DNA from: a virus
Taxonomy: Duplodnaviria > Caudoviricetes
Virus record (IMG/VR): IMGVR_UViG_2832349384_000006
Coordinates: 1-64,000 of that record
Reading direction: 5' to 3' (one strand)
Length of the DNA: 64,000 nucleotides
Below are positions 1 to 64,000 of the stretch, one piece after another. Position 1 is the first letter of the stretch. Every line of letters begins with the position of its first letter. The position numbers and the translations under genes are program-made. Below the pieces are notes generated by a model that saw only the letters and a list, made by a program, of their open reading frames with translations, was not told where the DNA came from and did not search any database.

Positions 1-342
1 ATGAAACGAGCATTACTCGGTTTCGCGTTGCTGGCAGCGACCAACGCCGCGTTGGCGGCCGGTGGGCTAGTCAATGTGACTAAGCTGGAATACGGCAAAC
101 AGTGGGCATTTACTCGGGAAGAGGTGACGCTGCAGTGCCGGAAAGATGGCGCACTGTTTGTGCTGAACAACAGCACGTTGATGCAATATCCGCTAAATGA
201 TATCGCCCAGGCCCAGGTAAAAGCAGGGCAGCAACGTGCCCAGCCGCTGGATGTGATCTTGCTCGACGATGCGAGCAACCCTGGCCACAAGATGAGTACC
301 GAACCGTTCCGTGAGCGTGCCCAGCAGCTGTGCGCCCACTGA
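1..342 (+). CDS. yebY: YebY family (DUF2511) secreted protein, host gene
   Basis: Signal peptide plus GKQWAFTREEVTLQCR motif typical of YebY; yebY neighbours sdsR in enterobacteria. Confidence 0.85.
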   Translation: MKRALLGFALLAATNAALAAGGLVNVTKLEYGKQWAFTREEVTLQCRKDGALFVLNNSTLMQYPLNDIAQAQVKAGQQRAQPLDVILLDDASNPGHKMSTEPFRERAQQLCAH

Positions 343-462
343 TTTTTTCAGAAAGAAAGGGTTATGGCTGGGGGCCGCCGTTGCCGGTGAAAACCAGGTG
401 TTTGATTTCTACGGTAAACTATCACGCACCGTGCGCTACGCTGGCAAAAATAGCGGCTTGGG

Positions 463-469
463 CTACGCT
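463..469 (+). promoter_or_regulatory. sigma-S-type -10 element of sdsR
   Basis: CTACGCT 6 nt upstream of the predicted sdsR 5' end; SdsR is known to be RpoS-dependent. Confidence 0.6.
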
Positions 470-475
470 TAAAGT

Positions 476-581
476 GCATGGCTGAATAAGCCTTGCATTA
501 AATGCCAACTTTTAGCGCACGGCTCTCTCCCAAGAGCCATTTCCCTAGACCGAATATAGGAATCGTATTCGGTCTTTTTTT
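476..581 (+). ncRNA. sdsR: SdsR (RyeB) small RNA
   Basis: Contains ATGCCAACTTTTAGCGCACGGCTCTCTCCCAAGAGCCATTTCCCT and the GACCGAATA...TATTCGGTC-T7 terminator that I recognise from enterobacterial SdsR; correct position after yebY. Confidence 0.9.
558..581 (+). repeat. attL core of lambdoid prophage, AGGAATCGTATTCGGTCTTTTTTT
   Basis: Identical 24-mer at 42557-42580; adjacent to the integrase 3' end; overlaps the sdsR terminator. Confidence 0.92.
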
Positions 582-593
582 AAGTTGTTGATT
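581..593 (-). promoter_or_regulatory. IHF site next to attL
   Basis: Reverse strand reads AATCAACAACTTA, matching WATCAANNNNTTR. Confidence 0.6.
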
Positions 594-612
594 TTATTAT
601 GTTATTTTCGAA

Positions 613-642
613 AAACTCGAATTTACTCGAAATTTACTCGAA
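613..642 (+). repeat. Three tandem ACTCGAA repeats, probable integrase arm-type sites
   Basis: ACTCGAA at 615, 625 and 636 between core and int, like the three tandem P' arm sites of lambda. Confidence 0.55.
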
Positions 643-659
643 TTTTGATATTCGGTCTT

Positions 660-1742
660 TTACAGCATTACGTACTCTTTCCCCCTCGTATTGAGATATT
701 TCAGCGTCATCATCTCTGATGTATGCCCCAGCAGTTTCTGCGCAAAATCCCTTCCTCTTTCCTTCTCATACAGCCGGCCGGCCAAACTTCTGATCTCGTG
801 AAATGTCGGCGGATTTTCCTCGAACGACAAACCTGAAGCCTTCCGCGCCGCAACAAATTTTTTCGTTAGTCCATCAGGATGCAGCGAGCCATCTGGGCTA
901 TTTTTGCGGATGCCGGCGCTGATCATAAAGTCTGTAGTGCTGACCAACCTGCAGCGATCGATCACTGTCCCGAGGCGGAGGCCTACGATCTTCAACTCTA
1001 GATCCAGGGGTAGGGAAATCATGGCGCCAGTCTTCCCTTGCTCGACAAGTAATCTGCCGTCTACGACATGGCTAAAACGCATCTGTGTCAGATCTTCGCG
1101 GCGCTGGCCAGAAACCAAGGCCAGATCCATCGCCAAGCCGAACCAGGGCGGCATTGGGTCTGCTGCATAACGAATAGGCCCGTATTGCGCCAGTTCCAGG
1201 CGTTCGCGCTTTACCACGACTTTTGCGGCGCGGGTAGGCGTTACGGGATTGTTTTCTATATAACCTTCGACGATTGCTTCGCGGAAGATATCGGACAGCA
1301 CCGAACGCATGGTGGCGGCCATTGTTTTTTTGTCCTGGGCGATCCAGAACTCCAGATACTCGGCGACGTGTCGAGTCGTGATTTTTGAAAGTACCATGCT
1401 GCCCAAGCGCTCGCGGATAATGGCTAGTTGGCCGGCGCGCACCTTGTAAGTGTTTTCGGCAAGCTGGCGGCGTTTGAATATTACCTCGTACCGTTCGATC
1501 CAAGAATTCAGTGTGTACTCATGGCTGCCTTTGATTTTCTCCAGTAACAGGACGGGAGAGTAGTTCTGTTCGATGTAGTGGTTAGCTTCGATCGCCTGCG
1601 CAATGGCGTCACGGCGCGCAATCTGCCCCAGGGATATCTCCCTCTTGGTGACCGGGTTGCGCCAATAGAAGGATTTGCCCTTGCTGCGAAACGTGAGGTT
1701 TTTTGGCAAACGCATATCATACCCCTCCCTTCGCCGTGTCAT
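660..1742 (-). CDS. int: Lambda-family tyrosine integrase
   Basis: N-terminal arm-binding domain; catalytic R (SGQRRED), K (KTG), HEIR, LGH and Y present; ends beside att. Confidence 0.95.
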   Translation of the reverse strand: MTRRREGYDMRLPKNLTFRSKGKSFYWRNPVTKREISLGQIARRDAIAQAIEANHYIEQNYSPVLLLEKIKGSHEYTLNSWIERYEVIFKRRQLAENTYKVRAGQLAIIRERLGSMVLSKITTRHVAEYLEFWIAQDKKTMAATMRSVLSDIFREAIVEGYIENNPVTPTRAAKVVVKRERLELAQYGPIRYAADPMPPWFGLAMDLALVSGQRREDLTQMRFSHVVDGRLLVEQGKTGAMISLPLDLELKIVGLRLGTVIDRCRLVSTTDFMISAGIRKNSPDGSLHPDGLTKKFVAARKASGLSFEENPPTFHEIRSLAGRLYEKERGRDFAQKLLGHTSEMMTLKYLNTRGKEYVML

Positions 1743-1992
1743 TGATCACCTTCTCCATAAACGCCGCTCGAGCTGGCTCGATGCTTCGCGCTTCCTTTAT
1801 TTTTCTACCCAAATTGAGATCTTTGGGATTGATGTAAATAGTCCCTGGTGTCAGCCGATATTCGCGGCCTTCTTTTTCCGCTGCCGGGTAAAAATTTCCG
1901 TTCCTGGCCCAACGCTGTAAGGTTTGCCGAGACGGTTTTTTACCTGGGTAAATCTCGTTGCACCATTCTTCTAAAGTCAGTTTTTGAGTCAT
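1717..1992 (-). CDS. xis: Excisionase (start reassigned to ATG at 1992)
   Basis: LTLEEW...PSRQTLQRWARNG winged-helix Xis pattern, overlaps int start, SD GGAG upstream of 1992. Confidence 0.85.
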   Translation of the reverse strand: MTQKLTLEEWCNEIYPGKKPSRQTLQRWARNGNFYPAAEKEGREYRLTPGTIYINPKDLNLGRKIKEARSIEPARAAFMEKVINDTAKGGV

Positions 1993-2063
1993 TTGGTTAT
2001 GCTCCTGCGCACAACCGGCCACGATCTTACCCGTGGCCCGCGTTGTGTTTTGATTTTCGAAAA

Positions 2064-2249
2064 TCATTTCTCAGTGCTGTAAACGCCGTCGCAGTACAGA
2101 ACGGCGCGCGGGCGGCGCAATTGGATTGCTTCCCTCATTCGCTCGCACTGGTCGAAGCTCGAGTAAATTCGCTCAGATACCGGCAGCGCGTCGCACGCAT
2201 CATGGCCGCACGGGCTTACCAGCAGGAGGAAGCCGATAAGTGTCAGCAT
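2064..2249 (-). CDS. Small Cys-containing phage protein with hydrophobic N-terminus (possibly YebW/DUF1482-like)
   Basis: SD GGAGG, overlaps recT stop; spaced Cys pattern; family call is weak. Confidence 0.5.
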   Translation of the reverse strand: MLTLIGFLLLVSPCGHDACDALPVSERIYSSFDQCERMREAIQLRRPRAVLYCDGVYSTEK

Positions 2250-3361
2250 GCCGCCTCCTGCGCCAGCGACAGATCATCGATCGCCTGCTGATAGCGCTGA
2301 ACCTCATCAGCGCTCAGGAACCGCGCAGAGCGATGCAGAAGGGCGCCGAGCTCTGCCCGTTCCTGGCTTGTGGTGCCGCCGTTCTTGCCGGCCGCATCGA
2401 TCGACGCACCCAGGCCGGCAATCGCGTTAAGGCGGTGGTGTTGCAGTACGATTTTGTTTTTCAACTCGGTGTACAGGGTGATCCCCAGCTGCGCTTTCAT
2501 ATCTTCAACTGAGGCGCGGAGGTCTGTCGCCTGAGCAGTGGTGGTGATCTTGTCGATGCTGCCGCGAATATCTTCAGCAATCTTTTCTGGTGCTGAATTT
2601 TCTGTAACTGCCTCGGGCGCCTTATCTGCCGCCTTTATCAGTTGCCCGGTGCTTACGCGGGTATCCGGCGTGACGTCTTTTTCTTTATGCCAAACCATCT
2701 CTTGCCCGCGCTCGAGCATTTCCATGATCTCGGAGTTATTCGGCAGCCGCCGGCCAAGGCGGTGCATGACGGATTTGCGAGACATTGACTCGTACCAGTT
2801 AACCCACGGCCCGCTGTCACTGTTCCTGCTTGCGGCGCGGACTTTCTCGATATCCTCGATATTCATCACTTCAAACTGCAGCTCGCCGGTGCGCATCTTC
2901 GCGTAGGCGAACGCACCTATCATCTCGCCACGGTCGAGCATGTTAGGTTCATAGAAAATGTGTTCGCCATTCTCGTCCATCCAGACGCGGAATTTATCGT
3001 TTTTGTACAATACGCGGGTGGCGATGATAGATACCTCGCCAGACTGACGTACCCGCTTCATTACGCCATCGATCATTGGCAGGTACTGTGCGCGGCGGAC
3101 CCGTTGACCATTTGGGAGCTTGGTTTTGTAAACGACGAGCGCAGCTTCGCGTCCGTCTGGAATGAGTCCGTCTTTTGCACAAGACGAAAGGGCGTTGATG
3201 ACGCTCTGGCGATCGGCATCGAACAGATCTGGATTCGTTGATAACGCCACTGCCGCGGCGTTGGTGAATTTTTCAAAGCTGACGTGGCTCGGCAAAATCG
3301 CTTTTGCCGGTGCCAGCTGTTCCGCCAGGTCTTTCTGGATCATCGCAAGTTGGTTGCTCAT
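2243..3361 (-). CDS. recT: RecT-family ssDNA annealing protein
   Basis: GLIPDGREAALV, AQYLPMIDG and WYESMSRKSVMHRL motifs; downstream of recE. Confidence 0.9.
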   Translation of the reverse strand: MSNQLAMIQKDLAEQLAPAKAILPSHVSFEKFTNAAAVALSTNPDLFDADRQSVINALSSCAKDGLIPDGREAALVVYKTKLPNGQRVRRAQYLPMIDGVMKRVRQSGEVSIIATRVLYKNDKFRVWMDENGEHIFYEPNMLDRGEMIGAFAYAKMRTGELQFEVMNIEDIEKVRAASRNSDSGPWVNWYESMSRKSVMHRLGRRLPNNSEIMEMLERGQEMVWHKEKDVTPDTRVSTGQLIKAADKAPEAVTENSAPEKIAEDIRGSIDKITTTAQATDLRASVEDMKAQLGITLYTELKNKIVLQHHRLNAIAGLGASIDAAGKNGGTTSQERAELGALLHRSARFLSADEVQRYQQAIDDLSLAQEAAC

Positions 3362-6300
3362 TGGTATGCTCCTTGGGCTACGCGCAGCGCTTCGATGCGG
3401 CGCTGGTCAAAGTCGTTAATGTCGTCCACGATTTCTTCTGTGATCGGTTCTGGCCACACGTCGGTATCCTGTGCCTGTTTGATATCCCGCAGGGTTTTGC
3501 GGTACTCAAGGCGGCCGAGCTCGAGCAGGTCAGCGGAGGCCTCAACGATGGCGATCCAGTGGTAGTGCTCATCTTTGTTGACGAAGATCCAGAAGAACTG
3601 ATCCAGCGCCGCAACATCGCAATACATGCCCGCGCTCAGGTGGTAATCGCGCTCGATGATTTCACGGTGCAAGCGGGCGCGCAGGGCGCTTTGCTTGACA
3701 TTACCCATGCTGACGGTTTTCAGGTCGTAGCCGATACGCAGGCCCACGGCCTCAATCTCAAGATCGGGACGTACGCGCAGTTCGAGGCCGGTTTCTTCAT
3801 CGATACCGAAATAGCTGACCTCGACCGCGCGTTGTGGGTTCTGCAGCAACTGCCCGACAGATGGGTGGGTGAACAGGGCGCGCTGAATTGCCTTGGCGTG
3901 TTTCATCTGCGCCTGCGTGATCGGCTGGCGCTGGTCGTTCCCATTTTTCCAGGCGCTGATCACTTCGTCGGCGAATACCGCAGTTGGCAAAATCGTTTTG
4001 ATACGCGCGGCCATATCCTCTTTGCTGCCGCTGACCGGCAACGGCGCCGGAATCGCGCGCTCTTTCTCGACAAACTCCGGATCGATGGTCGCCAACTGTT
4101 CCAGCAGTGCGTCGCGGCCGCCGGTGGTTTTCAACGGCGCCGGCAGGGTGGCGTTGTACTCTTTGATGCAGGCTTTCATCGCCGTGGCGGTGATTTTTGC
4201 GTCCTCTGGGATGCTCTGAAATTCCGGCGGCAGCAGCATGTAGAACTGGCCGATTTCGTCAGCGTTGCCGCCCAGCGCATACGGCGCTTGCAGGGTGGCG
4301 TTATGCTTCTCGATCACGGCGCGCAGCGTTTCGGCGTCGGTCTGTTTCGGCAGGGTGGCGTTGTGCTGTTCGATAAATGCGCGCATCGATGCTGTATCTG
4401 TGAATGCCCCCTCGGGGATCACAGGCTCAACGCTGAATTCCTCGTCCAGCTTTTCAGGTTCTAGCGCCAGCGCGTGAACCAACGAGCCGAACGTCAGCGC
4501 ATCGGTGCGCTCGCGCTGTATGGTTTTGATAACGTGGCGGCCGTGGTAATACATCAGGCTGATCCGCGCGTCCTTTGCCATCGTGCTGCTGATGCCGTTG
4601 GCGCTGTGATAGACCTCGTTCGGAATATCCAGATAACGGCCGGGCTCGAAGTATGCAGGGGCTGCCGGTTCTTCCCGGCGCGGTGCGTTGACGACTGCCG
4701 CGGCAGGCTCGTTCTGTACTTCGACTGGCGCCGCGGTATCGACGTTTTCACCTGACAATTCCGCTGTTTCGCCTGACACCTCGGCCGTTTCCGTTGACGA
4801 ATCCAGGAACTCGCGAACATCGTCGCCGGTCGTGGCGCCCGCGGCGTCTACCTTGGCCAGCGGTGACGCGTCAAACAACTCGGAAACGTCAAATCGACCA
4901 CCACCCATACTGCGGAGTTCGCTGGGTTGCTGCTGCGCGACTTCCGTTTTTACGCCCTCATTTGAGGCGTCAACCCGCTCGGGCGCAGGGTTTTCCTGCT
5001 GCAGCGCGCCGCTGGCGCTTGCGTCGGTGGCTGTAGCCAGTTCCTGATATTTTCTCTCTGATTCCCGGCGCGCTTCCTGCAGATAGAACTCCACACGAGA
5101 ATCGATATAAGCAACGCGCGGATCCTTTTCATCCTGCCAATTTTCCAGAACGTCGCAGGTGAGGTGATGAACATCATCGGCAACCAGCTGGTTGAATGGA
5201 TCGCACGGTTCGATCTCCTTGGCCAGCAGTCGAGCGATGGAGCCGTGCGAAACGTCTCCGATGGCAGTAATCAATTCTGCAACGTCGCGTTCATCCATAA
5301 CACCAGTCGTTCCGGCCAGCGCCGCACGTATTTCAGCCCGAAGCCATGCGCGGCGCTCGGTCTCGAACTCGGCGACCACGTCATCTTTTTCACCCGGATT
5401 TGAGGCCGTTTGTTGCACGCTTTCCGCGTTTTTTTGCGCAGGTTTACCGTCGATTTCGATCAGATTGGCGTTGATGTAGCTGCGCAGCGCACCGGGGGTA
5501 ACGTGCAGGTTTTCTTCGGCCCCGCGGATTAGTGCAACAATCGCCTGTCGGGAGAACTGCAAAACGCCAGGCGTGGCGCTGAGTTGCTCATTCCACGCTT
5601 TCAGCGCCGCATCGTTGCGTTTTTTCATCTCGGTGACCGCGCGGATGATGGCGCCCGGCGGGTTTGAAATGTCGAAATCAGACGGATACAGCGCGCAGCC
5701 GATTACGGTTTCCAGCATCTGCAGAGAGTCGATCGGCGTGCCGGTTGCCGGTTCGGCTCCGTTTGTGAGGATTGCGCCGGATTCGGTGCGCAATGGCCCC
5801 TCAGGCGCGGTTTCGGCTGGTTTGGCGCCGCCGGCCGCTGAGGTTTGCCACTTCGTGATAACGCCCGCGCGCTGTTCTACCGTAGCGTCGAGGTATTCGG
5901 TGGCGAATTGGCACAGTTTGCCCAGCTCCGGCACCTTGCCGAACGGTGGCCAGATGGCTTTCATGCCCGAGATCGCAGTGATCGGCATTTCCGGGTAGGT
6001 GTGTGCGAACTGTTTAAGGCTGGTCAGCGCCAGAATGACGTTTTGCGGGTAGCGCTGCGCATCGTCCATCACCAGAGCTTTGGCCGCGGCCAATTGCTCG
6101 TCGTTCAGCTTCAGGCAGTTATTGCCGTAAAGCCACGCCGCGGCGATCACGGTGTGCTTGTCGAGGCTCGATGCGAAGTATTCACCTGCTGTTTTCTGCT
6201 GCTCCTGCACCACTTGCGTTTTTTCAGTGGTCCTGCTGTTTTCTGCTGCGCCTGCACCACCTGCAGGTTTTGTCATGTAGGGATACAGTTTCGGGAATGC

Positions 6301-6594
6301 CACGGACGGATCGAGCGTGTCGCGCGGCACACAGGTTTTGCTGGCGTCGCTTTCCAGCGCCCAGGTAAGCCAGAATGTTTCGCTGAATTCGCCCTCGGCC
6401 GGCAGTTCGTCCACGACTGGAAAATCGATGCGTACCGGCGCGAAGTAGTCGGATTTTGAATGGCCAGCTTCCATGAAGAGAAAATCACGTTTTGTCTCCG
6501 CGTGATCGTCAGACTTCGCCTCAAAGTACGTAAAAAGATGGTTTTTCCCAGATTTCTGTTTTGCCCTGTAAAGATAGGCTGCAACATTTTGCAT
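3358..6594 (-). CDS. recE: RecE / exodeoxyribonuclease VIII-like protein
   Basis: C-terminal PD-(D/E)XK nuclease (GISST, RVRPD...YDLKT, YHLSAGMY); coupled to recT. Confidence 0.9.
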   Translation of the reverse strand: MQNVAAYLYRAKQKSGKNHLFTYFEAKSDDHAETKRDFLFMEAGHSKSDYFAPVRIDFPVVDELPAEGEFSETFWLTWALESDASKTCVPRDTLDPSVAFPKLYPYMTKPAGGAGAAENSRTTEKTQVVQEQQKTAGEYFASSLDKHTVIAAAWLYGNNCLKLNDEQLAAAKALVMDDAQRYPQNVILALTSLKQFAHTYPEMPITAISGMKAIWPPFGKVPELGKLCQFATEYLDATVEQRAGVITKWQTSAAGGAKPAETAPEGPLRTESGAILTNGAEPATGTPIDSLQMLETVIGCALYPSDFDISNPPGAIIRAVTEMKKRNDAALKAWNEQLSATPGVLQFSRQAIVALIRGAEENLHVTPGALRSYINANLIEIDGKPAQKNAESVQQTASNPGEKDDVVAEFETERRAWLRAEIRAALAGTTGVMDERDVAELITAIGDVSHGSIARLLAKEIEPCDPFNQLVADDVHHLTCDVLENWQDEKDPRVAYIDSRVEFYLQEARRESERKYQELATATDASASGALQQENPAPERVDASNEGVKTEVAQQQPSELRSMGGGRFDVSELFDASPLAKVDAAGATTGDDVREFLDSSTETAEVSGETAELSGENVDTAAPVEVQNEPAAAVVNAPRREEPAAPAYFEPGRYLDIPNEVYHSANGISSTMAKDARISLMYYHGRHVIKTIQRERTDALTFGSLVHALALEPEKLDEEFSVEPVIPEGAFTDTASMRAFIEQHNATLPKQTDAETLRAVIEKHNATLQAPYALGGNADEIGQFYMLLPPEFQSIPEDAKITATAMKACIKEYNATLPAPLKTTGGRDALLEQLATIDPEFVEKERAIPAPLPVSGSKEDMAARIKTILPTAVFADEVISAWKNGNDQRQPITQAQMKHAKAIQRALFTHPSVGQLLQNPQRAVEVSYFGIDEETGLELRVRPDLEIEAVGLRIGYDLKTVSMGNVKQSALRARLHREIIERDYHLSAGMYCDVAALDQFFWIFVNKDEHYHWIAIVEASADLLELGRLEYRKTLRDIKQAQDTDVWPEPITEEIVDDINDFDQRRIEALRVAQGAYQ

Positions 6595-6623
6595 TGTGTA
6601 GTTCTCCTAGGTTTAGGTACAAT
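6594..6623 (+). promoter_or_regulatory. Candidate sigma70 promoter antisense to the early-left operon
   Basis: TTGTGT (6594-6599), 18-nt spacer, TACAAT (6618-6623). Confidence 0.55.
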
Positions 6624-6657
6624 GCCAGCCGATCAGTGATCTGCTTCGGTTGGTCAT
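6613..6657 (-). CDS. 14-aa leader ORF (MTNRSRSLIGWHCT) directly upstream of recE
   Basis: SD GGAG and ATG at 6657, TAA at 6613-6615; below the ORF-track cutoff; translation unproven. Confidence 0.35.
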   Translation of the reverse strand: MTNRSRSLIGWHCT

Positions 6658-6749
6658 TGGTTATGCTCCGGTTATTGGGGGTGGTTCCCCGGTAACCCGT
6701 CGCCGGGACGTAAAGCCGGTAGACTGGCCCGCCTTGTGCGGGCCTTTTT
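6631..6749 (+). ncRNA. Candidate ~120-nt antisense/trans-acting sRNA
   Basis: Bounded by the promoter above and an intrinsic terminator whose U-tract is on the + strand; internal hairpins; central segment complementary to several early-gene RBSs. Confidence 0.55.
6726..6749 (+). terminator. Intrinsic terminator GGCCCGC-CTTGT-GCGGGCC-TTTTT
   Basis: 7-bp GC stem plus T5 on the strand opposite to the surrounding genes. Confidence 0.8.
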
Positions 6750-6754
6750 ACTTT

Positions 6755-6982
6755 CTAATCGCAATAACTGCGGTTGCAGTGTGGGCAGTAAATAACATGG
6801 GTGTTTTTTGCTTCGTCCAGCGAAATACCGGTTTCATACCCACGCAATCCGTGTTGCTGGTAAATATCCTTTTTGCAACGAAAACAAATCCCATCGTATG
6901 GCGCGAAATGTGGAACGTGTTTATTGTTGCAATATTCCACCTGTGCCTTTCGTGCCGCGACAGGGGAAAATAACTTTTCCAT
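6755..6982 (-). CDS. Hypothetical phage protein, probable Zn ribbon
   Basis: CFRC and CPHC motifs; SD GAGAGG before ATG 6982. Confidence 0.65.
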   Translation of the reverse strand: MEKLFSPVAARKAQVEYCNNKHVPHFAPYDGICFRCKKDIYQQHGLRGYETGISLDEAKNTHVIYCPHCNRSYCD

Positions 6983-7069
6983 AAATAACCTCTCGTGGTG
7001 ATTGATATTGAAATGCGCCCTGCGAGTTGACGCCCCGAAAGGGAAACGCTTGACGCATTTCAATATTCT

Positions 7070-7095
7070 AAAAATCCCCGCCAGCAACGGCGGGG
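7070..7095 (-). terminator. Early-left operon terminator
   Basis: CCCCGCC/GGCGGGG stem followed by ATTTTT on the minus strand. Confidence 0.7.
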
Positions 7096-7112
7096 AAGGC
7101 TACACACAGCAA

Positions 7113-7418
7113 TCAATCATCGCTTGCGAGCATGGCTAGCAACGCCAGCAGGAGCAGTTTTTTCGGGGATGGTTTACCCTTGATGCCAAACTCTGTGGCG
7201 TACTCACTGCCTACGTTAAAGTGCGTACGCACCGCAGCATCAATGGCACATTTCGGGCAATCAAAATCACCAGCATCACTCCCGCTAGGAGTAACGAGGG
7301 CGTGTGGCTTTTCTTTGTTATCGGTATTGACGATAAAGCCAATAGTTTCACCCTCGCTTAATACTTCAACGATGTTTTTGTGCAAAAGATTCATTTTGAT
7401 TTCTACGGTCTTAATCAT
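7113..7418 (-). CDS. Hypothetical early protein
   Basis: ORF with SD GGAG; ATG 7418 better spaced than 7424. Confidence 0.65.
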   Translation of the reverse strand: MIKTVEIKMNLLHKNIVEVLSEGETIGFIVNTDNKEKPHALVTPSGSDAGDFDCPKCAIDAAVRTHFNVGSEYATEFGIKGKPSPKKLLLLALLAMLASDD

Positions 7419-7493
7419 GGTCATGCTCCGGTTTTAGGTAATGGGAACCCGTGGCTGATTAATTCCGCCGATAGGGTGTTGCTAATTTAAATG

Positions 7494-7691
7494 TCAGTTC
7501 GTGCCAGCAGGCTCGAAATATTCAGGAATGCCACGTGACTCAAACGGCATTTTTATTGCTCGCAGGTTACCCGTTGGCTCGAACCGGTATACTTGGCAAT
7601 GAATATCGTAATGTGCCACCCATGCCGCGCCGGTGCGCTTATTACGGAATCGTGCCGCTTTTCCGCTATGCGGAATTGTGGTGCTGATCAT
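7494..7691 (-). CDS. Hypothetical early protein, first gene of the pL operon
   Basis: SD GAGGA and ATG at 7691. Confidence 0.65.
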   Translation of the reverse strand: MISTTIPHSGKAARFRNKRTGAAWVAHYDIHCQVYRFEPTGNLRAIKMPFESRGIPEYFEPAGTN

Positions 7692-7877
7692 TGGTTAATC
7701 CTCAGCTTGATTATTGGTTATGCTCGCTGTCTTTCCAGCCGTCCCCGGTCTTTCCCGGCGTCAGAACGTCGTACCTGCTGCGCGCCTGTCTCTGTCATCT
7801 CATCCACCTTTTCATGCGCCGGTGGCGGCTACTTCGTGGGCGTCCTGCCTTGATGACTCGTTGCTGCGATGAGACTA

Positions 7878-7941
7878 AGTAAACATGTTCTTTACTTTTT
7901 AGTCAAGTATAAATGAGTCAAAAGGTAAAGTGATACTTTAC
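7878..7941 (-). promoter_or_regulatory. pL / OL: TTGACT-N17-TTTACT with two GTAAA-N7-TTTAC operators (7879-7895, 7925-7941)
   Basis: The same promoter hexamers and the same palindrome recur at pR/OR. Confidence 0.75.
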
Positions 7942-7959
7942 GCGGTGGTATCCAGGCGT

Positions 7960-7985
7960 AAAAAAAGCCGGCCTCGGGCCGACTT
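7960..7985 (-). terminator. Repressor gene terminator
   Basis: Stem-loop followed by a T-tract on the minus strand downstream of the repressor stop. Confidence 0.65.
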
Positions 7986-8048
7986 GGTGGGGTGGAAACG
8001 AAAAAGGCCAGGGACTTAGGTAGCCTCTGGCCTTCTGAATCTCAAAAA

Positions 8049-8441
8049 TTACTCTTCGATCGGCTTATACCGCCCCCGAAGGTACTTCTCAACGTACTCA
8101 TCGATTTCTTTTAGCCGGAGCTGGAAGAGATCAATCATGCGTTCTTGTTCTGCTTCTGGAAGCTGGCGGAATAATTCAAGCATTTCTAGTTCTTTGGGCT
8201 TTAGCCCTGTGTCTTCATCTACAACCTCCCCCAGAAGCCATGCGAGGGAAACCCCACCAGCCTCAGCAACGGCAATTGCAGATTTTTTGCTCATAGTTCC
8301 GGTTTTAAACCAGCCCGTAACTGCTTGTTTACTGACATTGGCAACTCGAGCCATTTCCGCTTTGGAAAGCCCTTTATCGTTAAGTTCTGTCAGCCTTGAA
8401 ACGAGGTTTGGTCGTGATTGTTCCGTATTCATAATCAGCAT
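8049..8441 (-). CDS. Prophage repressor (XRE HTH, no S24 peptidase domain; DicA/RacR/Gifsy type)
   Basis: HTH (LSKAEMARVANVSKQAVTGW), only ~130 aa, divergent from a Cro-like gene, between OL and OR. Confidence 0.85.
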   Translation of the reverse strand: MLIMNTEQSRPNLVSRLTELNDKGLSKAEMARVANVSKQAVTGWFKTGTMSKKSAIAVAEAGGVSLAWLLGEVVDEDTGLKPKELEMLELFRQLPEAEQERMIDLFQLRLKEIDEYVEKYLRGRYKPIEE

Positions 8442-8442
8442 T

Positions 8443-8508
8443 GTAAATGTTTGCTTTACTTTAACAAGGCACGCATTGCTTGACTCGTTAGTAAATAATT
8501 GCTTTACT
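8443..8508 (+). promoter_or_regulatory. pR / OR: TTGACT (8480)-N17-TTTACT (8503) with operators at 8443-8459 and 8491-8507
   Basis: GTAAA-N7-TTTAC palindromes matching those at OL. Confidence 0.75.
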
Positions 8509-8535
8509 TAATTTCTCAATGACAGGAGAGAAATT

Positions 8536-8766
8536 ATGACGGCACTTGATAAAGCAATTGAGATTGCGGGTTCTGCAAAGAAGCTCAGCTCAATGCTTGG
8601 CATTTCCAGGATGGCTATCAGTTTGTGGAAAAACGACGGGAAAGGAGTTGTACCCGCCCATCGTGTTCTTTCCATTCATCAAGCAACAGGCGTAACCCCT
8701 CACGAACTGCGCCCTGACCTTTACCCAAACCCGACTGATGGGTTACCCCAGAAAAACGAGGCTTAA
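8536..8766 (+). CDS. Cro-like regulator (YdaS family)
   Basis: HTH plus the GVTPHELRPDLYP motif typical of YdaS/Cro-like proteins. Confidence 0.85.
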   Translation: MTALDKAIEIAGSAKKLSSMLGISRMAISLWKNDGKGVVPAHRVLSIHQATGVTPHELRPDLYPNPTDGLPQKNEA

Positions 8767-8768
8767 CC

Positions 8769-9335
8769 ATGTCGTTAACATTTCAAGATGTTATCAGGGT
8801 AGGTGGACAGCGGCTGAGTTCAGGGAATCAGTCTTCAGTCCGCCGCCGCACAGTAAAACCTGACGCCGTCCGTCAGGCGGTTGAGGAATGGCAGGGCACG
8901 CTGCCAGGCCGGGCACAGGAGACCATCGCCAAGCTGATCACCGATGAATGGTTCCGGCGTGGCGGAAAAGGCCTCCAGCTGGGCGGCATTGAGCGCAACA
9001 ACCGACAGAACATCTTCCGCTGGTTAGATAACCCGAACCGTACGGAGAAATACGCCGGCTACGTCCTGCAGCTGGCGCCGGTGATCGCTGACGTGATGCC
9101 GATCGAGATCGCCAGAAAATACGGATTGAAGCAGGGGAAAACCAAGCTCGAGCTGGTGGCCGACGCCATCAAAGAATGCGCGGACGCCAAACAGGCAGCA
9201 TTACTCGGCGCACCGCTGCGCGAGCTGGAGAAAGAGATCCGCGAGGGTATCGAATCGCTGGTGCGGCTGGCGCCACCGGACAGATGGGTGGCCGTTATGG
9301 CCAGCGCCGCGGCGATGTTTAGCGGCTGCATGTAA
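8769..9335 (+). CDS. CII-like regulator (YdaT family)
   Basis: Position after the YdaS-like gene; NRQNIFRWLD and AIKECADAKQAALLGAP motifs. Confidence 0.7.
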   Translation: MSLTFQDVIRVGGQRLSSGNQSSVRRRTVKPDAVRQAVEEWQGTLPGRAQETIAKLITDEWFRRGGKGLQLGGIERNNRQNIFRWLDNPNRTEKYAGYVLQLAPVIADVMPIEIARKYGLKQGKTKLELVADAIKECADAKQAALLGAPLRELEKEIREGIESLVRLAPPDRWVAVMASAAAMFSGCM

Positions 9336-9353
9336 TAACCGGAGCATAAACCA

Positions 9354-9596
9354 ATGGCCAATTTTTCAAGAACACAGATCGAAACGCAGATCCGCGCCCA
9401 ACTGGTGCGCGAGGGAATTCCCGACGACGTGGCGCGCTCGGCTGCCGGCCGTGGCGCCGATCATTACCTGTCCAGCCCGAACGCGACGATCGCCAGCAGT
9501 ATCGCTATCGCAAAGACGTACGCAAAGCCGCTAAAGCGGGTAAAGGGCAAGCCGGATCGCCTGCATGTACCTGGGCGCCGTATGGGGCATCGCTAA
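9354..9596 (+). CDS. Hypothetical protein
   Basis: Strong SD; 2 nt from the MTase start. Confidence 0.65.
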   Translation: MANFSRTQIETQIRAQLVREGIPDDVARSAAGRGADHYLSSPNATIASSIAIAKTYAKPLKRVKGKPDRLHVPGRRMGHR

Positions 9597-9598
9597 TT

Positions 9599-10552
9599 AT
9601 GCTTTGGGATAAATTCTTCCGCTGCTATGTCGGTGATTGCGTGGATCTCATGCGCGAAATGCCCGAAAAGGCATTCCATACCTGCGTAACAAGCCCGCCA
9701 TATTACGCACTGAGAGACTACGGCGTTGAAGGCCAGATCGGCCTGGAGCCGACGCCGGCGGAGTTTATCCAACGATTGGTTGAAGTCTTCCGTGCAGTGC
9801 GTCGCGTACTCCGTGATGACGGAACGATCTGGATAAATATCGGCGACAGTTACGCGGCGAGATTCAGTGGCAATAACGGATATTCAGACGGAAGAACCAA
9901 TCGGCAAGAGCGGCGCGCGGCAGGAGTGCCAGCAGGGGTTAAGCCGAAAGATATGCTCGGCATGCCGTGGCGTCTCGCCTTCGCGCTTCAGGACGATGGT
10001 TGGTATCTGCGCCAAGACATCGTTTGGCACAAGACTAACCCGATGCCGGAGAGCGTACGTGATCGCTGCACAAAGGCTCACGAGTACGTTTTCTTGCTGA
10101 GTAAGAGGCCAAAGTATTACTTCGACCACGAAGCCATCAAGGAGCCGGTAACGGGGAACTCGCATCCGCGCGGGAAAGGTGTCACGCCTAAAAGCCAAGC
10201 CAACGCATTCGGAAATCGCAACAACGCATCGTTCTCGGCGGCCGTCTCTGGATTGGTAGAGCTCCGTAATCGTCGGACGGTGTGGTCAGTGCCAACGCGA
10301 CCATTCAAAGGCGCCCATTTTGCAACGTTCCCGCCGGCGCTGATTGAGCCGTGCATTTTGGCAGGATGCCCGGCCGGTGGCGCCGTTATAGACCCGTTCG
10401 GTGGTAGTGGCACTACTGCGGGCGTTGCTGCGGCATACGGCCGTAAGGCGGTGCTGTGCGAGCTGAATCCTGAATATGCGGCTTTAGTGCCGAGCAGGGT
10501 TAGCGACATAGCGAACTCAATCACCGAAACACGAAATACCAGGAACAGCTAA
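9599..10552 (+). CDS. Orphan N4-cytosine/N6-adenine DNA methyltransferase (beta class)
   Basis: Motif IV TSPPY N-terminal, motif I DPFGGSGTT C-terminal; no cognate endonuclease adjacent. Confidence 0.9.
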   Translation: MLWDKFFRCYVGDCVDLMREMPEKAFHTCVTSPPYYALRDYGVEGQIGLEPTPAEFIQRLVEVFRAVRRVLRDDGTIWINIGDSYAARFSGNNGYSDGRTNRQERRAAGVPAGVKPKDMLGMPWRLAFALQDDGWYLRQDIVWHKTNPMPESVRDRCTKAHEYVFLLSKRPKYYFDHEAIKEPVTGNSHPRGKGVTPKSQANAFGNRNNASFSAAVSGLVELRNRRTVWSVPTRPFKGAHFATFPPALIEPCILAGCPAGGAVIDPFGGSGTTAGVAAAYGRKAVLCELNPEYAALVPSRVSDIANSITETRNTRNS

Positions 10553-11415
10553 TGGCTCGAATTCGTACAGTTAAGCCTGAATTTTGGACGGATGAGAAGG
10601 TGGTGGAGTGCTCCATTCCAGCCCGATTGCTGTTTATTGGCTTATTTAATTTTGCCAACGACAAGGGCTGCCTTGAGCGTTCGCCACGCCGAATCAAAAT
10701 GCAGGTTTTCCCCGCGGACTCGATGGATTGTGAACCGCTACTCCAAGAGCTTATTACTCATGGATTGCTCACTGAGTACTCAGTGAATGAGGTGCAGTAT
10801 TTGCACATTTCAGGATTTTTAAAGCACCAAAAAATAAACCGGCCGAGCCAGACAAATATCCCTGTGCCGCCTGGTTTCAATGAAAACTCAGTGAGTAATG
10901 GGAATAAATGCGAGAACAATTCACCGAATGGTCATGGAGGACTCAGTGATGACTCAATGAGTAATCACGGAGGATTCACTGACGGAAAGGAAGGGAAGGG
11001 AAAGGATCTAAAAGATAAAACCACTCTCTTAGATCGCGCAGGCGCGAATGATTCCAAAGCTGATGATTCGGCGCCGCCGGCGTTCGAGGATGAAAATTGG
11101 TTGGACGAACCCAACGATAAATTCCCTATGACCGCCGACTGGCAGCCGTCGCCTGATTTCCAGCAGCGGGCTGCACTGTGGAATCGTGCTTTGGACGGGC
11201 CAGCGCCGGGATATACCCCTGGCGAACTGGCGGGCTTCGTTGCGTACTGGCAGCCCGAGGGGCGGCGGTATCACCAGGTGCAGTGGGAGAAAAAATTTGC
11301 CGACAGCGTATTGCACGAGCGTAGGAATGCGCTGACCGGCAAGGAGCGCCACCCCCGCAGGGGACGTTTCGAGCCTTCGGGCGAATACGGCGAAAAACCG
11401 CCGGGATTTAACTGA
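10552..11415 (+). CDS. Phage replication initiator (YdaU-like, C-terminal DnaT-like domain)
   Basis: MARIRTVKPEFW N-terminus; low-complexity central region carrying repeats; followed by DnaC-like gene. Confidence 0.85.
   Translation: MARIRTVKPEFWTDEKVVECSIPARLLFIGLFNFANDKGCLERSPRRIKMQVFPADSMDCEPLLQELITHGLLTEYSVNEVQYLHISGFLKHQKINRPSQTNIPVPPGFNENSVSNGNKCENNSPNGHGGLSDDSMSNHGGFTDGKEGKGKDLKDKTTLLDRAGANDSKADDSAPPAFEDENWLDEPNDKFPMTADWQPSPDFQQRAALWNRALDGPAPGYTPGELAGFVAYWQPEGRRYHQVQWEKKFADSVLHERRNALTGKERHPRRGRFEPSGEYGEKPPGFN
10886..10985. repeat. Probable replication origin iterons (ACTCAGTGAGT-like)
   Basis: ACTCAGTGAGT 10886, ACTCAGTGATG 10941, ACTCAATGAGT 10952, ATTCACTGACG ~10974; perfect palindrome TCACTGAGTACTCAGTGA at 10769-10786. 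Confidence 0.55.
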
Positions 11416-11429
11416 CCAAGAGGTGAACC

Positions 11430-12170
11430 ATGAAAACACCAGAGTCACTGATTAGCAGGCTGCAGCGCATCATGCCGCCGGGCGTTAAGCCGAAGTTCAA
11501 CACCGCTGAAGAGCTGCTTGCCTGGCATCGTACGGAAGGGGAGAAGCGCAGCGCCGAGCTTGAGAAGGCGAACCAACGCGCCCGCGCAGAGCGGATTTTC
11601 GGACGTTCGGGGATCTGCGACTTGCACCGCAACTGCACGTTCGCGAATTACCAAGTGAGCAATGACGGGCAGCGCCACGCCCTGAGCAAGGCCAAAAGCT
11701 ATGCGCAAAATTTCGGCATGGGGTTTGGCTGTTTCGTCTTCAGTGGCGGATGCGGTACCGGAAAAAACCATCTGGCCGCCGCGATCGGTAACCATCTGCT
11801 GGCGAAGAATCACACGGTGCTGGTGGTTACCATCCCCGACCTGATGCTGCGTGTTCGGCGCTGTTACGACGGCGGAGAGTCCGAAGGGGCATTACTCGAC
11901 GACCTGTGTAAGGTCGATCTGCTCGTTCTCGACGAAGTTGGCGTGCAGCGCGAAACACGCGGCGAGTGGGTGATTTTGAATCAGATCATCGATCGCCGGC
12001 TATCGTCGTTAAAGCCGGTGGGAATTTTAACCAACCTGAGTTCGAGGGAGTTAACCGATGTTTTAGGCGCAAGAGTCATGGACAGATTAACGATGGATGG
12101 CGGGATCTGGGTGGACTTCACCTGGGGAAGCTATCGGAAAAATGTAAGCCACCTTCGGGTGATTAAGTGA
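11430..12170 (+). CDS. DnaC/IstB-like helicase loader ATPase
   Basis: Walker A GGCGTGKN, Walker B LLVLDE, TNL and RVMDRL motifs. Confidence 0.92.
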   Translation: MKTPESLISRLQRIMPPGVKPKFNTAEELLAWHRTEGEKRSAELEKANQRARAERIFGRSGICDLHRNCTFANYQVSNDGQRHALSKAKSYAQNFGMGFGCFVFSGGCGTGKNHLAAAIGNHLLAKNHTVLVVTIPDLMLRVRRCYDGGESEGALLDDLCKVDLLVLDEVGVQRETRGEWVILNQIIDRRLSSLKPVGILTNLSSRELTDVLGARVMDRLTMDGGIWVDFTWGSYRKNVSHLRVIK

Positions 12171-12184
12171 TCGGAGCATAACCA

Positions 12185-12571
12185 ATGACCAACAGAGTAA
12201 CCGCAAAGCAGCTCGTGGATATCATCCTCGGCAAAGAAATGAGCACCACTGAAATATGGGAAGCGGTCAAAGCCGCGCACCCGGCAAACACGATGACGCG
12301 GCAGGAGCTGGCACTCAGGCTACGGTCGATGATCAGATCACCAGACGTAAAAATCACAAAGAAGGGCTGCGGGCCGAGGGCGCTCTACAAGCTTACAAGC
12401 GTGTCCGACAAATTTGTTGAGCGCGCCGAGGTGAATTATCGCGCCAATCCCCGTACCGGCACGCCGGATAAAACGCTGTGGCACTTCCACCCCAAAGAGC
12501 TGCAGTTCTGCAACGTCCACAAGATGTTTGATCAGGCGCTGGCCAACCTGCGCGGGAGGACATCGGCATGA
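12185..12571 (+). CDS. Hypothetical, probable winged-helix protein
   Basis: Strong SD; helix pattern; family not assigned. Confidence 0.65.
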   Translation: MTNRVTAKQLVDIILGKEMSTTEIWEAVKAAHPANTMTRQELALRLRSMIRSPDVKITKKGCGPRALYKLTSVSDKFVERAEVNYRANPRTGTPDKTLWHFHPKELQFCNVHKMFDQALANLRGRTSA

Positions 12572-12708
12572 AAGGAATGAGCAAGCCGCGCCTGGTACGC
12601 GGGGTAGAAATCACCACAGAACGCGACATGTGGCAGCAGAGCAAACATTATCGTTTTCGTTCCGGCATGTACTACGGGCGGATCAGATATGCGGAGGTAA
12701 AATCGTGA
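12568..12708 (+). CDS. 46-aa hypothetical protein (MKGMSKPRLVRG...)
   Basis: ATGA/GTGA overlaps with both neighbours; not in the ORF track. Confidence 0.45.
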   Translation: MKGMSKPRLVRGVEITTERDMWQQSKHYRFRSGMYYGRIRYAEVKS

Positions 12709-12941
12709 AAAATAGCATTCAGGACCTGGTCAATCACCAGTTTGCCATGCTTGAAACAATCAACGATCCCGCTCTGACTGGCGAACGCCTGAAAGAGGAA
12801 CTCGATCGTGCTGAGGCTGTTGTCGATTTATCGCAAGCACTGGTTTCCACGTATCGGGTGGTGATCGATGCTCAACGCAATATGAACGGTGGGACGTTGC
12901 ATACTCTCCCTGCTATTTTGGGGGTCACCGATGAGTCGTAA
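12705..12941 (+). CDS. Small helical phage protein (MKNSIQDLVNHQFAMLE...)
   Basis: GTG start with SD GGAGG; of a type I recognise directly upstream of phage HNH genes. Confidence 0.65.
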   Translation: MKNSIQDLVNHQFAMLETINDPALTGERLKEELDRAEAVVDLSQALVSTYRVVIDAQRNMNGGTLHTLPAILGVTDES

Positions 12942-13569
12942 ATTATTCACTGATGAACAGTTACTTTTTCTGAAAAATAACGCTGAAGGAATGACAAGCC
13001 ATGAGCTGACCGCCGCATATAATTTGCAGTTTGGTGAAAATAGGTCGCGCCACACGATTCGTTCAACTCTTTCGCATAACGGGTGGATCGGCAAACTCAG
13101 ACCAGCAGGGGAGTATACTGATGCCCAGCTCAGCTACCTGTATGCAAATCGAGATAAACCCTATACGCAGCTGGTGGAGTCCTTCAATCATCGTTTCGGC
13201 GATAACAGAACTGCCAACGGAATCAAGAACGCTCTGGAGCGGCGCGGATGGCGTTTTAACCATGCAGGCGGAAAAACGCCAAAGAAAAACAAGGCGCAGG
13301 TGATCGTGGTTGCTGGAAAGCACGTCCTCCTCGATGTGTACGTGTGGGAGTGCGTGAATGGGCCAGTCCCGCCGGGATATGGGGTGATCCACCTCGACAA
13401 CGATATGCGCAACAATGTGATCAGCAATTTGGCTGTTGCTCCGCTGATTGTTCGTTCAATGTTTGTGAAAGCCGGCTTTGACAGCGTACCGGCGGCCTTC
13501 TCGCCGGCGCTTTATGCATCGTTGATTCTAAAAACGGCGGTAAAAACCCGGAGACGAAGGGTTTACTGA
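12931..13569 (+). CDS. HNH endonuclease-like protein with two N-terminal helical repeats
   Basis: WECVNGPVPPGYGVIHLDNDMRNNVISNL resembles HNH_3; repeats FTDEQLLFL.../YTDAQLSYL... Confidence 0.7.
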   Translation: MSRKLFTDEQLLFLKNNAEGMTSHELTAAYNLQFGENRSRHTIRSTLSHNGWIGKLRPAGEYTDAQLSYLYANRDKPYTQLVESFNHRFGDNRTANGIKNALERRGWRFNHAGGKTPKKNKAQVIVVAGKHVLLDVYVWECVNGPVPPGYGVIHLDNDMRNNVISNLAVAPLIVRSMFVKAGFDSVPAAFSPALYASLILKTAVKTRRRRVY

Positions 13570-13693
13570 ATATCCTTGTACGCAACCCACTAAAATTTAA
13601 AGAGATTGGTTGATTATCGATCTGTAGCACACAAAAGCCCCGATAGGGGCTTTTCTTTTCTTGCAAACTCAAATTATTCTAACCATAATTACA

Positions 13694-13709
13694 CTGTATA
13701 AATAACCAG
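13694..13709 (+). promoter_or_regulatory. LexA (SOS) box upstream of dinI-like gene
   Basis: CTG-TATAAATAAC-CAG. Confidence 0.88.
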
Positions 13710-13723
13710 TATCACGGAGGCGC

Positions 13724-13960
13724 ATGATGAAAGTTGAATTAGTAATCCAGAAAAACAAAGAGTTACCGGCAGGCGCAGTTGCGGCGATTGAACAGGAGTT
13801 TCAGAAACGACTGCTGAAATCGTACCCCGATTGCCGCGTCGCCGTGCGGCTCGGCGCCCAGGATAATCTGTCGGTGCTCGGGGCTGAAAAAGGCGCAAAA
13901 GAACGAGTAGAGAACATCCTTCAGGAGACCTGGGAAAGCGCGGACGACTGGTTTTATTGA
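13724..13960 (+). CDS. dinI: DinI-like protein
   Basis: DNLSVLG and ILQETWESADDWF signature. Confidence 0.9.
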   Translation: MMKVELVIQKNKELPAGAVAAIEQEFQKRLLKSYPDCRVAVRLGAQDNLSVLGAEKGAKERVENILQETWESADDWFY

Positions 13961-14002
13961 TGGCACTCTTTGCCGACAAATCACACAGCAAAGGAGGTTG
14001 AG

Positions 14003-14242
14003 GTGACCGGATTACAAGACACGCCCCCAGGAGGGTACAAAGTCGTGCGCTGCATGGATGATGCGGTGGTTGCCAGATTCAAAAATTTCCCCGTCTGCGA
14101 GCGGGCGTTGATGTACCGACGGGGCGATCAGCTCTCCTTCATGCCGCTACAGCCAGAAGACATCGTTGGCACGCCAAAGCTGATAACACAAATTTTAGAG
14201 CGGGCCGGCTACCGTAACCTGAATTCTGATAGACTCACTTAA
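14003..14242 (+). CDS. Probable Gifsy-type (GfoA/GftA-like) antirepressor
   Basis: GTG start with AAGGAGG; second gene of a LexA-dinI operon, as in Salmonella Gifsy phages; ALMYRRGD..SFMPLQP..IVGTP motif recognised from memory. Confidence 0.6.
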   Translation: MTGLQDTPPGGYKVVRCMDDAVVARFKNFPVCERALMYRRGDQLSFMPLQPEDIVGTPKLITQILERAGYRNLNSDRLT

Positions 14243-14284
14243 CGGGCCTGAACACCCCGTGCCTGCTGCGCCACAGGAGAGAAC

Positions 14285-14881
14285 ATGGCGCAGTTACAAC
14301 TCATCAAGCAATCACCAGGAATACTGATCCCGGCCACGCCGGAGACCAGCGAATTTCTGCAATCGAAATGCAAGCTCGGCGCCGTGCTGGTGGCCGATTT
14401 CAAACAGGTGCGCAACCCGGCGTTTCACCGTCGTTTTTTCGCGCTTCTCAATCTGGGCTTCGAATACTGGGAGCCTACCGGCGGCGCCATATCGACTAAC
14501 GAGCGCAAGCTGGTTACCGGTTATGCCAGATTCTTGGCCACGTTCGGCGGCAATGAGCCGGCGCTTCTGAATGCGGTTGAGCAGTATCTCGAGCGCATCG
14601 CTGATCGGCGCGCTGGCAGCATCAGCGCTTGCAAATCCTTTGACGCCTATCGCGCGTGGGTGACGGTCGAGGCCGGCCACTATGACGCGATCCAACTCCC
14701 CGACGGCACTCTCCGCAAACACCCCCGCAGCATCGCTTTCGCCAACATGGACGAAACAGAGTTCCATCAGCTGTATCAGGCCGCACTCGATGTTTTATGG
14801 CGCTGGATCCTGCACAAGCCGTTTCGCTCCCATGAGGAGGCCGAAAACGCCGCGGCGCAGCTGATGAATTTTGCGGGGTGA
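14285..14881 (+). CDS. DUF1367 family protein (nin region)
   Basis: RNPAFHRRFFALLNLGFEYWEP and PRSIAFANMDETEF motifs. Confidence 0.85.
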   Translation: MAQLQLIKQSPGILIPATPETSEFLQSKCKLGAVLVADFKQVRNPAFHRRFFALLNLGFEYWEPTGGAISTNERKLVTGYARFLATFGGNEPALLNAVEQYLERIADRRAGSISACKSFDAYRAWVTVEAGHYDAIQLPDGTLRKHPRSIAFANMDETEFHQLYQAALDVLWRWILHKPFRSHEEAENAAAQLMNFAG

Positions 14882-14885
14882 GACG

Positions 14886-15167
14886 ATGAAAATTTACCGC
14901 AGCAAAAAATGGTTGGCGGCCGTCGGGCAAATCGAACAATGCGTGTTGTGTGGAAACTGGGGAACCCAGGTCGCGCACCGGAACGAGGGGAAGGGCATGG
15001 GGCTGAAAACTGACGACTGCGCCACCGCGGCGCTCTGCGTTTGTTGCCACACCGCGATCGATAACGGCAAAGATCTCTCGCGCGAAGAGCGGCGTCAGAT
15101 GATGGACCGCGCGATCGTTTTGACGATTATTCAAATCGCCCGCCGCGGGCTGGTGGTGCCGCAATGA
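14886..15167 (+). CDS. DUF1364/YbcO-like Cys-rich putative nuclease
   Basis: CVLCG...VAHRNEGKGMGLK...LCVCCH. Confidence 0.75.
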   Translation: MKIYRSKKWLAAVGQIEQCVLCGNWGTQVAHRNEGKGMGLKTDDCATAALCVCCHTAIDNGKDLSREERRQMMDRAIVLTIIQIARRGLVVPQ

Positions 15168-15856
15168 TGAACGCACAGCAATTGGAATATATACGGCTGG
15201 AGTTAACCAATGCGCTGCATGATGACTCTGGCAGCACTAAGGGACAACTCCAGGCATTTATCGAGCACCCGCCGGCTGATAAAAATCACTATCCGCGCCA
15301 GCGTATCCACAAGGTCGAACTGGAGGGTGAGCGCTGGGCCGATGCGGAAAATTCCGCCGTTTATGCGCTCGAAACACGCAGCCGCAGGCAACCAATGCCA
15401 CCGATCAACGATCATGTCTTTTCGTCGTGCGCGTGGCGCCGCGCCGTCATGACGCTTGGCGAACATCAAATTGCATGGCTGCGCTACTGCTACGGCTTCG
15501 ATCTGCAGTTCAAATACCAGACCGAAATTTGCCAGCACGTGTGGGAGAGCTACCAGGCGTACAAAGTCGGCAAGCGCCTCCAGTCAAAAATTATTAAGCG
15601 CCTGGTGTCGTTAGTCTGGCTGGCCGTGCAGGAAACGGCGGCAAAAAACAAAAATGAGACGTACAAGGAATACGCCGGCAGCGCACTGGCCAACTTGATG
15701 AGCGTCGACCGTTCAACCTGGTCACGGGTATATGCGCCGCACTGGGCGCGCCTGAAAGAGGTCGCGGAGAAAATGGACGTAGAAGCCCTGCAGCTAGTGT
15801 CGTCAAGTCGCGAAGAGATTATTTATCGGTTGGAATTGCAAAATGCAACAAAATAG
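15164..15856 (+). CDS. Q: Late antiterminator Q (phage 82-type)
   Basis: TKGQLQAF, WRRAV and WLRYCY motifs; position before late promoter and lysis genes. Confidence 0.85.
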   Translation: MMNAQQLEYIRLELTNALHDDSGSTKGQLQAFIEHPPADKNHYPRQRIHKVELEGERWADAENSAVYALETRSRRQPMPPINDHVFSSCAWRRAVMTLGEHQIAWLRYCYGFDLQFKYQTEICQHVWESYQAYKVGKRLQSKIIKRLVSLVWLAVQETAAKNKNETYKEYAGSALANLMSVDRSTWSRVYAPHWARLKEVAEKMDVEALQLVSSSREEIIYRLELQNATK

Positions 15857-15864
15857 GGCATATT
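15836..15864 (+). promoter_or_regulatory. Late promoter pR' (TTGCAA-N17-CATATT)
   Basis: Overlaps the end of Q and is followed by a terminator, as in lambdoid late control regions. Confidence 0.65.
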
Positions 15865-15898
15865 CGACGCTAATTTGATAAATTGCCGAAATTGTGTT

Positions 15899-15922
15899 AA
15901 CCCGCCCGCGCGCGGGTTTTTT
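15899..15922 (+). terminator. tR' terminator
   Basis: AACCCGC-N6-GCGGGTT-TTTT. Confidence 0.8.
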
Positions 15923-15973
15923 ATTTCCCGCTCCAGATGGGCGCCCCGGAAAGTTGCCGCTCTCCGGGGCTGT

Positions 15974-16747
15974 ATGCCCGCGTCAACAGTCACGAGCACA
16001 CCCGCCTATTGGAGTGCCGAGACCTTGAAAAATCACGTTAATGCAGTTGTATCACGCGCCAGCGGAAAGCCGGCGCCGATCGTCTACGCTGGCGAAACCG
16101 TCGGTTTTGGATGTGACGATCTCCACGTAGCAACGATCCCGGTTTGGCTTGCCCGCCTGGTGATCAGCCATTTTCACTACAGCAAGCGCGTAGTGAACAA
16201 CTCCTATTTGCATCTGGGTATTTTTGACGGCCGCGAGCTGGTGGGCGTCATGCAGTGGGGCTACGCGATGAACCCGAGCAGCGGGGCGCGCGTCGTGACC
16301 GGCACCGGCAACCGCGAATACATGGAGTTAAACCGGCTCTGGGTGCATGATCGGATGCCGCGCAATACTGAATCACGCGCAATCAGCTATGCGCTGAAAA
16401 CCATCAAGTTGCTCTATCCCGCTGTGGATTGGGTGCAGACGTTCGCCGACGAACGCTGTGGCCGGTTCGGCGTCGTGTATCAGGCGAGCAATTTCGATTA
16501 CGTCGGCAGCCATCAAACGACGTTCTACGAGCTCGACGGCGAGTGGTATCACAAGATCGCCATGACGACGAAAGGGCGCAAGGCTGGCGCCCGTGGTAAT
16601 TTCCTGCAGGCGAACGCACACCGCGCCACCGCCCACACATTTAATCAGTTCAGGTATATCCGCTTTCTAAATAAGCGGGCGCGCAGGCGGCTAAACACGA
16701 AGCTGTTCAGCCCGAAGCCATACCCGAAACCTGAGAATTCACCCTAG
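15974..16747 (+). CDS. mom: Mom-family adenine modification enzyme (start uncertain: ATG 15974 or TTG 16025)
   Basis: Long stretches match Mu Mom as I recall it: [64 protein letters not shown]. Confidence 0.92.
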
Positions 16748-16773
16748 CCCGGCAGCCGCCGGGTTTTCTTTTT
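16748..16773 (+). terminator. Terminator after mom
   Basis: CCCGGC/GCCGGG stem plus T-rich tail. Confidence 0.7.
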
Positions 16774-16813
16774 CATCACCCGACGATCGGGCCAGCCCCG
16801 ACAGGGGGAGGAC

Positions 16814-17149
16814 ATGAAAATGCCTGATAAAAACCCCGACTTGTGGGCGCAACTGATTGCATGGCTTGCCGCTCACAAGGAGGGCGGCGGCTATGCGGCC
16901 ACGGCTGCGCTTATGGCGTTACTGCGCAGCGCATACGTTGGCCAGCAAGGATGGACGCGGCGACTAATTGACGCCGCCATGTGCGCGATGGTCGCGTATT
17001 TCATCAAAGATTGCCTGGCTGCGATCGGCTGGGATTCCACATATGCCTATCTCGGCAGCATGTTTATCGGCTATGCCGGCGTCGACTATTTCGGAAATAT
17101 GCTGCGCCGCATCGCCAGCAGCCGCACAGGCTCCCCACGACAGGAATAA
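16814..17149 (+). CDS. Lambda S-family holin with Met-Lys-Met dual start
   Basis: MKM start, three hydrophobic segments, IGYAGVD motif, basic C-terminus. Confidence 0.88.
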   Translation: MKMPDKNPDLWAQLIAWLAAHKEGGGYAATAALMALLRSAYVGQQGWTRRLIDAAMCAMVAYFIKDCLAAIGWDSTYAYLGSMFIGYAGVDYFGNMLRRIASSRTGSPRQE

Positions 17150-17152
17150 TTC

Positions 17153-17776
17153 ATGACTCAGGATCAATTCAAAGAGGCGGCCGGTATTGGCGCCGGACTG
17201 GCCGCGCGCTGGTTTCCACATCTGGAGGCGACGTTCGCCGAGTTTGGCATCACCTCGCCGGTGGCGCAGGCAATGTTCATTGCTCAGGTAGGGCATGAGT
17301 CGGCCGGTTTCACCGCGGTCGCGGAATCGTTCAACTACAGCGTGGCCGGCTTGCAATCGACCTTTGGCAAGCGGCTAACTGCGGAGCAATGCAAAATGCT
17401 TGGGCGCCAGCGCGGCGAATCGGTGGTGCCGGGGAACCGCCAGGCGGCGATCGCGAATCTCGTCTACGGCGGCCGCCTGGGTAACAAATCTACCGGGGAT
17501 GGTTGGAAATACCGCGGGCGCGGCCTGATCCAGATCACCGGCGCCGACAATTATCGCGCCTGCAGCGCCGGCATCAAAACCGATTTGCTGTTGGTGCCTG
17601 ACCTGCTGGAAAAAGACGAGTACGCGATGCGCTCCGCTGGCTGGTTCTGGAAATCGCGGAATTGTGGCCAGTACGCCGGCGACGTCGAACGGGTGACGCT
17701 GCTGATCAACGGCGGCAATAACGGGCTGGCAGACCGCAAAGAACGATTTGAGCGTGCGCGCCAGGCACTGGCATGA
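17153..17776 (+). CDS. Glycoside hydrolase family 19 endolysin
   Basis: FIAQVGHES and YRGRGLIQITG..NY motifs. Confidence 0.92.
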   Translation: MTQDQFKEAAGIGAGLAARWFPHLEATFAEFGITSPVAQAMFIAQVGHESAGFTAVAESFNYSVAGLQSTFGKRLTAEQCKMLGRQRGESVVPGNRQAAIANLVYGGRLGNKSTGDGWKYRGRGLIQITGADNYRACSAGIKTDLLLVPDLLEKDEYAMRSAGWFWKSRNCGQYAGDVERVTLLINGGNNGLADRKERFERARQALA

Positions 17777-18159
17777 GCGGCTGGCTCTCAAAACTGGCCG
17801 GCGGGGGAATGTTGCTCCTGCTGGTGGCGTCAATTTGCCTCGGTGGTTACAGCTCGCTGCTGTCGCACCGGTTGGAGCTGGCACGCCAGCAGGTTGCAGA
17901 GCAGAAAAAGACGCTGGCGCAGCAGGCAGGACTGATCACCACACTGCGCGCGGATGACGCCCGTAATCGCGCAATGATGGCTGAACAGCAACGGAGAGAG
18001 CAGCAGCTACGCCAGCAGGGCGAAAACTACCAGAGGAAATATCAGGATGCCATTAAAAATGACGAGTGCGCCCGCCGCACTGCTCCTGGTGCTGTTCTTG
18101 ACCTCCTGCGCGGAACGGACACCACCGCCGCCGGCGCCGCTCGTGCTGTTTCCCCCTGA
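17773..18159 (+). CDS. i-spanin (Rz-like)
   Basis: N-terminal TM segment plus coiled coil after the endolysin. Confidence 0.8.
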   Translation: MSGWLSKLAGGGMLLLLVASICLGGYSSLLSHRLELARQQVAEQKKTLAQQAGLITTLRADDARNRAMMAEQQRREQQLRQQGENYQRKYQDAIKNDECARRTAPGAVLDLLRGTDTTAAGAARAVSP

Positions 18160-18316
18160 ATCGGTGTTCACCCCCTGCGAGCAACCAAAACTGCAGGGTG
18201 AAACATGGGGTGACATTGGCAGCCACGCGCTGGCGCTTCAAACAGCGTTATCAATCTGCGCCGGCCAGGTGGCCACGCTTAATCAATGGCGGAAAAGTAT
18301 CAGAAAAGACCCATAG
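18059..18316 (+). CDS. o-spanin lipoprotein (Rz1-like)
   Basis: Lipobox LTSC, Pro-rich, overlaps the i-spanin 3' end in another frame. Confidence 0.8.
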   Translation: MTSAPAALLLVLFLTSCAERTPPPPAPLVLFPPESVFTPCEQPKLQGETWGDIGSHALALQTALSICAGQVATLNQWRKSIRKDP

Positions 18317-18434
18317 CATTACAGGTGGCCTTTGCGAGGGCCATCGATAATGCAAAATAACCAAAGTCGTCTACCTGCACCCACCGCGCACCCAGCGCAC
18401 CGGCAGGCTGATGGCTTTTTTTATGGAGAATGCT

Positions 18435-19238
18435 ATGTCACAACCGGAAGAAAGCGGCCTCGAGCGCGATTACTGTGCCGGTCAACTTTCTCTCCGCGAC
18501 CTGGCAGAGATATACGGCATCAGTGAGGGGGCAATCAGGAAGCGCGCCAAAAAGCACGGCTGGGTACGCAAGGGAAAGAGCGGTACGCAAAAAGGTACGC
18601 AGGTACGCAAAAGCGGTACGCAAAAAACCAAAGTGCGTACCGGAGGACGTAGCGCCAAATCTGGAAGCATCCAGGAAAGCGACGAAGCCCATGAGCCAAA
18701 AACGAAACCGATTCGTGGCAAACGCACAGACCCGCCTGTTAACCCCTTCGGTGCAAACAACCGAGCCGCTCTGAAACATGGTGGCTATGCCCGGCGGATG
18801 CTCCTTCCTGACGATGTGATTGAAGATGCCGAAGCGATGGGGCTGGAGGATGAACTGCGCCGGGTGCAGGCGTCCAACCTGATTGCAGCGGCGAATATTG
18901 GCCGATGGGGTGAAGCGCTCCGCGATGAAGAAAGCGAAGAGCGAAAAAAAATCCTCCGCGAAAACATCCGCGGCGCTGAACAGGCAATGGATCGCAACAC
19001 GGCGCGCATCGAGTCGATTTTGCGTACCTTCAGCCAGCTGGCCGTTAGCGAGGCGATGCTGCCAAAAATTGAAGCAGATACCGATTTTCGCCGCGCGGCA
19101 ACGGACAAGACTCGCCTGGAGTGCGAAAAGCTGGGTAAAGAACTGGCCGACGATGACGACAACGACACGCCGAAGCCGGTGGCTATCAACATCAACGTGG
19201 TAGACGCCAGGAGGGATGATGATAGCGCCGACGCTTAA
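18435..19238 (+). CDS. Terminase small subunit
   Basis: N-terminal HTH (SLRDLAEIYGISEGAIRKRAKKHGW), N.LKHGGY motif, overlaps terL. Confidence 0.8.
   Translation: MSQPEESGLERDYCAGQLSLRDLAEIYGISEGAIRKRAKKHGWVRKGKSGTQKGTQVRKSGTQKTKVRTGGRSAKSGSIQESDEAHEPKTKPIRGKRTDPPVNPFGANNRAALKHGGYARRMLLPDDVIEDAEAMGLEDELRRVQASNLIAAANIGRWGEALRDEESEERKKILRENIRGAEQAMDRNTARIESILRTFSQLAVSEAMLPKIEADTDFRRAATDKTRLECEKLGKELADDDDNDTPKPVAININVVDARRDDDSADA
18563..18641. repeat. GGTACGCA x5 direct plus one inverted copy inside terS; candidate pac region
   Basis: Copies at 18563, 18582, 18594, 18602, 18615; inverted at 18634-18641. Confidence 0.55.
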
Positions 19239-20526
19239 TATTCCTCAGGCTCGTTTTCTGGCGATGCAGCACAAGTTCAAAGCCTACGTGGCCGGGTTCG
19301 GTTCTGGCAAAACGTGGGTAGGGTGCGGCGGTATCTGCAAGGGCATGTGGGAGTTTCCCCGCATTAACCAGGGCTACTTTGCGCCGACTTATCCGCAGAT
19401 CCGCGATATTTTTTACCCGACGGTCGAGGAAGTGGCGCACGACTGGGGGATGCGCGTCCAGATCAACGAGAGCAACAAAGAGGTGCATTTCTACGCCGGC
19501 CGGCAGTACCGCGGAACGACGATCTGCCGCTCGATGGAAAAGCCGGAAACTATCGTCGGTTTTAAAATCGGTAACGCGCTGATCGACGAGCTCGACGTGA
19601 TGAAAAAGGAGAAGGCACAAAAGGCCTGGCGAAAAATCATCGCGCGTATGCGTTACAAGGTGGACGGGCTACGCAATGGGATCGACGTCACCACGACGCC
19701 GGAAGGGTTCAAATTCGTTTGGCTCCAGTTTGTCAAAGAGGTACGCGACAAACCAGAGCTGGCGACGCTGTACGGCCTTGTGCAGGCGTCGACGTTCGAC
19801 AACGAAAAGAACCTGCCGCCGGACTACATTCCCTCACTGATGGGGAGCTATCCGCCGGAGCTGATAAAAGCCTACCTGCGCGGCCAGTTTACCAACCTGA
19901 CGAGCGGCACCATTTACCACCAGTTCGATCGCCGTTTGAACAACTGCGACGAGGTGGAACAGCCCGGCGAGCCGCTTTACATCGGGATGGATTTCAACGT
20001 CGGCAAAATGGCGGGTATCGTTCACGTTCTGCGCCTTGGGCTGCCGTGCGCGGTTAACGAAATCATCAACGCGTACGACACCCCCGACATGATCCGCATC
20101 ATCAAGGAGCGTTTCTGGCTCTACGACGGCGCCGATTATCGTAAGGTGCGAGAAATTTACATCTACCCGGATGCGTCCGGCGATTCCCGCAAGTCGAACA
20201 ACGCCAGCAAAACGGATATTGCCCAGCTGCAGGATGCCGGTTTTAACGTGATAGTCGATAACGCCAACCCGCCGGTGAAAGACCGCATCAACGCGATGAA
20301 TGCCATGTTCTGTAATGCCAACGGCGAACGGCGCTACAAGGTCAACGTGGCACGTTGCCCGGTTTATACCGAATGCCTTGAGCAGCAGGTATGGGATGAA
20401 AAAACCGGTGAACCGGATAAAAAATCCGACAATGACCACCCCAACGACGGCGCCGGCTACTACATCCACAAAACCTTCCCGATCATCAAGCCGGTGACCA
20501 ACCTCAACATAGGATTCGCATACTGA
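19216..20526 (+). CDS. Terminase large subunit
   Basis: Walker A AGFGSGKT, Walker B LIDE, nuclease GMDFN and DHPND motifs. Confidence 0.93.
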   Translation: MMIAPTLNIPQARFLAMQHKFKAYVAGFGSGKTWVGCGGICKGMWEFPRINQGYFAPTYPQIRDIFYPTVEEVAHDWGMRVQINESNKEVHFYAGRQYRGTTICRSMEKPETIVGFKIGNALIDELDVMKKEKAQKAWRKIIARMRYKVDGLRNGIDVTTTPEGFKFVWLQFVKEVRDKPELATLYGLVQASTFDNEKNLPPDYIPSLMGSYPPELIKAYLRGQFTNLTSGTIYHQFDRRLNNCDEVEQPGEPLYIGMDFNVGKMAGIVHVLRLGLPCAVNEIINAYDTPDMIRIIKERFWLYDGADYRKVREIYIYPDASGDSRKSNNASKTDIAQLQDAGFNVIVDNANPPVKDRINAMNAMFCNANGERRYKVNVARCPVYTECLEQQVWDEKTGEPDKKSDNDHPNDGAGYYIHKTFPIIKPVTNLNIGFAY

Positions 20527-21944
20527 TGTCCACGCAAAACATCGATTATCGCCACCCGGCATACCGCGAGTTTCTGCCCGAGTGGGAGCTCGTCGGTGAC
20601 TGCGTTGATGGTGAGCGAAAAATTAAAAAGCGCGGCAAAAAATACCTGCCGCACCCCAGCAGCGACAGCGTCAACGACGACCCACAGGATATTCGCTACA
20701 AGGCGTATAAGCAGCGGGCGCCATTTATCAATGCGACCGGGCGGACGCTCTCCGGCCTGCTGGGTATCGCCTTCAACAAGCCGGTAAAAATCACGCTTAC
20801 TGGCCGCGTTGCGGAACTGGAGGCGGACGCCGACGGCGAGGGGCAACCACTCACGCAACTGATCCGCGATAGCGTCAGCCAGAATCTGCAGCGTGGGCGC
20901 GCCGGTATCCTGACGGACTACACCGCCTCAGGTAGCCAGACGCTGGCGCGGCTTGGCCGTCCAATCCTGCGCCTGTTCACCGCCAAAGAAATCATTAACT
21001 GGCGCGTGACCGCCGGTAAGACGTCGCTGGTGGTGGTTCACTACGTCGAACCCGTGGATGACCCGCAGAATTTCGAGCTGTTGCTGCAAAAGGTGTGGAT
21101 CGAGCTGCGCCTGGTTAATGGACTGGCGTACGCCCGCCGTTGGCAGCAGAGCGCCGCCGGCATGATGGAGGGAAAGCTGGTCGAGCTGAAAGACAGCGCC
21201 GGCAAGCAGCTTACGGAGTTGCCGTGGTCATGGATTGGCTCGAGCAACAACGATCACACCCCTGATGCGCCGCCGCTGGCTGATATCGCCAACGTGAACG
21301 TTAAGCACTACCAGGCGGAAGCGGATATCGCCGAAATATCGCACCTCACCGGACAGCCAACAATTGCAGTAGGCGGCCTGGATCAGCAATGGGCCGATAA
21401 ATATCTATCGAGTGGCGTCAAAGTCGGTTCAACGAAGGGCATTTTACTGCCAAAAGACGGCGTGATCAGCATCGTGCAGGCCGAAGACCGCAATTTGCCG
21501 CTGACGGTGGCCGAACGCCGCGAAAAGCAGATGGCCATGCTGGGTGCGAAGCTGGTGGAGCGCAACACCTCCGCCCGCACCGCAACGCAGGCCACGGACG
21601 AGGCCCAGACCGATAACAGCATCCTGTCCCTGTGCGTCGGCAACGTGGAGCAGGCCATCAACCGGGCGCTGACGTTCGCGGTGATGTTTGCCGGCAGTGG
21701 TGAGGCTACGATCGAGCTGAACAAACGCTATGAAATCTCCGCGCTGGATTCCGCGGCGCTGGCGGTACTGATGCAGATGGTGCAGTCCGGCCAGATGCTG
21801 CTGGTCGACTTTATCCGCTACCAGCAGAGCATCGGCCTGATTGACCAGAGCATGACGCCGGAGGAGGTGGAGGATTTGCTGCGCAACCAGGCGCCGGACC
21901 TGACAGGAGGCGGACGTGAGGACGATAAACAGCCGCCTGCTTGA
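20526..21944 (+). CDS. Portal protein (DUF4055-like)
   Basis: Size and position after terL. Confidence 0.8.
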   Translation: MSTQNIDYRHPAYREFLPEWELVGDCVDGERKIKKRGKKYLPHPSSDSVNDDPQDIRYKAYKQRAPFINATGRTLSGLLGIAFNKPVKITLTGRVAELEADADGEGQPLTQLIRDSVSQNLQRGRAGILTDYTASGSQTLARLGRPILRLFTAKEIINWRVTAGKTSLVVVHYVEPVDDPQNFELLLQKVWIELRLVNGLAYARRWQQSAAGMMEGKLVELKDSAGKQLTELPWSWIGSSNNDHTPDAPPLADIANVNVKHYQAEADIAEISHLTGQPTIAVGGLDQQWADKYLSSGVKVGSTKGILLPKDGVISIVQAEDRNLPLTVAERREKQMAMLGAKLVERNTSARTATQATDEAQTDNSILSLCVGNVEQAINRALTFAVMFAGSGEATIELNKRYEISALDSAALAVLMQMVQSGQMLLVDFIRYQQSIGLIDQSMTPEEVEDLLRNQAPDLTGGGREDDKQPPA

Positions 21945-23028
21945 TGAGACGCTCGCGCACGCGCTGTTTGTCTCTCGCTATTCGACCGGCGTCGCCCGGC
22001 GAATGGTGAAAATTCTCGACCAGGCGGACGCCGAGCTTTCTTCAAAATTGCTGATGGCGCTGGATGACCTGGACCCGCAGAGCTTCACTGTTCGCCGCCT
22101 TGATTCACTGCTGGCCGGCGTGCGGGATATCAACAGGCAGGTTTACCAGCGGCTTTACGGGGCGCTTAGCGACGAGCTGGGCGATTTTATCGGGTACGAG
22201 GGCGGTTTTCAGTTCAGCCTGTTTGATTCTCTGCTGCCCGACCTGGTGAAACAGCGTTACCCGCTTATCAGCCTGACACCGCAGCAGGTTTACGCCGCAG
22301 CGCTGGCGCGGCCGTTTCAGGGGCGCTTGCTGAGCGAATGGGCCGACAAGCTGGAAAGCGACCGACTACAGCGCATCAGCAACGCCGTGAGCCAGGGTTA
22401 TCTGCAGGGGGAAACGACAGACCAGATTTATCGGCGGATCCGCGGCACCCGCGCACGAAATTATCAGGACGGTGTTTTGCAAACCGGCCGGGCCAATGCA
22501 ACCAGCGTGATAAAAACCGCCGTCAGCCATATGGCGGCTGTATCGCGCACGGAATTCGCCCAGGCCAACGCCGACGTTATCGACTGCAAGCAATGGTTGG
22601 CAACCCTCGATAACAAGACGACGCCGACCTGCATCGTGCGCGATCGCCTGCGCTACACGCTGGACAACAAACCCATCGGCCACAGGGTGCCCTATGGCGC
22701 CGGTCCGGGGCGGATCCATTTCTGCTGCCGGTCGGTGGAAACACTGGTGGTGAAATCGTGGCGTGCACTGGGTATCGATGCCGACGAAATGCCGGCGGGC
22801 ACGCGCGCCAGTATGGATGGTCAGGTCCCGGCGGAAACCAATTATCGGGACTGGCTGCAACGACAGCCCTACCGGCGCCAGGTAGAGGTATTGGGCGAAA
22901 CCCGTGCCCGCCTGATGCGCGACGGCGGTATGCGGCCGGCGGAATTCTTCTCCGACAAAGGGGAGTGGCTCAGCCTGCAGCAGCTGCGAGAAATTGACGA
23001 ACGGGCGTTTTCGGACGCCGGACTATAG
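21916..23028 (+). CDS. Minor head protein (SPP1 gp7 / Mu F family)
   Basis: QWLATLDNKTTPTC and HFCCRS motifs. Confidence 0.85.
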   Translation: MRTINSRLLDETLAHALFVSRYSTGVARRMVKILDQADAELSSKLLMALDDLDPQSFTVRRLDSLLAGVRDINRQVYQRLYGALSDELGDFIGYEGGFQFSLFDSLLPDLVKQRYPLISLTPQQVYAAALARPFQGRLLSEWADKLESDRLQRISNAVSQGYLQGETTDQIYRRIRGTRARNYQDGVLQTGRANATSVIKTAVSHMAAVSRTEFAQANADVIDCKQWLATLDNKTTPTCIVRDRLRYTLDNKPIGHRVPYGAGPGRIHFCCRSVETLVVKSWRALGIDADEMPAGTRASMDGQVPAETNYRDWLQRQPYRRQVEVLGETRARLMRDGGMRPAEFFSDKGEWLSLQQLREIDERAFSDAGL

Positions 23029-23091
23029 CGACCGCCACTCGGCGGTTTTTTTATGCTCGCGGCCTGGGGCCGCAACATCACAACGGGGTTG

Positions 23092-23790
23092 ATGATGAAA
23101 TTCAAAATCACGAAAGACGAGTACAACGCGCTGAATGACGTGCAAAAGGCGCTCTATAAAGAGTCCGGCGACGGCTACCAGGTTCAGATCGAAGGCATGC
23201 CCGACACGTCAGAACTCGACGGCCTGAAAAAGAAGGTCGACGAGCTGATGACCGAAAAGAAAACGGAGCAGGCAGCGCGGCGTAAGGCCGAGGAAGACGC
23301 CAAAAAAGCGGCGGAAGAGCAGGCCAAGAAAAACGGCGACGTTGAGGCGCTGGAAAAATCCTGGGCGCAAAAACTGGCCGACGCCGAAGCGAAGTCGAAA
23401 GCGGAAATCGCGTCGCTGAATACCAGTCTGCATGGCCTGCTGGTGGACAACGTGGCGCAGAAACTGGCGACTGAACTGGCGGGCGACGCCGCGCCGGTGA
23501 TGCTGCCACACATCAAATCACGCCTGGCCATTGAAGAAAAAGACGGTCAGCACGTGACGCGCATCCTTGACGGTGCCGGCAAGCCAAGCGCGGCCAGCAT
23601 CGATGAACTGAAAAAAGAATTCGTCGGTAACCCGGCCTTCAAGGGCGTGATTATCGGCAGCAAAGCCAGCGGAACCGGGGGTAACGGTGGCGGCAACCCT
23701 GGCGCCGGGGGCGGCGGGAATGGAAATGGCGACAACCCAGATTCACTGGTGAGCCGTGCACGACAAATTATCGAAAACAATCAGGAGTAA
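23092..23790 (+). CDS. Capsid scaffold protein
   Basis: Coiled-coil, Gly-rich C-terminus, immediately before the capsid gene. Confidence 0.75.
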   Translation: MMKFKITKDEYNALNDVQKALYKESGDGYQVQIEGMPDTSELDGLKKKVDELMTEKKTEQAARRKAEEDAKKAAEEQAKKNGDVEALEKSWAQKLADAEAKSKAEIASLNTSLHGLLVDNVAQKLATELAGDAAPVMLPHIKSRLAIEEKDGQHVTRILDGAGKPSAASIDELKKEFVGNPAFKGVIIGSKASGTGGNGGGNPGAGGGGNGNGDNPDSLVSRARQIIENNQE

Positions 23791-23793
23791 CGC

Positions 23794-24756
23794 ATGTCCC
23801 TCATTATTTTTCAGCAGCAAGTTTCTACCGCCGCGACTGAGCTGGTGGATCAGGAAGTGCAGAAGTTTAACGCCGCCTCGGGCGGCACTCTCATTTTGGG
23901 TAACGGCGATCACATTGGTGATTTTATCGAACAAACCAGCTGGCAGTTGATTGGCGGGCTCGCTCAGCGCCGTAATGCGTACGCGGATAAAAAATTAACG
24001 CCGGATGAGCTGGGCCAGCTGCTGGATCGCATGGTGAAAGTTGATGGACGTATTGGTCCTGTCAGCGTCACCCCTACCATGATGAAGCGCCTGGGGAAAG
24101 ACGTCTCAGAGGCGGCAGCAGTTGTTGCAGCACAGGCGGCTGAGGCGATGATTCAGGACTACCTGAACACCACCTGCGGCGCACTGAAAGCGGCGATTTC
24201 CACCAATAGCGGAATGATCACCGATCTCTCCGGTGCCGCCGGCAGCGCGGTTAAACCGTCACTGCGTGGCCTGAACAAAGGCGCCCGACCAATGGGGGAT
24301 GCGTTCTCCCGACTGTTGGCCTGGGTGATGGATGGTGCAACCTACAACGACTTCATCGATGAGGCGCTGACGAATGCCAACAGCCTTTTCAAGATCGGTA
24401 ACGTGAACGTGATGCAAGATGGCCTCGGTCGCCGTTTCATCATTTCCGATATCCCGGCCCTTGCTGATGACAACTTGCAGCATGTGCTGGGCTTGACCTC
24501 TGCCGCCGCGGCAGTACAGACCACGCCGCTGATCATGAAAGCGCAGGACGTTCTGGGTAACGAAAACCTGAAAGCCCTGATGCAGGGCGAGTACGATTTC
24601 ACTATCGGGCTGAAAGGCTATCAGTGGAAAAACGATAACCTCAAGTCACCAACGGACGCACAACTGACCACCGGCGCAAACTGGAACAAGGTGCGCACCA
24701 GTAACAAGGATACCGCTGGCGTTATGGTGACCTTCGGGGAGAAAGCCGCAAAGTAA
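23794..24756 (+). CDS. Major capsid protein
   Basis: 320 aa, position in the head module. Confidence 0.85.
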   Translation: MSLIIFQQQVSTAATELVDQEVQKFNAASGGTLILGNGDHIGDFIEQTSWQLIGGLAQRRNAYADKKLTPDELGQLLDRMVKVDGRIGPVSVTPTMMKRLGKDVSEAAAVVAAQAAEAMIQDYLNTTCGALKAAISTNSGMITDLSGAAGSAVKPSLRGLNKGARPMGDAFSRLLAWVMDGATYNDFIDEALTNANSLFKIGNVNVMQDGLGRRFIISDIPALADDNLQHVLGLTSAAAAVQTTPLIMKAQDVLGNENLKALMQGEYDFTIGLKGYQWKNDNLKSPTDAQLTTGANWNKVRTSNKDTAGVMVTFGEKAAK

Positions 24757-25010
24757 TAGCGGTATCAGGTGTGACGCTTAACAAGACCTCGACCTCTCTG
24801 GCCGTCGGCGCGAATGAAACGCTGACGGCAACCGTGGCGCCGGAAGACGCCACGAACAAAGGGATCAACTGGTCAACATCTGATGCCGCAAAAGCAACGG
24901 TTGAAAACGGGAAAGTTACCGGTGTGGCGGCCGGCGCGGCAACCATCACAGCGACCACGGAGGACGGCGGAAAAACCGCAGCCTGCGAGGTTACCGTGAC
25001 CGCGCCGTAA
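24753..25010 (+). CDS. Ig-like (Big_2) domain in the -1 frame of the capsid gene, probably fused by frameshift
   Basis: -1 frame reads K-V-I-A-V-S-G-V-T-L-N-K-T... across the capsid stop; classical Big_2 pattern. Confidence 0.75.
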   Translation, partial: VIAVSGVTLNKTSTSLAVGANETLTATVAPEDATNKGINWSTSDAAKATVENGKVTGVAAGAATITATTEDGGKTAACEVTVTAP

Positions 25011-25016
25011 TAGTTT

Positions 25017-25036
25017 GGGGCTTCGGCCCCGTTTTT
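25017..25036 (+). terminator. Terminator after the capsid/Ig unit
   Basis: GGGGC-TTCG-GCCCC-GTTTTT. Confidence 0.8.
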
Positions 25037-25049
25037 ATTGGGGGTGATC

Positions 25050-25538
25050 ATGCTAATAACGGATCCCGCTTCGCCGGATTTCAACAGCTACGTCAGCGTG
25101 CGGGATGCTCGTGACTTTGCTACGACGCGCGGCTATTCGTTGCCGGACGATGACAGCGAATGCGAAACGCTGCTGATGCAGGCGATGGATTACCTGGCAG
25201 GGCAAAGCTGGCGCGGCTCCCGTTCATCGCCGGATCAGGCGCTGCCGTGGCCGCGCTCCGGTGTGATAGTGGACGGTGTGCCGCTGGCCAGTGACAAAAT
25301 CCCGCGCCAGCTGATCCAGGCACAGTGGCGCCTGGCGGTAGAAGCTCAGGAAACCGACCTGACGCCAAGCTTTGCCGGTGGCGGCGAAGTGGTAGCGGAA
25401 AGCGTCTCCGGCGCTGTGGCGGTGCAGTATGCCGAGGGCTCAAGCGGAAACGCGCCGTACTTCTCGTGGTTGGCCGGCCTGCTTAATGGGCTGCTCGGCG
25501 GGGGCGGCGGCATTAATTTTGACGTAATGCGGGGCTGA
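25050..25538 (+). CDS. Head-tail adaptor
   Basis: NSYVSV and QALPWPR motifs; position. Confidence 0.75.
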   Translation: MLITDPASPDFNSYVSVRDARDFATTRGYSLPDDDSECETLLMQAMDYLAGQSWRGSRSSPDQALPWPRSGVIVDGVPLASDKIPRQLIQAQWRLAVEAQETDLTPSFAGGGEVVAESVSGAVAVQYAEGSSGNAPYFSWLAGLLNGLLGGGGGINFDVMRG

Positions 25539-25539
25539 C

Positions 25540-25890
25540 ATGGCAATCAACTATACCCGGATGCGCGCCACCGCCACACGGTTGCTCACCGAGAACGGGC
25601 AAAAGCGCGTGCTCACCCGGGGCGGGAAAGTGACGCGGGTAAACGGGAAAGAGGTGCGATTACCCGACGAAAAGGCGGATGTGATCGGCGTTGTGACGGA
25701 ATACAAGCCGGGAGAAATTGACGGCACGCTGATTCAGAACGGTGACGTGCTGTTGGTGGCAACCTACCAGACGGAAATCCGTATCGACGACCGCATTGAG
25801 ATCGACGGGAAAAAATATCGCGTGGTTCATCCGCATCCGGTTAAGCCGGCAGCGGTGCTGATCTGCTACCGCGCACAGCTGAGGGCATGA
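25540..25890 (+). CDS. Head closure / head-tail joining protein
   Basis: Position and beta-rich pattern. Confidence 0.65.
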   Translation: MAINYTRMRATATRLLTENGQKRVLTRGGKVTRVNGKEVRLPDEKADVIGVVTEYKPGEIDGTLIQNGDVLLVATYQTEIRIDDRIEIDGKKYRVVHPHPVKPAAVLICYRAQLRA

Positions 25891-25891
25891 C

Positions 25892-26476
25892 ATGGCAGAA
25901 AACGACGCGTTCATGCAGGCGATCACTGCCTTCGTGGACAAGGCAAAGGCCAACCAGGCGCAGGTAGTCCGCGCAACGGGGATCCGCATCCTCACGCAAC
26001 TGGTTCAGATGTCGCCCGTAGGCAATCCCGACTTGTGGGAGGTGAACGCCACCGCCAAAGCCTATAACGACGCGGTCGCAGAACACAACGATGCGCAGCG
26101 CAACGATCCGGCCAACCTGACACCGACCGGGCGCCTGAAAAAGCGCGCCAGGGTATCCGACAGCATGGATATCAAGGCGCCGGCCGGTTATACCGGCGGC
26201 CGGTTCCGCGGCAACTGGCAGGTGGGGTTGGATGCGGCGCCGCAAGGTGAAACCGGCCAGGTGGATAAATCGGGTGGTAAAACGCTGGCCGCTGGCACGC
26301 TGGTGATCGAGCGTTTTCGTGTCGGCATGCAAGCGGTGTACTTCACGAATAACGTTCCCTATGCCTACCCGTTGGAGTTTGGTCACTCGTCGCAGGCGCC
26401 TGGCGGCATGGTGCGGATCACCGCTGCCGATTTCCAGCGTCATTTCCAGGCAGCCGTATCGGAGGTGAAATCGTGA
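25892..26476 (+). CDS. HK97 gp10-like neck/tail completion protein
   Basis: SPVGNP...GRFRGNWQ and NNVPYAYPLEFGHSSQAPGG motifs. Confidence 0.8.
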   Translation: MAENDAFMQAITAFVDKAKANQAQVVRATGIRILTQLVQMSPVGNPDLWEVNATAKAYNDAVAEHNDAQRNDPANLTPTGRLKKRARVSDSMDIKAPAGYTGGRFRGNWQVGLDAAPQGETGQVDKSGGKTLAAGTLVIERFRVGMQAVYFTNNVPYAYPLEFGHSSQAPGGMVRITAADFQRHFQAAVSEVKS

Positions 26477-26886
26477 GTCATACCCGAGTAGCCGAACTGC
26501 TCGAAGCGCGCCTGGGTGAATGGGCAGATGGTAAAGGCGTGCCTGTAGTGTGGGACAACATCGCGGAAAACCCGCCGGATACGCTCTATCTTCAGGCCTA
26601 CGCGATGCCGGCGACCACGACGACGATCGACCTGGCGGAAAAGCTGCAGGTGCTGCCGGGCGTCTGGCAGATCAACGTCGTGGCGAAGGCCGGCGACGGC
26701 GTCAGTGGCGCCCGCGCGCTAGCCGATGAGGTGGCCGCTTTGTTCCCTGTTGGCCTGGCGCTCAGCGATGAGGGGATCACCTGCTACATCAGCACGCCGC
26801 CGACGGTTTACCGTGGCATCACGTCAGACACCCGCTATTCCATCCCCGTCAGCATGAGCTATCGCGCTCACCTCATCACACACTGA
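26473..26886 (+). CDS. Tail terminator-like protein
   Basis: Position before the tail tube gene. Confidence 0.7.
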   Translation: MSHTRVAELLEARLGEWADGKGVPVVWDNIAENPPDTLYLQAYAMPATTTTIDLAEKLQVLPGVWQINVVAKAGDGVSGARALADEVAALFPVGLALSDEGITCYISTPPTVYRGITSDTRYSIPVSMSYRAHLITH

Positions 26887-26929
26887 CCGCCGCGGCGGTT
26901 TTTTTATGCCCAAAATTGGAGAATCCACT

Positions 26930-27586
26930 ATGGCATTTGCATTACCAAACGGCGCCACGGTTTTCGCTGGTTCCAAGATGGCGGCAGCGCTGCCAACGTC
27001 AGCGGTTAGTAACGCCAAGGGCGCGGTGTTTACCGTGGCAAATGGCACCCTGGCCGCCGATGACATTGTGCTCATCAAATCAGGCTGGGGAAACATCGAC
27101 AACCTGGTCGCCAAAGTGACAGCGGCGACGGCAACGGCGGTGACGATCGGTGCACTGGATACGTCGAATACCAAATTTTTCCCGGCGGGCGGCGCCGCCG
27201 GTGCGCTTATCAAAATCACCGAATGGACGCAGATCCCACAAATCACTGAAGTGGGGGCGTCTGGAGGCGATCAGCAGTACGTGCAGATCCAGTTCCTTGA
27301 GGACGACCGCCAGCGCAACCTGGCGACGTACAAGGCAGCCAAGACCCAGACGTTTACCTTTGCGCATGATTCAACGTTGCCGATTTATGACGTCCTGACC
27401 GCTGCCGATCGCGTTGGCGACATTCTGCCGTTTTACATGTATGTGCCGACGGCAAAAGAAACCCGTTACTGGTCCGGCACGCCATCCTTTGACCCACAGC
27501 CGGCAACGGCCGTGAACCAGGTGGAAACTGTGCAGGTATCGATCGCGGTACAGTCCCGCACCATGACGTTCTACAAGGACAAGTAA
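26930..27586 (+). CDS. Major tail tube protein
   Basis: MAFALPNGA start, W..IPQI motif. Confidence 0.8.
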   Translation: MAFALPNGATVFAGSKMAAALPTSAVSNAKGAVFTVANGTLAADDIVLIKSGWGNIDNLVAKVTAATATAVTIGALDTSNTKFFPAGGAAGALIKITEWTQIPQITEVGASGGDQQYVQIQFLEDDRQRNLATYKAAKTQTFTFAHDSTLPIYDVLTAADRVGDILPFYMYVPTAKETRYWSGTPSFDPQPATAVNQVETVQVSIAVQSRTMTFYKDK

Positions 27587-27631
27587 TTTTAACCCTCGGG
27601 GCGCAAGCCCCATTTTTTCGCAGGTTCCGAC

Positions 27632-27985
27632 ATGACAGCAAAATTTACCCTGGTCCCAAACTCGACGTTTAAAAAAGACGTCACAATCCCGCGCGCCGGC
27701 GCAGAAGATGGCGTGCTGACGTTCACGTTCAAGCACAAGACCCGCAGCCAGCTGGAAGCGCTGGAAAACACCCTGCGCGAGGCGACGGAAAAGCAGATTG
27801 AGGCCGGCAGCCACGGCAGTGCGCCGATGGTGGCATTCATCGAGGAAATCGCCGCGGGCTGGGCGCTGCCTGACGAGTTCAACAGCGAGAACGTGCTGGT
27901 GCTGCTGGAAAACTACCCGCGTGCGTTCGACTCTATCGCCATGACCTACACCCGCGAGCTGATGGCGATCCGAGAAAAAAACTAA
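27632..27985 (+). CDS. Tail assembly chaperone (lambda G equivalent)
   Basis: Ends in slippery A AAA AAC (27976-27982) before TAA. Confidence 0.85.
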   Translation: MTAKFTLVPNSTFKKDVTIPRAGAEDGVLTFTFKHKTRSQLEALENTLREATEKQIEAGSHGSAPMVAFIEEIAAGWALPDEFNSENVLVLLENYPRAFDSIAMTYTRELMAIREKN

Positions 27986-28287
27986 CAGCGGTTGCCTCGG
28001 CGTTCTATACGCCTGACCCGTCGCCGGAAGAACTGGCCGCATTTGGGTTAACGCCCGAGGACGTCAAAGGGGAGCCGATCGACGTGCTCCCCGACGTGTG
28101 GCCAGTGTTCGAGGTGTTCCGGGCAATGGCGACGCAATGGCGTACCGGTATGGGCGGCGTCACCGGGTTGGATTACAACTGCCTGCCCTGGGTGATGAAA
28201 TTGCACGGCGTCGACGATGAGGCAACCGCGTTAACGGATATCAGGGTGATGGAAGCCGCTGCGCTTGCCACCATCCATAAAAAATAA
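27979..28287 (+). CDS. Frameshift extension of the chaperone (lambda T equivalent, DUF1799-like)
   Basis: -1 frame open from the slip site: KLTAVASAFYTPDP...QWRTGMGGVTGLDY. Confidence 0.85.
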   Translation, partial: KLTAVASAFYTPDPSPEELAAFGLTPEDVKGEPIDVLPDVWPVFEVFRAMATQWRTGMGGVTGLDYNCLPWVMKLHGVDDEATALTDIRVMEAAALATIHKK

Positions 28288-28326
28288 TGGCCCGCCGCGC
28301 GGGCTTTTTACTGCACGGAGCCCCGC

Positions 28327-31254
28327 ATGACAGACATTGCATCGATCTCCCTGCGCGTCGATACCGGCGACCTGCAGCGCGGCAACAGCGAGCTGGATAA
28401 ATTCCAGAAAACTGCTGCAGGCGCCGCCGGCGCGGCTGACGGTTTCAATGCCTCGGGCAAAGAGACGGCCAAAGTATCGAAAGAGGTGGCGCATGAGGTC
28501 GAGGAAACGCACAAACGGGTAGCGGAATACAGCCGCCGCCTGCGCGAGAGCCAGACCACGGCGACGGCATCCGGCCGGGCGCAGGACCAGCTGACCGAAT
28601 CTTACTTTCGCCAGATTGACCGGATCAAGCAGCTCGGCACCGGCACGCAGGAATTGCGCGCCATTCAGTCGCAGGTGCGCGCCGCCCGCGCCGCCGGCAA
28701 CATCACGCAAAACGACTACCTGACGCTCACCAGCCACGCCGCGGATAAAATGCGCGAGCTGACCAAAGCCGAAGAGGCATCGGCGGCCGCCAAATCGATC
28801 TTCATCCAAAAGCTGAAAGACCAGGTGGCAACGCAGAACCTTTCGCGGGAAGAGCTGCTGCGCTACCGCGCTGCGCAGTTGGGCGTTGGTTCTGCAGCGG
28901 AAATCTACATCAAAAAGCTGTCCACCGCTGGCGACGCCACGCATAAATTCAGTTTGCAGACGTCGGCCGCCCGCCGGGAGCTGGGCGTTATGCTCGGAGA
29001 GCTGGCGCGCGGGAACCTGGGCGCCTTGCGCGGCTCCAGCATCACCCTGGCGAATCGGTCCGGGCTGATCGACCAGTTGATGACGTTTCGCGGCGCAGCG
29101 GTCGCAGGATCAATAGGGCTTGTTGCAGCTGCGTTTGGCGGTCTCGCCATTGCATACGAGAAGGGAAGTGCGGAAGCCAGAGAATTTAACCGCTCGATCA
29201 TCCTGACAGGTAACTATGCTGGACTGACGTCCGATCGTTTGGCTCTCATGGCCGACAAGGTTGCGGATTCAACCAATAGCACTGTAAGCAAGTCCGCCCA
29301 GGCTTTGGCAACCCTCAACTCATCGGGCGAATTTACAGCTTCACAGCTAAGTATGATCGCCACAGCAGCGATCAATATGGAACAGGCTACCGGCCAATCC
29401 ATAGAGAAAACCGCCGAGCAATTCAAGTCATTGCAAGGTGAGCCACTGAAAGCTGTCGTGGCACTCAATGACCAATATCACTTCCTAACCTCGACGGTTT
29501 ACGACCAGATCGCGGCGCAAATTGAAGCAGGAAACACCCGGAAAGCCCAGGAAATTGCGGAGCAATCCTATGCGCGTGCCATTAATGAGCGCGCGATGGA
29601 AATTAAAGAAGGGCTAGGGGTTCTTGAGTCTGCCTGGGATGGCATTGGTCGGGCTGCCTCGTGGGCGTGGGATAAAATGCTCGGGATAGGACGAGATGAT
29701 CCGGTCGCCAGGTTGGAGAAAGCGCGTGCAGTTCTCAATTCTCCTGTAACGTCTTCGTCTGCAAAAGATAAGGCTATGGGGGACATACTCAATAGCCTGG
29801 TGGGTAATCTGCAGGCGGACTTGCAAGGTGCTCAGCAGCAGGCCGCGAACGACAGAATTAAAGCGTTGCAAAAAGTTGACTCCCTTGAAAAATCCATGGA
29901 GTCGAACGCAGAAAAACGCGTAAAGCTCCACAAGGAAATTAACGAGCAACTCCGATTAGGCTACATCACCCAAGAACGGGCTGACAAACTCAATGCCCGG
30001 ATCGATGAAAAATTCAAAGACCCGAAAACACCGAAGGGACGCCAGTACACGGCGCCGGCCGGTGATCGAGCCGACGAAAAAGCGCAGGCTGATTTGTTGG
30101 CGCTCCAGGCTCAGCTCAAAGTGCTGCAGGAACATCGCAGCATCAATGACACCATCAGCCAACAACGCAAGGATTTGTGGGCGGAGCAGGCGAAATTTGC
30201 CGTTCTGGAGCAGGCAGCCGATAAGCGGAAGCTGACTGCGCAAGAGCAATCTCTGCTATCCAGCAAAGATAGCGTGCTGGCGCAAAAGGAACGGCTGGCG
30301 GTTCTCGGTGACGAGGTCGTCAAACAGGAGCGGCTAAACAAACTTCAGGACGCTTCGTCCAAGTATGTCACCCAGATGAGCGAGAAGCGTCAGGCGCTGC
30401 GTGAAAGCGCCGGCTTGAGCGATCGGGATGCGCGGCGCCGCATGGAAGAGGCGCAGCTCGCGCAGGGGTGGCAGAATCAGGGCGGTAGCCTGCAAGATGA
30501 CGGTTACAAGCGGCAGCTGCAGGCGGCACGTGATTTTTACACCGAAGAAGACAAGCTGCGAGCCGATTGGAAAAAAGGCGCATTGAAAGGCTGGAACGAA
30601 TATCTGGACTCAGCGACCAATGTCTATTCCTCAGTCGCGAATGTCGCCAATGCTGCATTCACTGGGCTGAGCGACACGCTTACCAGCCTTGCGACAACCG
30701 GATCGGCCAACGTTAAAAGTTTCGGCGTCTCTATGCTGAAAATGGTGGTGGACGTCATCAACAAGCTATTGGTGGCTTACGCCGTTCAGGCGGCTATGGG
30801 GTGGATTGGTAGCTCGCTCAGTGCGCCATCTGGCGGCAATAACCCCGGCGCAGTACCAATGGGGTTACATTACGACGGCGGTTATACCGGCGACGGCGGC
30901 AAGTACGAGCCTAAAGGCATCGTGCACGGCGGTGAATTCGTGTTCACCAAAGAGGCGACTCGCAATATTGGTGTTGGCAACTTGTACGCCATGATGCACA
31001 GCGCCCAGGGTTACGCGGACGGCGGCTATGTAGGTAACGCGCCAATGCACGGGCTCACGGCGGCGGGAGGTAATTCGATCGTTGTTCATGCGCCGGTCAC
31101 CATCACGCAGGAGAGTAGTAATGGTGGCGACGTCAGCGCAGCGAATACCGCCAACACAGCCCGGCAGTTGCAGGGGATTGTCCAGACCGAAATCACCGAT
31201 CGCCTGAAGCGCGAGATGTCGCCGGGGGGATTGTTATATTCAGGACGCAGATAA
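28327..31254 (+). CDS. Tape measure protein
   Basis: 975 aa helical, Ala/Gln-rich; follows the G/T pair. Confidence 0.92.
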   Translation: MTDIASISLRVDTGDLQRGNSELDKFQKTAAGAAGAADGFNASGKETAKVSKEVAHEVEETHKRVAEYSRRLRESQTTATASGRAQDQLTESYFRQIDRIKQLGTGTQELRAIQSQVRAARAAGNITQNDYLTLTSHAADKMRELTKAEEASAAAKSIFIQKLKDQVATQNLSREELLRYRAAQLGVGSAAEIYIKKLSTAGDATHKFSLQTSAARRELGVMLGELARGNLGALRGSSITLANRSGLIDQLMTFRGAAVAGSIGLVAAAFGGLAIAYEKGSAEAREFNRSIILTGNYAGLTSDRLALMADKVADSTNSTVSKSAQALATLNSSGEFTASQLSMIATAAINMEQATGQSIEKTAEQFKSLQGEPLKAVVALNDQYHFLTSTVYDQIAAQIEAGNTRKAQEIAEQSYARAINERAMEIKEGLGVLESAWDGIGRAASWAWDKMLGIGRDDPVARLEKARAVLNSPVTSSSAKDKAMGDILNSLVGNLQADLQGAQQQAANDRIKALQKVDSLEKSMESNAEKRVKLHKEINEQLRLGYITQERADKLNARIDEKFKDPKTPKGRQYTAPAGDRADEKAQADLLALQAQLKVLQEHRSINDTISQQRKDLWAEQAKFAVLEQAADKRKLTAQEQSLLSSKDSVLAQKERLAVLGDEVVKQERLNKLQDASSKYVTQMSEKRQALRESAGLSDRDARRRMEEAQLAQGWQNQGGSLQDDGYKRQLQAARDFYTEEDKLRADWKKGALKGWNEYLDSATNVYSSVANVANAAFTGLSDTLTSLATTGSANVKSFGVSMLKMVVDVINKLLVAYAVQAAMGWIGSSLSAPSGGNNPGAVPMGLHYDGGYTGDGGKYEPKGIVHGGEFVFTKEATRNIGVGNLYAMMHSAQGYADGGYVGNAPMHGLTAAGGNSIVVHAPVTITQESSNGGDVSAANTANTARQLQGIVQTEITDRLKREMSPGGLLYSGRR

Positions 31255-31293
31255 ACGGCCAGCCGCAACGCTGGCTTTTTTTATGGGGGGAAA

Positions 31294-31635
31294 ATGGCGG
31301 TTGATACCTTTATCTGGCGAACGCAGGCGCAGCCGACAGGCTCGGAGAATATGAACGTGATCGCCGTTCAGTTTGGCGATGGCTATAAGCAGGTGGCCAG
31401 CAGCGGCCTGAATGCCACGGCTCAATCGTGGACGTTGAGCCTTACCGACACAAAATCCAACGTGGCGCCGATCCGAGCGTTCTTGCAAAAACACGTCATC
31501 AAATCGTTTTTCTGGGTAAACCCCTGGGGTGAGAAAAAGCTCTATCGGGTGAAAGCGGATTCGATTTCCTCGACGTTTCTCGCCGCTGAGGTGATCACCT
31601 TGTCATTCACCTTTGAAGAGGCCTTCGCACCATGA
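31294..31635 (+). CDS. Minor tail protein M-like
   Basis: QFGDGYKQ and FFWVNPWG motifs. Confidence 0.85.
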   Translation: MAVDTFIWRTQAQPTGSENMNVIAVQFGDGYKQVASSGLNATAQSWTLSLTDTKSNVAPIRAFLQKHVIKSFFWVNPWGEKKLYRVKADSISSTFLAAEVITLSFTFEEAFAP

Positions 31636-32369
31636 GTTTAACGCAAGATCTACAGTCGCTGGAGCCAGGACAGCTAATCCAGCTGGTTGAAGTCGACGGT
31701 ACGGCGTTTGGTATGGACCGCGTGCTGCGCTTCCATGCGCACAACATACCGGCTGACGGCTGGGCATCGTTCGCCGCCGAGAACATGCCATCGATCATCT
31801 GGCAGGGCAACGAATACGACCCTCACCCGTATGAATTTAAAGGCGCTGAGTTGACGAGCACCGGAGCGCAGCCAACGCCGACGCTGTCGATTGGCAACAT
31901 CGGAAACTATGTAACGTCCTTATGCCTGGCTTACGACGATATGGTTCAGGCGAAGGTGCGCATTCGAACGACGATGGCGAAATATCTCGACGCTGCCAAC
32001 TGGAAAGCCGGCAACCCCAGCGCGATGCCGACCGAAGAGCGGGTGCAGCTTTTCTACATCAACGCCAAAAAGGCCGAGACGCGCGCCCAGATCGACTTTG
32101 AGTTATGTACCCCGTTTGATATCCAGAACCTGCAGCTGCCGACCCGGCAGATCACACCGGTTTGCACCTGGTGCATGCGCGGCTGGTATCGCACCGGTAC
32201 CGGGTGCGACTACAACGGCAATCGTTATTTCAAGAAAGACGGCACTCCAACGGACGATCCTGCGCAGGATGTTTGCGGCGGCCGACGGCGCGATTGCGAG
32301 GATCGTCACGGAAAAGGGAATCCGCTGCCTTATGGTGGCTTTCCAGCGGCCAACCTGCAGGGGAAATAA
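31632..32369 (+). CDS. Minor tail protein L-like
   Basis: C-terminal Fe-S Cys pattern (CTW...CDY...DVCGG...C...YGGFP). Confidence 0.9.
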   Translation: MSLTQDLQSLEPGQLIQLVEVDGTAFGMDRVLRFHAHNIPADGWASFAAENMPSIIWQGNEYDPHPYEFKGAELTSTGAQPTPTLSIGNIGNYVTSLCLAYDDMVQAKVRIRTTMAKYLDAANWKAGNPSAMPTEERVQLFYINAKKAETRAQIDFELCTPFDIQNLQLPTRQITPVCTWCMRGWYRTGTGCDYNGNRYFKKDGTPTDDPAQDVCGGRRRDCEDRHGKGNPLPYGGFPAANLQGK

Positions 32370-32371
32370 CG

Positions 32372-33091
32372 ATGCGAAAAAAATTACTGGCGGCCATCCG
32401 CCTACACGTGGCCGCTGAATACCCGAACGAGGCCTGTGGGGTGATCATCGAGACGGGAAAGCAGCAGCGGTATATCCCCTGTAAAAACATTGCCGACAAG
32501 CCTATGGACTATTTCACGCTTTGCCCGCTCGACTATGCTGCTGCCGAAGAATTGGGCGAGGTGATCATGGTGGTTCACTCTCACCCTGATGTTGTGCAGC
32601 TCATTCCCTCGGAGTTCGACCGCATCCAGTGCGACCATTCCGGCGTGGAGTGGGGGATCATGTCCTGGCCGGACGGTGACTTTTGCACAATCTCGCCGCG
32701 GGGGGACCGCGCACTGGTTGGCCGGCGTTGGGTGCTGGGTTATGCCGACTGCTGGACGCTCATCATGGATTATTACCGCCAGCATCACGGCATCTTCTTG
32801 AAAAATTATTCGGTGCCGCGCGAATGGTGGATCGATGGGAAAGAAAACATCTATGACGACAACTGGCAGGCTGAGGGGTTTGTCGAAGTGTCGTCCGAAG
32901 CTATCCGACCGGGCGACATGGTGATGATGCAGATCAGCGCGCCGGTAACCAACCATGCGGCGATTTACCTCGGCGACAACACCATCCTGCACCACAACTT
33001 CGGGAACCTGTCGGCGCGGGTACCGTACGGGAAATATTACCGTGATCGCACCGTGCGGGTGGTTCGACACAAGGAGCTATTGGATGCTTAA
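32372..33091 (+). CDS. Tail assembly protein K (JAB + NlpC/P60)
   Basis: EACG, VHSHPD, DCWTL and NHAAIYLG motifs. Confidence 0.9.
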   Translation: MRKKLLAAIRLHVAAEYPNEACGVIIETGKQQRYIPCKNIADKPMDYFTLCPLDYAAAEELGEVIMVVHSHPDVVQLIPSEFDRIQCDHSGVEWGIMSWPDGDFCTISPRGDRALVGRRWVLGYADCWTLIMDYYRQHHGIFLKNYSVPREWWIDGKENIYDDNWQAEGFVEVSSEAIRPGDMVMMQISAPVTNHAAIYLGDNTILHHNFGNLSARVPYGKYYRDRTVRVVRHKELLDA

Positions 33092-33701
33092 AAAAATCAC
33101 GCTCAAGGGAGCGATGGGTAAAAAGTTCGGCCGGCATCATGAGTATGCGGTCGCGGATTTGCGCGAAGCGCTGCGCGCAATGTGTGCCACCATCCCAGGC
33201 TTTAAAAAATACATGTCCACGGCTCACATCGACGGGATCCGCTTTGCATTTTTCAGCGGGCGGGAAAATATTGGCATCGAAGAATTCGACATGGCCAAAG
33301 GTGCTGATGAATTCGTGATCATGCCGATAATTGAGGGCGCCAAGCGTGGTGGTGTGCTGCAGGTGGTGATCGGCGCTGTGGCATTGGTGGCCGCGTTCTT
33401 CACTGCAGGTGCATCGATGGCAGCCTGGGGGGCAGCACTTTCCGCCGGTGCCATGTCAGCAACAACCGTGCTCACCGGGATCGGCATCAGCATGATGCTC
33501 GGCGGTGTGGTGCAGCTGCTTACGCCTCAGCCCAGCATGAACATTGGCGCGTCCTCAAGTACCGACAACAAACCCAACTATGCTTTCGGCGCGCCGGTGA
33601 ACACCGTGGCGATGGGGTACCCGGTACCGGTGCTTTACGGCGAACGGGAGATCGGCGGCGCTATCATCAGCGCCGGCATTTTCTCAAGCGACCAGCAGTG
33701 A
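33084..33701 (+). CDS. Tail assembly protein I
   Basis: GYPVPVLYGEREIGGAIISA C-terminus. Confidence 0.9.
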   Translation: MLKKITLKGAMGKKFGRHHEYAVADLREALRAMCATIPGFKKYMSTAHIDGIRFAFFSGRENIGIEEFDMAKGADEFVIMPIIEGAKRGGVLQVVIGAVALVAAFFTAGASMAAWGAALSAGAMSATTVLTGIGISMMLGGVVQLLTPQPSMNIGASSSTDNKPNYAFGAPVNTVAMGYPVPVLYGEREIGGAIISAGIFSSDQQ

Positions 33702-34091
33702 TTATCTTACCTTCAAAAAGTTGCGGAGTTTCTCTGAACATTTGACCAGTGCCGCGCAAGATTTCGCATCACGATTGGACCTGGCAACGCTAAAAGCATC
33801 GTCAAAATTCTTGATCAGGGTGGTGAACTTTTTCGCCTGTCTCGGTGTTAGCCGTCGCTTTGTTTTGGTCACCCGCTCATCCCAAAACATGGGAGAAAAA
33901 ACATAGTGGCCATCACTGCGCCAATAGACTTCCATCTGCTCCAGGTACTCAACAATTGGCTCTGCCAACTCGTTAAACTCTTTTCGCTTTGTATTTTCTG
34001 AGTCGACTTTACGGTTAATGAAATATGTAGCAACTATCGCTGTTACCGATGTAATCAGGGATAGAGAGGATACAAGCAAACTAACATCCAT
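33702..34091 (-). CDS. Moron: 129-aa protein with N-terminal TM segment, unknown function
   Basis: AT-rich, opposite strand, inserted between tail I and J; TATAAT on the minus strand at 34262-34267. Confidence 0.75.
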   Translation of the reverse strand: MDVSLLVSSLSLITSVTAIVATYFINRKVDSENTKRKEFNELAEPIVEYLEQMEVYWRSDGHYVFSPMFWDERVTKTKRRLTPRQAKKFTTLIKNFDDAFSVARSNRDAKSCAALVKCSEKLRNFLKVR

Positions 34092-34350
34092 GTGAGGCCC
34101 TTATGCACGTATTAGATTTCCTTGTTTCTCATGGCGAGCTTATAAAGGAATGTATTTTTTACTGGGGATGCTTCTCGCTACCCATCTTTGCAATTTTTCT
34201 GACATTGAAAGTGTCTGGCTACTTCCGGTTTTTCCGGTGAAGAAATGCTTTCTTTGCTGAAATTATAAGCAAAAGTATCGCAAAGCAAACCCTGACATTT
34301 CCACAGTATTAACCTGGCTCGCTCACGCGGGCTTTTTTTATGGGTGAAAA

Positions 34351-37300
34351 ATGAGACTACTTGAAGGGCAAACGGTCATCAGTGGCCGCAAAGGTGGCGG
34401 TGAAAGCCCACATACTCCGGTAGAGCAGCCTGACGATCTGCTGTCGGTCGCCAAACTGAAAATGGTGATTGCGTTATCGGAAGGAGAAATCCAGGGCGAT
34501 CTCACGGCGCAGCAAATTTTCCTGAACAACACCCCGCTGGCGGATGATGCCGGCAATTACAACTTTTCAAACGTGAAATGGGAGTATCGCAAAGGGACGC
34601 AGGACCAGACCTATATCCAGGGCATGCCGGAGATCGACAACGAGATTTCGGCGAATATTGTAGTTAAAGTTGCTTCGCCGTGGGTGCGGCAGTTCTCCAA
34701 TCTGACGATCGATGCGGTGCGCATCAAGCTCAGTCTGCCTATCCAGTACCAGTACAAAGACAACGGCGACATGGTCGGGACGGTCACGCAATATGCTATC
34801 GATCTCTCAACAGACGGTAGCGCCTACCAAACCGTCGTTGATGGGAAATTTGATGGCAAGACCACCTCAGACTATCAGCGCGATCACCGCATCGACCTAC
34901 CGCGGGCAACGTCTGGTTGGTCTATCCGGGTGCGCCGCATTACGCCTGATTCGACGTCCAGCAAACTGATCAATGCCTTCAAAGTGTTCTCTTTTGCTGA
35001 AGTGATCGACAGCAAGATGCGTTACCCCAATACGGCGCTGCTGTATATCGAGCTCGATTCCAGCCAGTTTAACGGCAGCGTGCCGAAAACGACCTGCAAG
35101 CCCAAAGGCAAATTGATCCGCGTGCCGGACAACTACAACCCGGTCACGAGAACCTATAGCGGGACGTGGACCGGTAATTTTAAGCTGGCATACAGCAATA
35201 ACCCGGCCTGGATTTTTTACGATCTGGTGCTGGATGAAATTTACGGCATGGGCGGCCGTGTGGACGCCAGCATGATCGATAAATGGCAGCTATACAGCAT
35301 CGCCGCATACTGCGATGAAATGGTGTCTAACGGCGCCGGCGGGAAAGAGCCGCGCTTTACCTGCAACGTGTTCATTCAGAACCAGCAGGACGCCTATACG
35401 GTACTCCGCGACCTGGCCGCCGTGTTTCGCGGTATCACCTTCTGGGGTAACGATCAGATCTACGTGAACGCGGACGTGCCGCAAAGCGACGTCGATTATG
35501 TGTATCACGTTTCAAACGTGGTTGACGGCGTATTCACCTATGCCGGTGGTTCGTATAAAAACCGGTTCAGTTCATGCCAGGTATCTTGGTCAGATCCGCT
35601 TAACCACTACTCGGACACCATCGAAGGTGTCTATGATTCCGAGCTGGTCAACCGCTACCGCGTGAATCAGATGCAGCTGACGGCGATCGGCTGCACATCG
35701 CAGAGCGAAGCGCACCGCCGGGGCCGGTGGGCTATTTTGTCCAATGCCAAAGACGGATCGATTTCCTTCAACGTGGGGCTGGATGGTTACATCCCGCTGC
35801 CGGCGGAAATCATCGGTGTGGCCGATCCTTTCCGTGCGGGCCGGGAGAATGGCGGCCGTATCAGCCAGGTCGGCGGCCGGAATATTACCGTTGACCGTCC
35901 GGCAAACTATGCTGTTGGCGACCGCCTGGTGGTGAACCTGCCAGATGGCACCGCGCAGAGCCGCACAATCAGCGCTATTAGCGCCGACAAAAAGACGCTG
36001 ACAGTCTCAACGGCTTATCGGCAAACACCTGTGCCGGGGGCAGTGTGGTGTATCGACAGTGACAAGCTGGCGATCCAGTATTTTCGCGTCACGTCTATTT
36101 CAGCAAACGATGATGGCACATTCACGATCGCCGGGGTGCAGCATGACCCCAACAAGTACCGCTATATCGATGACGGCGTGCGTATAGACCCGCCGCCGAT
36201 CTCGGTCACGCCGCCAAACGTCATGCCGGCGCCGAAGGGCATCGTTATCACCGAGGTTGACCATCAGGCGCAGGGACTGACGGTAGCATCCATGCAGGTG
36301 ACCTGGGAGCGCGTGGAGGGCGCCATCGACTATCTGGCGCAGTGGCGCAAAGATAAGGGGGACTGGGTAAACATCGGGCGCACCAGCGCGCAGGGGTTTA
36401 CCGTTCAGGGGATCTACGCCGGGGTGTACGATGTCCGCGTGCGCGCCGTGAATGCGGTCGACGTGTCATCGCCCTGGGGTTATGCCGACTCGACCACGCT
36501 CAGCGGTAAAGTGGGTAAACCCGGCACGCCGGTGAACCTCATGGCCAGTGATAATGTCGTATGGGCCATCGATATCACCTGGGGCTTTCCCTCCGGCGCC
36601 GGCGATACAGCCTACACCGAGATCGAGCAGGCAACTACCGCCGACGGCCAGAACCCTCTGTTGCTGGCAAACGTTCCCTATCCTGGGGTGAGCTATCAGC
36701 ACGGCCCTATGCCGGCGGGTGTGCGCCGTTGGTACCGCGCGCGGCTGGTTGACCGGATCGGGAATAAGGGGGATTGGACGCCGTTTGTTGCGGGTATGTC
36801 GAATGTAGATGCCGACGACCTGATCGGCTCGGTGGTTGATGACTACCTCAATTCCGAGGACGGAAAGGCACTGCTGGAGCCGCTGAAAACCAGCCCAGAG
36901 GCTATTCTGCAAAGCGTGCTGGCGGAATACGGCACCGCTAACCAACAATGGGCCAACTATGGCGAAAATCGGGCAGGGATAATCCAGGCACAGAAGGTGG
37001 CCGCTGATGCTCAAAGCTCAGTTGCGCAGCTGGAAACCGACGTCACCGCCAAATTCAACGATCAGGAAGCCGCCATACAGGAGAAAATGACGGCCTACGC
37101 AGACGCTTCCGGCCCTTCGGCGATCTGGACGTTGAAAACCGGCGTTAAGTACAACGGAACGAATTACGACGCCGGCCTGGCGGTGGCCGTGACCGTCAAC
37201 GGCACGCAGGTTGACACGCGCGTTGCCGTCAATGCTAACCAGTTCGTGGTTATCAGCGGTAGCAGCGGAAGCTATTACTCGCCGTTCATTATCAAGGATG

Positions 37301-37536
37301 GACAGGTGCTTATTAGTCAGGGCTTTATCGGCAAGGGTTGGATAGAAAACGCGATGATTGGCGATTATATCCAGTCGAATGATTATGTTGCTGGAAGGCA
37401 AGGATGGAGGCTTGATAAGAGTGGCGTCTTTGAAAATAACGGGACGGGTAGCGGCGGAAGAATGATCCAAAGAAATAATTCAATCAGGCTATATGATGGC
37501 AATGGAGTGCTGCGTGTAGCTATAGGCGAATATTAA
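34351..37536 (+). CDS. Central tail tip / host specificity protein J
   Basis: GRKGGG start, FN3-like segments, DUF1983-like C-terminus; 1061 aa. Confidence 0.93.
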   Translation: MRLLEGQTVISGRKGGGESPHTPVEQPDDLLSVAKLKMVIALSEGEIQGDLTAQQIFLNNTPLADDAGNYNFSNVKWEYRKGTQDQTYIQGMPEIDNEISANIVVKVASPWVRQFSNLTIDAVRIKLSLPIQYQYKDNGDMVGTVTQYAIDLSTDGSAYQTVVDGKFDGKTTSDYQRDHRIDLPRATSGWSIRVRRITPDSTSSKLINAFKVFSFAEVIDSKMRYPNTALLYIELDSSQFNGSVPKTTCKPKGKLIRVPDNYNPVTRTYSGTWTGNFKLAYSNNPAWIFYDLVLDEIYGMGGRVDASMIDKWQLYSIAAYCDEMVSNGAGGKEPRFTCNVFIQNQQDAYTVLRDLAAVFRGITFWGNDQIYVNADVPQSDVDYVYHVSNVVDGVFTYAGGSYKNRFSSCQVSWSDPLNHYSDTIEGVYDSELVNRYRVNQMQLTAIGCTSQSEAHRRGRWAILSNAKDGSISFNVGLDGYIPLPAEIIGVADPFRAGRENGGRISQVGGRNITVDRPANYAVGDRLVVNLPDGTAQSRTISAISADKKTLTVSTAYRQTPVPGAVWCIDSDKLAIQYFRVTSISANDDGTFTIAGVQHDPNKYRYIDDGVRIDPPPISVTPPNVMPAPKGIVITEVDHQAQGLTVASMQVTWERVEGAIDYLAQWRKDKGDWVNIGRTSAQGFTVQGIYAGVYDVRVRAVNAVDVSSPWGYADSTTLSGKVGKPGTPVNLMASDNVVWAIDITWGFPSGAGDTAYTEIEQATTADGQNPLLLANVPYPGVSYQHGPMPAGVRRWYRARLVDRIGNKGDWTPFVAGMSNVDADDLIGSVVDDYLNSEDGKALLEPLKTSPEAILQSVLAEYGTANQQWANYGENRAGIIQAQKVAADAQSSVAQLETDVTAKFNDQEAAIQEKMTAYADASGPSAIWTLKTGVKYNGTNYDAGLAVAVTVNGTQVDTRVAVNANQFVVISGSSGSYYSPFIIKDGQVLISQGFIGKGWIENAMIGDYIQSNDYVAGRQGWRLDKSGVFENNGTGSGGRMIQRNNSIRLYDGNGVLRVAIGEY

Positions 37537-37545
37537 GGAGAACAT

Positions 37546-37857
37546 GTGGCGTGGGGTTTTCAAACGTGGGATATGAACGGCACTCCGAATAATACAGGCA
37601 TTGTTAAGGTTTTCACAATTGGGACAATTAGAGTTGAGCAAAATCAAAAATCTGGTAGCTGGAATTTCAATGTCCCAAGTGGGTATAGAATAGACTTTAT
37701 GAGCCTTCAAGATGGGATAGGTTTTACTCAAGAAAGGAGAGGGCTAAGAGTTGTTAGCAATAACACCATAGAAATGTTTGATGCAAATGGTGTCTGGGGC
37801 GGTGGTACTGCCCCTGCATACTCTGGTTGGGTTATTATTTATCTTGTGAAGGTGTGA
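37546..37857 (+). CDS. Tail-tip associated protein
   Basis: Directly after J, in the slot seen in N15/phi80-like phages. Confidence 0.65.
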   Translation: MAWGFQTWDMNGTPNNTGIVKVFTIGTIRVEQNQKSGSWNFNVPSGYRIDFMSLQDGIGFTQERRGLRVVSNNTIEMFDANGVWGGGTAPAYSGWVIIYLVKV

Positions 37858-37859
37858 TT

Positions 37860-38519
37860 ATGTCATGGGGAGCGTTATTTGTAGATAACGATGGGGTACC
37901 GTGGGCTACGCTAGATAGCACGCCGATGAGCTTGGTTAAAAAATATCGTATAGATCGCGCTGGAGCAGGAAATGATCAGCTCGATGTTGATTTTACTAAG
38001 CCAGTTGTTTTGGCAATGGTGGCAAATACAAACGGAGTTATCGCCTCTGTATCCAGATCTGCGAGTGGTGGTGCATCTGTCACATCTAAGTTAATAATTG
38101 GCAATGGTCCATATGCTATAGATGTTTACGCTTTCTCGACACAATTTCAACCAGCGGTAAAATTTGGAATTAACATATTTGATGCGCAGGGCAGATGCAT
38201 TCAAACTAATGAAACTAAAGTTATGCCTGCGCCGCGGCGGCTTGGCGAGCCTGGGAGCGATGGAGCCGGTTACAATGTGAGAGAAACCTTGGCGGGCAGA
38301 TGGGCGATAATACCAGCCACTACAGGTTACATTACGGCTGTTATTGGTCATCAACAACCAAGGCCGTTCCAGCAACCAATATCGAGCTTTTCAGCTTTTG
38401 ATGGGAGCAATACATCAGTGTATTCCGGCGCATGGGACACTCCCGGCGGTGAAGCGCACAATATAACTTATTACAACACAAAGGATTCAGTGTACGTAAT
38501 AGATGTATCTGGCTTTTGA
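37860..38519 (+). CDS. Tail-tip associated protein
   Basis: Coupled to the previous gene; family not assigned. Confidence 0.65.
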   Translation: MSWGALFVDNDGVPWATLDSTPMSLVKKYRIDRAGAGNDQLDVDFTKPVVLAMVANTNGVIASVSRSASGGASVTSKLIIGNGPYAIDVYAFSTQFQPAVKFGINIFDAQGRCIQTNETKVMPAPRRLGEPGSDGAGYNVRETLAGRWAIIPATTGYITAVIGHQQPRPFQQPISSFSAFDGSNTSVYSGAWDTPGGEAHNITYYNTKDSVYVIDVSGF

Positions 38520-38637
38520 TTGCCGATATGATCGACAATGCCAATTGATTTTGATTATATTGATCGTTGCAAACGATCGTTAGTCAAGGCTATCGATGAT
38601 AGGATATGGATATCACAGCAAGGGAGATAATAAAGGG

Positions 38638-38874
38638 ATGAAAAGGTTAGCTGTTTTATTATTGGTTTCAGCATCTATCACTGGCTGCGCAGGCATTTTG
38701 GAAAAGCAAGAACCTATTTGCTATGGGACGGCCATTATCGCTGGGCAGGAGACATCAGTTCCTATCTATGGCGTTCGCAAGCAGGTTGAACAGACACAAT
38801 ATAGAGCTGGTGGACCGTTCGGTTGGCGTTGGGTTAATAAAACCAACTTCACTCGCACGACCTGCGATAAATAA
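38638..38874 (+). CDS. cor: Cor superinfection-exclusion lipoprotein
   Basis: Lipobox ITGC; EKQEPICYGTA...IYGVRKQ..QTQYRAG..FGWRWV matches phi80/N15 Cor. Confidence 0.9.
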   Translation: MKRLAVLLLVSASITGCAGILEKQEPICYGTAIIAGQETSVPIYGVRKQVEQTQYRAGGPFGWRWVNKTNFTRTTCDK

Positions 38875-38943
38875 AAGTCACTCAACACCAAGCAACCCGG
38901 CCACTGCGCCGGGTTTTTTGTTGCAAAAATTCAGGAGAACACC

Positions 38944-39858
38944 ATGCCAGCAGGCACGATAACCCTTAAAAACAACTCGGCGGCGGTCACCGGCAGCGGT
39001 ACAGCGTTCAGCACAGAACTCAAGGCCAACGACTTCATTGTGGTGACAGTTGGCCAGACCGTTTACACGCTAGGTGTTAAATCGGTGGAATCGAACACGG
39101 CGCTTACTCTGGTGCGTAATTTCGATGGACCATCTGCCGGCGGTCTGGCATGGACGCCGATCCCCTATGGGGCGATGGTTAAGATTACAGCGCAGACGCA
39201 CGCCTATACCGCAGAGGCGTTGCGTGGGCTGCTGCTGGATAAGAAGAACTGGCAACAGGTATTCAGCGGCACCGGTGATGTAACGATAGCACTTCCCGAC
39301 AACAGCACATACACAGGCCCGGCCTGGAATGCGCTGAGTGAGCGCTTGACTAACGTAAACGATAAGCTGGCTGGTAAGGCTGATTTGATTGATGTGCCTT
39401 TCGGCGCAATCAGTATTTGGCCTCTGGCTACACCCCCGAGCGGCTTTGCGATTTGCGATGGGCGTAGTTTTGACAAGAATGCGCAGCCGAGGTTGGCGAA
39501 GCTTTTCCCCACGGGGAAGCTGCCTGACTTTCGAGGTGTATTTCCGCGAGGATTTGATGCTGATAGAGGCCTGAATAAAGGTCAGGGGCTGCTGCAATAT
39601 GCGGCGGACAGGCTCAAGCGCCATAAACACATGCCAAGTGCCGCATTCATTCGTGAGATGGGGGCAGGTGCTAGTTTTACAGGAGAAAAACAAGTCTTCC
39701 CTATTATCGGCAAAAGCTTCGCCAGTGCCAGTTACTACAACTGGGGGAGTAATTTTGATGGGAGCTGGCCCTATATGCATTCAACGTTCAATAACGAACC
39801 TGCCGATGAGACAGCTCCTAAAAGCATTGCAGTTAACTTCATAATCCGATTTGCGTGA
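38944..39858 (+). CDS. Tail fibre with collar domain
   Basis: MPAGTITL..NSAAVTGSGTAF N-terminus; PFGAISIWP...PDFRGVFPRG collar motif. Confidence 0.85.
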   Translation: MPAGTITLKNNSAAVTGSGTAFSTELKANDFIVVTVGQTVYTLGVKSVESNTALTLVRNFDGPSAGGLAWTPIPYGAMVKITAQTHAYTAEALRGLLLDKKNWQQVFSGTGDVTIALPDNSTYTGPAWNALSERLTNVNDKLAGKADLIDVPFGAISIWPLATPPSGFAICDGRSFDKNAQPRLAKLFPTGKLPDFRGVFPRGFDADRGLNKGQGLLQYAADRLKRHKHMPSAAFIREMGAGASFTGEKQVFPIIGKSFASASYYNWGSNFDGSWPYMHSTFNNEPADETAPKSIAVNFIIRFA

Positions 39859-39865
39859 GGCACGA

Positions 39866-40450
39866 ATGATAGCGTTTGATGAGAACGGTTTTTCCCAGGG
39901 AGAAGGCTCAGTGGTGGCTTATGCCTGCTATGAGGACACGCATGAACTGATTGGCCCCATCACGGTCAGCGTACAGCCCGGATTTGGGCTTCCAGCCAAC
40001 GCCTACCTGGATGTACCGCCACCCACCAAAAAAGGAATGGCGATAGTGAGGGCTAAAAATTCGTGGGTTTACGTCAACGATTATAGAGGTCAGCACGCTT
40101 ATGCGAAAAAAGACGGCGCAAAGGTACTAGTTGAGAGTTTGGGGGAGTTGGATGAAGGCTACACGCTGATTGCGCCGGCAACGCCATTCGATGAATGGGA
40201 CGGCCAGGGTTGGTTGGAGAACAGAGAAAAAGCCCAGGCGCAAGCGCAGGCTGATGCGGAAGAAACAAAATCGACATTGGCAGCAAGCGCGGAAAGAGAA
40301 ATCGCTGTGCTAACACGCGCTTTACGCCTCGGTATGGCAACCCAACAGGAAAAAACGATGCTGGATAAGTGGGAGCGTTACAGCGTTTATCTAAGTCGAG
40401 TAGAAGTATCAAACGCGCCTGATATTGATTGGCCCTCAATCCCTGCTTAG
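39866..40450 (+). CDS. Tail fibre assembly chaperone (Tfa)
   Basis: PATPFDEWDG and W..YSVYLSRV...IDWP..P motifs. Confidence 0.88.
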   Translation: MIAFDENGFSQGEGSVVAYACYEDTHELIGPITVSVQPGFGLPANAYLDVPPPTKKGMAIVRAKNSWVYVNDYRGQHAYAKKDGAKVLVESLGELDEGYTLIAPATPFDEWDGQGWLENREKAQAQAQADAEETKSTLAASAEREIAVLTRALRLGMATQQEKTMLDKWERYSVYLSRVEVSNAPDIDWPSIPA

Positions 40451-40473
40451 TTACTTTAATGGAGAAATAAAAG

Positions 40474-41781
40474 ATGGCATTAATTAGCGATATCCTGCGC
40501 GGTCCTTATGGCGACCCACAATCAAACGTGATTATTACTATGCGTGCAAAGGAGACGAGCGCACGCGTTTTGGTGAGCAATTCATCGGCAGCCATTACCG
40601 CAGCCGATGGCAAGTATTCAATGCAAGTTTTCCCCGGTGAATATGAAGTATTGGTATCCACCCTGGGAAAAGTTGGCGAAATTCGCGTATATCCCGACTC
40701 GAAAGATGGAACTCTTAACGATTTTCTTATTACACCTGGCGAAGAGGAAATTACGCCTGAAATTGTCCAGACAGTAGAAACATTGAGAGCAGAGGCAGCA
40801 GCGTCAGCGGGTAAGTCTGCTGCATCGGCGGCGGCAGCAAAAATCAGTGAGAACAATGCGGCGGCAACGCTGGCTAGTGCGGTAAAGGAGTCATCCCGCG
40901 CTATAGTAGTTCCTGCAATTGTGAACACTATCGGTAGTGCGCAGGGGTATTTAAAATTAGCCACGCTCGCGGCGACAAACACCGGTATATCAGGCGTGCA
41001 TTTTCTGATAGCTGCCGGCCGAACATATGGCAATCCGGGGATGGATATCAAACTCGTCCAGTTCTCAGCACGGAATGCGACAGCATCATCACTCGACAGC
41101 CGAGGTTTGCAGGTCGCAAGCATTGGCCCCAGCGGTTCGGATGTCAGATTCGGGGCTATATTCAATGCCGACATCTCTCGCTGGGAGCTCTGGATGGTTT
41201 CACCACCGTACAGCATGCCGTCAGTTACCATCCTGGCGAGTAGCTCAGCAACACCGATGTTTGGCATTGATGTTGTTAAAGACGCTTCATGGAAAACAAC
41301 GGGGCCTGCAGGGCTATCCGTAGTTAAAGAAAGCCGTGTATTCACTGATTACAACGTTACCGTAGATGGTAACGGATTCCTGAAGGCAGCCTCGCCTGTA
41401 GTGAAGCTCTTCCGTGATGGCACCTGTGAACTCAACGACGAAAGCCAGGGAGTGACCACTGAGCGCGTAAGCGAGGGGATTTATCGGATTTCCGGCACGC
41501 TCGGGTTTAATGCTGATGCTCAATGGGGCGGCCCGGATGGTGGCATAGAGGTCCCTCTCGACCGCAACAAACAGCCGCTGATCTGGGTGGATTACGAGGT
41601 AGAGCCAACCGGTGACCTGCTGATCAAAACCTACCACCGCACACATCCGGCGGCGCCGGCGTTCGCCCGCAATGACGTTCTGGGCTATGACGAGGGGATG
41701 CCGATCGATATCCCTGAGGGGCGTTGGGTAGATCTGCGTGTTGAGATGCCGGCGGTCGATGAACTAGGAACGGAAGAATAG
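40474..41781 (+). CDS. Second tail fibre (lambda Stf-type N-terminal domain)
   Basis: GKYSMQVFPGEY...GTLNDFL N-terminus, Ala/Ser stretch, conserved C-terminal DGNGFLKAASP...WVDLRVEMP domain. Confidence 0.85.
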   Translation: MALISDILRGPYGDPQSNVIITMRAKETSARVLVSNSSAAITAADGKYSMQVFPGEYEVLVSTLGKVGEIRVYPDSKDGTLNDFLITPGEEEITPEIVQTVETLRAEAAASAGKSAASAAAAKISENNAAATLASAVKESSRAIVVPAIVNTIGSAQGYLKLATLAATNTGISGVHFLIAAGRTYGNPGMDIKLVQFSARNATASSLDSRGLQVASIGPSGSDVRFGAIFNADISRWELWMVSPPYSMPSVTILASSSATPMFGIDVVKDASWKTTGPAGLSVVKESRVFTDYNVTVDGNGFLKAASPVVKLFRDGTCELNDESQGVTTERVSEGIYRISGTLGFNADAQWGGPDGGIEVPLDRNKQPLIWVDYEVEPTGDLLIKTYHRTHPAAPAFARNDVLGYDEGMPIDIPEGRWVDLRVEMPAVDELGTEE

Positions 41782-41906
41782 GCCAGAGCATAAAGCAGGA
41801 AATCACGCCGGGGACAATCCGGCGTATACTTTCTTCCTTTATCGATCAGCGATCTACCATATCCGCAGTGAATCGCTCTTCACATCGGTTTTTTCTTGCG
41901 CTTATA

Positions 41907-41922
41907 CTGTATGTATATACAG
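41907..41922 (+). promoter_or_regulatory. LexA box upstream of humD-like gene
   Basis: CTG-TATGTATATA-CAG, near consensus. Confidence 0.92.
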
Positions 41923-41945
41923 TGTTTGTTGCGAGGTAAAACACC

Positions 41946-42341
41946 ATGGGAATGCCAAAATTTGCTAGCCCGGCAGCAGACTACGTTGAGCGCCGCTTGA
42001 GCCTTGACGAGATCTGCATTTCAAAGCCGAGCGCTACTTATCTGCTTCGCGCCGCTGGCCAGGCTATGGCGGTCGGTATCCACGCTGACGCGTTGCTTGT
42101 TGTCGATTCGTCGGCGACGCCGGTACACGGCAGCATTATCGTAGTTGCGGAGGAAGGCGCGCATGTGTTGCGCCGGCTTCGTCTTTACCCGTATCGCGCG
42201 CTTGAGTTTCTGGACGGCTCGGGTCTGGAAACTGAACTCGGTAACGAAGACTCGGAAGAAGGGATCGAGGTGTTCGGCGTGGTGATGTACTGCGTCAATG
42301 ATATGCGGTCGTGCGAGTGGGATGATCTGCCGGTTATTTGA
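41946..42341 (+). CDS. humD: UmuD'-like protein of the P1 HumD type
   Basis: FASPAADYVE start, LLVVDSS, C-terminal EWDDLPVI like P1 HumD; catalytic Ser/Lys positions read GQAM and LRRL. Confidence 0.8.
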   Translation: MGMPKFASPAADYVERRLSLDEICISKPSATYLLRAAGQAMAVGIHADALLVVDSSATPVHGSIIVVAEEGAHVLRRLRLYPYRALEFLDGSGLETELGNEDSEEGIEVFGVVMYCVNDMRSCEWDDLPVI

Positions 42342-42556
42342 TGACCGGTCATGCTTTCTGGTCTTATGATGATTTGGGAGAGGTGTGCAGGATTTTGCGA
42401 TATAAAATCGCTCGAACTTTTCCCGAATCGAATCGAGATTCTTGATAACTATTTGAATGCAAAAGACGGTTAACGAAGGTATTTTTGATGGCTTTATAAT
42501 CCATGCCTGAGTTATCTATATGAAAAAATTGAATTTATTTGTTTTGGTTCGATTAA

Positions 42557-42580
42557 AGGAATCGTATTCGGTCTTTTTTT
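42557..42580 (+). repeat. Second att core: attR of the lambdoid prophage and probable left att of the P2-like prophage
   Basis: Identical to 558-581; 42 bp from the end of a second integrase; IHF-like AATCAATGAGTTA at ~42594-42606. Confidence 0.9.
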
Positions 42581-42622
42581 GTTTGCTTTTTTAAATCAAT
42601 GAGTTACAGGAAAAACAATCAC

Positions 42623-43714
42623 TTATCCCGTCCCTTGTTCCACTCTGTTGCACCCTTTTTTACTCTGTGCCGCCACTTTGTCGCCACTCCCGGCGGCAGC
42701 CAATGCCAGCGGGTTTAATATTAACGCCTCTTCCAAGTGGTCTGGCGCAAAGTGCGCATAGCGCATTGTTACCCTGATATCCGAATGCCCCAAAATACGC
42801 TGCAGCACAATTATATTGCCGCCACCCATCATAAAGTGACTGGCGAACGTATGGCGTAGTACGTGCGTCATTTGGCCATCGGGTAAATCTATCCCAGCGA
42901 GCTTTATTACCCGGTAAAACTGTTTATAGCAGGGGGCGAACTCTCGCCCCTGCATATCCATGAGATCATCATACAGTTCGTTAGAAATAGGCACCGTTCG
43001 GTTTTTCTTGCCTTTGGTATTGGTGAAAGTGATTTTGTATTTTGATATCTGAGAACGGCGTAACTTTGCCGCCTCATTCCAACGGGCGCCGGTTGAAAGA
43101 CATATTCTGACAATTAACGTTAATTCTGGGTTGCCGTGCGCCCGGCAGGCGCGCATCAAGTCGTTAAGTTGTTCAGCCGTGAGCCAGGCCATTTCTTTTT
43201 CTGGCTGATCGAACTCCCTGATGTTTTCCAGTGGGTTGGGTAATGACCATTCGCCCAGGCGCTTTAGCTCATTGAATACGGCCCGTAAAAATGCCTGCTC
43301 GCAGTTAACCGTTCCGGTGCTTACCTTTCTGGTTTCTAGGCTCACGCTGTAGCCATTATCAATTTCACCACGTAGGCGTTGATCGCGGTAGTGCGCCCAA
43401 TCTTTGGCGGTTATTGCGGAGGCCACCGGATCACCCATTCCACTGCAGATAATGTTCAATTTCCCCAGCCGGCCTTTTTTATCGTTTAGTGAACAGCCAT
43501 GCAGCTTGTACCACAGATCGATCAACTCACTGAGTTTGCGGCGGTCTTCTTTCTCTCCCAACCAGGGCTTTTCCTTGGCCTGGTCAAGCTGGTATTGCTC
43601 AAACGCAATAGCTTCACCCTTCGTTGTGAATTGTTTGCGGATGCGCTTGCCGCGCCTTCCGTTGATGTAGAACTCACAAAGCCATTTCCCTGATTCCAGC
43701 CTTCTTACAGCCAT
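42623..43714 (-). CDS. int: P2/186-family tyrosine integrase
   Basis: STGARWNE, NTKGKKNR, HVLRHTFASHF, LGH and RYAH catalytic motifs intact. Confidence 0.93.
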   Translation of the reverse strand: MAVRRLESGKWLCEFYINGRRGKRIRKQFTTKGEAIAFEQYQLDQAKEKPWLGEKEDRRKLSELIDLWYKLHGCSLNDKKGRLGKLNIICSGMGDPVASAITAKDWAHYRDQRLRGEIDNGYSVSLETRKVSTGTVNCEQAFLRAVFNELKRLGEWSLPNPLENIREFDQPEKEMAWLTAEQLNDLMRACRAHGNPELTLIVRICLSTGARWNEAAKLRRSQISKYKITFTNTKGKKNRTVPISNELYDDLMDMQGREFAPCYKQFYRVIKLAGIDLPDGQMTHVLRHTFASHFMMGGGNIIVLQRILGHSDIRVTMRYAHFAPDHLEEALILNPLALAAAGSGDKVAAQSKKGCNRVEQGTG

Positions 43715-43748
43715 AGCCGCCCACCCACAATAAACAGATATACAAAAA

Positions 43749-43768
43749 TACTGTATATATTAACAGTA
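43749..43768 (-). promoter_or_regulatory. LexA box upstream of the P2-like integrase
   Basis: TA-CTG-TATATATTAA-CAG-TA, 35-54 nt upstream of the int start. Confidence 0.88.
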
Positions 43769-43799
43769 TTCAATGTTTGATATGGGGGCGGGCATACAT

Positions 43800-43822
43800 G
43801 AAAAACCCGCCGGATGGCGGGC
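43800..43822 (-). terminator. ogr terminator
   Basis: GCCCGCC-ATCC-GGCGGGT-TTTT on the minus strand. Confidence 0.75.
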
Positions 43823-43830
43823 TGGTGATC

Positions 43831-44049
43831 TTAAAAATTGATGGTTTGTTGGCCGGATTTTGAGGGGTGTGGCGGGGCCGGGTTTACTTCACCGGGGCGA
43901 ACAATTGAGCGCACAAATGTTTCCATGGTGATAAAAACATGACTGCAGTTCACGTTTGTGCATTGGTTATAACGCTCTTTTGTGGTCGTGGTTATTTCAT
44001 TGCTGCTGCGGGTGTGTGCGGCATGACCACACAAAGGGCATCTCATCAT
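43831..44049 (-). CDS. ogr: Ogr/Delta late activator
   Basis: CPLC...RYNQCTNVNCSHVF zinc finger. Confidence 0.93.
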   Translation of the reverse strand: MMRCPLCGHAAHTRSSNEITTTTKERYNQCTNVNCSHVFITMETFVRSIVRPGEVNPAPPHPSKSGQQTINF

Positions 44050-44123
44050 GGCTATTCGCTCCTGCATTACCGATGCGTATACAATAGCATGATGTTTGCA
44101 AAAGCGAATAATAAACTTGCATT

Positions 44124-45212
44124 TTACTCCATATCCAAATCGGATATTTTCACTTCCAGCTCTAACGCCGTGGTAAAGCCGCCATCAGCTATGGTGTGCG
44201 TTACGGTGGTGATAATCCATTCTGCCGCGTCTATTTGCCGCTTGAACCCGCTGACCTTCACGGGGATCTCCGGGTAAAGCTCTGCCCGGCCCTTGGCCAA
44301 CTGGATAGAAAACTGCGCGGCTCCGCGCTGGATACGCTCCCAATTGGCCTTGGCCGCCCGGCGGGCATTGGATGCATTGGCATAGGTGCGGCTCAGCACC
44401 AACACGTTTTCATCCGTCCCCACTAGGTACTCCCCTTGCTTTGGCTCCTCCTTTTTCTTGGTGGTTGTTTTCCTCTTTCTCTTCACCTTAACGCTTTGCG
44501 GCGCTGCGGCGCGCGTATCCAGCCAACTGGCCGAAACCCCCGTGTAGGCGTTCCTGTCGGCCAGGCTAAACTGGTGGCTATCGCCATCACTGCGTTTTAT
44601 CGTCACTGCTGGCAGCGCCTTACCGCTGGCGCTCACACCTTGCCCCTGGCGGATAAACAGTAGATTGCCGTATTTTACAGCCGCAATGGCGCCCACACGC
44701 TGCGCCAGCCGCATAAGAAAGCTGCCGTCTGATTCATTGGTTTGATCAATGTGCTCGATAGCGACGGCCGCCATTTGTTCGCTGACGTCCGATTTCAGAT
44801 TATGACGGCCGGCCATTTCATTAACGATCGCGCCGATGGTGGTTTTTGAGTAGGACTTTTCCCGCCTGATATTCAGCGTTTGGCGAAAATCGGCACTGCG
44901 GCCGCGCAACACCACTTTATCTGGTGCGCCAGAATGTTCTATTTCATCAATGATGAACGTGCCCTTGTTAATCAGCGGCTCGTTTTTCCAACCCAATAAT
45001 AGCGCCAACTCCACACCGCGCGATGGCAGATCAATGGCGCCGTCGCTATCATCAAGCTCTATATCCAACTGGTCAGCCTCAAACCCGCGATTATCCGTCA
45101 TGGTCATAGATATCATACGGCCTTCCAGCCTGGTGGTAATATCCTTGCCTGAAAGCGTGACGCGGAATGCGGGGGCGCTGTCTCTGCCGCTTAGCCAGTC
45201 TGGGGTGTTCAC
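44124..45212 (-). CDS. D: Late control / baseplate hub protein D
   Basis: DNRGFEADQLDIEL and QTNESDGSFL motifs. Confidence 0.92.
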   Translation of the reverse strand: MNTPDWLSGRDSAPAFRVTLSGKDITTRLEGRMISMTMTDNRGFEADQLDIELDDSDGAIDLPSRGVELALLLGWKNEPLINKGTFIIDEIEHSGAPDKVVLRGRSADFRQTLNIRREKSYSKTTIGAIVNEMAGRHNLKSDVSEQMAAVAIEHIDQTNESDGSFLMRLAQRVGAIAAVKYGNLLFIRQGQGVSASGKALPAVTIKRSDGDSHQFSLADRNAYTGVSASWLDTRAAAPQSVKVKRKRKTTTKKKEEPKQGEYLVGTDENVLVLSRTYANASNARRAAKANWERIQRGAAQFSIQLAKGRAELYPEIPVKVSGFKRQIDAAEWIITTVTHTIADGGFTTALELEVKISDLDME

Positions 45213-45673
45213 GATAACAACCCCCCAATAGCCGTGGTTGCCTGATCCTTCATGATGCTTAGTTGCTCATTGAGATCACCAAACATGCTGACCAAATCCT
45301 CATCCACGCGCTTAAGCTTGAGCGTGAATTCGATTCGCCGTGCGGCGCCATCTTTAAAGAAGATGCTTTTATTCAGATCCAGCCCTTCAATAACAAACAT
45401 GCCGTAAATTGTGCCGCTGCCGTCGATCAGTGACCACGCCTTGCCCAAGTCGGCCATTGTCTGCAATGCCAGAAGCGACAGGCGGCCGCCGGTGATCTCC
45501 GGCAACAGAACGCCGCTTAGCGTTATCATGTCATTATCCGGGCCTACATATTGGGCTGTGGGCCTTTTGCCAACGCGGCTATTGGTAGGGAAGCGCCAGG
45601 CCATTTGGTGCTGCAGCTCCTGATATGGCACTGTTTCCAGCATAAATACGTATACCCCTAATGCCATCATCAT
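45209..45673 (-). CDS. U: Tail protein U
   Basis: MMALG.YVF...PYQ...WR.P.NSRVG motif. Confidence 0.92.
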   Translation of the reverse strand: MMMALGVYVFMLETVPYQELQHQMAWRFPTNSRVGKRPTAQYVGPDNDMITLSGVLLPEITGGRLSLLALQTMADLGKAWSLIDGSGTIYGMFVIEGLDLNKSIFFKDGAARRIEFTLKLKRVDEDLVSMFGDLNEQLSIMKDQATTAIGGLLS

Positions 45674-48237
45674 GATTCAAACCCCAACCCTTGATCAGAG
45701 AAGTTACTACGCGCTTTTGCCGCTTCTTTTTTCTGGTGACTTTTCAACATCTCAAACACCTCAGTAGCCACGTTTTTCTCACTTTGCCCAGGTGCCCCAT
45801 GAACAACAAGATTGATATTCGAAACGTAGCCGCCAGACGTCGCTTTTACCGGTTTGATCCCCGCGCCGGTATAGCGGCGTGAAATATCATCCGCCGTGTT
45901 ACCGGTTGGCGCCGGCTCGCCGGTGTGGCCATATTGTCGAGCGATAGGATTATTTTTCAGTAATTCGTTTGTCTGCGCCAATTCCTGGTTTTTCTTTGGC
46001 AATAGATCCAGTTTTTCCAGTATCCATGACAGGCCATCTTTTATTGTGCGCAGTGGGGTTAAGATAATATCCAGCCCGCTTTTTAATACGTTCCCGACCT
46101 TTTTCCCGGCGTCGCCGGCCAGGTTTTTAATGCTCTCCCAGGTGTCGGAAAAGTAATTTTTAACCGCGTCCCAAGTTTCCTGGGTTTTTGCCTTTGCTCT
46201 TTCCCATGCCCCGGAAATTGCGGCGCTGATCGCGTCCCATTTCTCACTGGTATAGGTACTTATCTGTTCCCAAAGTTTTTTAAACTTCGGCCCCAAAGTA
46301 TCCCAATTTGACCATAGATAAATGGCAGCGGCAGCTACACCCGCAATCACTGCCAATATAGGGTTAGCCAGCATGATGCGGCCAACCCAAAAAATTGCGC
46401 TACCCACAGCGCGGATTGATCTTGCCAACATAGCCATCACTGACGGCCCCTTAATTCCCAGCAAGGATAATGAGAAGCGCAGCAGGGCAAACGGCCCCAG
46501 CACAGCCGCTACGCCAAGCATAAGCCCACCAAAGGCCACGGTAATGGCCGTGATCACGGCGGCCGTTTTTATTAACCCGGCGGCCAGTTTAGGATGTGAT
46601 TCAATAAAGCGACGTGTCCAACCGATGGCGCTTTTTAGTCCGTCGATAACATCCAGTAGCGGCGCTCGGAGTTTTTCTCCCAGGTCGCTAAACATGTTGC
46701 TAACGCCCGTTTTTAAAAGGGCGTATTGGGATGATAGGGAATCTTTATCGATATCCGACTCCCGTTGCATTGAACCCTTGGCGCCGCCACCCTCAACCAG
46801 GGCCAGTTGACGGTTAAACTCGTCAATATTGTTAGCCAGCTTGGCTGCATCATCACCAAATTCCTTGCCAAATAGCATGGTCATTGCGCTTAATCGCTGC
46901 GATTGTGGTAGTTTTTTTATCCTTCCCAAAACATCTTTAATCGTTCCGATGGCATTCGTAGCAATCCCTTTTTCCAAATCCTTGGCATTTAATCCGAGCA
47001 ACCCCATTCCCTGAATAAAACGCTTGCCTTGCATGGAAGCAATGCCCAACTCACGCACCATAGCCTTACTGGCTGATGCCGCGACTTCGGGTTGCGTACC
47101 CAGAGAAAGGAAGGTGGAGGCTAACGCAGCTGCCTGCTTGTAATTGAGCTTGTCTGCTGTATCCCCCATGCGCTGCAGCACGTTGATGATATCCGCACCC
47201 TTGGATTGTGCGTTGTCATCCAGGTAGTTAAGCGCATCGCCTAACTCTTCAATCTTTTGAGTCGGAACGTTATAGAGAAATGCGATTTTCCCCAGATCAT
47301 CGGCTAACTGATCTGCCGGCAACTCAAAGGCTTTGGCCGCTTTTGCTGCAGTCTTGGCAAATGAAATCAAATCTGCCTTTTGTTTTTCCCACGGATCCTT
47401 GTCGCTGGAAACACCCATGCGGGCGCCGCCCTCAACCAGTGATGCAAAATCTACCGCGCCATTCTCCATCGGCAGTTGTTCCGCCGCGGCCTTGATGGTC
47501 TTTTGCATTTCGTAGTATTGAGCCGTGCGGTTGCCCTTATCATCCAGCAGGGGGTTAACCTGCTTAGCGACGCCCTTCATAGCATCCTCGATTGAGCTGT
47601 AACTCTTCACCGCCTTCAATACCGGGGCACCCATCGCTACGCCTGATGCAACCGTTGCCGCCCCTGTTCCTGCCAGGTTGTTCCTTAATTCCCGCGTCTT
47701 GTCGTACTGTTCTTTTGCCGCATTCATACGGCGCTGTTGCTCACCGGCTCGCTTGAGTTGGCGCTCCTGTTCCCGCAACTGACGGTTATAGCGCTCGGTT
47801 TCTGACGTGATTCTGCGTGTGGCGGCGGCGCCATCCTGGGCAGAGATTCCAACGTTATAAAGCCCCGCGCGAACCTGGCCCATTTGGGTGATTTGGCGGC
47901 TTTGTTTTTGTTCCAACTTAGTTACCGCGCGCCACTGATCTTCTAACGCTTTGGTTTGTTTTTTAGTCGGGTTTTCCTGGGCGCTTAATTCACGCGTCAT
48001 CATTTGCGCTTTTAGCTGGGCTGCCGCCAACTCGTCGCCGGTTTTCTTCACAGCCGTTTTCAACGAGTTAAATGACTTCAACTGATCGCCGGCCTCAGAT
48101 AGCCGCTTTAACTCATCACGCGAGGTTTTTACGGCAGCGGCGAGGGCCTTATTACTCTCGCGCATTGCTTTGAATGGCCGAGTAACTTTATCTACTGCGC
48201 TCAGGATTACCTGCAGCCGCAGGTTGCGATCACTCAT
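45670..48237 (-). CDS. T: Tape measure protein T
   Basis: MSDRNLRLQV start; TP901-type core. Confidence 0.92.
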   Translation of the reverse strand: MSDRNLRLQVILSAVDKVTRPFKAMRESNKALAAAVKTSRDELKRLSEAGDQLKSFNSLKTAVKKTGDELAAAQLKAQMMTRELSAQENPTKKQTKALEDQWRAVTKLEQKQSRQITQMGQVRAGLYNVGISAQDGAAATRRITSETERYNRQLREQERQLKRAGEQQRRMNAAKEQYDKTRELRNNLAGTGAATVASGVAMGAPVLKAVKSYSSIEDAMKGVAKQVNPLLDDKGNRTAQYYEMQKTIKAAAEQLPMENGAVDFASLVEGGARMGVSSDKDPWEKQKADLISFAKTAAKAAKAFELPADQLADDLGKIAFLYNVPTQKIEELGDALNYLDDNAQSKGADIINVLQRMGDTADKLNYKQAAALASTFLSLGTQPEVAASASKAMVRELGIASMQGKRFIQGMGLLGLNAKDLEKGIATNAIGTIKDVLGRIKKLPQSQRLSAMTMLFGKEFGDDAAKLANNIDEFNRQLALVEGGGAKGSMQRESDIDKDSLSSQYALLKTGVSNMFSDLGEKLRAPLLDVIDGLKSAIGWTRRFIESHPKLAAGLIKTAAVITAITVAFGGLMLGVAAVLGPFALLRFSLSLLGIKGPSVMAMLARSIRAVGSAIFWVGRIMLANPILAVIAGVAAAAIYLWSNWDTLGPKFKKLWEQISTYTSEKWDAISAAISGAWERAKAKTQETWDAVKNYFSDTWESIKNLAGDAGKKVGNVLKSGLDIILTPLRTIKDGLSWILEKLDLLPKKNQELAQTNELLKNNPIARQYGHTGEPAPTGNTADDISRRYTGAGIKPVKATSGGYVSNINLVVHGAPGQSEKNVATEVFEMLKSHQKKEAAKARSNFSDQGLGFES

Positions 48238-48403
48238 CACTTTCTCCGCTTCTCACCCAGGCCCGGTGGCGCCACTCCATGATCTCGGCCACTGTCATTT
48301 GATACATCTCGGACGGTGGCCAGTGGAAGATGGCAGCAATGTCCGCCATCAAATCTTCGACGGTCAGCCCTGTAGGGAATCCTGTACCGATTTCGGTAAC
48401 AAA
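48230..48403 (-). CDS. E' frameshift extension of the tail chaperone
   Basis: Slippery T TTT TTG (48400-48406); -1 frame reads ...LMADIAAIFHWPPSEM..., as P2 E+E'. Confidence 0.85.
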   Translation of the reverse strand, partial: FVTEIGTGFPTGLTVEDLMADIAAIFHWPPSEMYQMTVAEIMEWRHRAWVRSGESDE

Positions 48404-48669
48404 AAACTCACTACACCCCCCGCAAGCTGCATAAAGTCAGCTGGATCCATACTGCTGATCTCTGCAATGGTCAGTGTCGGACTGGATACGCGCGGCAAAA
48501 CGCTGGCGACTGCGTTGTAATCCAACTCCATCAATTCGGCCAACTTAACGCCGCGCAGTGCGCCTGATGCTGGCTTAGTCAGTGTTACCTTAGTTATTTC
48601 GGAATCACCGCGCTTGATCGGTGTGTCCAGGGTTACTTCGATGGGTTCTGCCATTATTTTGTGCTCCAC
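48364..48669 (-). CDS. E: Tail assembly chaperone E
   Basis: LDTPIKRG...GALRGV...D..DF motifs. Confidence 0.9.
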   Translation of the reverse strand: MEHKIMAEPIEVTLDTPIKRGDSEITKVTLTKPASGALRGVKLAELMELDYNAVASVLPRVSSPTLTIAEISSMDPADFMQLAGGVVSFLLPKSVQDSLQG

Positions 48670-48713
48670 GATTTAATAGGGAAGGGCGCCGGCTGGCGGC
48701 GCCTTGGGATGGG

Positions 48714-49229
48714 TTACAGTCCGATTGCCTGGCGGTGTTCTTCCAGCCGGTCTTCACCGTCGATAACTTCAATCATGTTCACCAGGTCGATCTCGCAAAT
48801 CTCTTCGCCGGCGATGGTCAGTTTGAAATAGGTCACAGCGGTGGAAATCTTGGTGGTTGAGTTGTCGCCTTGCTTGTGCTCGCCGGAATCCAGCTCTTTG
48901 TGGCGGCCCCGGATGATGACCTCAACAGCCTGGATCTCTGCGGTATCGTCTCGCTGGATGGAACCGGCATAGCGCAACGCCACGCCGTCGATCTTGGCCA
49001 TACCCATTTGGCGAAATACAAGGCTTTCCATACCGCCGATAGTCCATTCCACATCAAGGGCGCCATCATCCATCCCCAGATCAACGCCAACGCTGCCATT
49101 CATGCCGCCGCCGCGGTAGTTCTCCAGCTTGCGCGTGAGCTTCGGCAAGGTGAAGGTTTCCACGATCCCTTGCCAGTTGTTCCCATCAATGAACAGGTTC
49201 AGATATTTCAATTTGCGTGGTAATGCCAT
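48714..49229 (-). CDS. FII: Tail tube FII
   Basis: MALPRKLKYLNLF start. Confidence 0.95.
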   Translation of the reverse strand: MALPRKLKYLNLFIDGNNWQGIVETFTLPKLTRKLENYRGGGMNGSVGVDLGMDDGALDVEWTIGGMESLVFRQMGMAKIDGVALRYAGSIQRDDTAEIQAVEVIIRGRHKELDSGEHKQGDNSTTKISTAVTYFKLTIAGEEICEIDLVNMIEVIDGEDRLEEHRQAIGL

Positions 49230-49239
49230 TGTGAGCCCC

Positions 49240-50415
49240 TTAGCTGTTCACGTTCTGCACTAAATTAACCAGGTACTGATCCGTGATGCGCTGGCGCAAC
49301 ATCAGGTTTTCCAGTGGCGGAACCGGCGTATAGTCGTAATCAATGGTCAGCTTGCCGGCTTTCAGCGTATCTTTGTCGTTCGCTGCATCATCAATCCAGG
49401 CGCTACCGTCGATGATGTAACCCGCAGATTTCAACTCACGGAACTTGGCCTTGATACCTTCCAGAATGTCTTTGATGAGCGATGCATGGATCGGCATATC
49501 CACGGCCCACTGGTGCGCTTCTGCCATCGTGTCGGCCAGAACCTGCGCGGTGCGGGTGTAGTTTTCGAACTGGAATAACGCATCATCAGAGCAGGTGCGC
49601 GAGCCCCAAAACTTATACCCCTCGCTGCGGATCAGCGTTGTTACGTCGTTTTGGTTTAGCAAGTTGGCATCCGTTGAGCTGTCTTGCAGATCCCAAAACA
49701 CATCAGCGCTGATGCCGGTCACGCCATTGACGCCAACGTTTGACAGGGTTTTATGCCATCCGGTTTGTTGGTCAATCTTGGCGCGCAACCCCAACGCGCG
49801 CGCCGTGGCGTAGGCTGTTGCGTCTGCGCTGGTTACCGTGTCCCAACTCAGGAAGTCAGGCCAGATCAGCATGGCTTCACGCTGATTGAAGTTTTCACGG
49901 TATGCGATGGCTTCCGATACGTTTTTGCAACCGTATGCGCTCAGATATGCAAAGGCACGCAGGCTCTGTGCAACGGAAAGCAGTTCAGTTGCAACCGCCT
50001 TCGTGTCGTGGCCAGGAACGCCAAGGATGCGGGGTTTTACGCCCAACTGGCCTTGTGCAGCTAACAGCGCTTTCATGCCGGTTTTCTTCCCGGTAGCTGC
50101 ATCAACGCCGCCAATAATATTGGTCGTGGTTTCGGCTTCGGTTTCGCCCTGGGCAACACGGACAACAACGGTCACGGGTTTAGCCTGATCTGCAATTGCA
50201 TCCAGCGAGCGGGCGAGGGTGCCGCTTTCGCCGGCGCTGCCGCTGGCGGTCAGCACATCGGTAAGCAACACAGGGGTGTTTAGCGGGAATACCGTAGCGT
50301 CCGCATCGTCGGCGGTACAAACCATTCCCACGATGGCGGTGCTTACGGTTGTGATTGAGCGGGTGCCTTCGTTAATTTCAACGACTCGCACGCCATGATG
50401 ATAATCGTCAGCCAT
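49240..50415 (-). CDS. FI: Tail sheath FI
   Basis: [12 protein letters not shown] start; FWGSRTCS motif. Confidence 0.95.
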
Positions 50416-50492
50416 CTGGCGGATCTCCGGTTCCGGTTAATGTTTCTCCGTTATGGTGTTCGCTGACGGCGCGCGGCGCATGTGATTGGCAT

Positions 50493-50510
50493 TGTGTGAG
50501 GGATGGCACA
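50493..50510. promoter_or_regulatory. Ogr-binding site of late promoter pF
   Basis: TGT-N12-ACA (TGTGTGAGGGATGGCACA). Confidence 0.8.
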
Positions 50511-50599
50511 AGGCGAGGGAGGCTAGCCATCTGGTATAGATATAACTGGCTGTGCTTGACGGCATGGTCAACACAGCCAGTTTTGGCTGTGCTGCAGCG

Positions 50600-51676
50600 C
50601 TATGCGGTGCGATGCCAGGCCATCAGTTTAATGTGTTTGTTGGTCACATTGATGCTGCTACCCGCACCCAGCGCGGCCGTTTTTCCTGATACCTGGTGAC
50701 CGTGATCGGGGATTGTCACCTGATGAATGTGGTTTGGCACGGGTTCGATCAACCCTTCATCGCTGTAACCATAATCAATTGCCCAACTGCGTCGGTTTGA
50801 ACTGCCACCGTCAATTGAGGTGTTGCTTTCCGCGTATTTCCCCTTGAGCGTATGCCCGCCCGCTTCTGTCGTGTCTAGCGTTCCTAGGCTCACCCCTGCG
50901 GCTGTGCCGCTAACATCAATCTGTACATTGGGCAGGTTGTCTTTGCCAATTGTGATTGTATCGCTGCCGCCCGTAGCGCCCACATCCGAGCCGTCGGCCT
51001 TCGCCAGCCGAATGACGCGATCCTCGCCAAGATACTGCCAGGTTGACCACGGCCATTTTTCGTTAGGGTTCACGTTCTGGTTAAAGAACCGCACATCACC
51101 CACCGGGTTATCCAGCTCCCAGGCGTCACGAATGGCCCCCTCCACGGCGGCGGCAATGGCGTTTTTTGTCGCCTCGTCGATCTCTGCGGCGAGGTTGTCG
51201 GCGTAGTCCTTGGCCGCACTTTCGACTTTTTGAACGTCCTCTATCGTTGCCATCACAATGCTGGGATCGGTAATCAACACTACATTTTCGGTACTGCTCA
51301 CCGCCAGGCATATTCTGATTATGCTTAGCCTTCCCGAACCTTCAGCCAGTAATGGCTTGTACGTTTCCGGCAAATTAGCCACCGCAAGGCATGTGCCATC
51401 ATTGCCAAACAATGCTGCTTCCCGCAGGGTAAAGCCGCCCACCTGGGGCGGCATGATCATTTCAGCCACAATAAGATTTTGGTCAGTCTCCGATATTTTC
51501 AGGCTGTTTAACTGCGTCCTGAACAATTCATTAACCAGGCCCGTCATGTTGGCGATCGGTGTTATTTGGCCGTCGCCTACTGCCATTTGTGTAAATCCCA
51601 CCGACTCGCCGGAAATGGATGCCTGCGCCAGTGCTTTGGCCCCTGCATTAGTCAAAATCGCATTGTATTTTGTCAT
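50600..51676 (-). CDS. Short tail fibre with P2 gpH-type N-terminus
   Basis: KYNAILTNAG...MAVGDG, ANLPETYKPLLAEGSG; HxH-containing C-terminal tip. Confidence 0.85.
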   Translation of the reverse strand: MTKYNAILTNAGAKALAQASISGESVGFTQMAVGDGQITPIANMTGLVNELFRTQLNSLKISETDQNLIVAEMIMPPQVGGFTLREAALFGNDGTCLAVANLPETYKPLLAEGSGRLSIIRICLAVSSTENVVLITDPSIVMATIEDVQKVESAAKDYADNLAAEIDEATKNAIAAAVEGAIRDAWELDNPVGDVRFFNQNVNPNEKWPWSTWQYLGEDRVIRLAKADGSDVGATGGSDTITIGKDNLPNVQIDVSGTAAGVSLGTLDTTEAGGHTLKGKYAESNTSIDGGSSNRRSWAIDYGYSDEGLIEPVPNHIHQVTIPDHGHQVSGKTAALGAGSSINVTNKHIKLMAWHRTA

Positions 51677-51687
51677 GGCATCCTCTT

Positions 51688-53037
51688 TTATTTCAGGCGC
51701 AGCGCGGCGATCAGCTCGCCAAGTGATGAAAACTCCTCATCGCTGCTATACACCTCTGGTACGGTAATGCGATACATGGCGCGCGGTGAAGTATATGGCG
51801 TTGTCATCATCAGCAGATCTGCGCCGTTAATCTTCTCGTTTCTGATGCGCAACAGGCGGCGGAAACCGGAAGGCGTCAGGACGGAGTAGCGCCAGCCGTC
51901 GCCTCTGTTCCTCGCCATGACCGGCCAGGCGATATTTTGAGAAGGATCGGCCGCGTTATTCCCGATTTCGATAGAGAAAAACAAGCGGGTTTCACCTTTG
52001 GTTACTGTGGCCGAAAGCGCTGCACCCGTCTGGATATCATCGAATTGCTGTAAATCAACGATGGTTTCATGCACCCATTGCGCACCGTCAAAGACGGAAA
52101 ACACAACATTGAAGCCGCCAAAAGTGCCACCATCAATGCCCTGGGCGCGGTGACGATATAATGCGCCAACAAACCGGCTGCCATTCATGCAGAGCTTACC
52201 GGATTGAACGCCGGCAATAACATTCGAACTGGTGCTATTGGCAACGAAATATTCACCGTCTTCCAATTCTCGGATATGAAAATTAAACCCCGCCGTCGTG
52301 TCATGAGGGATCGGAATCGACTCACCCGACACGCTATGCAACTGACCGGATTGCTTGTCATAAACGCCATAGGATGGCAGGTGGCGCAGTGTTCCGGCAC
52401 CCAGCGGCCCCCATTCCCACAAAATATGAATATGGTCGCGTGTGACAACCAGATCATTCGGGTAAAACGTCCGCTCAAACTCATAGCCTATTTGTGCAAT
52501 GCGACTCCAGGCCATTGCGTCCAGCGAGTAGCGGTAAAGCTGCCCCTGTTGGGATACGTTGGTAATAGGGAAGTCGCGCACGATGGCATATACATCGCCG
52601 TTATTGTCTTGTGCGAGGATAGGGTAGGAATTCCCCCAGGTGGTATCCGGCATCAGAATAAAGCGTTTCATTGTGGTGACGTCGAAAGGCTTTTCCGATC
52701 GGAAAATCCGCCAGGTGTCGATGTGCATTGAGGTGAACACCCAGATATATCCCTTTCCATCAACGGCAACCGATGGCTGATTGTGGCCGTTGTCGCTGGG
52801 GAAAATCGCCTCCGAATCATCCGACAGGCGGCAGTAGTCAGACGTAAAACTGCCGTCCGAATTGCGGATAGCCACTTTTACCTTGTGGGTGCCTTCACTG
52901 GTGGCGGTTGATGCCTCTTCCGTGACAATGTAGGCATACACCTCCTTGCCAAATTTCACCGTGAGCGGCTTCCACCATGCCGATTGCATGGTGCGTTCGA
53001 CTTCATCAGGGAAAAGGGTGATTTCTGCGTTATTCAT
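51688..53037 (-). CDS. BNR-repeat (sialidase-like beta-propeller) protein
   Basis: DNGHNQPSVAVDGKGYIWVFTSMH...YFRS-like and SYP motifs recall the BNR_4 family. Confidence 0.65.
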   Translation of the reverse strand: MNNAEITLFPDEVERTMQSAWWKPLTVKFGKEVYAYIVTEEASTATSEGTHKVKVAIRNSDGSFTSDYCRLSDDSEAIFPSDNGHNQPSVAVDGKGYIWVFTSMHIDTWRIFRSEKPFDVTTMKRFILMPDTTWGNSYPILAQDNNGDVYAIVRDFPITNVSQQGQLYRYSLDAMAWSRIAQIGYEFERTFYPNDLVVTRDHIHILWEWGPLGAGTLRHLPSYGVYDKQSGQLHSVSGESIPIPHDTTAGFNFHIRELEDGEYFVANSTSSNVIAGVQSGKLCMNGSRFVGALYRHRAQGIDGGTFGGFNVVFSVFDGAQWVHETIVDLQQFDDIQTGAALSATVTKGETRLFFSIEIGNNAADPSQNIAWPVMARNRGDGWRYSVLTPSGFRRLLRIRNEKINGADLLMMTTPYTSPRAMYRITVPEVYSSDEEFSSLGELIAALRLK

Positions 53038-53785
53038 ACATTACCGCTCCCATATCTGCGGCGTAATCATTCAGATAATTGCCCATCGTTAATAATTCAT
53101 CGTCAGTGAGCAGGCGAGGGAATGAGGCGCCCGCCAGCACGCGTTGCGAGGTCTGATTACCGTCGGGCTGTAAACTCGAACCGCCAACACGGGTGCGCCC
53201 TGTGGTTTTTGATAACGGATAGGCGTAAGTTTTGTTTGTTACCATCTTCCCGCCATAGATAACGCCAAACTTGGCCCCCGTATCATCTCCGCTGATAAAT
53301 AGCGTCAGGCACCCGTCTGGCTCTGAAGGCATATCAATGCCCCGTTCCTGCGCCTGGAATACCTTGCCCTCATAGCCGGGCACAAAGCGGAATGAGGGAT
53401 ACCCCGAACCCGTCACACCGCTGCCGCGCTCGACCGTCAGTGACTTGCCCGCTTCGGTGCCATCAAAACCGAAACCAAAAATCTTTGCGCCTTTGTTGAA
53501 AATGCCAGTGATCAGCGCCGTCCGAGGTACGTTCTGCGTAACGTCCAGATCGAAATAGGCAACAGCACTGCCATCGGCTTTAAATCCTGGGTTATCAATC
53601 TTCCAGGGGCCATTTAACGTTAACTGACCTACCAGATCGCCATAAAGACGCATACGAAATTCATCGTCGTAATCACTGTTGCCGGCTAAAAACAACGCGT
53701 TGTAATCCGGTACAGGCGAAATCACCGTATCAACCGTATCCACAGTGCTTAAAATCATGGTTTCATCTTTTAATACAATGCCCAT
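53030..53785 (-). CDS. Putative LamG/ConA-like jelly-roll tail protein
   Basis: Beta-rich; C-terminal FPRLLTDDEL motif typical of LamG-like domains. Confidence 0.5.
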   Translation of the reverse strand: MGIVLKDETMILSTVDTVDTVISPVPDYNALFLAGNSDYDDEFRMRLYGDLVGQLTLNGPWKIDNPGFKADGSAVAYFDLDVTQNVPRTALITGIFNKGAKIFGFGFDGTEAGKSLTVERGSGVTGSGYPSFRFVPGYEGKVFQAQERGIDMPSEPDGCLTLFISGDDTGAKFGVIYGGKMVTNKTYAYPLSKTTGRTRVGGSSLQPDGNQTSQRVLAGASFPRLLTDDELLTMGNYLNDYAADMGAVMYE

Positions 53786-53799
53786 TATTCATTACCTCG

Positions 53800-55128
53800 T
53801 TAGTAAACTTTAATGCCGCGTAAAGCCATCGCCTGTTTGCGCCTGGCATACAACAAACTGATTTCATCGACTGATAGCGCACGGTCAAAGAATATTGCCT
53901 CGGCAATATGGAGTGGGTTTGCTTTATAGTTGGCGCTATTGGAATAGGCATTGCCAATCGCCAAATTATTTTCGGCCATTGCCCTGGTTTTGTTATCCGG
54001 CTCTCTGATCTCAAACGGCGTTTGTCCGCCAATAAAGATCCGTCTAAAGCACGGCGCGCCGCTGTCTGTCAGTCGCCCAGAGAATGCAATAAAAATCCAG
54101 TCGCCGGGCGCCGCATTCGGGATATACCAGCCTTGCACATCCATCCCTTTTTCAACGATCAGAGCCTTTAAGGCATCGCCGGTCTTGCCCTCATTGGTAA
54201 TGACGTATCGCCCGCCTCCCACGGACAATGAATAATCCGAGTTGTTGAAGATGGTCACCCCCTTGAGGGCGTCATAACGGATAACGGCGCAGCGAGTATA
54301 TTCCAGTGAATCAGGAATATCCGACAGCAGCGCCGCGCCCCACGCTGGAACGCTGACGAAATTGGAAGAAAAGGCATGATTAATACCTTGGGGGGTAATC
54401 GTATGATTCCCTAAAAGCCCATCCAGGCTATTTTTATTACCACCAAAAATAAAATGCTCCGTCGCTTCTGATTCTATATTCTCGATAGCAATTTCTTTTG
54501 AAAGGCTTACTTTTTTTGCAAACCCATGCTTACCCACTAAAAGCAAGCTATTGCCTGATGCCATGCCCATTTCAATATCCCCGGCTTTAATTGAATCTTT
54601 TCTGATATCAATAAATTTGTTTTTAATTAATTCCTGGGTTAGCGATATGGCATCATGATGGAAACCGCTCTCCCTGATAACGTGCGATGCCATGCCGTGT
54701 TTGCCCGTGAGCGTTAAAAGCGGCTGATCGTCGTCATAGAAGGTTTTGCCATCTATTTTTTGTGATATCCGGCGCCCGACGCCCAAATCGCTATCCATCG
54801 CGCCGATTTTTTCCGCGACGCCCTTATTGTTAAGCCAGAAAATAAACAGCGTCTTGGCTTCCATACCTTGCGCCACACGAAAAACGTCACCGTCGGCAGT
54901 CGCCGCCAGGCCGGCTATTGTTCCATCCGGATCGCTTTCTGTCTGGGTAAACGTCAACTCTTTGGCATCAGTCATTGCATTTATGCGCAGCAGAAGATGT
55001 TGCGTGCGTGCGGCTAATTGCCTTGCCTGAATATTCGCTACGCCACCGCGGCCACCTAACACCTTTTCCATTCGTTCGATCAGGTGTATTTCATCTTCCC
55101 ACATACTGGTTTCAGTTATTTTTGCCAT
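53800..55128 (-). CDS. Tailspike/fibre-like protein: baseplate anchor plus C-terminal LamG-like domain
   Basis: IERMEKVLGGRGGVANIQARQLAARTQHL anchor, DPDGTIAGLAAT..G..F.V motif, ends IFFDRALSVDEI. Confidence 0.7.
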   Translation of the reverse strand: MAKITETSMWEDEIHLIERMEKVLGGRGGVANIQARQLAARTQHLLLRINAMTDAKELTFTQTESDPDGTIAGLAATADGDVFRVAQGMEAKTLFIFWLNNKGVAEKIGAMDSDLGVGRRISQKIDGKTFYDDDQPLLTLTGKHGMASHVIRESGFHHDAISLTQELIKNKFIDIRKDSIKAGDIEMGMASGNSLLLVGKHGFAKKVSLSKEIAIENIESEATEHFIFGGNKNSLDGLLGNHTITPQGINHAFSSNFVSVPAWGAALLSDIPDSLEYTRCAVIRYDALKGVTIFNNSDYSLSVGGGRYVITNEGKTGDALKALIVEKGMDVQGWYIPNAAPGDWIFIAFSGRLTDSGAPCFRRIFIGGQTPFEIREPDNKTRAMAENNLAIGNAYSNSANYKANPLHIAEAIFFDRALSVDEISLLYARRKQAMALRGIKVY

Positions 55129-55129
55129 G

Positions 55130-55729
55130 CTATCTCCCGGCGTACCTTATATTTCCGTCAAAGACTGACAGCCCGTCATATTTAATCGCCGGGTCGGGTG
55201 TCATGCCCTCCGGGTACACTGTTACTATTTCGCCCATGAAGGCTGCCACCCCGACGAAAGCCACGCCCTGCACTCGTCTCACCAGGCTAATCTGAGCCAG
55301 ATGACGGCTTACTGGTTTGGTATCACCGATTAGCCGTTCTAACTCGCTGATCATTGCTTCGGTAATGACAATGTCATTAACATCAATGGCCAGCCTGAAC
55401 GTGCCGGCGGGATCGGCAACTTGCCACCATTCTTCAATGCTCATGCTGTAGCCAAGGGTTTCAATCACTCGGCGAATAGCGGCTATAGTTCCCTTGCGGC
55501 GATGGATATAGAAAGCATCTTTCACCGCCTGGCGCTTTTCTGCTGTTGTCCACTTTTCATCCCACCGATCAACCGAAAATGCCCAGGCCAGATAGGGCAA
55601 AAACTTGGCCGGGCATCGGTCAGGGTTCCAAAGATCACGCAGGGGGGCATTTAGATCGCTAATACCAGCGCACGCCTCGGCAGCCCGCCGTTCAAGCACA
55701 GTCGATCCAGTTGGCAAAAGGCTATTCAT
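55130..55729 (-). CDS. I: Tail protein I
   Basis: LWNPDRCPAKFLPYLAWAFSVDRWD. Confidence 0.93.
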   Translation of the reverse strand: MNSLLPTGSTVLERRAAEACAGISDLNAPLRDLWNPDRCPAKFLPYLAWAFSVDRWDEKWTTAEKRQAVKDAFYIHRRKGTIAAIRRVIETLGYSMSIEEWWQVADPAGTFRLAIDVNDIVITEAMISELERLIGDTKPVSRHLAQISLVRRVQGVAFVGVAAFMGEIVTVYPEGMTPDPAIKYDGLSVFDGNIRYAGR

Positions 55730-56630
55730 CAGTGCCGCCCAAGGTGAGCTTGTATTCCGTGCAGTTGGATGCCTGGGTGCGGTCTAACACCATATCTTCC
55801 AGTGGCGCTGCCAACTCAACGCGCTGTATCCCCTGGGTGTGTAGAGCGGCATAAATGGCAGAAAGGCGGATATCGCGCCCCAGGCGGCGCTGTTCGTTGA
55901 TGTAGCTCTGCAACCGCGATTCTGCACTGGCCATAATCGGCTCTACGGCAGGCCCCGGATAAGCGTAAAGCGTGGCATCTATTTGATAGTCGATAATTTG
56001 CGCAGACTGCACAGTTACGCGATCGGCTACCGGTCGCACCTCTTCATCGTTCAAAGCGGCACTGACGGCTGCCAGCAGCTCTGGCGAGGCGGTGCCGTCG
56101 CCGTCGCGAGACAATATGCTGATTGTCACTTCCGCCGGCGCCGGACTGATGGCGGATGCATCTGCAACTTTGCCATCGGCGCTTAGCGCGTGAAATTCGT
56201 AGGCACCGGTAGGGCCGGCAACGCTCATACCCTCAAAGGCTGCGGGGATGCGCTGACGGTAATCGGCATCGGATTCCATCACCGCTTCGACCGGCGGGAT
56301 TGCCTCGCTATCCGCCGGGGTTGTCACCAGGCGCGCGGTATTGTTGTTGGCGCCCAACTGATCAAGATCATCACCTATGGCATAAGCCACCATCACCGCC
56401 TGCGCCGCTTCATTGATGCGCTGGCGCAGCAGCAATTCCCGATATGCGTTTTCCTGCAGCAGCATCACAATGGGCTCTGATTCCAGTTCCAATGTGGCGG
56501 TGATAGCGTCCTGTTGATCTGCCGGATAAAGCGCAATCAGCGCGGTTTTGCGTTCTTCGAACAGCGTTTCAAAGCTCAATTCCTCCACAACCTGCGGCGC
56601 GGGAAGCTGTGATAAATCGATCACACTCAT
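55722..56630 (-). CDS. J: Baseplate protein J
   Basis: IDLSQLPAPQVVE, SVAGPTGAYEFHA. Confidence 0.95.
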   Translation of the reverse strand: MSVIDLSQLPAPQVVEELSFETLFEERKTALIALYPADQQDAITATLELESEPIVMLLQENAYRELLLRQRINEAAQAVMVAYAIGDDLDQLGANNNTARLVTTPADSEAIPPVEAVMESDADYRQRIPAAFEGMSVAGPTGAYEFHALSADGKVADASAISPAPAEVTISILSRDGDGTASPELLAAVSAALNDEEVRPVADRVTVQSAQIIDYQIDATLYAYPGPAVEPIMASAESRLQSYINEQRRLGRDIRLSAIYAALHTQGIQRVELAAPLEDMVLDRTQASNCTEYKLTLGGTDE

Positions 56631-56983
56631 GATGTGCTCCCATAGGAATAGGAAATGGATAGGTTGATGCTGGCTGTTGTGTCCGTTCTGCTCCCCGTAA
56701 TTTCAACAACCATTTGGCCATCCATTTGCGTTGATACGTTGACCGAACTTAGGGAAACTCGCGGCTCCCAGCGCCTGATTGCGCTATAGGCTGCCGCCAT
56801 GACCTGCAGGCGTGTTGCGCCGTTTTGCGGCTGATCGATAAGCTCTGACATAAGCGATCCAAACTGGCGCCTGGCGATGCGAGAGCCGATAGGGGTTACC
56901 AGTATCTTTCTGATGGATTGCCGGATGTGCTCAATGTCCTCTACGGCGCGACCATCATCCGTGTTCATACCCTGATACATCAT
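56627..56983 (-). CDS. W: Baseplate protein W
   Basis: HIRQSIRKILVTPIGSRIARR.FGS, WEPRV. Confidence 0.93.
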   Translation of the reverse strand: MMYQGMNTDDGRAVEDIEHIRQSIRKILVTPIGSRIARRQFGSLMSELIDQPQNGATRLQVMAAAYSAIRRWEPRVSLSSVNVSTQMDGQMVVEITGSRTDTTASINLSISYSYGSTS

Positions 56984-57573
56984 TTCACTGGCCCCCCAGA
57001 ATTGCCGCTGCCTGTTTCAACCCCGCTATGTTGATGCGTGTCTACTACCACGCCATTTGAACTAAATTCCCCCCCTGAATGCCTGATATCCCCGCGCATT
57101 TCTCCGCCATCCTTTACGGACAACTCCGCCGTTTCCAGCAATTTGGTACAGGTTACTTTTGGGGTGTCCAACGTAATGCCCGTGCTCGCCTTGAAAACTG
57201 CCGTTTTGATACCGTCAATGGCCAGTTCGCCATTCTCCGGGCTATAGCTGAACCTGGCACCATCCTGGAACGTCACCACCAGATCGCTATCTGAACCTGA
57301 TGGCGCGGGGTTGGCGTCAGAGAATACGGCGGGCAGTACAAACGCGGTGGTCAACTCTCCGGCCATGCTCAAAATAATCACCTGTTCACCCACTGACGGC
57401 GCCCACCATGTTCGGGCGTTGCCTGCGCGCATCGTCAGCCAGTTGAGCCAGGTTGTTTCCAGTTCGCCAGTTTTCACCCGGCACAAGCCGTTCTCTGTAT
57501 CAACATCGGAAATAGTACCGATGCGGATCAGATTGGTGAGTAGTCGCAAGATTTCGGTCAGTTGTGCATTCAT
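56980..57573 (-). CDS. V: Baseplate spike V
   Basis: RLLTNLIRIG, WWAPSVGEQV, HQH tip. Confidence 0.93.
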   Translation of the reverse strand: MNAQLTEILRLLTNLIRIGTISDVDTENGLCRVKTGELETTWLNWLTMRAGNARTWWAPSVGEQVIILSMAGELTTAFVLPAVFSDANPAPSGSDSDLVVTFQDGARFSYSPENGELAIDGIKTAVFKASTGITLDTPKVTCTKLLETAELSVKDGGEMRGDIRHSGGEFSSNGVVVDTHQHSGVETGSGNSGGPVK

Positions 57574-57620
57574 GGCCACAGCCTGCCACGCGCGCCGAAC
57601 GCGGCGCATGCGTCGGGCAT

Positions 57621-57638
57621 TGTGTGGCCGATGGCACA
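57621..57638. promoter_or_regulatory. Ogr-binding site of late promoter pV
   Basis: TGT-N12-ACA (TGTGTGGCCGATGGCACA). Confidence 0.8.
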
Positions 57639-57715
57639 AAACGGCAGGGCGGTACTTGGGGAGTTAAGAAAAATAATGGTGATGGCCAGCATCGCCGCCG
57701 GCAACTGTGCTGCAG

Positions 57716-58180
57716 CTACTTACTAAGATGATCAATCAAAATATCGCCAATGGAGGCAATGGCACCATCATTCAAGCCAAGCAACTCACGCGCATCATAT
57801 TTCACTTGAGGGCCGCGCTTACCGCGCTGATAAATTCGCTCTCTCAGCCCGTAATGATGTACGCGCGCAATGCGCTGTACGGGCCCGGCAAAAAAAACTA
57901 CCGCATCATTTTGGCTGCTAGCCACCTTCATAAAGCGCGTGGTTTGCAGCTTGCTGAACATTTTTCGCCTTACCCGGCCAATTTTCTTTCTCCCCTTGGC
58001 TTCCTGTGGTTTGCGTGGGGTATATGGGGTTCCATCCGGGTTACGCTGCTGGCTGATCTGTTGGCGCTGGCGTTTGCGCAATTCGCTAGCCCACTGCCGG
58101 GTTAGCTTCTTTCGTTCTGCGGGGGAAAGCTGCGCAGCCAGCGCAGCAAGCCAAGCATCAATTTTTATAAGCTCACTCAT
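57716..58180 (-). CDS. S: Tail completion protein S
   Basis: QQRNPDGTPYTPRK, RIARVHHYGL, RELLG. Confidence 0.92.
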   Translation of the reverse strand: MSELIKIDAWLAALAAQLSPAERKKLTRQWASELRKRQRQQISQQRNPDGTPYTPRKPQEAKGRKKIGRVRRKMFSKLQTTRFMKVASSQNDAVVFFAGPVQRIARVHHYGLRERIYQRGKRGPQVKYDARELLGLNDGAIASIGDILIDHLSK

Positions 58181-58604
58181 TCGGCGCCCAATCATCAGGG
58201 TAAAGCGGTTCCGGCTCTGGCACTGCCTCAACCACCATCTGCCCATCCACCTCTTTTACGATCGTGCGCTCGGTCAATTTCAGGTTAATGCTGATATCGC
58301 ACCCACCATTGTTCAAAATATCGACCTCAAAGGTATAACCTTTTTCTCTATTATCCGAGTTTGCCATAATGTCCGGCTGATTGCGGCGCAGCCAGAACAA
58401 GATCACGGCGTCCAGGATATCCTGATCCCCATAAAAATCAGTGATTAACAGATTGAGATTGTATTGCCGCTCGTAGGAAATAGTGGCCGCTAGTGTGGAA
58501 ACGATAGCGCCTTCATCAACAAAAATATGCAACTTGTCCGGGTTCTGCCCCAGGAAGGGGATCCCCTCAGAGATTGCCTTTCTTAGTGATGCCGGTTTTT
58601 TCAT
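58173..58604 (-). CDS. R: Tail completion protein R
   Basis: MKKPASLR, WLRRNQPD, LKLTERTIV. Confidence 0.92.
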   Translation of the reverse strand: MKKPASLRKAISEGIPFLGQNPDKLHIFVDEGAIVSTLAATISYERQYNLNLLITDFYGDQDILDAVILFWLRRNQPDIMANSDNREKGYTFEVDILNNGGCDISINLKLTERTIVKEVDGQMVVEAVPEPEPLYPDDWAPNE

Positions 58605-58872
58605 TCTGATTCTCCTGGCATTGGATAATGGCATCCACCTGATCGGCGCATGTGGCCCAGGCCGCTTCTATACGGTTTTTTTCCTGTGCCAAATCGCCAT
58701 TAGTTAGCGGGTTGCTGGCTGGCAACTGGCAGGCGTTCAGTTTCGGACAGCCAGGCGCGATAAGCTGCACCTCCGGTGATTGCGGGGCGCTGGTGCAGGC
58801 GGATAACATCATCAGGCAGGCGATCACCCGCCCATTTTTTAAGTGCTGCGTTCTCACGGTACAACCTCGCAA
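58567..58872 (-). CDS. lysC: LysC o-spanin lipoprotein (true start probably internal)
   Basis: LSAC lipobox, CPKLNACQLP, WATCADQVD. Confidence 0.85.
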   Translation of the reverse strand: MRGCTVRTQHLKNGRVIACLMMLSACTSAPQSPEVQLIAPGCPKLNACQLPASNPLTNGDLAQEKNRIEAAWATCADQVDAIIQCQENQNEKTGITKKGNL

Positions 58873-59170
58873 TCATATTTTCCCGTGTGCTTAGCAGGGT
58901 GCCAGTGTCGGCCATCTGCTGACGCAATTCTGCCTGCGCACGGTTATTGTCGTTAGCCAAAATACCCAATGTAATCAACGCTGCATTTTTGGCGGATAGC
59001 TGTTGGCTCATGTTATCGATCGTCTGGCCTTGCGCAGTGATCGTGTTTTTCTGCTGGGCTATATCATCCTTTGCCTTCCCCAATCGCCATGACTGGAGCC
59101 CCAGGGCGGCGATGCTTGCCAACAGGATGGCACCAACAACGATCCACACGCGCGGGATACTGCTTATCAT
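58700..59170 (-). CDS. lysB: LysB i-spanin
   Basis: TM segment plus coiled coil, W...RLPDDVIRL. Confidence 0.88.
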   Translation of the reverse strand: MISSIPRVWIVVGAILLASIAALGLQSWRLGKAKDDIAQQKNTITAQGQTIDNMSQQLSAKNAALITLGILANDNNRAQAELRQQMADTGTLLSTRENMIARLYRENAALKKWAGDRLPDDVIRLHQRPAITGGAAYRAWLSETERLPVASQQPAN

Positions 59171-59664
59171 GCTAACGCCCCGCCATATTCAACGTATTTG
59201 CTCAGTAACGTTTCCAACTTGTGCTCTGGCTGCCCGTACCCCGCGCCCGGCAAACTTGCCCAAATATTGCGGCATTTCCGAATTGCCGCTTCAATCCTGC
59301 CGGCATTGATATCGGTCAGCGCGTTGCGTTCCCGGATCAGTTGGATGGCCCATTTATCTTGTGATTCAGGGCTGAAATCGGGCAGTTTCAATTGGCGCCG
59401 GTAGTGGGCCCAATCCTTGATTAGAAACTGATAGCCCCCTGATGCAGTGCTGCGCTGCCCACGGCTGTTAAACACTTTCCCCGGCCGGCCGCCAGCAAAT
59501 GGGTGATCGCGATAATCAGCGAAGGTTTCCGCCTTACCATCAATGCCGGTCACAATCACGTTGTAACCCTGATCAGATCGAGCGAGCAAAGCAGGCCCGA
59601 TCTCGCTAAAGCGCAACATATCCAAAAATGCGTTTCCGTTAGCGGTTGTAGCTATTCTGGCCAT
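59167..59664 (-). CDS. Endolysin, lambda R-type lytic transglycosylase
   Basis: FLDML.FSE, STASGGYQFL, DFSPESQD, WASLPGAGYGQ. Confidence 0.92.
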   Translation of the reverse strand: MARIATTANGNAFLDMLRFSEIGPALLARSDQGYNVIVTGIDGKAETFADYRDHPFAGGRPGKVFNSRGQRSTASGGYQFLIKDWAHYRRQLKLPDFSPESQDKWAIQLIRERNALTDINAGRIEAAIRKCRNIWASLPGAGYGQPEHKLETLLSKYVEYGGALA

Positions 59665-59962
59665 CTTTCCCTCTCTTGCCGTGTTTGCGGCGGTTTTTCA
59701 GCTCATCCAGCGTTGGAATAAAAATCATGATGTTGCCGCGCGACCTCAATAGCGCCATCAAGATCATGAATCCAAATAGGGCCGTTACCTGTTCAGGTGG
59801 TGGCACCCGGTCAAAAATGGCGAGCATCAACACAGAAAAGCAGACGCTGATCACCACATAGGCAACTACGGCCGCCCATCGGTTGTGGGGCGCTCCCTGG
59901 CGCTGGAATGCCAGCAGGCGCAGGGCGATTGCCAGGCAGATAAGTGACGTGATCCATTGCAT
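59639..59962 (-). CDS. Holin-family membrane protein
   Basis: Three hydrophobic segments, RGN motif, precedes the endolysin. Confidence 0.75.
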   Translation of the reverse strand: MQWITSLICLAIALRLLAFQRQGAPHNRWAAVVAYVVISVCFSVLMLAIFDRVPPPEQVTALFGFMILMALLRSRGNIMIFIPTLDELKNRRKHGKRGKDGQNSYNR

Positions 59963-59964
59963 GA

Positions 59965-60333
59965 TTATTTCCCCTTGAATATGCGGAAAATTGACGCATC
60001 GTTATCAAGCCGTTTCAGCGCGGCCAACAGCACTTTAATGGCCACACCTGCAGCGACGAATGCGCCGGCGCCGAGCTTCACCTCAACATCTAAGCCTGTG
60101 GCCTTTTTCATCATTGCCGCGGCAATCGGCGCGAACAGGCAACCGGCAATAAAACTGCAGGCCCACAACACGCCGCGCCGTTTTAGCGTCAGTTCCTGTG
60201 ATGCCAGAACAAAAAGAGACGCGCCGCCGCATGCGCCTAACAACACCGGCATCGCGTCACCCGACAAAATAGAGAGCAGGGCGCCGATGATGAACGATGC
60301 AAGCGTTGTGGTAGTGGTAACGGGTTCAGTCAT
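59965..60333 (-). CDS. Putative holin / antiholin partner
   Basis: MTEPVTTT start, multiple TM segments. Confidence 0.7.
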   Translation of the reverse strand: MTEPVTTTTTLASFIIGALLSILSGDAMPVLLGACGGASLFVLASQELTLKRRGVLWACSFIAGCLFAPIAAAMMKKATGLDVEVKLGAGAFVAAGVAIKVLLAALKRLDNDASIFRIFKGK

Positions 60334-60336
60334 TTT

Positions 60337-60540
60337 TCAATCCCAAAGTTGAATAGTTTGCTGTGTTGCCGCCGGCGCAATGTCCGGCATTTCTACCGGC
60401 GTACCGTGCGGAATAAAGGGCCCAATATCCGCCAACCCTGGGTTAGCCAACAAAACGACTTCCGCCAAACCGTCAGTGCGGCCGTAATAGCGCCAGCACA
60501 GCAGATCCACGGTGTCGTATTGGTGCGCGATGACCTTCAT
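60337..60540 (-). CDS. X: Tail protein X (LysM-like)
   Basis: DTVDLLCWRYYG, ANPGLA, QLWD. Confidence 0.93.
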   Translation of the reverse strand: MKVIAHQYDTVDLLCWRYYGRTDGLAEVVLLANPGLADIGPFIPHGTPVEMPDIAPAATQQTIQLWD

Positions 60541-61022
60541 CAGATCAATTCCACGGTCATATGCCGCTCACCCTGAATCAAACGCATTGCCCATCTGGCA
60601 TCACGCCACAGATCATCAATAGATTCGTCTGTAGCATCGGCGCGCTTGTTGCCGCTTTCCGTGGCGTCATAGTCCCGATAACGTTCATTCAGGTTGGCCT
60701 TGGTGATGCAGTACACTGCGCGGCGGTAGTGCTGCAGCAGCACGCTTTCATCGTCCAACTGTTCGGCCGGCACCGCGGCCAAATCGGCCACCCCCTCAGC
60801 CTGGCGAGCTTCCCGCCATAGGGTTAACTCCCCATTAACTTCTGCCATTGCATTCAGGGCCGCATGCCGTAACCGCTGCACGGTAAACGTTCCATCCGTC
60901 CTGATGCATTCCTGCAAATCCCCCAGATCGATATCTGGCCAAAATGGGGTGTTTTTGATTGTTGGCAGAGCCTCTTCCGCCTGTCCTGGGGCGACGAACT
61001 TCACCATGTCGGCTTCTCTCAA
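60540..61022 (-). CDS. L: Head completion protein L
   Basis: NTPFWPDI, YRRAVYC, WRDARWA. Confidence 0.9.
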   Translation of the reverse strand: MREADMVKFVAPGQAEEALPTIKNTPFWPDIDLGDLQECIRTDGTFTVQRLRHAALNAMAEVNGELTLWREARQAEGVADLAAVPAEQLDDESVLLQHYRRAVYCITKANLNERYRDYDATESGNKRADATDESIDDLWRDARWAMRLIQGERHMTVELI

Positions 61023-61105
61023 TAGGTGGGCGGTGGACGGGCGTATTGATGCGGTTAAAAACCTGTCGCAACGCCCGTGCCGCCCCGCGCGTGGGCACGT
61101 TCGGT

Positions 61106-61768
61106 TTAGCCGTTACCGGCCTTTTTCAACTCGCGTTCGAGTCGCTCAATGTCTTTCTTGACGCCAATCCGCTCATGCAGTTGGAAAGCCCGCTGCAGCT
61201 GCGCCAGTGCCAACTCGTTTTGCCCGCGATCCCGCAACCCATAGCCCATGACCTTATGCACCTTGGCGCGCACTTCGTCAGGCATATCGTGGGGTTCGGT
61301 CAGATCCAGCAGGCGGGATAGAATAGATAGGTTTATCGGCCGCCCCGCATCATGGGCTTTCAGTGCGCAATCGGCGATTTCTTCCGCCACTGCGCAGGCT
61401 GTTTGGCGTGAATAGCGGCTAGGCATGACCAGGTTATGCCTCAGCGCATATTCGGCTATGTCGATAGCGCCGTTGTAGTCGCCCGCATCAATGCGCCATA
61501 TCATGACGTGCATGATCACGTCGTCCTGGATACCGCTGCCTGATTTCAGGATCCCGGCAACCCAGGGGGCATAGTGTGGTAACAGCTCACGCTTAAGCTC
61601 GGCCTTTTTTTCCTGTGATTGAACCTGTTTCAGCCGGCGGCTATCCTCGGCAATCTTCATGAGCATCAACTCATAACCATTGGCGTGGCGATTAAGAGCG
61701 CCGCCCTGGCGGGCGGCCTCTTTAGCCTGGATAAAGCGCGCGTGGCGCTGTGCAGGACTCATGGCCAT
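61106..61768 (-). CDS. M: Terminase endonuclease subunit M
   Basis: SPAQRH start, HDMPDEVRAK, GVKKDIERLER. Confidence 0.92.
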   Translation of the reverse strand: MAMSPAQRHARFIQAKEAARQGGALNRHANGYELMLMKIAEDSRRLKQVQSQEKKAELKRELLPHYAPWVAGILKSGSGIQDDVIMHVMIWRIDAGDYNGAIDIAEYALRHNLVMPSRYSRQTACAVAEEIADCALKAHDAGRPINLSILSRLLDLTEPHDMPDEVRAKVHKVMGYGLRDRGQNELALAQLQRAFQLHERIGVKKDIERLERELKKAGNG

Positions 61769-61770
61769 AA

Positions 61771-62835
61771 TTATTGGCCCGTACCTGCATCGCCGGCCGC
61801 CGCTTCAAACTTGCCCAACTTGATGTTTTCAATCAGGCAACCGCAGCCATAATCTTCAACCACGTAAGCCTCGTTGACCGATTCAAAGTTTTCGATCCGG
61901 TCACGTTTCGGGTTGTCGATGATCAGGCGGCGGCGGGTGTCTTCCTGCCAGTAGATGGAAAGGTTATCCAGACGGGTGATCAGCATGGCGTTGGCTGGGA
62001 AGAATGGAGCACGCACAGCCTGCAGCCCGCCCATGCGTTTCTGGCTGATGATGAGATCGGCTGCCAGAGCCTCAGAGTTCGGCTGGGTTTTGTTAACCAG
62101 CGGGAAATATTTATCAGCCAGCAGGCCACGGCCACAGATAACTACCAGATCGGTATCGTCCTGGAACCACGGATCGATCAGGTTGTTTACCGCATCCATT
62201 ACCACCGCATCCAGGTTGGCAAAATCACCGTTTTCACCCACGCGGATTTCTGCGGAAACTACGGCGCCGGCATCATCAATGATTTTATCCATCACGCGGG
62301 CCGGTGCGTCCTGACGGTATTTTTCCAACCAACCAACATTCACATCCTGGAGCAATGGGTAAGTGGTGCGGTTAGACGTTTTTTCACGCTTGACGCCGTT
62401 AAAGCCAATCATGATGCGGTCTAGCGCCTGTCGGATCACGATGGCGTTACGGATCCGCAATTGGAAGTCCTGGAACTTCGCCCACAAGTCCAATTTGCCG
62501 TAACTGAGCGACGTATCGAAGTTGGTTTGCTCACATTTGTACTCAATGGAGTCCAGTCCGCTGGGATCGGTCGGCTCACGCTCTTTGGTTGCGGTATCCG
62601 TCGTGCTGGCAATGGTGGTACCCACACCCAGCCCCAGGCGTTGGCCTGATTGTTCGGTAACCTGAACGATGTTGATCAGTTGCAGGAATGCAGAGCTTTC
62701 CTGAATTTTATCTTCCAAGGTTTGGGCTACTGATGGCTCTACAGCAAACTTGCTGCTCAGCTCAACCGGCACGCCGTTCAGCTCGGCAAGGGTGCTCAGG
62801 TAGGCGTTAAATTTAAATTTCGTTTCTTTGCGCAT
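61771..62835 (-). CDS. N: Major capsid protein N
   Basis: KFAVEPSVAQTLE, RIMIGFNG, NEAYVVEDY. Confidence 0.95.
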   Translation of the reverse strand: MRKETKFKFNAYLSTLAELNGVPVELSSKFAVEPSVAQTLEDKIQESSAFLQLINIVQVTEQSGQRLGLGVGTTIASTTDTATKEREPTDPSGLDSIEYKCEQTNFDTSLSYGKLDLWAKFQDFQLRIRNAIVIRQALDRIMIGFNGVKREKTSNRTTYPLLQDVNVGWLEKYRQDAPARVMDKIIDDAGAVVSAEIRVGENGDFANLDAVVMDAVNNLIDPWFQDDTDLVVICGRGLLADKYFPLVNKTQPNSEALAADLIISQKRMGGLQAVRAPFFPANAMLITRLDNLSIYWQEDTRRRLIIDNPKRDRIENFESVNEAYVVEDYGCGCLIENIKLGKFEAAAGDAGTGQ

Positions 62836-62880
62836 GCTTCCTCGATCTCCGTAATCTGTTGTCTGTTGTGCTGATGCTTA

Positions 62881-63714
62881 TCAGCAATCAGTTTTTTCGC
62901 CTGAACTATCCGCGCCGCCGCCAGGCGTTACTGGTCGAAACTTCTGATTACGGTCTTGTTTGCTCAGGTTGGTTTGCAGTTCATTTACCTGCTTGGTCAA
63001 TTCGGCCACCTTGCCTTCCAGCCGTTCGGCTTTTTCGACACCCCCGCGCAGTGCGTCCACACCGTCGCTCAACTTCTGCACTTCGCCTGCAACCAACTCG
63101 ACGCCCTTATGTACATCGCTAAAGCGCTCATCGTCAGTACTGGATTTTTTGGCAAACATGGCGGTGATCCGGCCAAACAGGCTGGGCTTTTGCTCGTCCT
63201 GTTCTTCGAATTCGATCAGGGTTTCGTCGGCAGCGGTGAAGAGGTTGTCTTTATGCTGCTTGCGGTTGGCCAGTGGGTTGGCTGATGCCGATGCGCTGAA
63301 TGCCAGGTATTCGGTGCCCAGACTGGCTGGGTCATCGGTAACAGCCAGGCCAACCAGATAGGCTTCGCCGGTATCAGCAAAATTTGGGTTCACCTCCATT
63401 GAGGTGTAGACCTTCTGTGAGAGCTTAACCATTTCCACTAATTCAGCGGTTGGCGCGATATCGCCGTACAGCGCCATTTTCCCGGCTAGTGGGCCCTCTT
63501 TGATTTCTTCCGCGGTCAGGTTGGTTACATCACCGAAACGACGGAAAGAGCTATCCGGGTGATAACCCTTGATGTGCTCCATGTTCACCCGCGCGCCGTA
63601 CACGCTTGGGTTGTAGTTTTTGGCCATTTGCGTGAGCCATTCGCGGGCAATATTGCGGCCGTCGGTTGTCGCACCCTCTACGCCAATACGAAAACGCTTT
63701 GCTTTAAGTGTCAT
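62881..63714 (-). CDS. O: Capsid scaffold/protease O
   Basis: RIGVEGATTDGR, LAVTDDPASLGTE. Confidence 0.95.
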   Translation of the reverse strand: MTLKAKRFRIGVEGATTDGRNIAREWLTQMAKNYNPSVYGARVNMEHIKGYHPDSSFRRFGDVTNLTAEEIKEGPLAGKMALYGDIAPTAELVEMVKLSQKVYTSMEVNPNFADTGEAYLVGLAVTDDPASLGTEYLAFSASASANPLANRKQHKDNLFTAADETLIEFEEQDEQKPSLFGRITAMFAKKSSTDDERFSDVHKGVELVAGEVQKLSDGVDALRGGVEKAERLEGKVAELTKQVNELQTNLSKQDRNQKFRPVTPGGGADSSGEKTDC

Positions 63715-63793
63715 TAGTCTGTTCCGGTCAGTTCTGGTAATCGGTCAGGCTTATGGTTGCGGTGAACAGGGAAGGTAGACAACGAGCGGGCAT

Positions 63794-63811
63794 TGTGTGG
63801 CTTTTGGCACA
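63794..63811. promoter_or_regulatory. Ogr-binding site of divergent pO/pP
   Basis: TGT-N12-ACA (TGTGTGGCTTTTGGCACA). Confidence 0.8.
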
Positions 63812-63857
63812 ATGGCCAGCAAGGGATGGCTTGGCGGCTGGTCGGTAGTCTGGCGCC

Positions 63858-64000
63858 ATGACAACGACAACACCCAACACCGATCTTGATCCCCGCAGAC
63901 AGGCAATGTTCCTGTACTTTCAGGGGTTACGCATATCCCGCATTGCTGAAATGCTGGGAGAGAAGGCCGCAACAGTACACAGCTGGAAGAAGCGCGACAA
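63858..64000 (+). CDS. P: Terminase ATPase subunit P (5' part, truncated by window)
   Basis: Translates MTTTTPNTDLDPRRQAMFLYFQGLRISRIAEMLGEKAATVHSWKKRD, the P2 gpP N-terminus. Confidence 0.9.
   Translation, partial: MTTTTPNTDLDPRRQAMFLYFQGLRISRIAEMLGEKAATVHSWKKRD

Follow-up and report, generated by a model that had tools for sequence, protein, structure and literature searches.

Among the phage RNAs described so far, P1/P7 c4 (immI) and the P4 CI RNA act on repeated complementary sequences, and small seed and target differences define the heteroimmunity of P1 and P7. Both RNAs are processed from longer transcripts, and their repeats lie within one operon (icd-ant, or the P4 leader). CopA/CopT-tap-repA of R1, P22 sar and lambda OOP are cis-encoded antisense RNAs that lie over a ribosome-binding site (RBS) and have a single cis target; in R1 the covered RBS serves a leader peptide, and the gene downstream is translationally coupled to it. 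To our knowledge, each known prophage antisense RNA acts either on a single cis target or on repeats confined to one operon, and we know of no target assigned since 2008 to IsrB, the RNA of the Gifsy prophages. Our literature search found no published description of an RNA-box arrangement such as the one reported below. IsrB-1 and IsrB-2 (from Gifsy-2 and Gifsy-1) are detected transcripts with the same place and orientation as our candidate (PMC2330248). In strain 4/74, the IsrB-1 of Gifsy-2 appeared to be expressed (PMC7067206), and the papers found describe IsrB only as having a 'likely role in lysogeny maintenance' (PMC5391140). In the Salmonella prophage BTP1, the antisense RNA STnc6030 is expressed from the prophage and excludes superinfecting phage of the same kind (PMC7067206); it belongs to another locus, and a multi-gene start-site box was not reported for it. 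A preprint on the Pas sRNA concerns an unrelated RNA.

The DNA analyzed here (the window) comprises 64,000 nucleotides of a Serratia prophage, positions 1 to 64,000 of IMG/VR record IMGVR_UViG_2832349384_000006. Judged from sequence analysis, it carries a real sRNA gene, conserved, structured and about 120 nt long, antisense in front of recE. The candidate sRNA (6630-6749, + strand) is supported by its fold, pairing within group A, covariation, a strand comparison and a terminator scan. An earlier note on this DNA had proposed a + strand unit with a promoter and a terminator at this place, and the scan returned that intrinsic terminator with its U-tract (GGCCCGCCTTGTGCGGGCC followed by T5, 6726-6749) on the + strand only. 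The proposed promoter (6594-6623, +), which overlaps the start codon and SD of recE on the opposite strand, held for its -10 and failed for its -35. The -10, TACAAT at 6618-6623, has a counterpart in lineages A-D, in which a TAnAAT/TATAAT/TATACT hexamer lies 5-7 nt 5' of the RNA start amid divergent flanks; in lineage E (L115), the sole TATAAT is found about 37 nt further upstream. The weak -35-like TTGTGT (6594-6599), 18 nt before the -10, has 3/6 consensus matches and was not passed by a consensus scan, and a TTGnnn at 17-18 nt spacing is seen again in lineages A-C.

The element occurs in 28 contigs of IMG/VR as well as in Serratia genomes, and its diverged homologues include one in the Pectobacterium phage ZF40, while BLAST searches of 5,426 E. 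coli genomes with the element and with the ZF40 homologue gave no match. Its conservation of 92-100%, against 49-60% identity for the N-terminus of RecE, is far above that of the flanking genes. Related phages retain promoter, terminator and the repeats discussed below together, as the earlier note had expected. Same-strand promoter and terminator signals accompany a covariation-supported structure, the combination that marks a base-pairing sRNA gene, and computation supports an sRNA gene with its own -10 and terminator on the + strand that is maintained by selection. Weak matches of the R2 model in genome G204 were set aside, as the architecture differs there and a box network is lacking.

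The 120-nt RNA folds with -58.9 kcal/mol (z = -4.25) into hairpin 1 (6631-6662), a free anti-SD linker of 7 nt, AUGCUCC (6663-6669), hairpin 2 (6670-6697), hairpin 3 (6699-6724) and the terminator stem-loop (6726-6744) with its U-tract (6745-6749), all on the + strand. Across lineages, both sides have changed in 21 of 40 pairs, a value matched by 0/500 shuffles and compared with at most 7 pairs in slid controls; hairpin 2 accounts for 10 such pairs out of its 12. Within the group A alignment 99% of the cells pair, and, of the one-sided changes, nearly all remain compatible with wobble pairing on the + strand. Since almost all changes in this group are one-sided, its shuffle control was uninformative and was replaced by a deeper alignment and a strand comparison, in which, for the fixed + strand structure, 711/720 cells pair on the + strand versus 562/720 on the - strand. 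By its G-U pairs, its U-tract and its -10, the RNA belongs to the + strand. All four lineages folded (A, B, C and D) leave the anti-SD heptamer between hairpins 1 and 2 unpaired; it reads AUGCUCC in A, AUACCUC in B and UUGCCUC in D, and in lineage C the unpaired stretch has AUGCCUC inside it. The 28-nt middle part that had been described as lying between small hairpins actually consists of the 3' arm of hairpin 1, the 7-nt linker and the 5' arm of hairpin 2. The anti-box is for the most part sequestered, with about 20 kcal/mol needed to open positions 20-47, and the 7 nt alone are free.

IsrB is the positional counterpart of the Serratia sRNA; on sequence grounds, homology is not demonstrable. 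Both genes lie antisense (<- -> <-) between the start of recE/sbcA and a small upstream gene in a Gifsy-type early-left operon, with homologous RecE proteins (56% over the C-terminal half) and non-homologous upstream genes, and in both a -10 located some 20 nt past the start codon of recE precedes a structured RNA with an intrinsic terminator. IsrB differs in its length of 88/94 nt and in having neither hairpin 3 nor the anti-SD linker. The IsrB model RF01386 scored 20.5 bits (E 0.086-0.15) at 6680-6748 (+), below its gathering cut-off of 35, and a search at that cut-off gave no match. In the reverse direction the R2 model matched exactly the IsrB locus of Gifsy-2 (L054 5993-6080), weakly (17.2 bits, E 0.075), and the R1 model, built from group A only, gave no IsrB match. 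The two RNAs are thus each other's best match, if weakly. Gifsy-2 contains no repeated box and no outstanding trans site for IsrB. The parallel drawn in the earlier note is borne out for position and orientation (PMC2330248), and falls short for homology (20.5 versus 35 bits) and for a network of start sites in Gifsy-2. By eye, a hairpin loop UUGGUC looks common to both RNAs.

On the - strand, the region opposite the sRNA holds a 14-codon mini-ORF (6613-6657; MTNRSRSLIGWHCT, stop TAA) headed by a copy of the start-site box, AATAACCGGAGCATAACCAATGACC (6652-6676), which is the exact complement of the sRNA seed region (duplex -72.9). The mini-ORF is perfectly complementary to the 5' half of the sRNA, and its stop lies 18 nt upstream of the recE ATG (6594). 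As in CopA/tap, the antisense RNA covers the start of a short reading frame that ends closely before the main gene, and coupling between the two is what we infer here. Its length is constant in 22 of 24 group A variants, and in a 13-codon variant the frame is preserved despite indels, while the peptide sequence is variable. A type I toxin-antitoxin reading was rejected, the peptide being short, non-hydrophobic and unconserved. This cis target was absent from the earlier note.

The box complementary to the linker occurs in 4-8 copies per early region (4 in the window, 5 in L109, 8 in L110, 6 in L114 and 4 in ZF40) where about 0.04-0.07 are expected, and every copy is in the sense orientation of its own operon. 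The box reads GGAGCATAA(A)CCAATG in lineage A, GAGGTATGACCAATG in lineage B and GAGGCAAGACCAATG in lineage D. In the window, GGAGCATAACCAATG with at most two mismatches gives 4 matches against 0.04 expected, a number reached by no shuffle. BLAST recovered the copies at 12172-12196 and 9334-9361; copies with indels were seen at recT (3357-3373), at 7414-7429 and at 9340-9358, besides a weaker copy of this kind at 15199-15213. The late region of the window has no copy. An exposed anti-SD stretch complementary to a multi-copy box of early-gene starts is supported by computation, with repeat counts above chance: the seed is accessible, faces the SD and AUG of several mRNAs, and is conserved. In contrast to c4 and CI, the Serratia sRNA has its own -10 and terminator, which sets it outside the c4 type, and its repeats coincide with the starts of genes that are unrelated to one another and spread over the two divergent early operons.

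The whole window was scanned for duplexes with a 45-nt seed segment of the sRNA, and net energies were obtained for 18 start-region sites (17 gene starts and a start-less copy in the pL leader) by a crude accessibility calculation in which opening costs are subtracted. The scan background begins at -40, and clear of it were only the cis site (-72.9), 12163-98 (-51.2), 9325-60 (-48.4) and 7403-38 (-44.9); weaker duplexes were obtained for recT, 7691, xis and the start-less copy. Net energy was negative in only five sites, all from the earlier list of targets, and positive in 10/10 gene starts outside that list.

The first of these trans sites (12172-12196, +; BLAST 96% over 25 nt) is the SD-to-start region of gene 12185-12571 (128 aa, phrog_4183), where 22/22 nt are complementary to the sRNA, with a duplex of -51.2 and a net energy of -18.9 kcal/mol. 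At 9334-9361 (+), the AAA variant of the box, with one bulge, covers SD and start of the 80-aa gene 9354-9596, which comes next after the CII-like gene and precedes the methylase and replication genes (duplex -48.4, net -11.9). The third copy, AACCGGAGCATGACCATGA (7414-7435, -), is the start of the 103-aa gene 7113-7424 (duplex -44.9, net -7.6). By these measures 12185, 9354 and 7418, all named as targets before, are the only predicted trans sites in the window that are clearly strong. Marginal sites are predicted at the recT start, where the weaker copy GGAGCATACCAATGA (3357-3373, -) has one deletion (duplex -40.1, within background; net -4.4) and is kept in most group A loci, and at GAGGATTAACCAATG (7689-7703, -; net -1.2), the start of the first pL gene, 7494-7691. 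In L031 and L035, two sister phages, a gene that opens with ATGATCAGC, as the 7691 gene does, has a perfect box in front of it. After the crude accessibility correction two further proposed targets score unfavourably: the start-less copy CGAGCATAACCAATA in the pL leader (7712-7726, -; net +8.5) and the copy GGAGCATAACCAAATGAC at the xis start, with one insertion (1988-2007, -; net +15.7 because the target is structured). Several sister phages have a perfect box at the same offset as the xis copy, before varied coding sequences.

Each lineage has its own box and essentially none of the boxes of other lineages, and orthologous genes switch box in step with the resident RNA, so that the co-variation of seed and targets postulated in the earlier note is observed. 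Among orthologues of the 9354 gene (68-69% identical), those at 13 type-A loci have the A box, and those at 6 type-B loci have the B box. In L117, an AAA-variant sRNA is accompanied by four AAA boxes and no AA box; most group A phages combine an AA seed with AAA boxes in the right operon, which leaves a 1-nt bulge. Start-less copies, namely the sRNA-locus copy in L114 and ZF40 and the pL-leader copy, also have the lineage sequence, so it is not as start sites that they are retained. As a control, sRNA-less relatives of the 9354 gene were sought, and none was found: the six more divergent homologues scanned had the sRNA about 3 kb away (6/6), and the remaining thirteen are on contigs already known to have it. 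The group A prophage L117 has a B-type box at -4668, which corresponds to the xis position in the prophage of the window. Neither lineage E (L115) nor Gifsy-2 IsrB has a box network, and trans action is accordingly not general for this RNA class. The co-variation could also have arisen if a repeat family, with the mini-ORF copy among its members, evolved in concert.

The observation reported in the earlier note is confirmed, and its interpretation is partly supported. The sRNA is probably a translational repressor of early genes, acting in cis and on multiple targets in trans. For the full proposal, that of an sRNA of a Serratia Gifsy-like lambdoid prophage which acts in cis on mini-ORF-recE and in trans on the boxed early mRNAs, we estimate a probability of about 0.6. 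Transcription of the sRNA would start at a sigma-70 promoter of its own, run antisense to the early-left operon and stop at its own terminator. In cis it would pair with the RBS and the entire 14-codon leader mini-ORF and block the latter, and this block would lower recE-recT expression through translational coupling and/or cleavage of the duplex. In trans, the free linker would nucleate on the SD of early mRNAs with the same SD-to-AUG box; from there the duplex would extend over the start codon and take in the G-U-rich 3' arm of hairpin 1, and 30S binding would be occluded. The best targets in the window would be the genes at 12185, 9354 and 7418. The timing of this action, in the lysogen or upon induction, is a part of the proposal that we infer.

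A different view would have an antisense RNA that acts in cis only, on the mini-ORF/recE leader, with the other boxes as module-junction linkers or as a favoured start-site cassette that recombination has spread; that they are complementary to the sRNA would then be a by-product. We think this unlikely, while acknowledging how much it accommodates: the boxes fall precisely on gene boundaries, where the flanks vary and the genes downstream are interchangeable, as at mosaic junctions, RecET is encoded by these phages, the B-type box at the L117 xis position indicates module exchange, IsrB and lineage E have no trans sites, and several boxes in the window pair poorly once accessibility is corrected. 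However, a junction need match only the same junction in other phages, and identity between different junctions of one genome, both direct and inverted, is not predicted by such linkers and would invite rearrangement. Four discriminating positions have changed jointly in 4-8 copies per lineage, in tracts of 15-20 bp that are short for gene conversion, and the start-less copies, including the seed copy of L114/ZF40, retain the lineage sequence. The anti-SD is, moreover, single-stranded in every lineage folded, and if the RNA is made, a 22/22-nt match over SD and AUG would be expected to act anyway.

The start-less copies would equally suit a binding site, and the box might be the operator of a RegA-like translational regulator or another RNA or DNA site recognized by a protein, with its overlap with the sRNA unrelated. 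A box common to many early mRNAs is the mode of T4 RegA, in which one regulator serves many early mRNAs with a start-site sequence in common, RegA being a protein where the proposed Serratia regulator is an RNA. Several small early proteins without known function are encoded nearby; yet no candidate protein was identified, and an operator leaves unexplained why the heptamer is always the sole unpaired stretch of a covarying RNA and why the seed copy tracks the box even at non-start sites, which makes this account improbable to us. Lower still do we rate the idea that no + strand RNA is made and that the structure acts in the leftward mRNA (in processing, stability or anti-termination of the recE leader), with a fortuitous terminator and -10. 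The - strand also beats shuffles in folding (z = -3.41), Watson-Crick covariation is strand-symmetric and the frame of the mini-ORF is conserved, but on the - strand nine G-U pairs of the window's RNA, like the wobble-type substitutions, turn into A-C mismatches (562 versus 711 of 720), the U-tract lies 3' of a GC stem on the + strand only, the -10 keeps a fixed distance in lineages A-D, and IsrB, its counterpart by position, has been detected as a + sense transcript (PMC2330248).

Our sequence comparisons suggest that a single phage RNA is directed at a start-site box which genes of the two early operons have in common, and that its seed and the box have diversified together. Tentatively, the seed-box pairs (A, A+, B, C and D) may be orthogonal RNA 'immunity codes', by which the sRNA of a lysogen silences its own prophage as well as superinfecting and co-resident phages with the same box. 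If so, excision, recombination and replication-region genes would be shut off while phages with another box escape. Such codes would account for the presence of both type A and type B prophages in the same Serratia genome (G002) and would form an RNA-based, multi-gene counterpart of repressor heteroimmunity. ZF40 is an isolated temperate Pectobacterium phage with the same arrangement, and the idea can therefore be tested on an isolated phage. If the proposal is true, IsrB-like RNAs would gain a function and the puzzling long identical start regions at early-gene boundaries would be explained; a post-transcriptional layer would be added to lambdoid lysis-lysogeny control, and an RNA-based specificity system between related prophages would be suggested.

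The window belongs to a 78-kb IMG/VR provirus record, and its lambdoid, Gifsy-like prophage adjoins the SraC/RyeA-SdsR locus (438-585). This bidirectional SraC/RyeA-SdsR/RyeB sRNA locus (149.9 and 103.8 bits), at which prophages are known to insert frequently in Salmonella, lies directly beside the integrase gene. The minus-strand early-left operon comprises int (660-1742), xis (1717-1992), a small gene, recT (2243-3361), recE, encoding a 1078-aa exonuclease VIII (3358-6594), a 160-nt gap, a 76-aa gene (6755-6984) and, beyond a minus-strand terminator (7096-7075), two small genes. A probable leftward pL (TTGACT-N17-TTTACT, 7906-7878) and the repressor gene (8049-8441) follow, and the early-right operon holds cro, a CII/YdaT-like gene, an 80-aa gene (9354), a DNA methylase, a replication initiator, a gene at 11430-12170 and a 128-aa gene (12185) whose product is of unknown function. 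No N-like protein was recognised near pL, where phrog_3722 and others are of unknown function.

In the gap upstream of recE, the earlier note had placed one RNA acting on many early ribosome-binding sites, and its observation at 6630-6749 (+) holds. A terminator scan gave GGCCCGCCTTGTGCGGGCC plus T5 (6726-6749) as the sole strong + strand terminator in the area, and the -10 element (TACAAT, 6618-6623) is real, whereas the proposed -35 is weak and failed a consensus scan. The RNA folds into four hairpins (-58.9 kcal/mol, z = -4.25). A 28-nt seed had been described as lying between hairpins, but within it only an anti-SD heptamer (AUGCUCC, 6663-6669) is free, flanked by the 3' arm of hairpin 1 on one side and the 5' arm of hairpin 2 on the other. 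We regard the element as a candidate gene for a + strand RNA, its transcription being predicted. Throughout lineages A (the group of the window) to D, the modelled start is preceded, at 5-7 nt, by TATAAT, TATACT, TACAAT or TAGAAT amid sequence that is otherwise unrelated, and the same terminator ends every homologue; in lineage E (L115) the sole TATAAT is located ~37 nt further upstream.

The 120 nt remain 92-100% identical in relatives whose RecE N-terminus is just 49-60% identical, even beside an unrelated gene on the other side. Group A stem substitutions are nearly all wobble-compatible on the + strand, and with the + strand structure fixed, 711/720 cells pair on that strand versus 562/720 on the minus strand. 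A covariance model built from group A alone recovered diverged homologues in other Enterobacterales genomes. In a deeper alignment, which had itself been fitted to the covariance model, both-side changes were counted in 21 of 40 pairs (10/12 in hairpin 2); none of 500 shuffles reached this count and slid controls gave at most 7. Lineages A, B, C and D fold into a common architecture of hairpin 1, unpaired anti-SD, hairpin 2, hairpin 3 and terminator, the unpaired stretch measuring 7 nt (10 nt in lineage C).

The key result is that the seed and the complementary SD-to-AUG box at early genes change together across lineages. The window contains four occurrences of GGAGCATAACCAATG with up to two mismatches in 64 kb (0.04 expected), with indel variants at recT, 7418 and 9354 and a weak copy at 15199, all of them sense to their own operon and in the early region. 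The anti-SD heptamer reads AUGCUCC in A, AUACCUC in B, AUGCCUC in C and UUGCCUC in D, and the box in the same 20-kb locus tracks it: GGAGCATAA(A)CCAATG in A, GAGGTATGACCAATG in B (5 copies in L109, 8 in L110) and GAGGCAAGACCAATG in D (6 copies in L114), against chance expectations of 0.04-0.07 and cross-counts of 0-1 for the boxes of other lineages. Among orthologues of the 9354 gene (68-69% identity), those from 13 type-A loci have the A box and those from 6 type-B loci the B box, and L117, a group A locus with an extra U in its seed, has four AAA boxes and zero AA boxes. Copies that cannot serve as start sites keep to the lineage sequence too: those in the pL leader, and the seed copy in L114 and phage ZF40, which reads AATA, not AATG. 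Beyond this group of phages the 16-mer is present as single copies only (GAGGAAAGACC-type labels another early-gene box, of E. coli prophages).

Serratia fonticola G002 harbors both the type A prophage L117 and the type B prophage L109; L117 has a B-type box, GATGAGGTATGACCAATGGC, at -4668, the xis position in the prophage of the window, which suggests module exchange, and cross-regulation by the RNA of the neighbour prophage is possible. Three lineage C RNA copies (L111-L113) occur in genome G126, with seeds differing by single bases (GTCATTGATC, GTCATTGGTC, GTCATTTGTC).

A duplex scan of both strands of the whole 64 kb, in which background begins at -40, left the cis site (-72.9), 12163-98 (-51.2), 9325-60 (-48.4) and 7403-38 (-44.9) clear of background. 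After a crude opening-energy correction, net values were -18.9 at 12185, -11.9 at 9354, -7.6 at 7418, -4.4 at recT and -1.2 at 7691, and positive both at the start of xis (+15.7) and at the copy in the pL leader (+8.5). On these values the prophage has three good predicted trans sites and two marginal ones; of the sites first proposed, xis and the pL-leader copy score as unfavourable. Favourable pairing was not found at ten other gene starts, none of which the note had named, all being net positive (10/10). Perfect boxes stand at the xis position of sister phages, and L031 and L035 have one ahead of a gene that, like the 7691 gene, begins with ATGATCAGC. The ~180-nt leader (7689-7871) that comes after the probable pL (7878-7906) includes a box without a start and, beyond it, the first gene's box-like start.

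On the minus strand under the RNA, a copy of the box forms the start region of a 14-codon mini-ORF (6657-6613), which terminates 18 nt short of the recE ATG. Among group A variants its length is retained in 22/24 and its frame in one despite indels, with no conservation of the peptide; from this start, lineages B and C have either a mini-ORF or a 106-130 aa gene. The arrangement resembles R1 CopA/tap, where antisense control acts through a leader peptide, and we infer coupling of the mini-ORF to recE. A 7-bp inverted repeat, GCATTGT...ACAATGC (6590-6596, 6619-6625), brackets the recE SD and would pair the mini-ORF end with the recE start codon in the leftward mRNA, a pairing that could underlie translational coupling; the repeat is conserved in only some relatives. 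The mini-ORF stop is lost in L042 (IMGVR_UViG_3300031418_000778), where the ORF continues in frame into recE (MTNRSRPLIGLHSTKTQENCIMQNV...).

The element core is matched exactly in 28 IMG/VR contigs and in genomes of Serratia (fonticola, aquatilis, quinivorans and others). 'Aeromonas phage pAEv1818' (OL964755.1 / NC_070759.1) matches the Serratia prophage at 97% identity across the element and has the int-xis-recT-recE layout in common with it; its host label deserves a check, because all genome matches for the element are Serratia. Exact core matches in two unrelated NPDC assemblies (Sphingomonas sp. NPDC019816 and Streptomyces sp. NPDC002677), one on a 1.4-kb contig, are likely cross-contamination. 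The isolated temperate Pectobacterium phage ZF40 carries a D-like RNA at 5236-5364 with TATAAT, and boxes at gp05, at gp07 (the exonuclease gene) and at gp13, which directly follows cII. The annotated gp08 ORF of ZF40 (4919-5407) runs antisense across the entire predicted sRNA and terminator; translation more likely begins from the ATG near 5212, and the annotation is therefore probably over-extended.

Taken as a reading of sequence, the sRNA would most likely be a translational repressor acting both in cis and in trans (probability about 0.6). The main rival, to which we give distinctly less credence, is an RNA acting in cis only, with the boxes as junction or start-site cassettes spread by recombination; it does not predict identity between different junctions within one genome, coordinated change at four positions across 4-8 short copies, copies that lack a start or an anti-SD that is always unpaired. 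That the box is read by a protein seems improbable, and a purely minus-strand RNA element, with which the G-U pattern, the U-tract and the -10 element are inconsistent, more improbable still. Our literature search found no description of a multi-target start-site network of this type.

The parallel with IsrB drawn in the earlier note holds for position and orientation: IsrB-1 (Gifsy-2) and IsrB-2 (Gifsy-1), starvation-induced transcripts of 88/94 nt, occupy the same slot and orientation as the sRNA (PMC2330248). Both are ProQ-associated, with a role in lysogeny only conjectured (PMC5391140), and in strain 4/74 the Gifsy-2 copy, IsrB-1, appeared to be expressed (PMC7067206). The RecE proteins of the Gifsy IsrB prophage and of our prophage are homologous. 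The sRNA scored 20.5 bits against the IsrB model, below the cut-off of 35, and the reverse search hit precisely the IsrB locus with 17.2 bits (E 0.075), a weak but reciprocal match; the group A model did not find IsrB. Neither a repeated box nor an outstanding trans site was found in Gifsy-2, and likewise in lineage E. Given this sub-threshold reciprocal homology and the lack of a network in Gifsy-2 and L115, we treat the sRNA as a positional counterpart outside the IsrB family, possibly a distant relative, and the trans network seems characteristic of lineages A-D.
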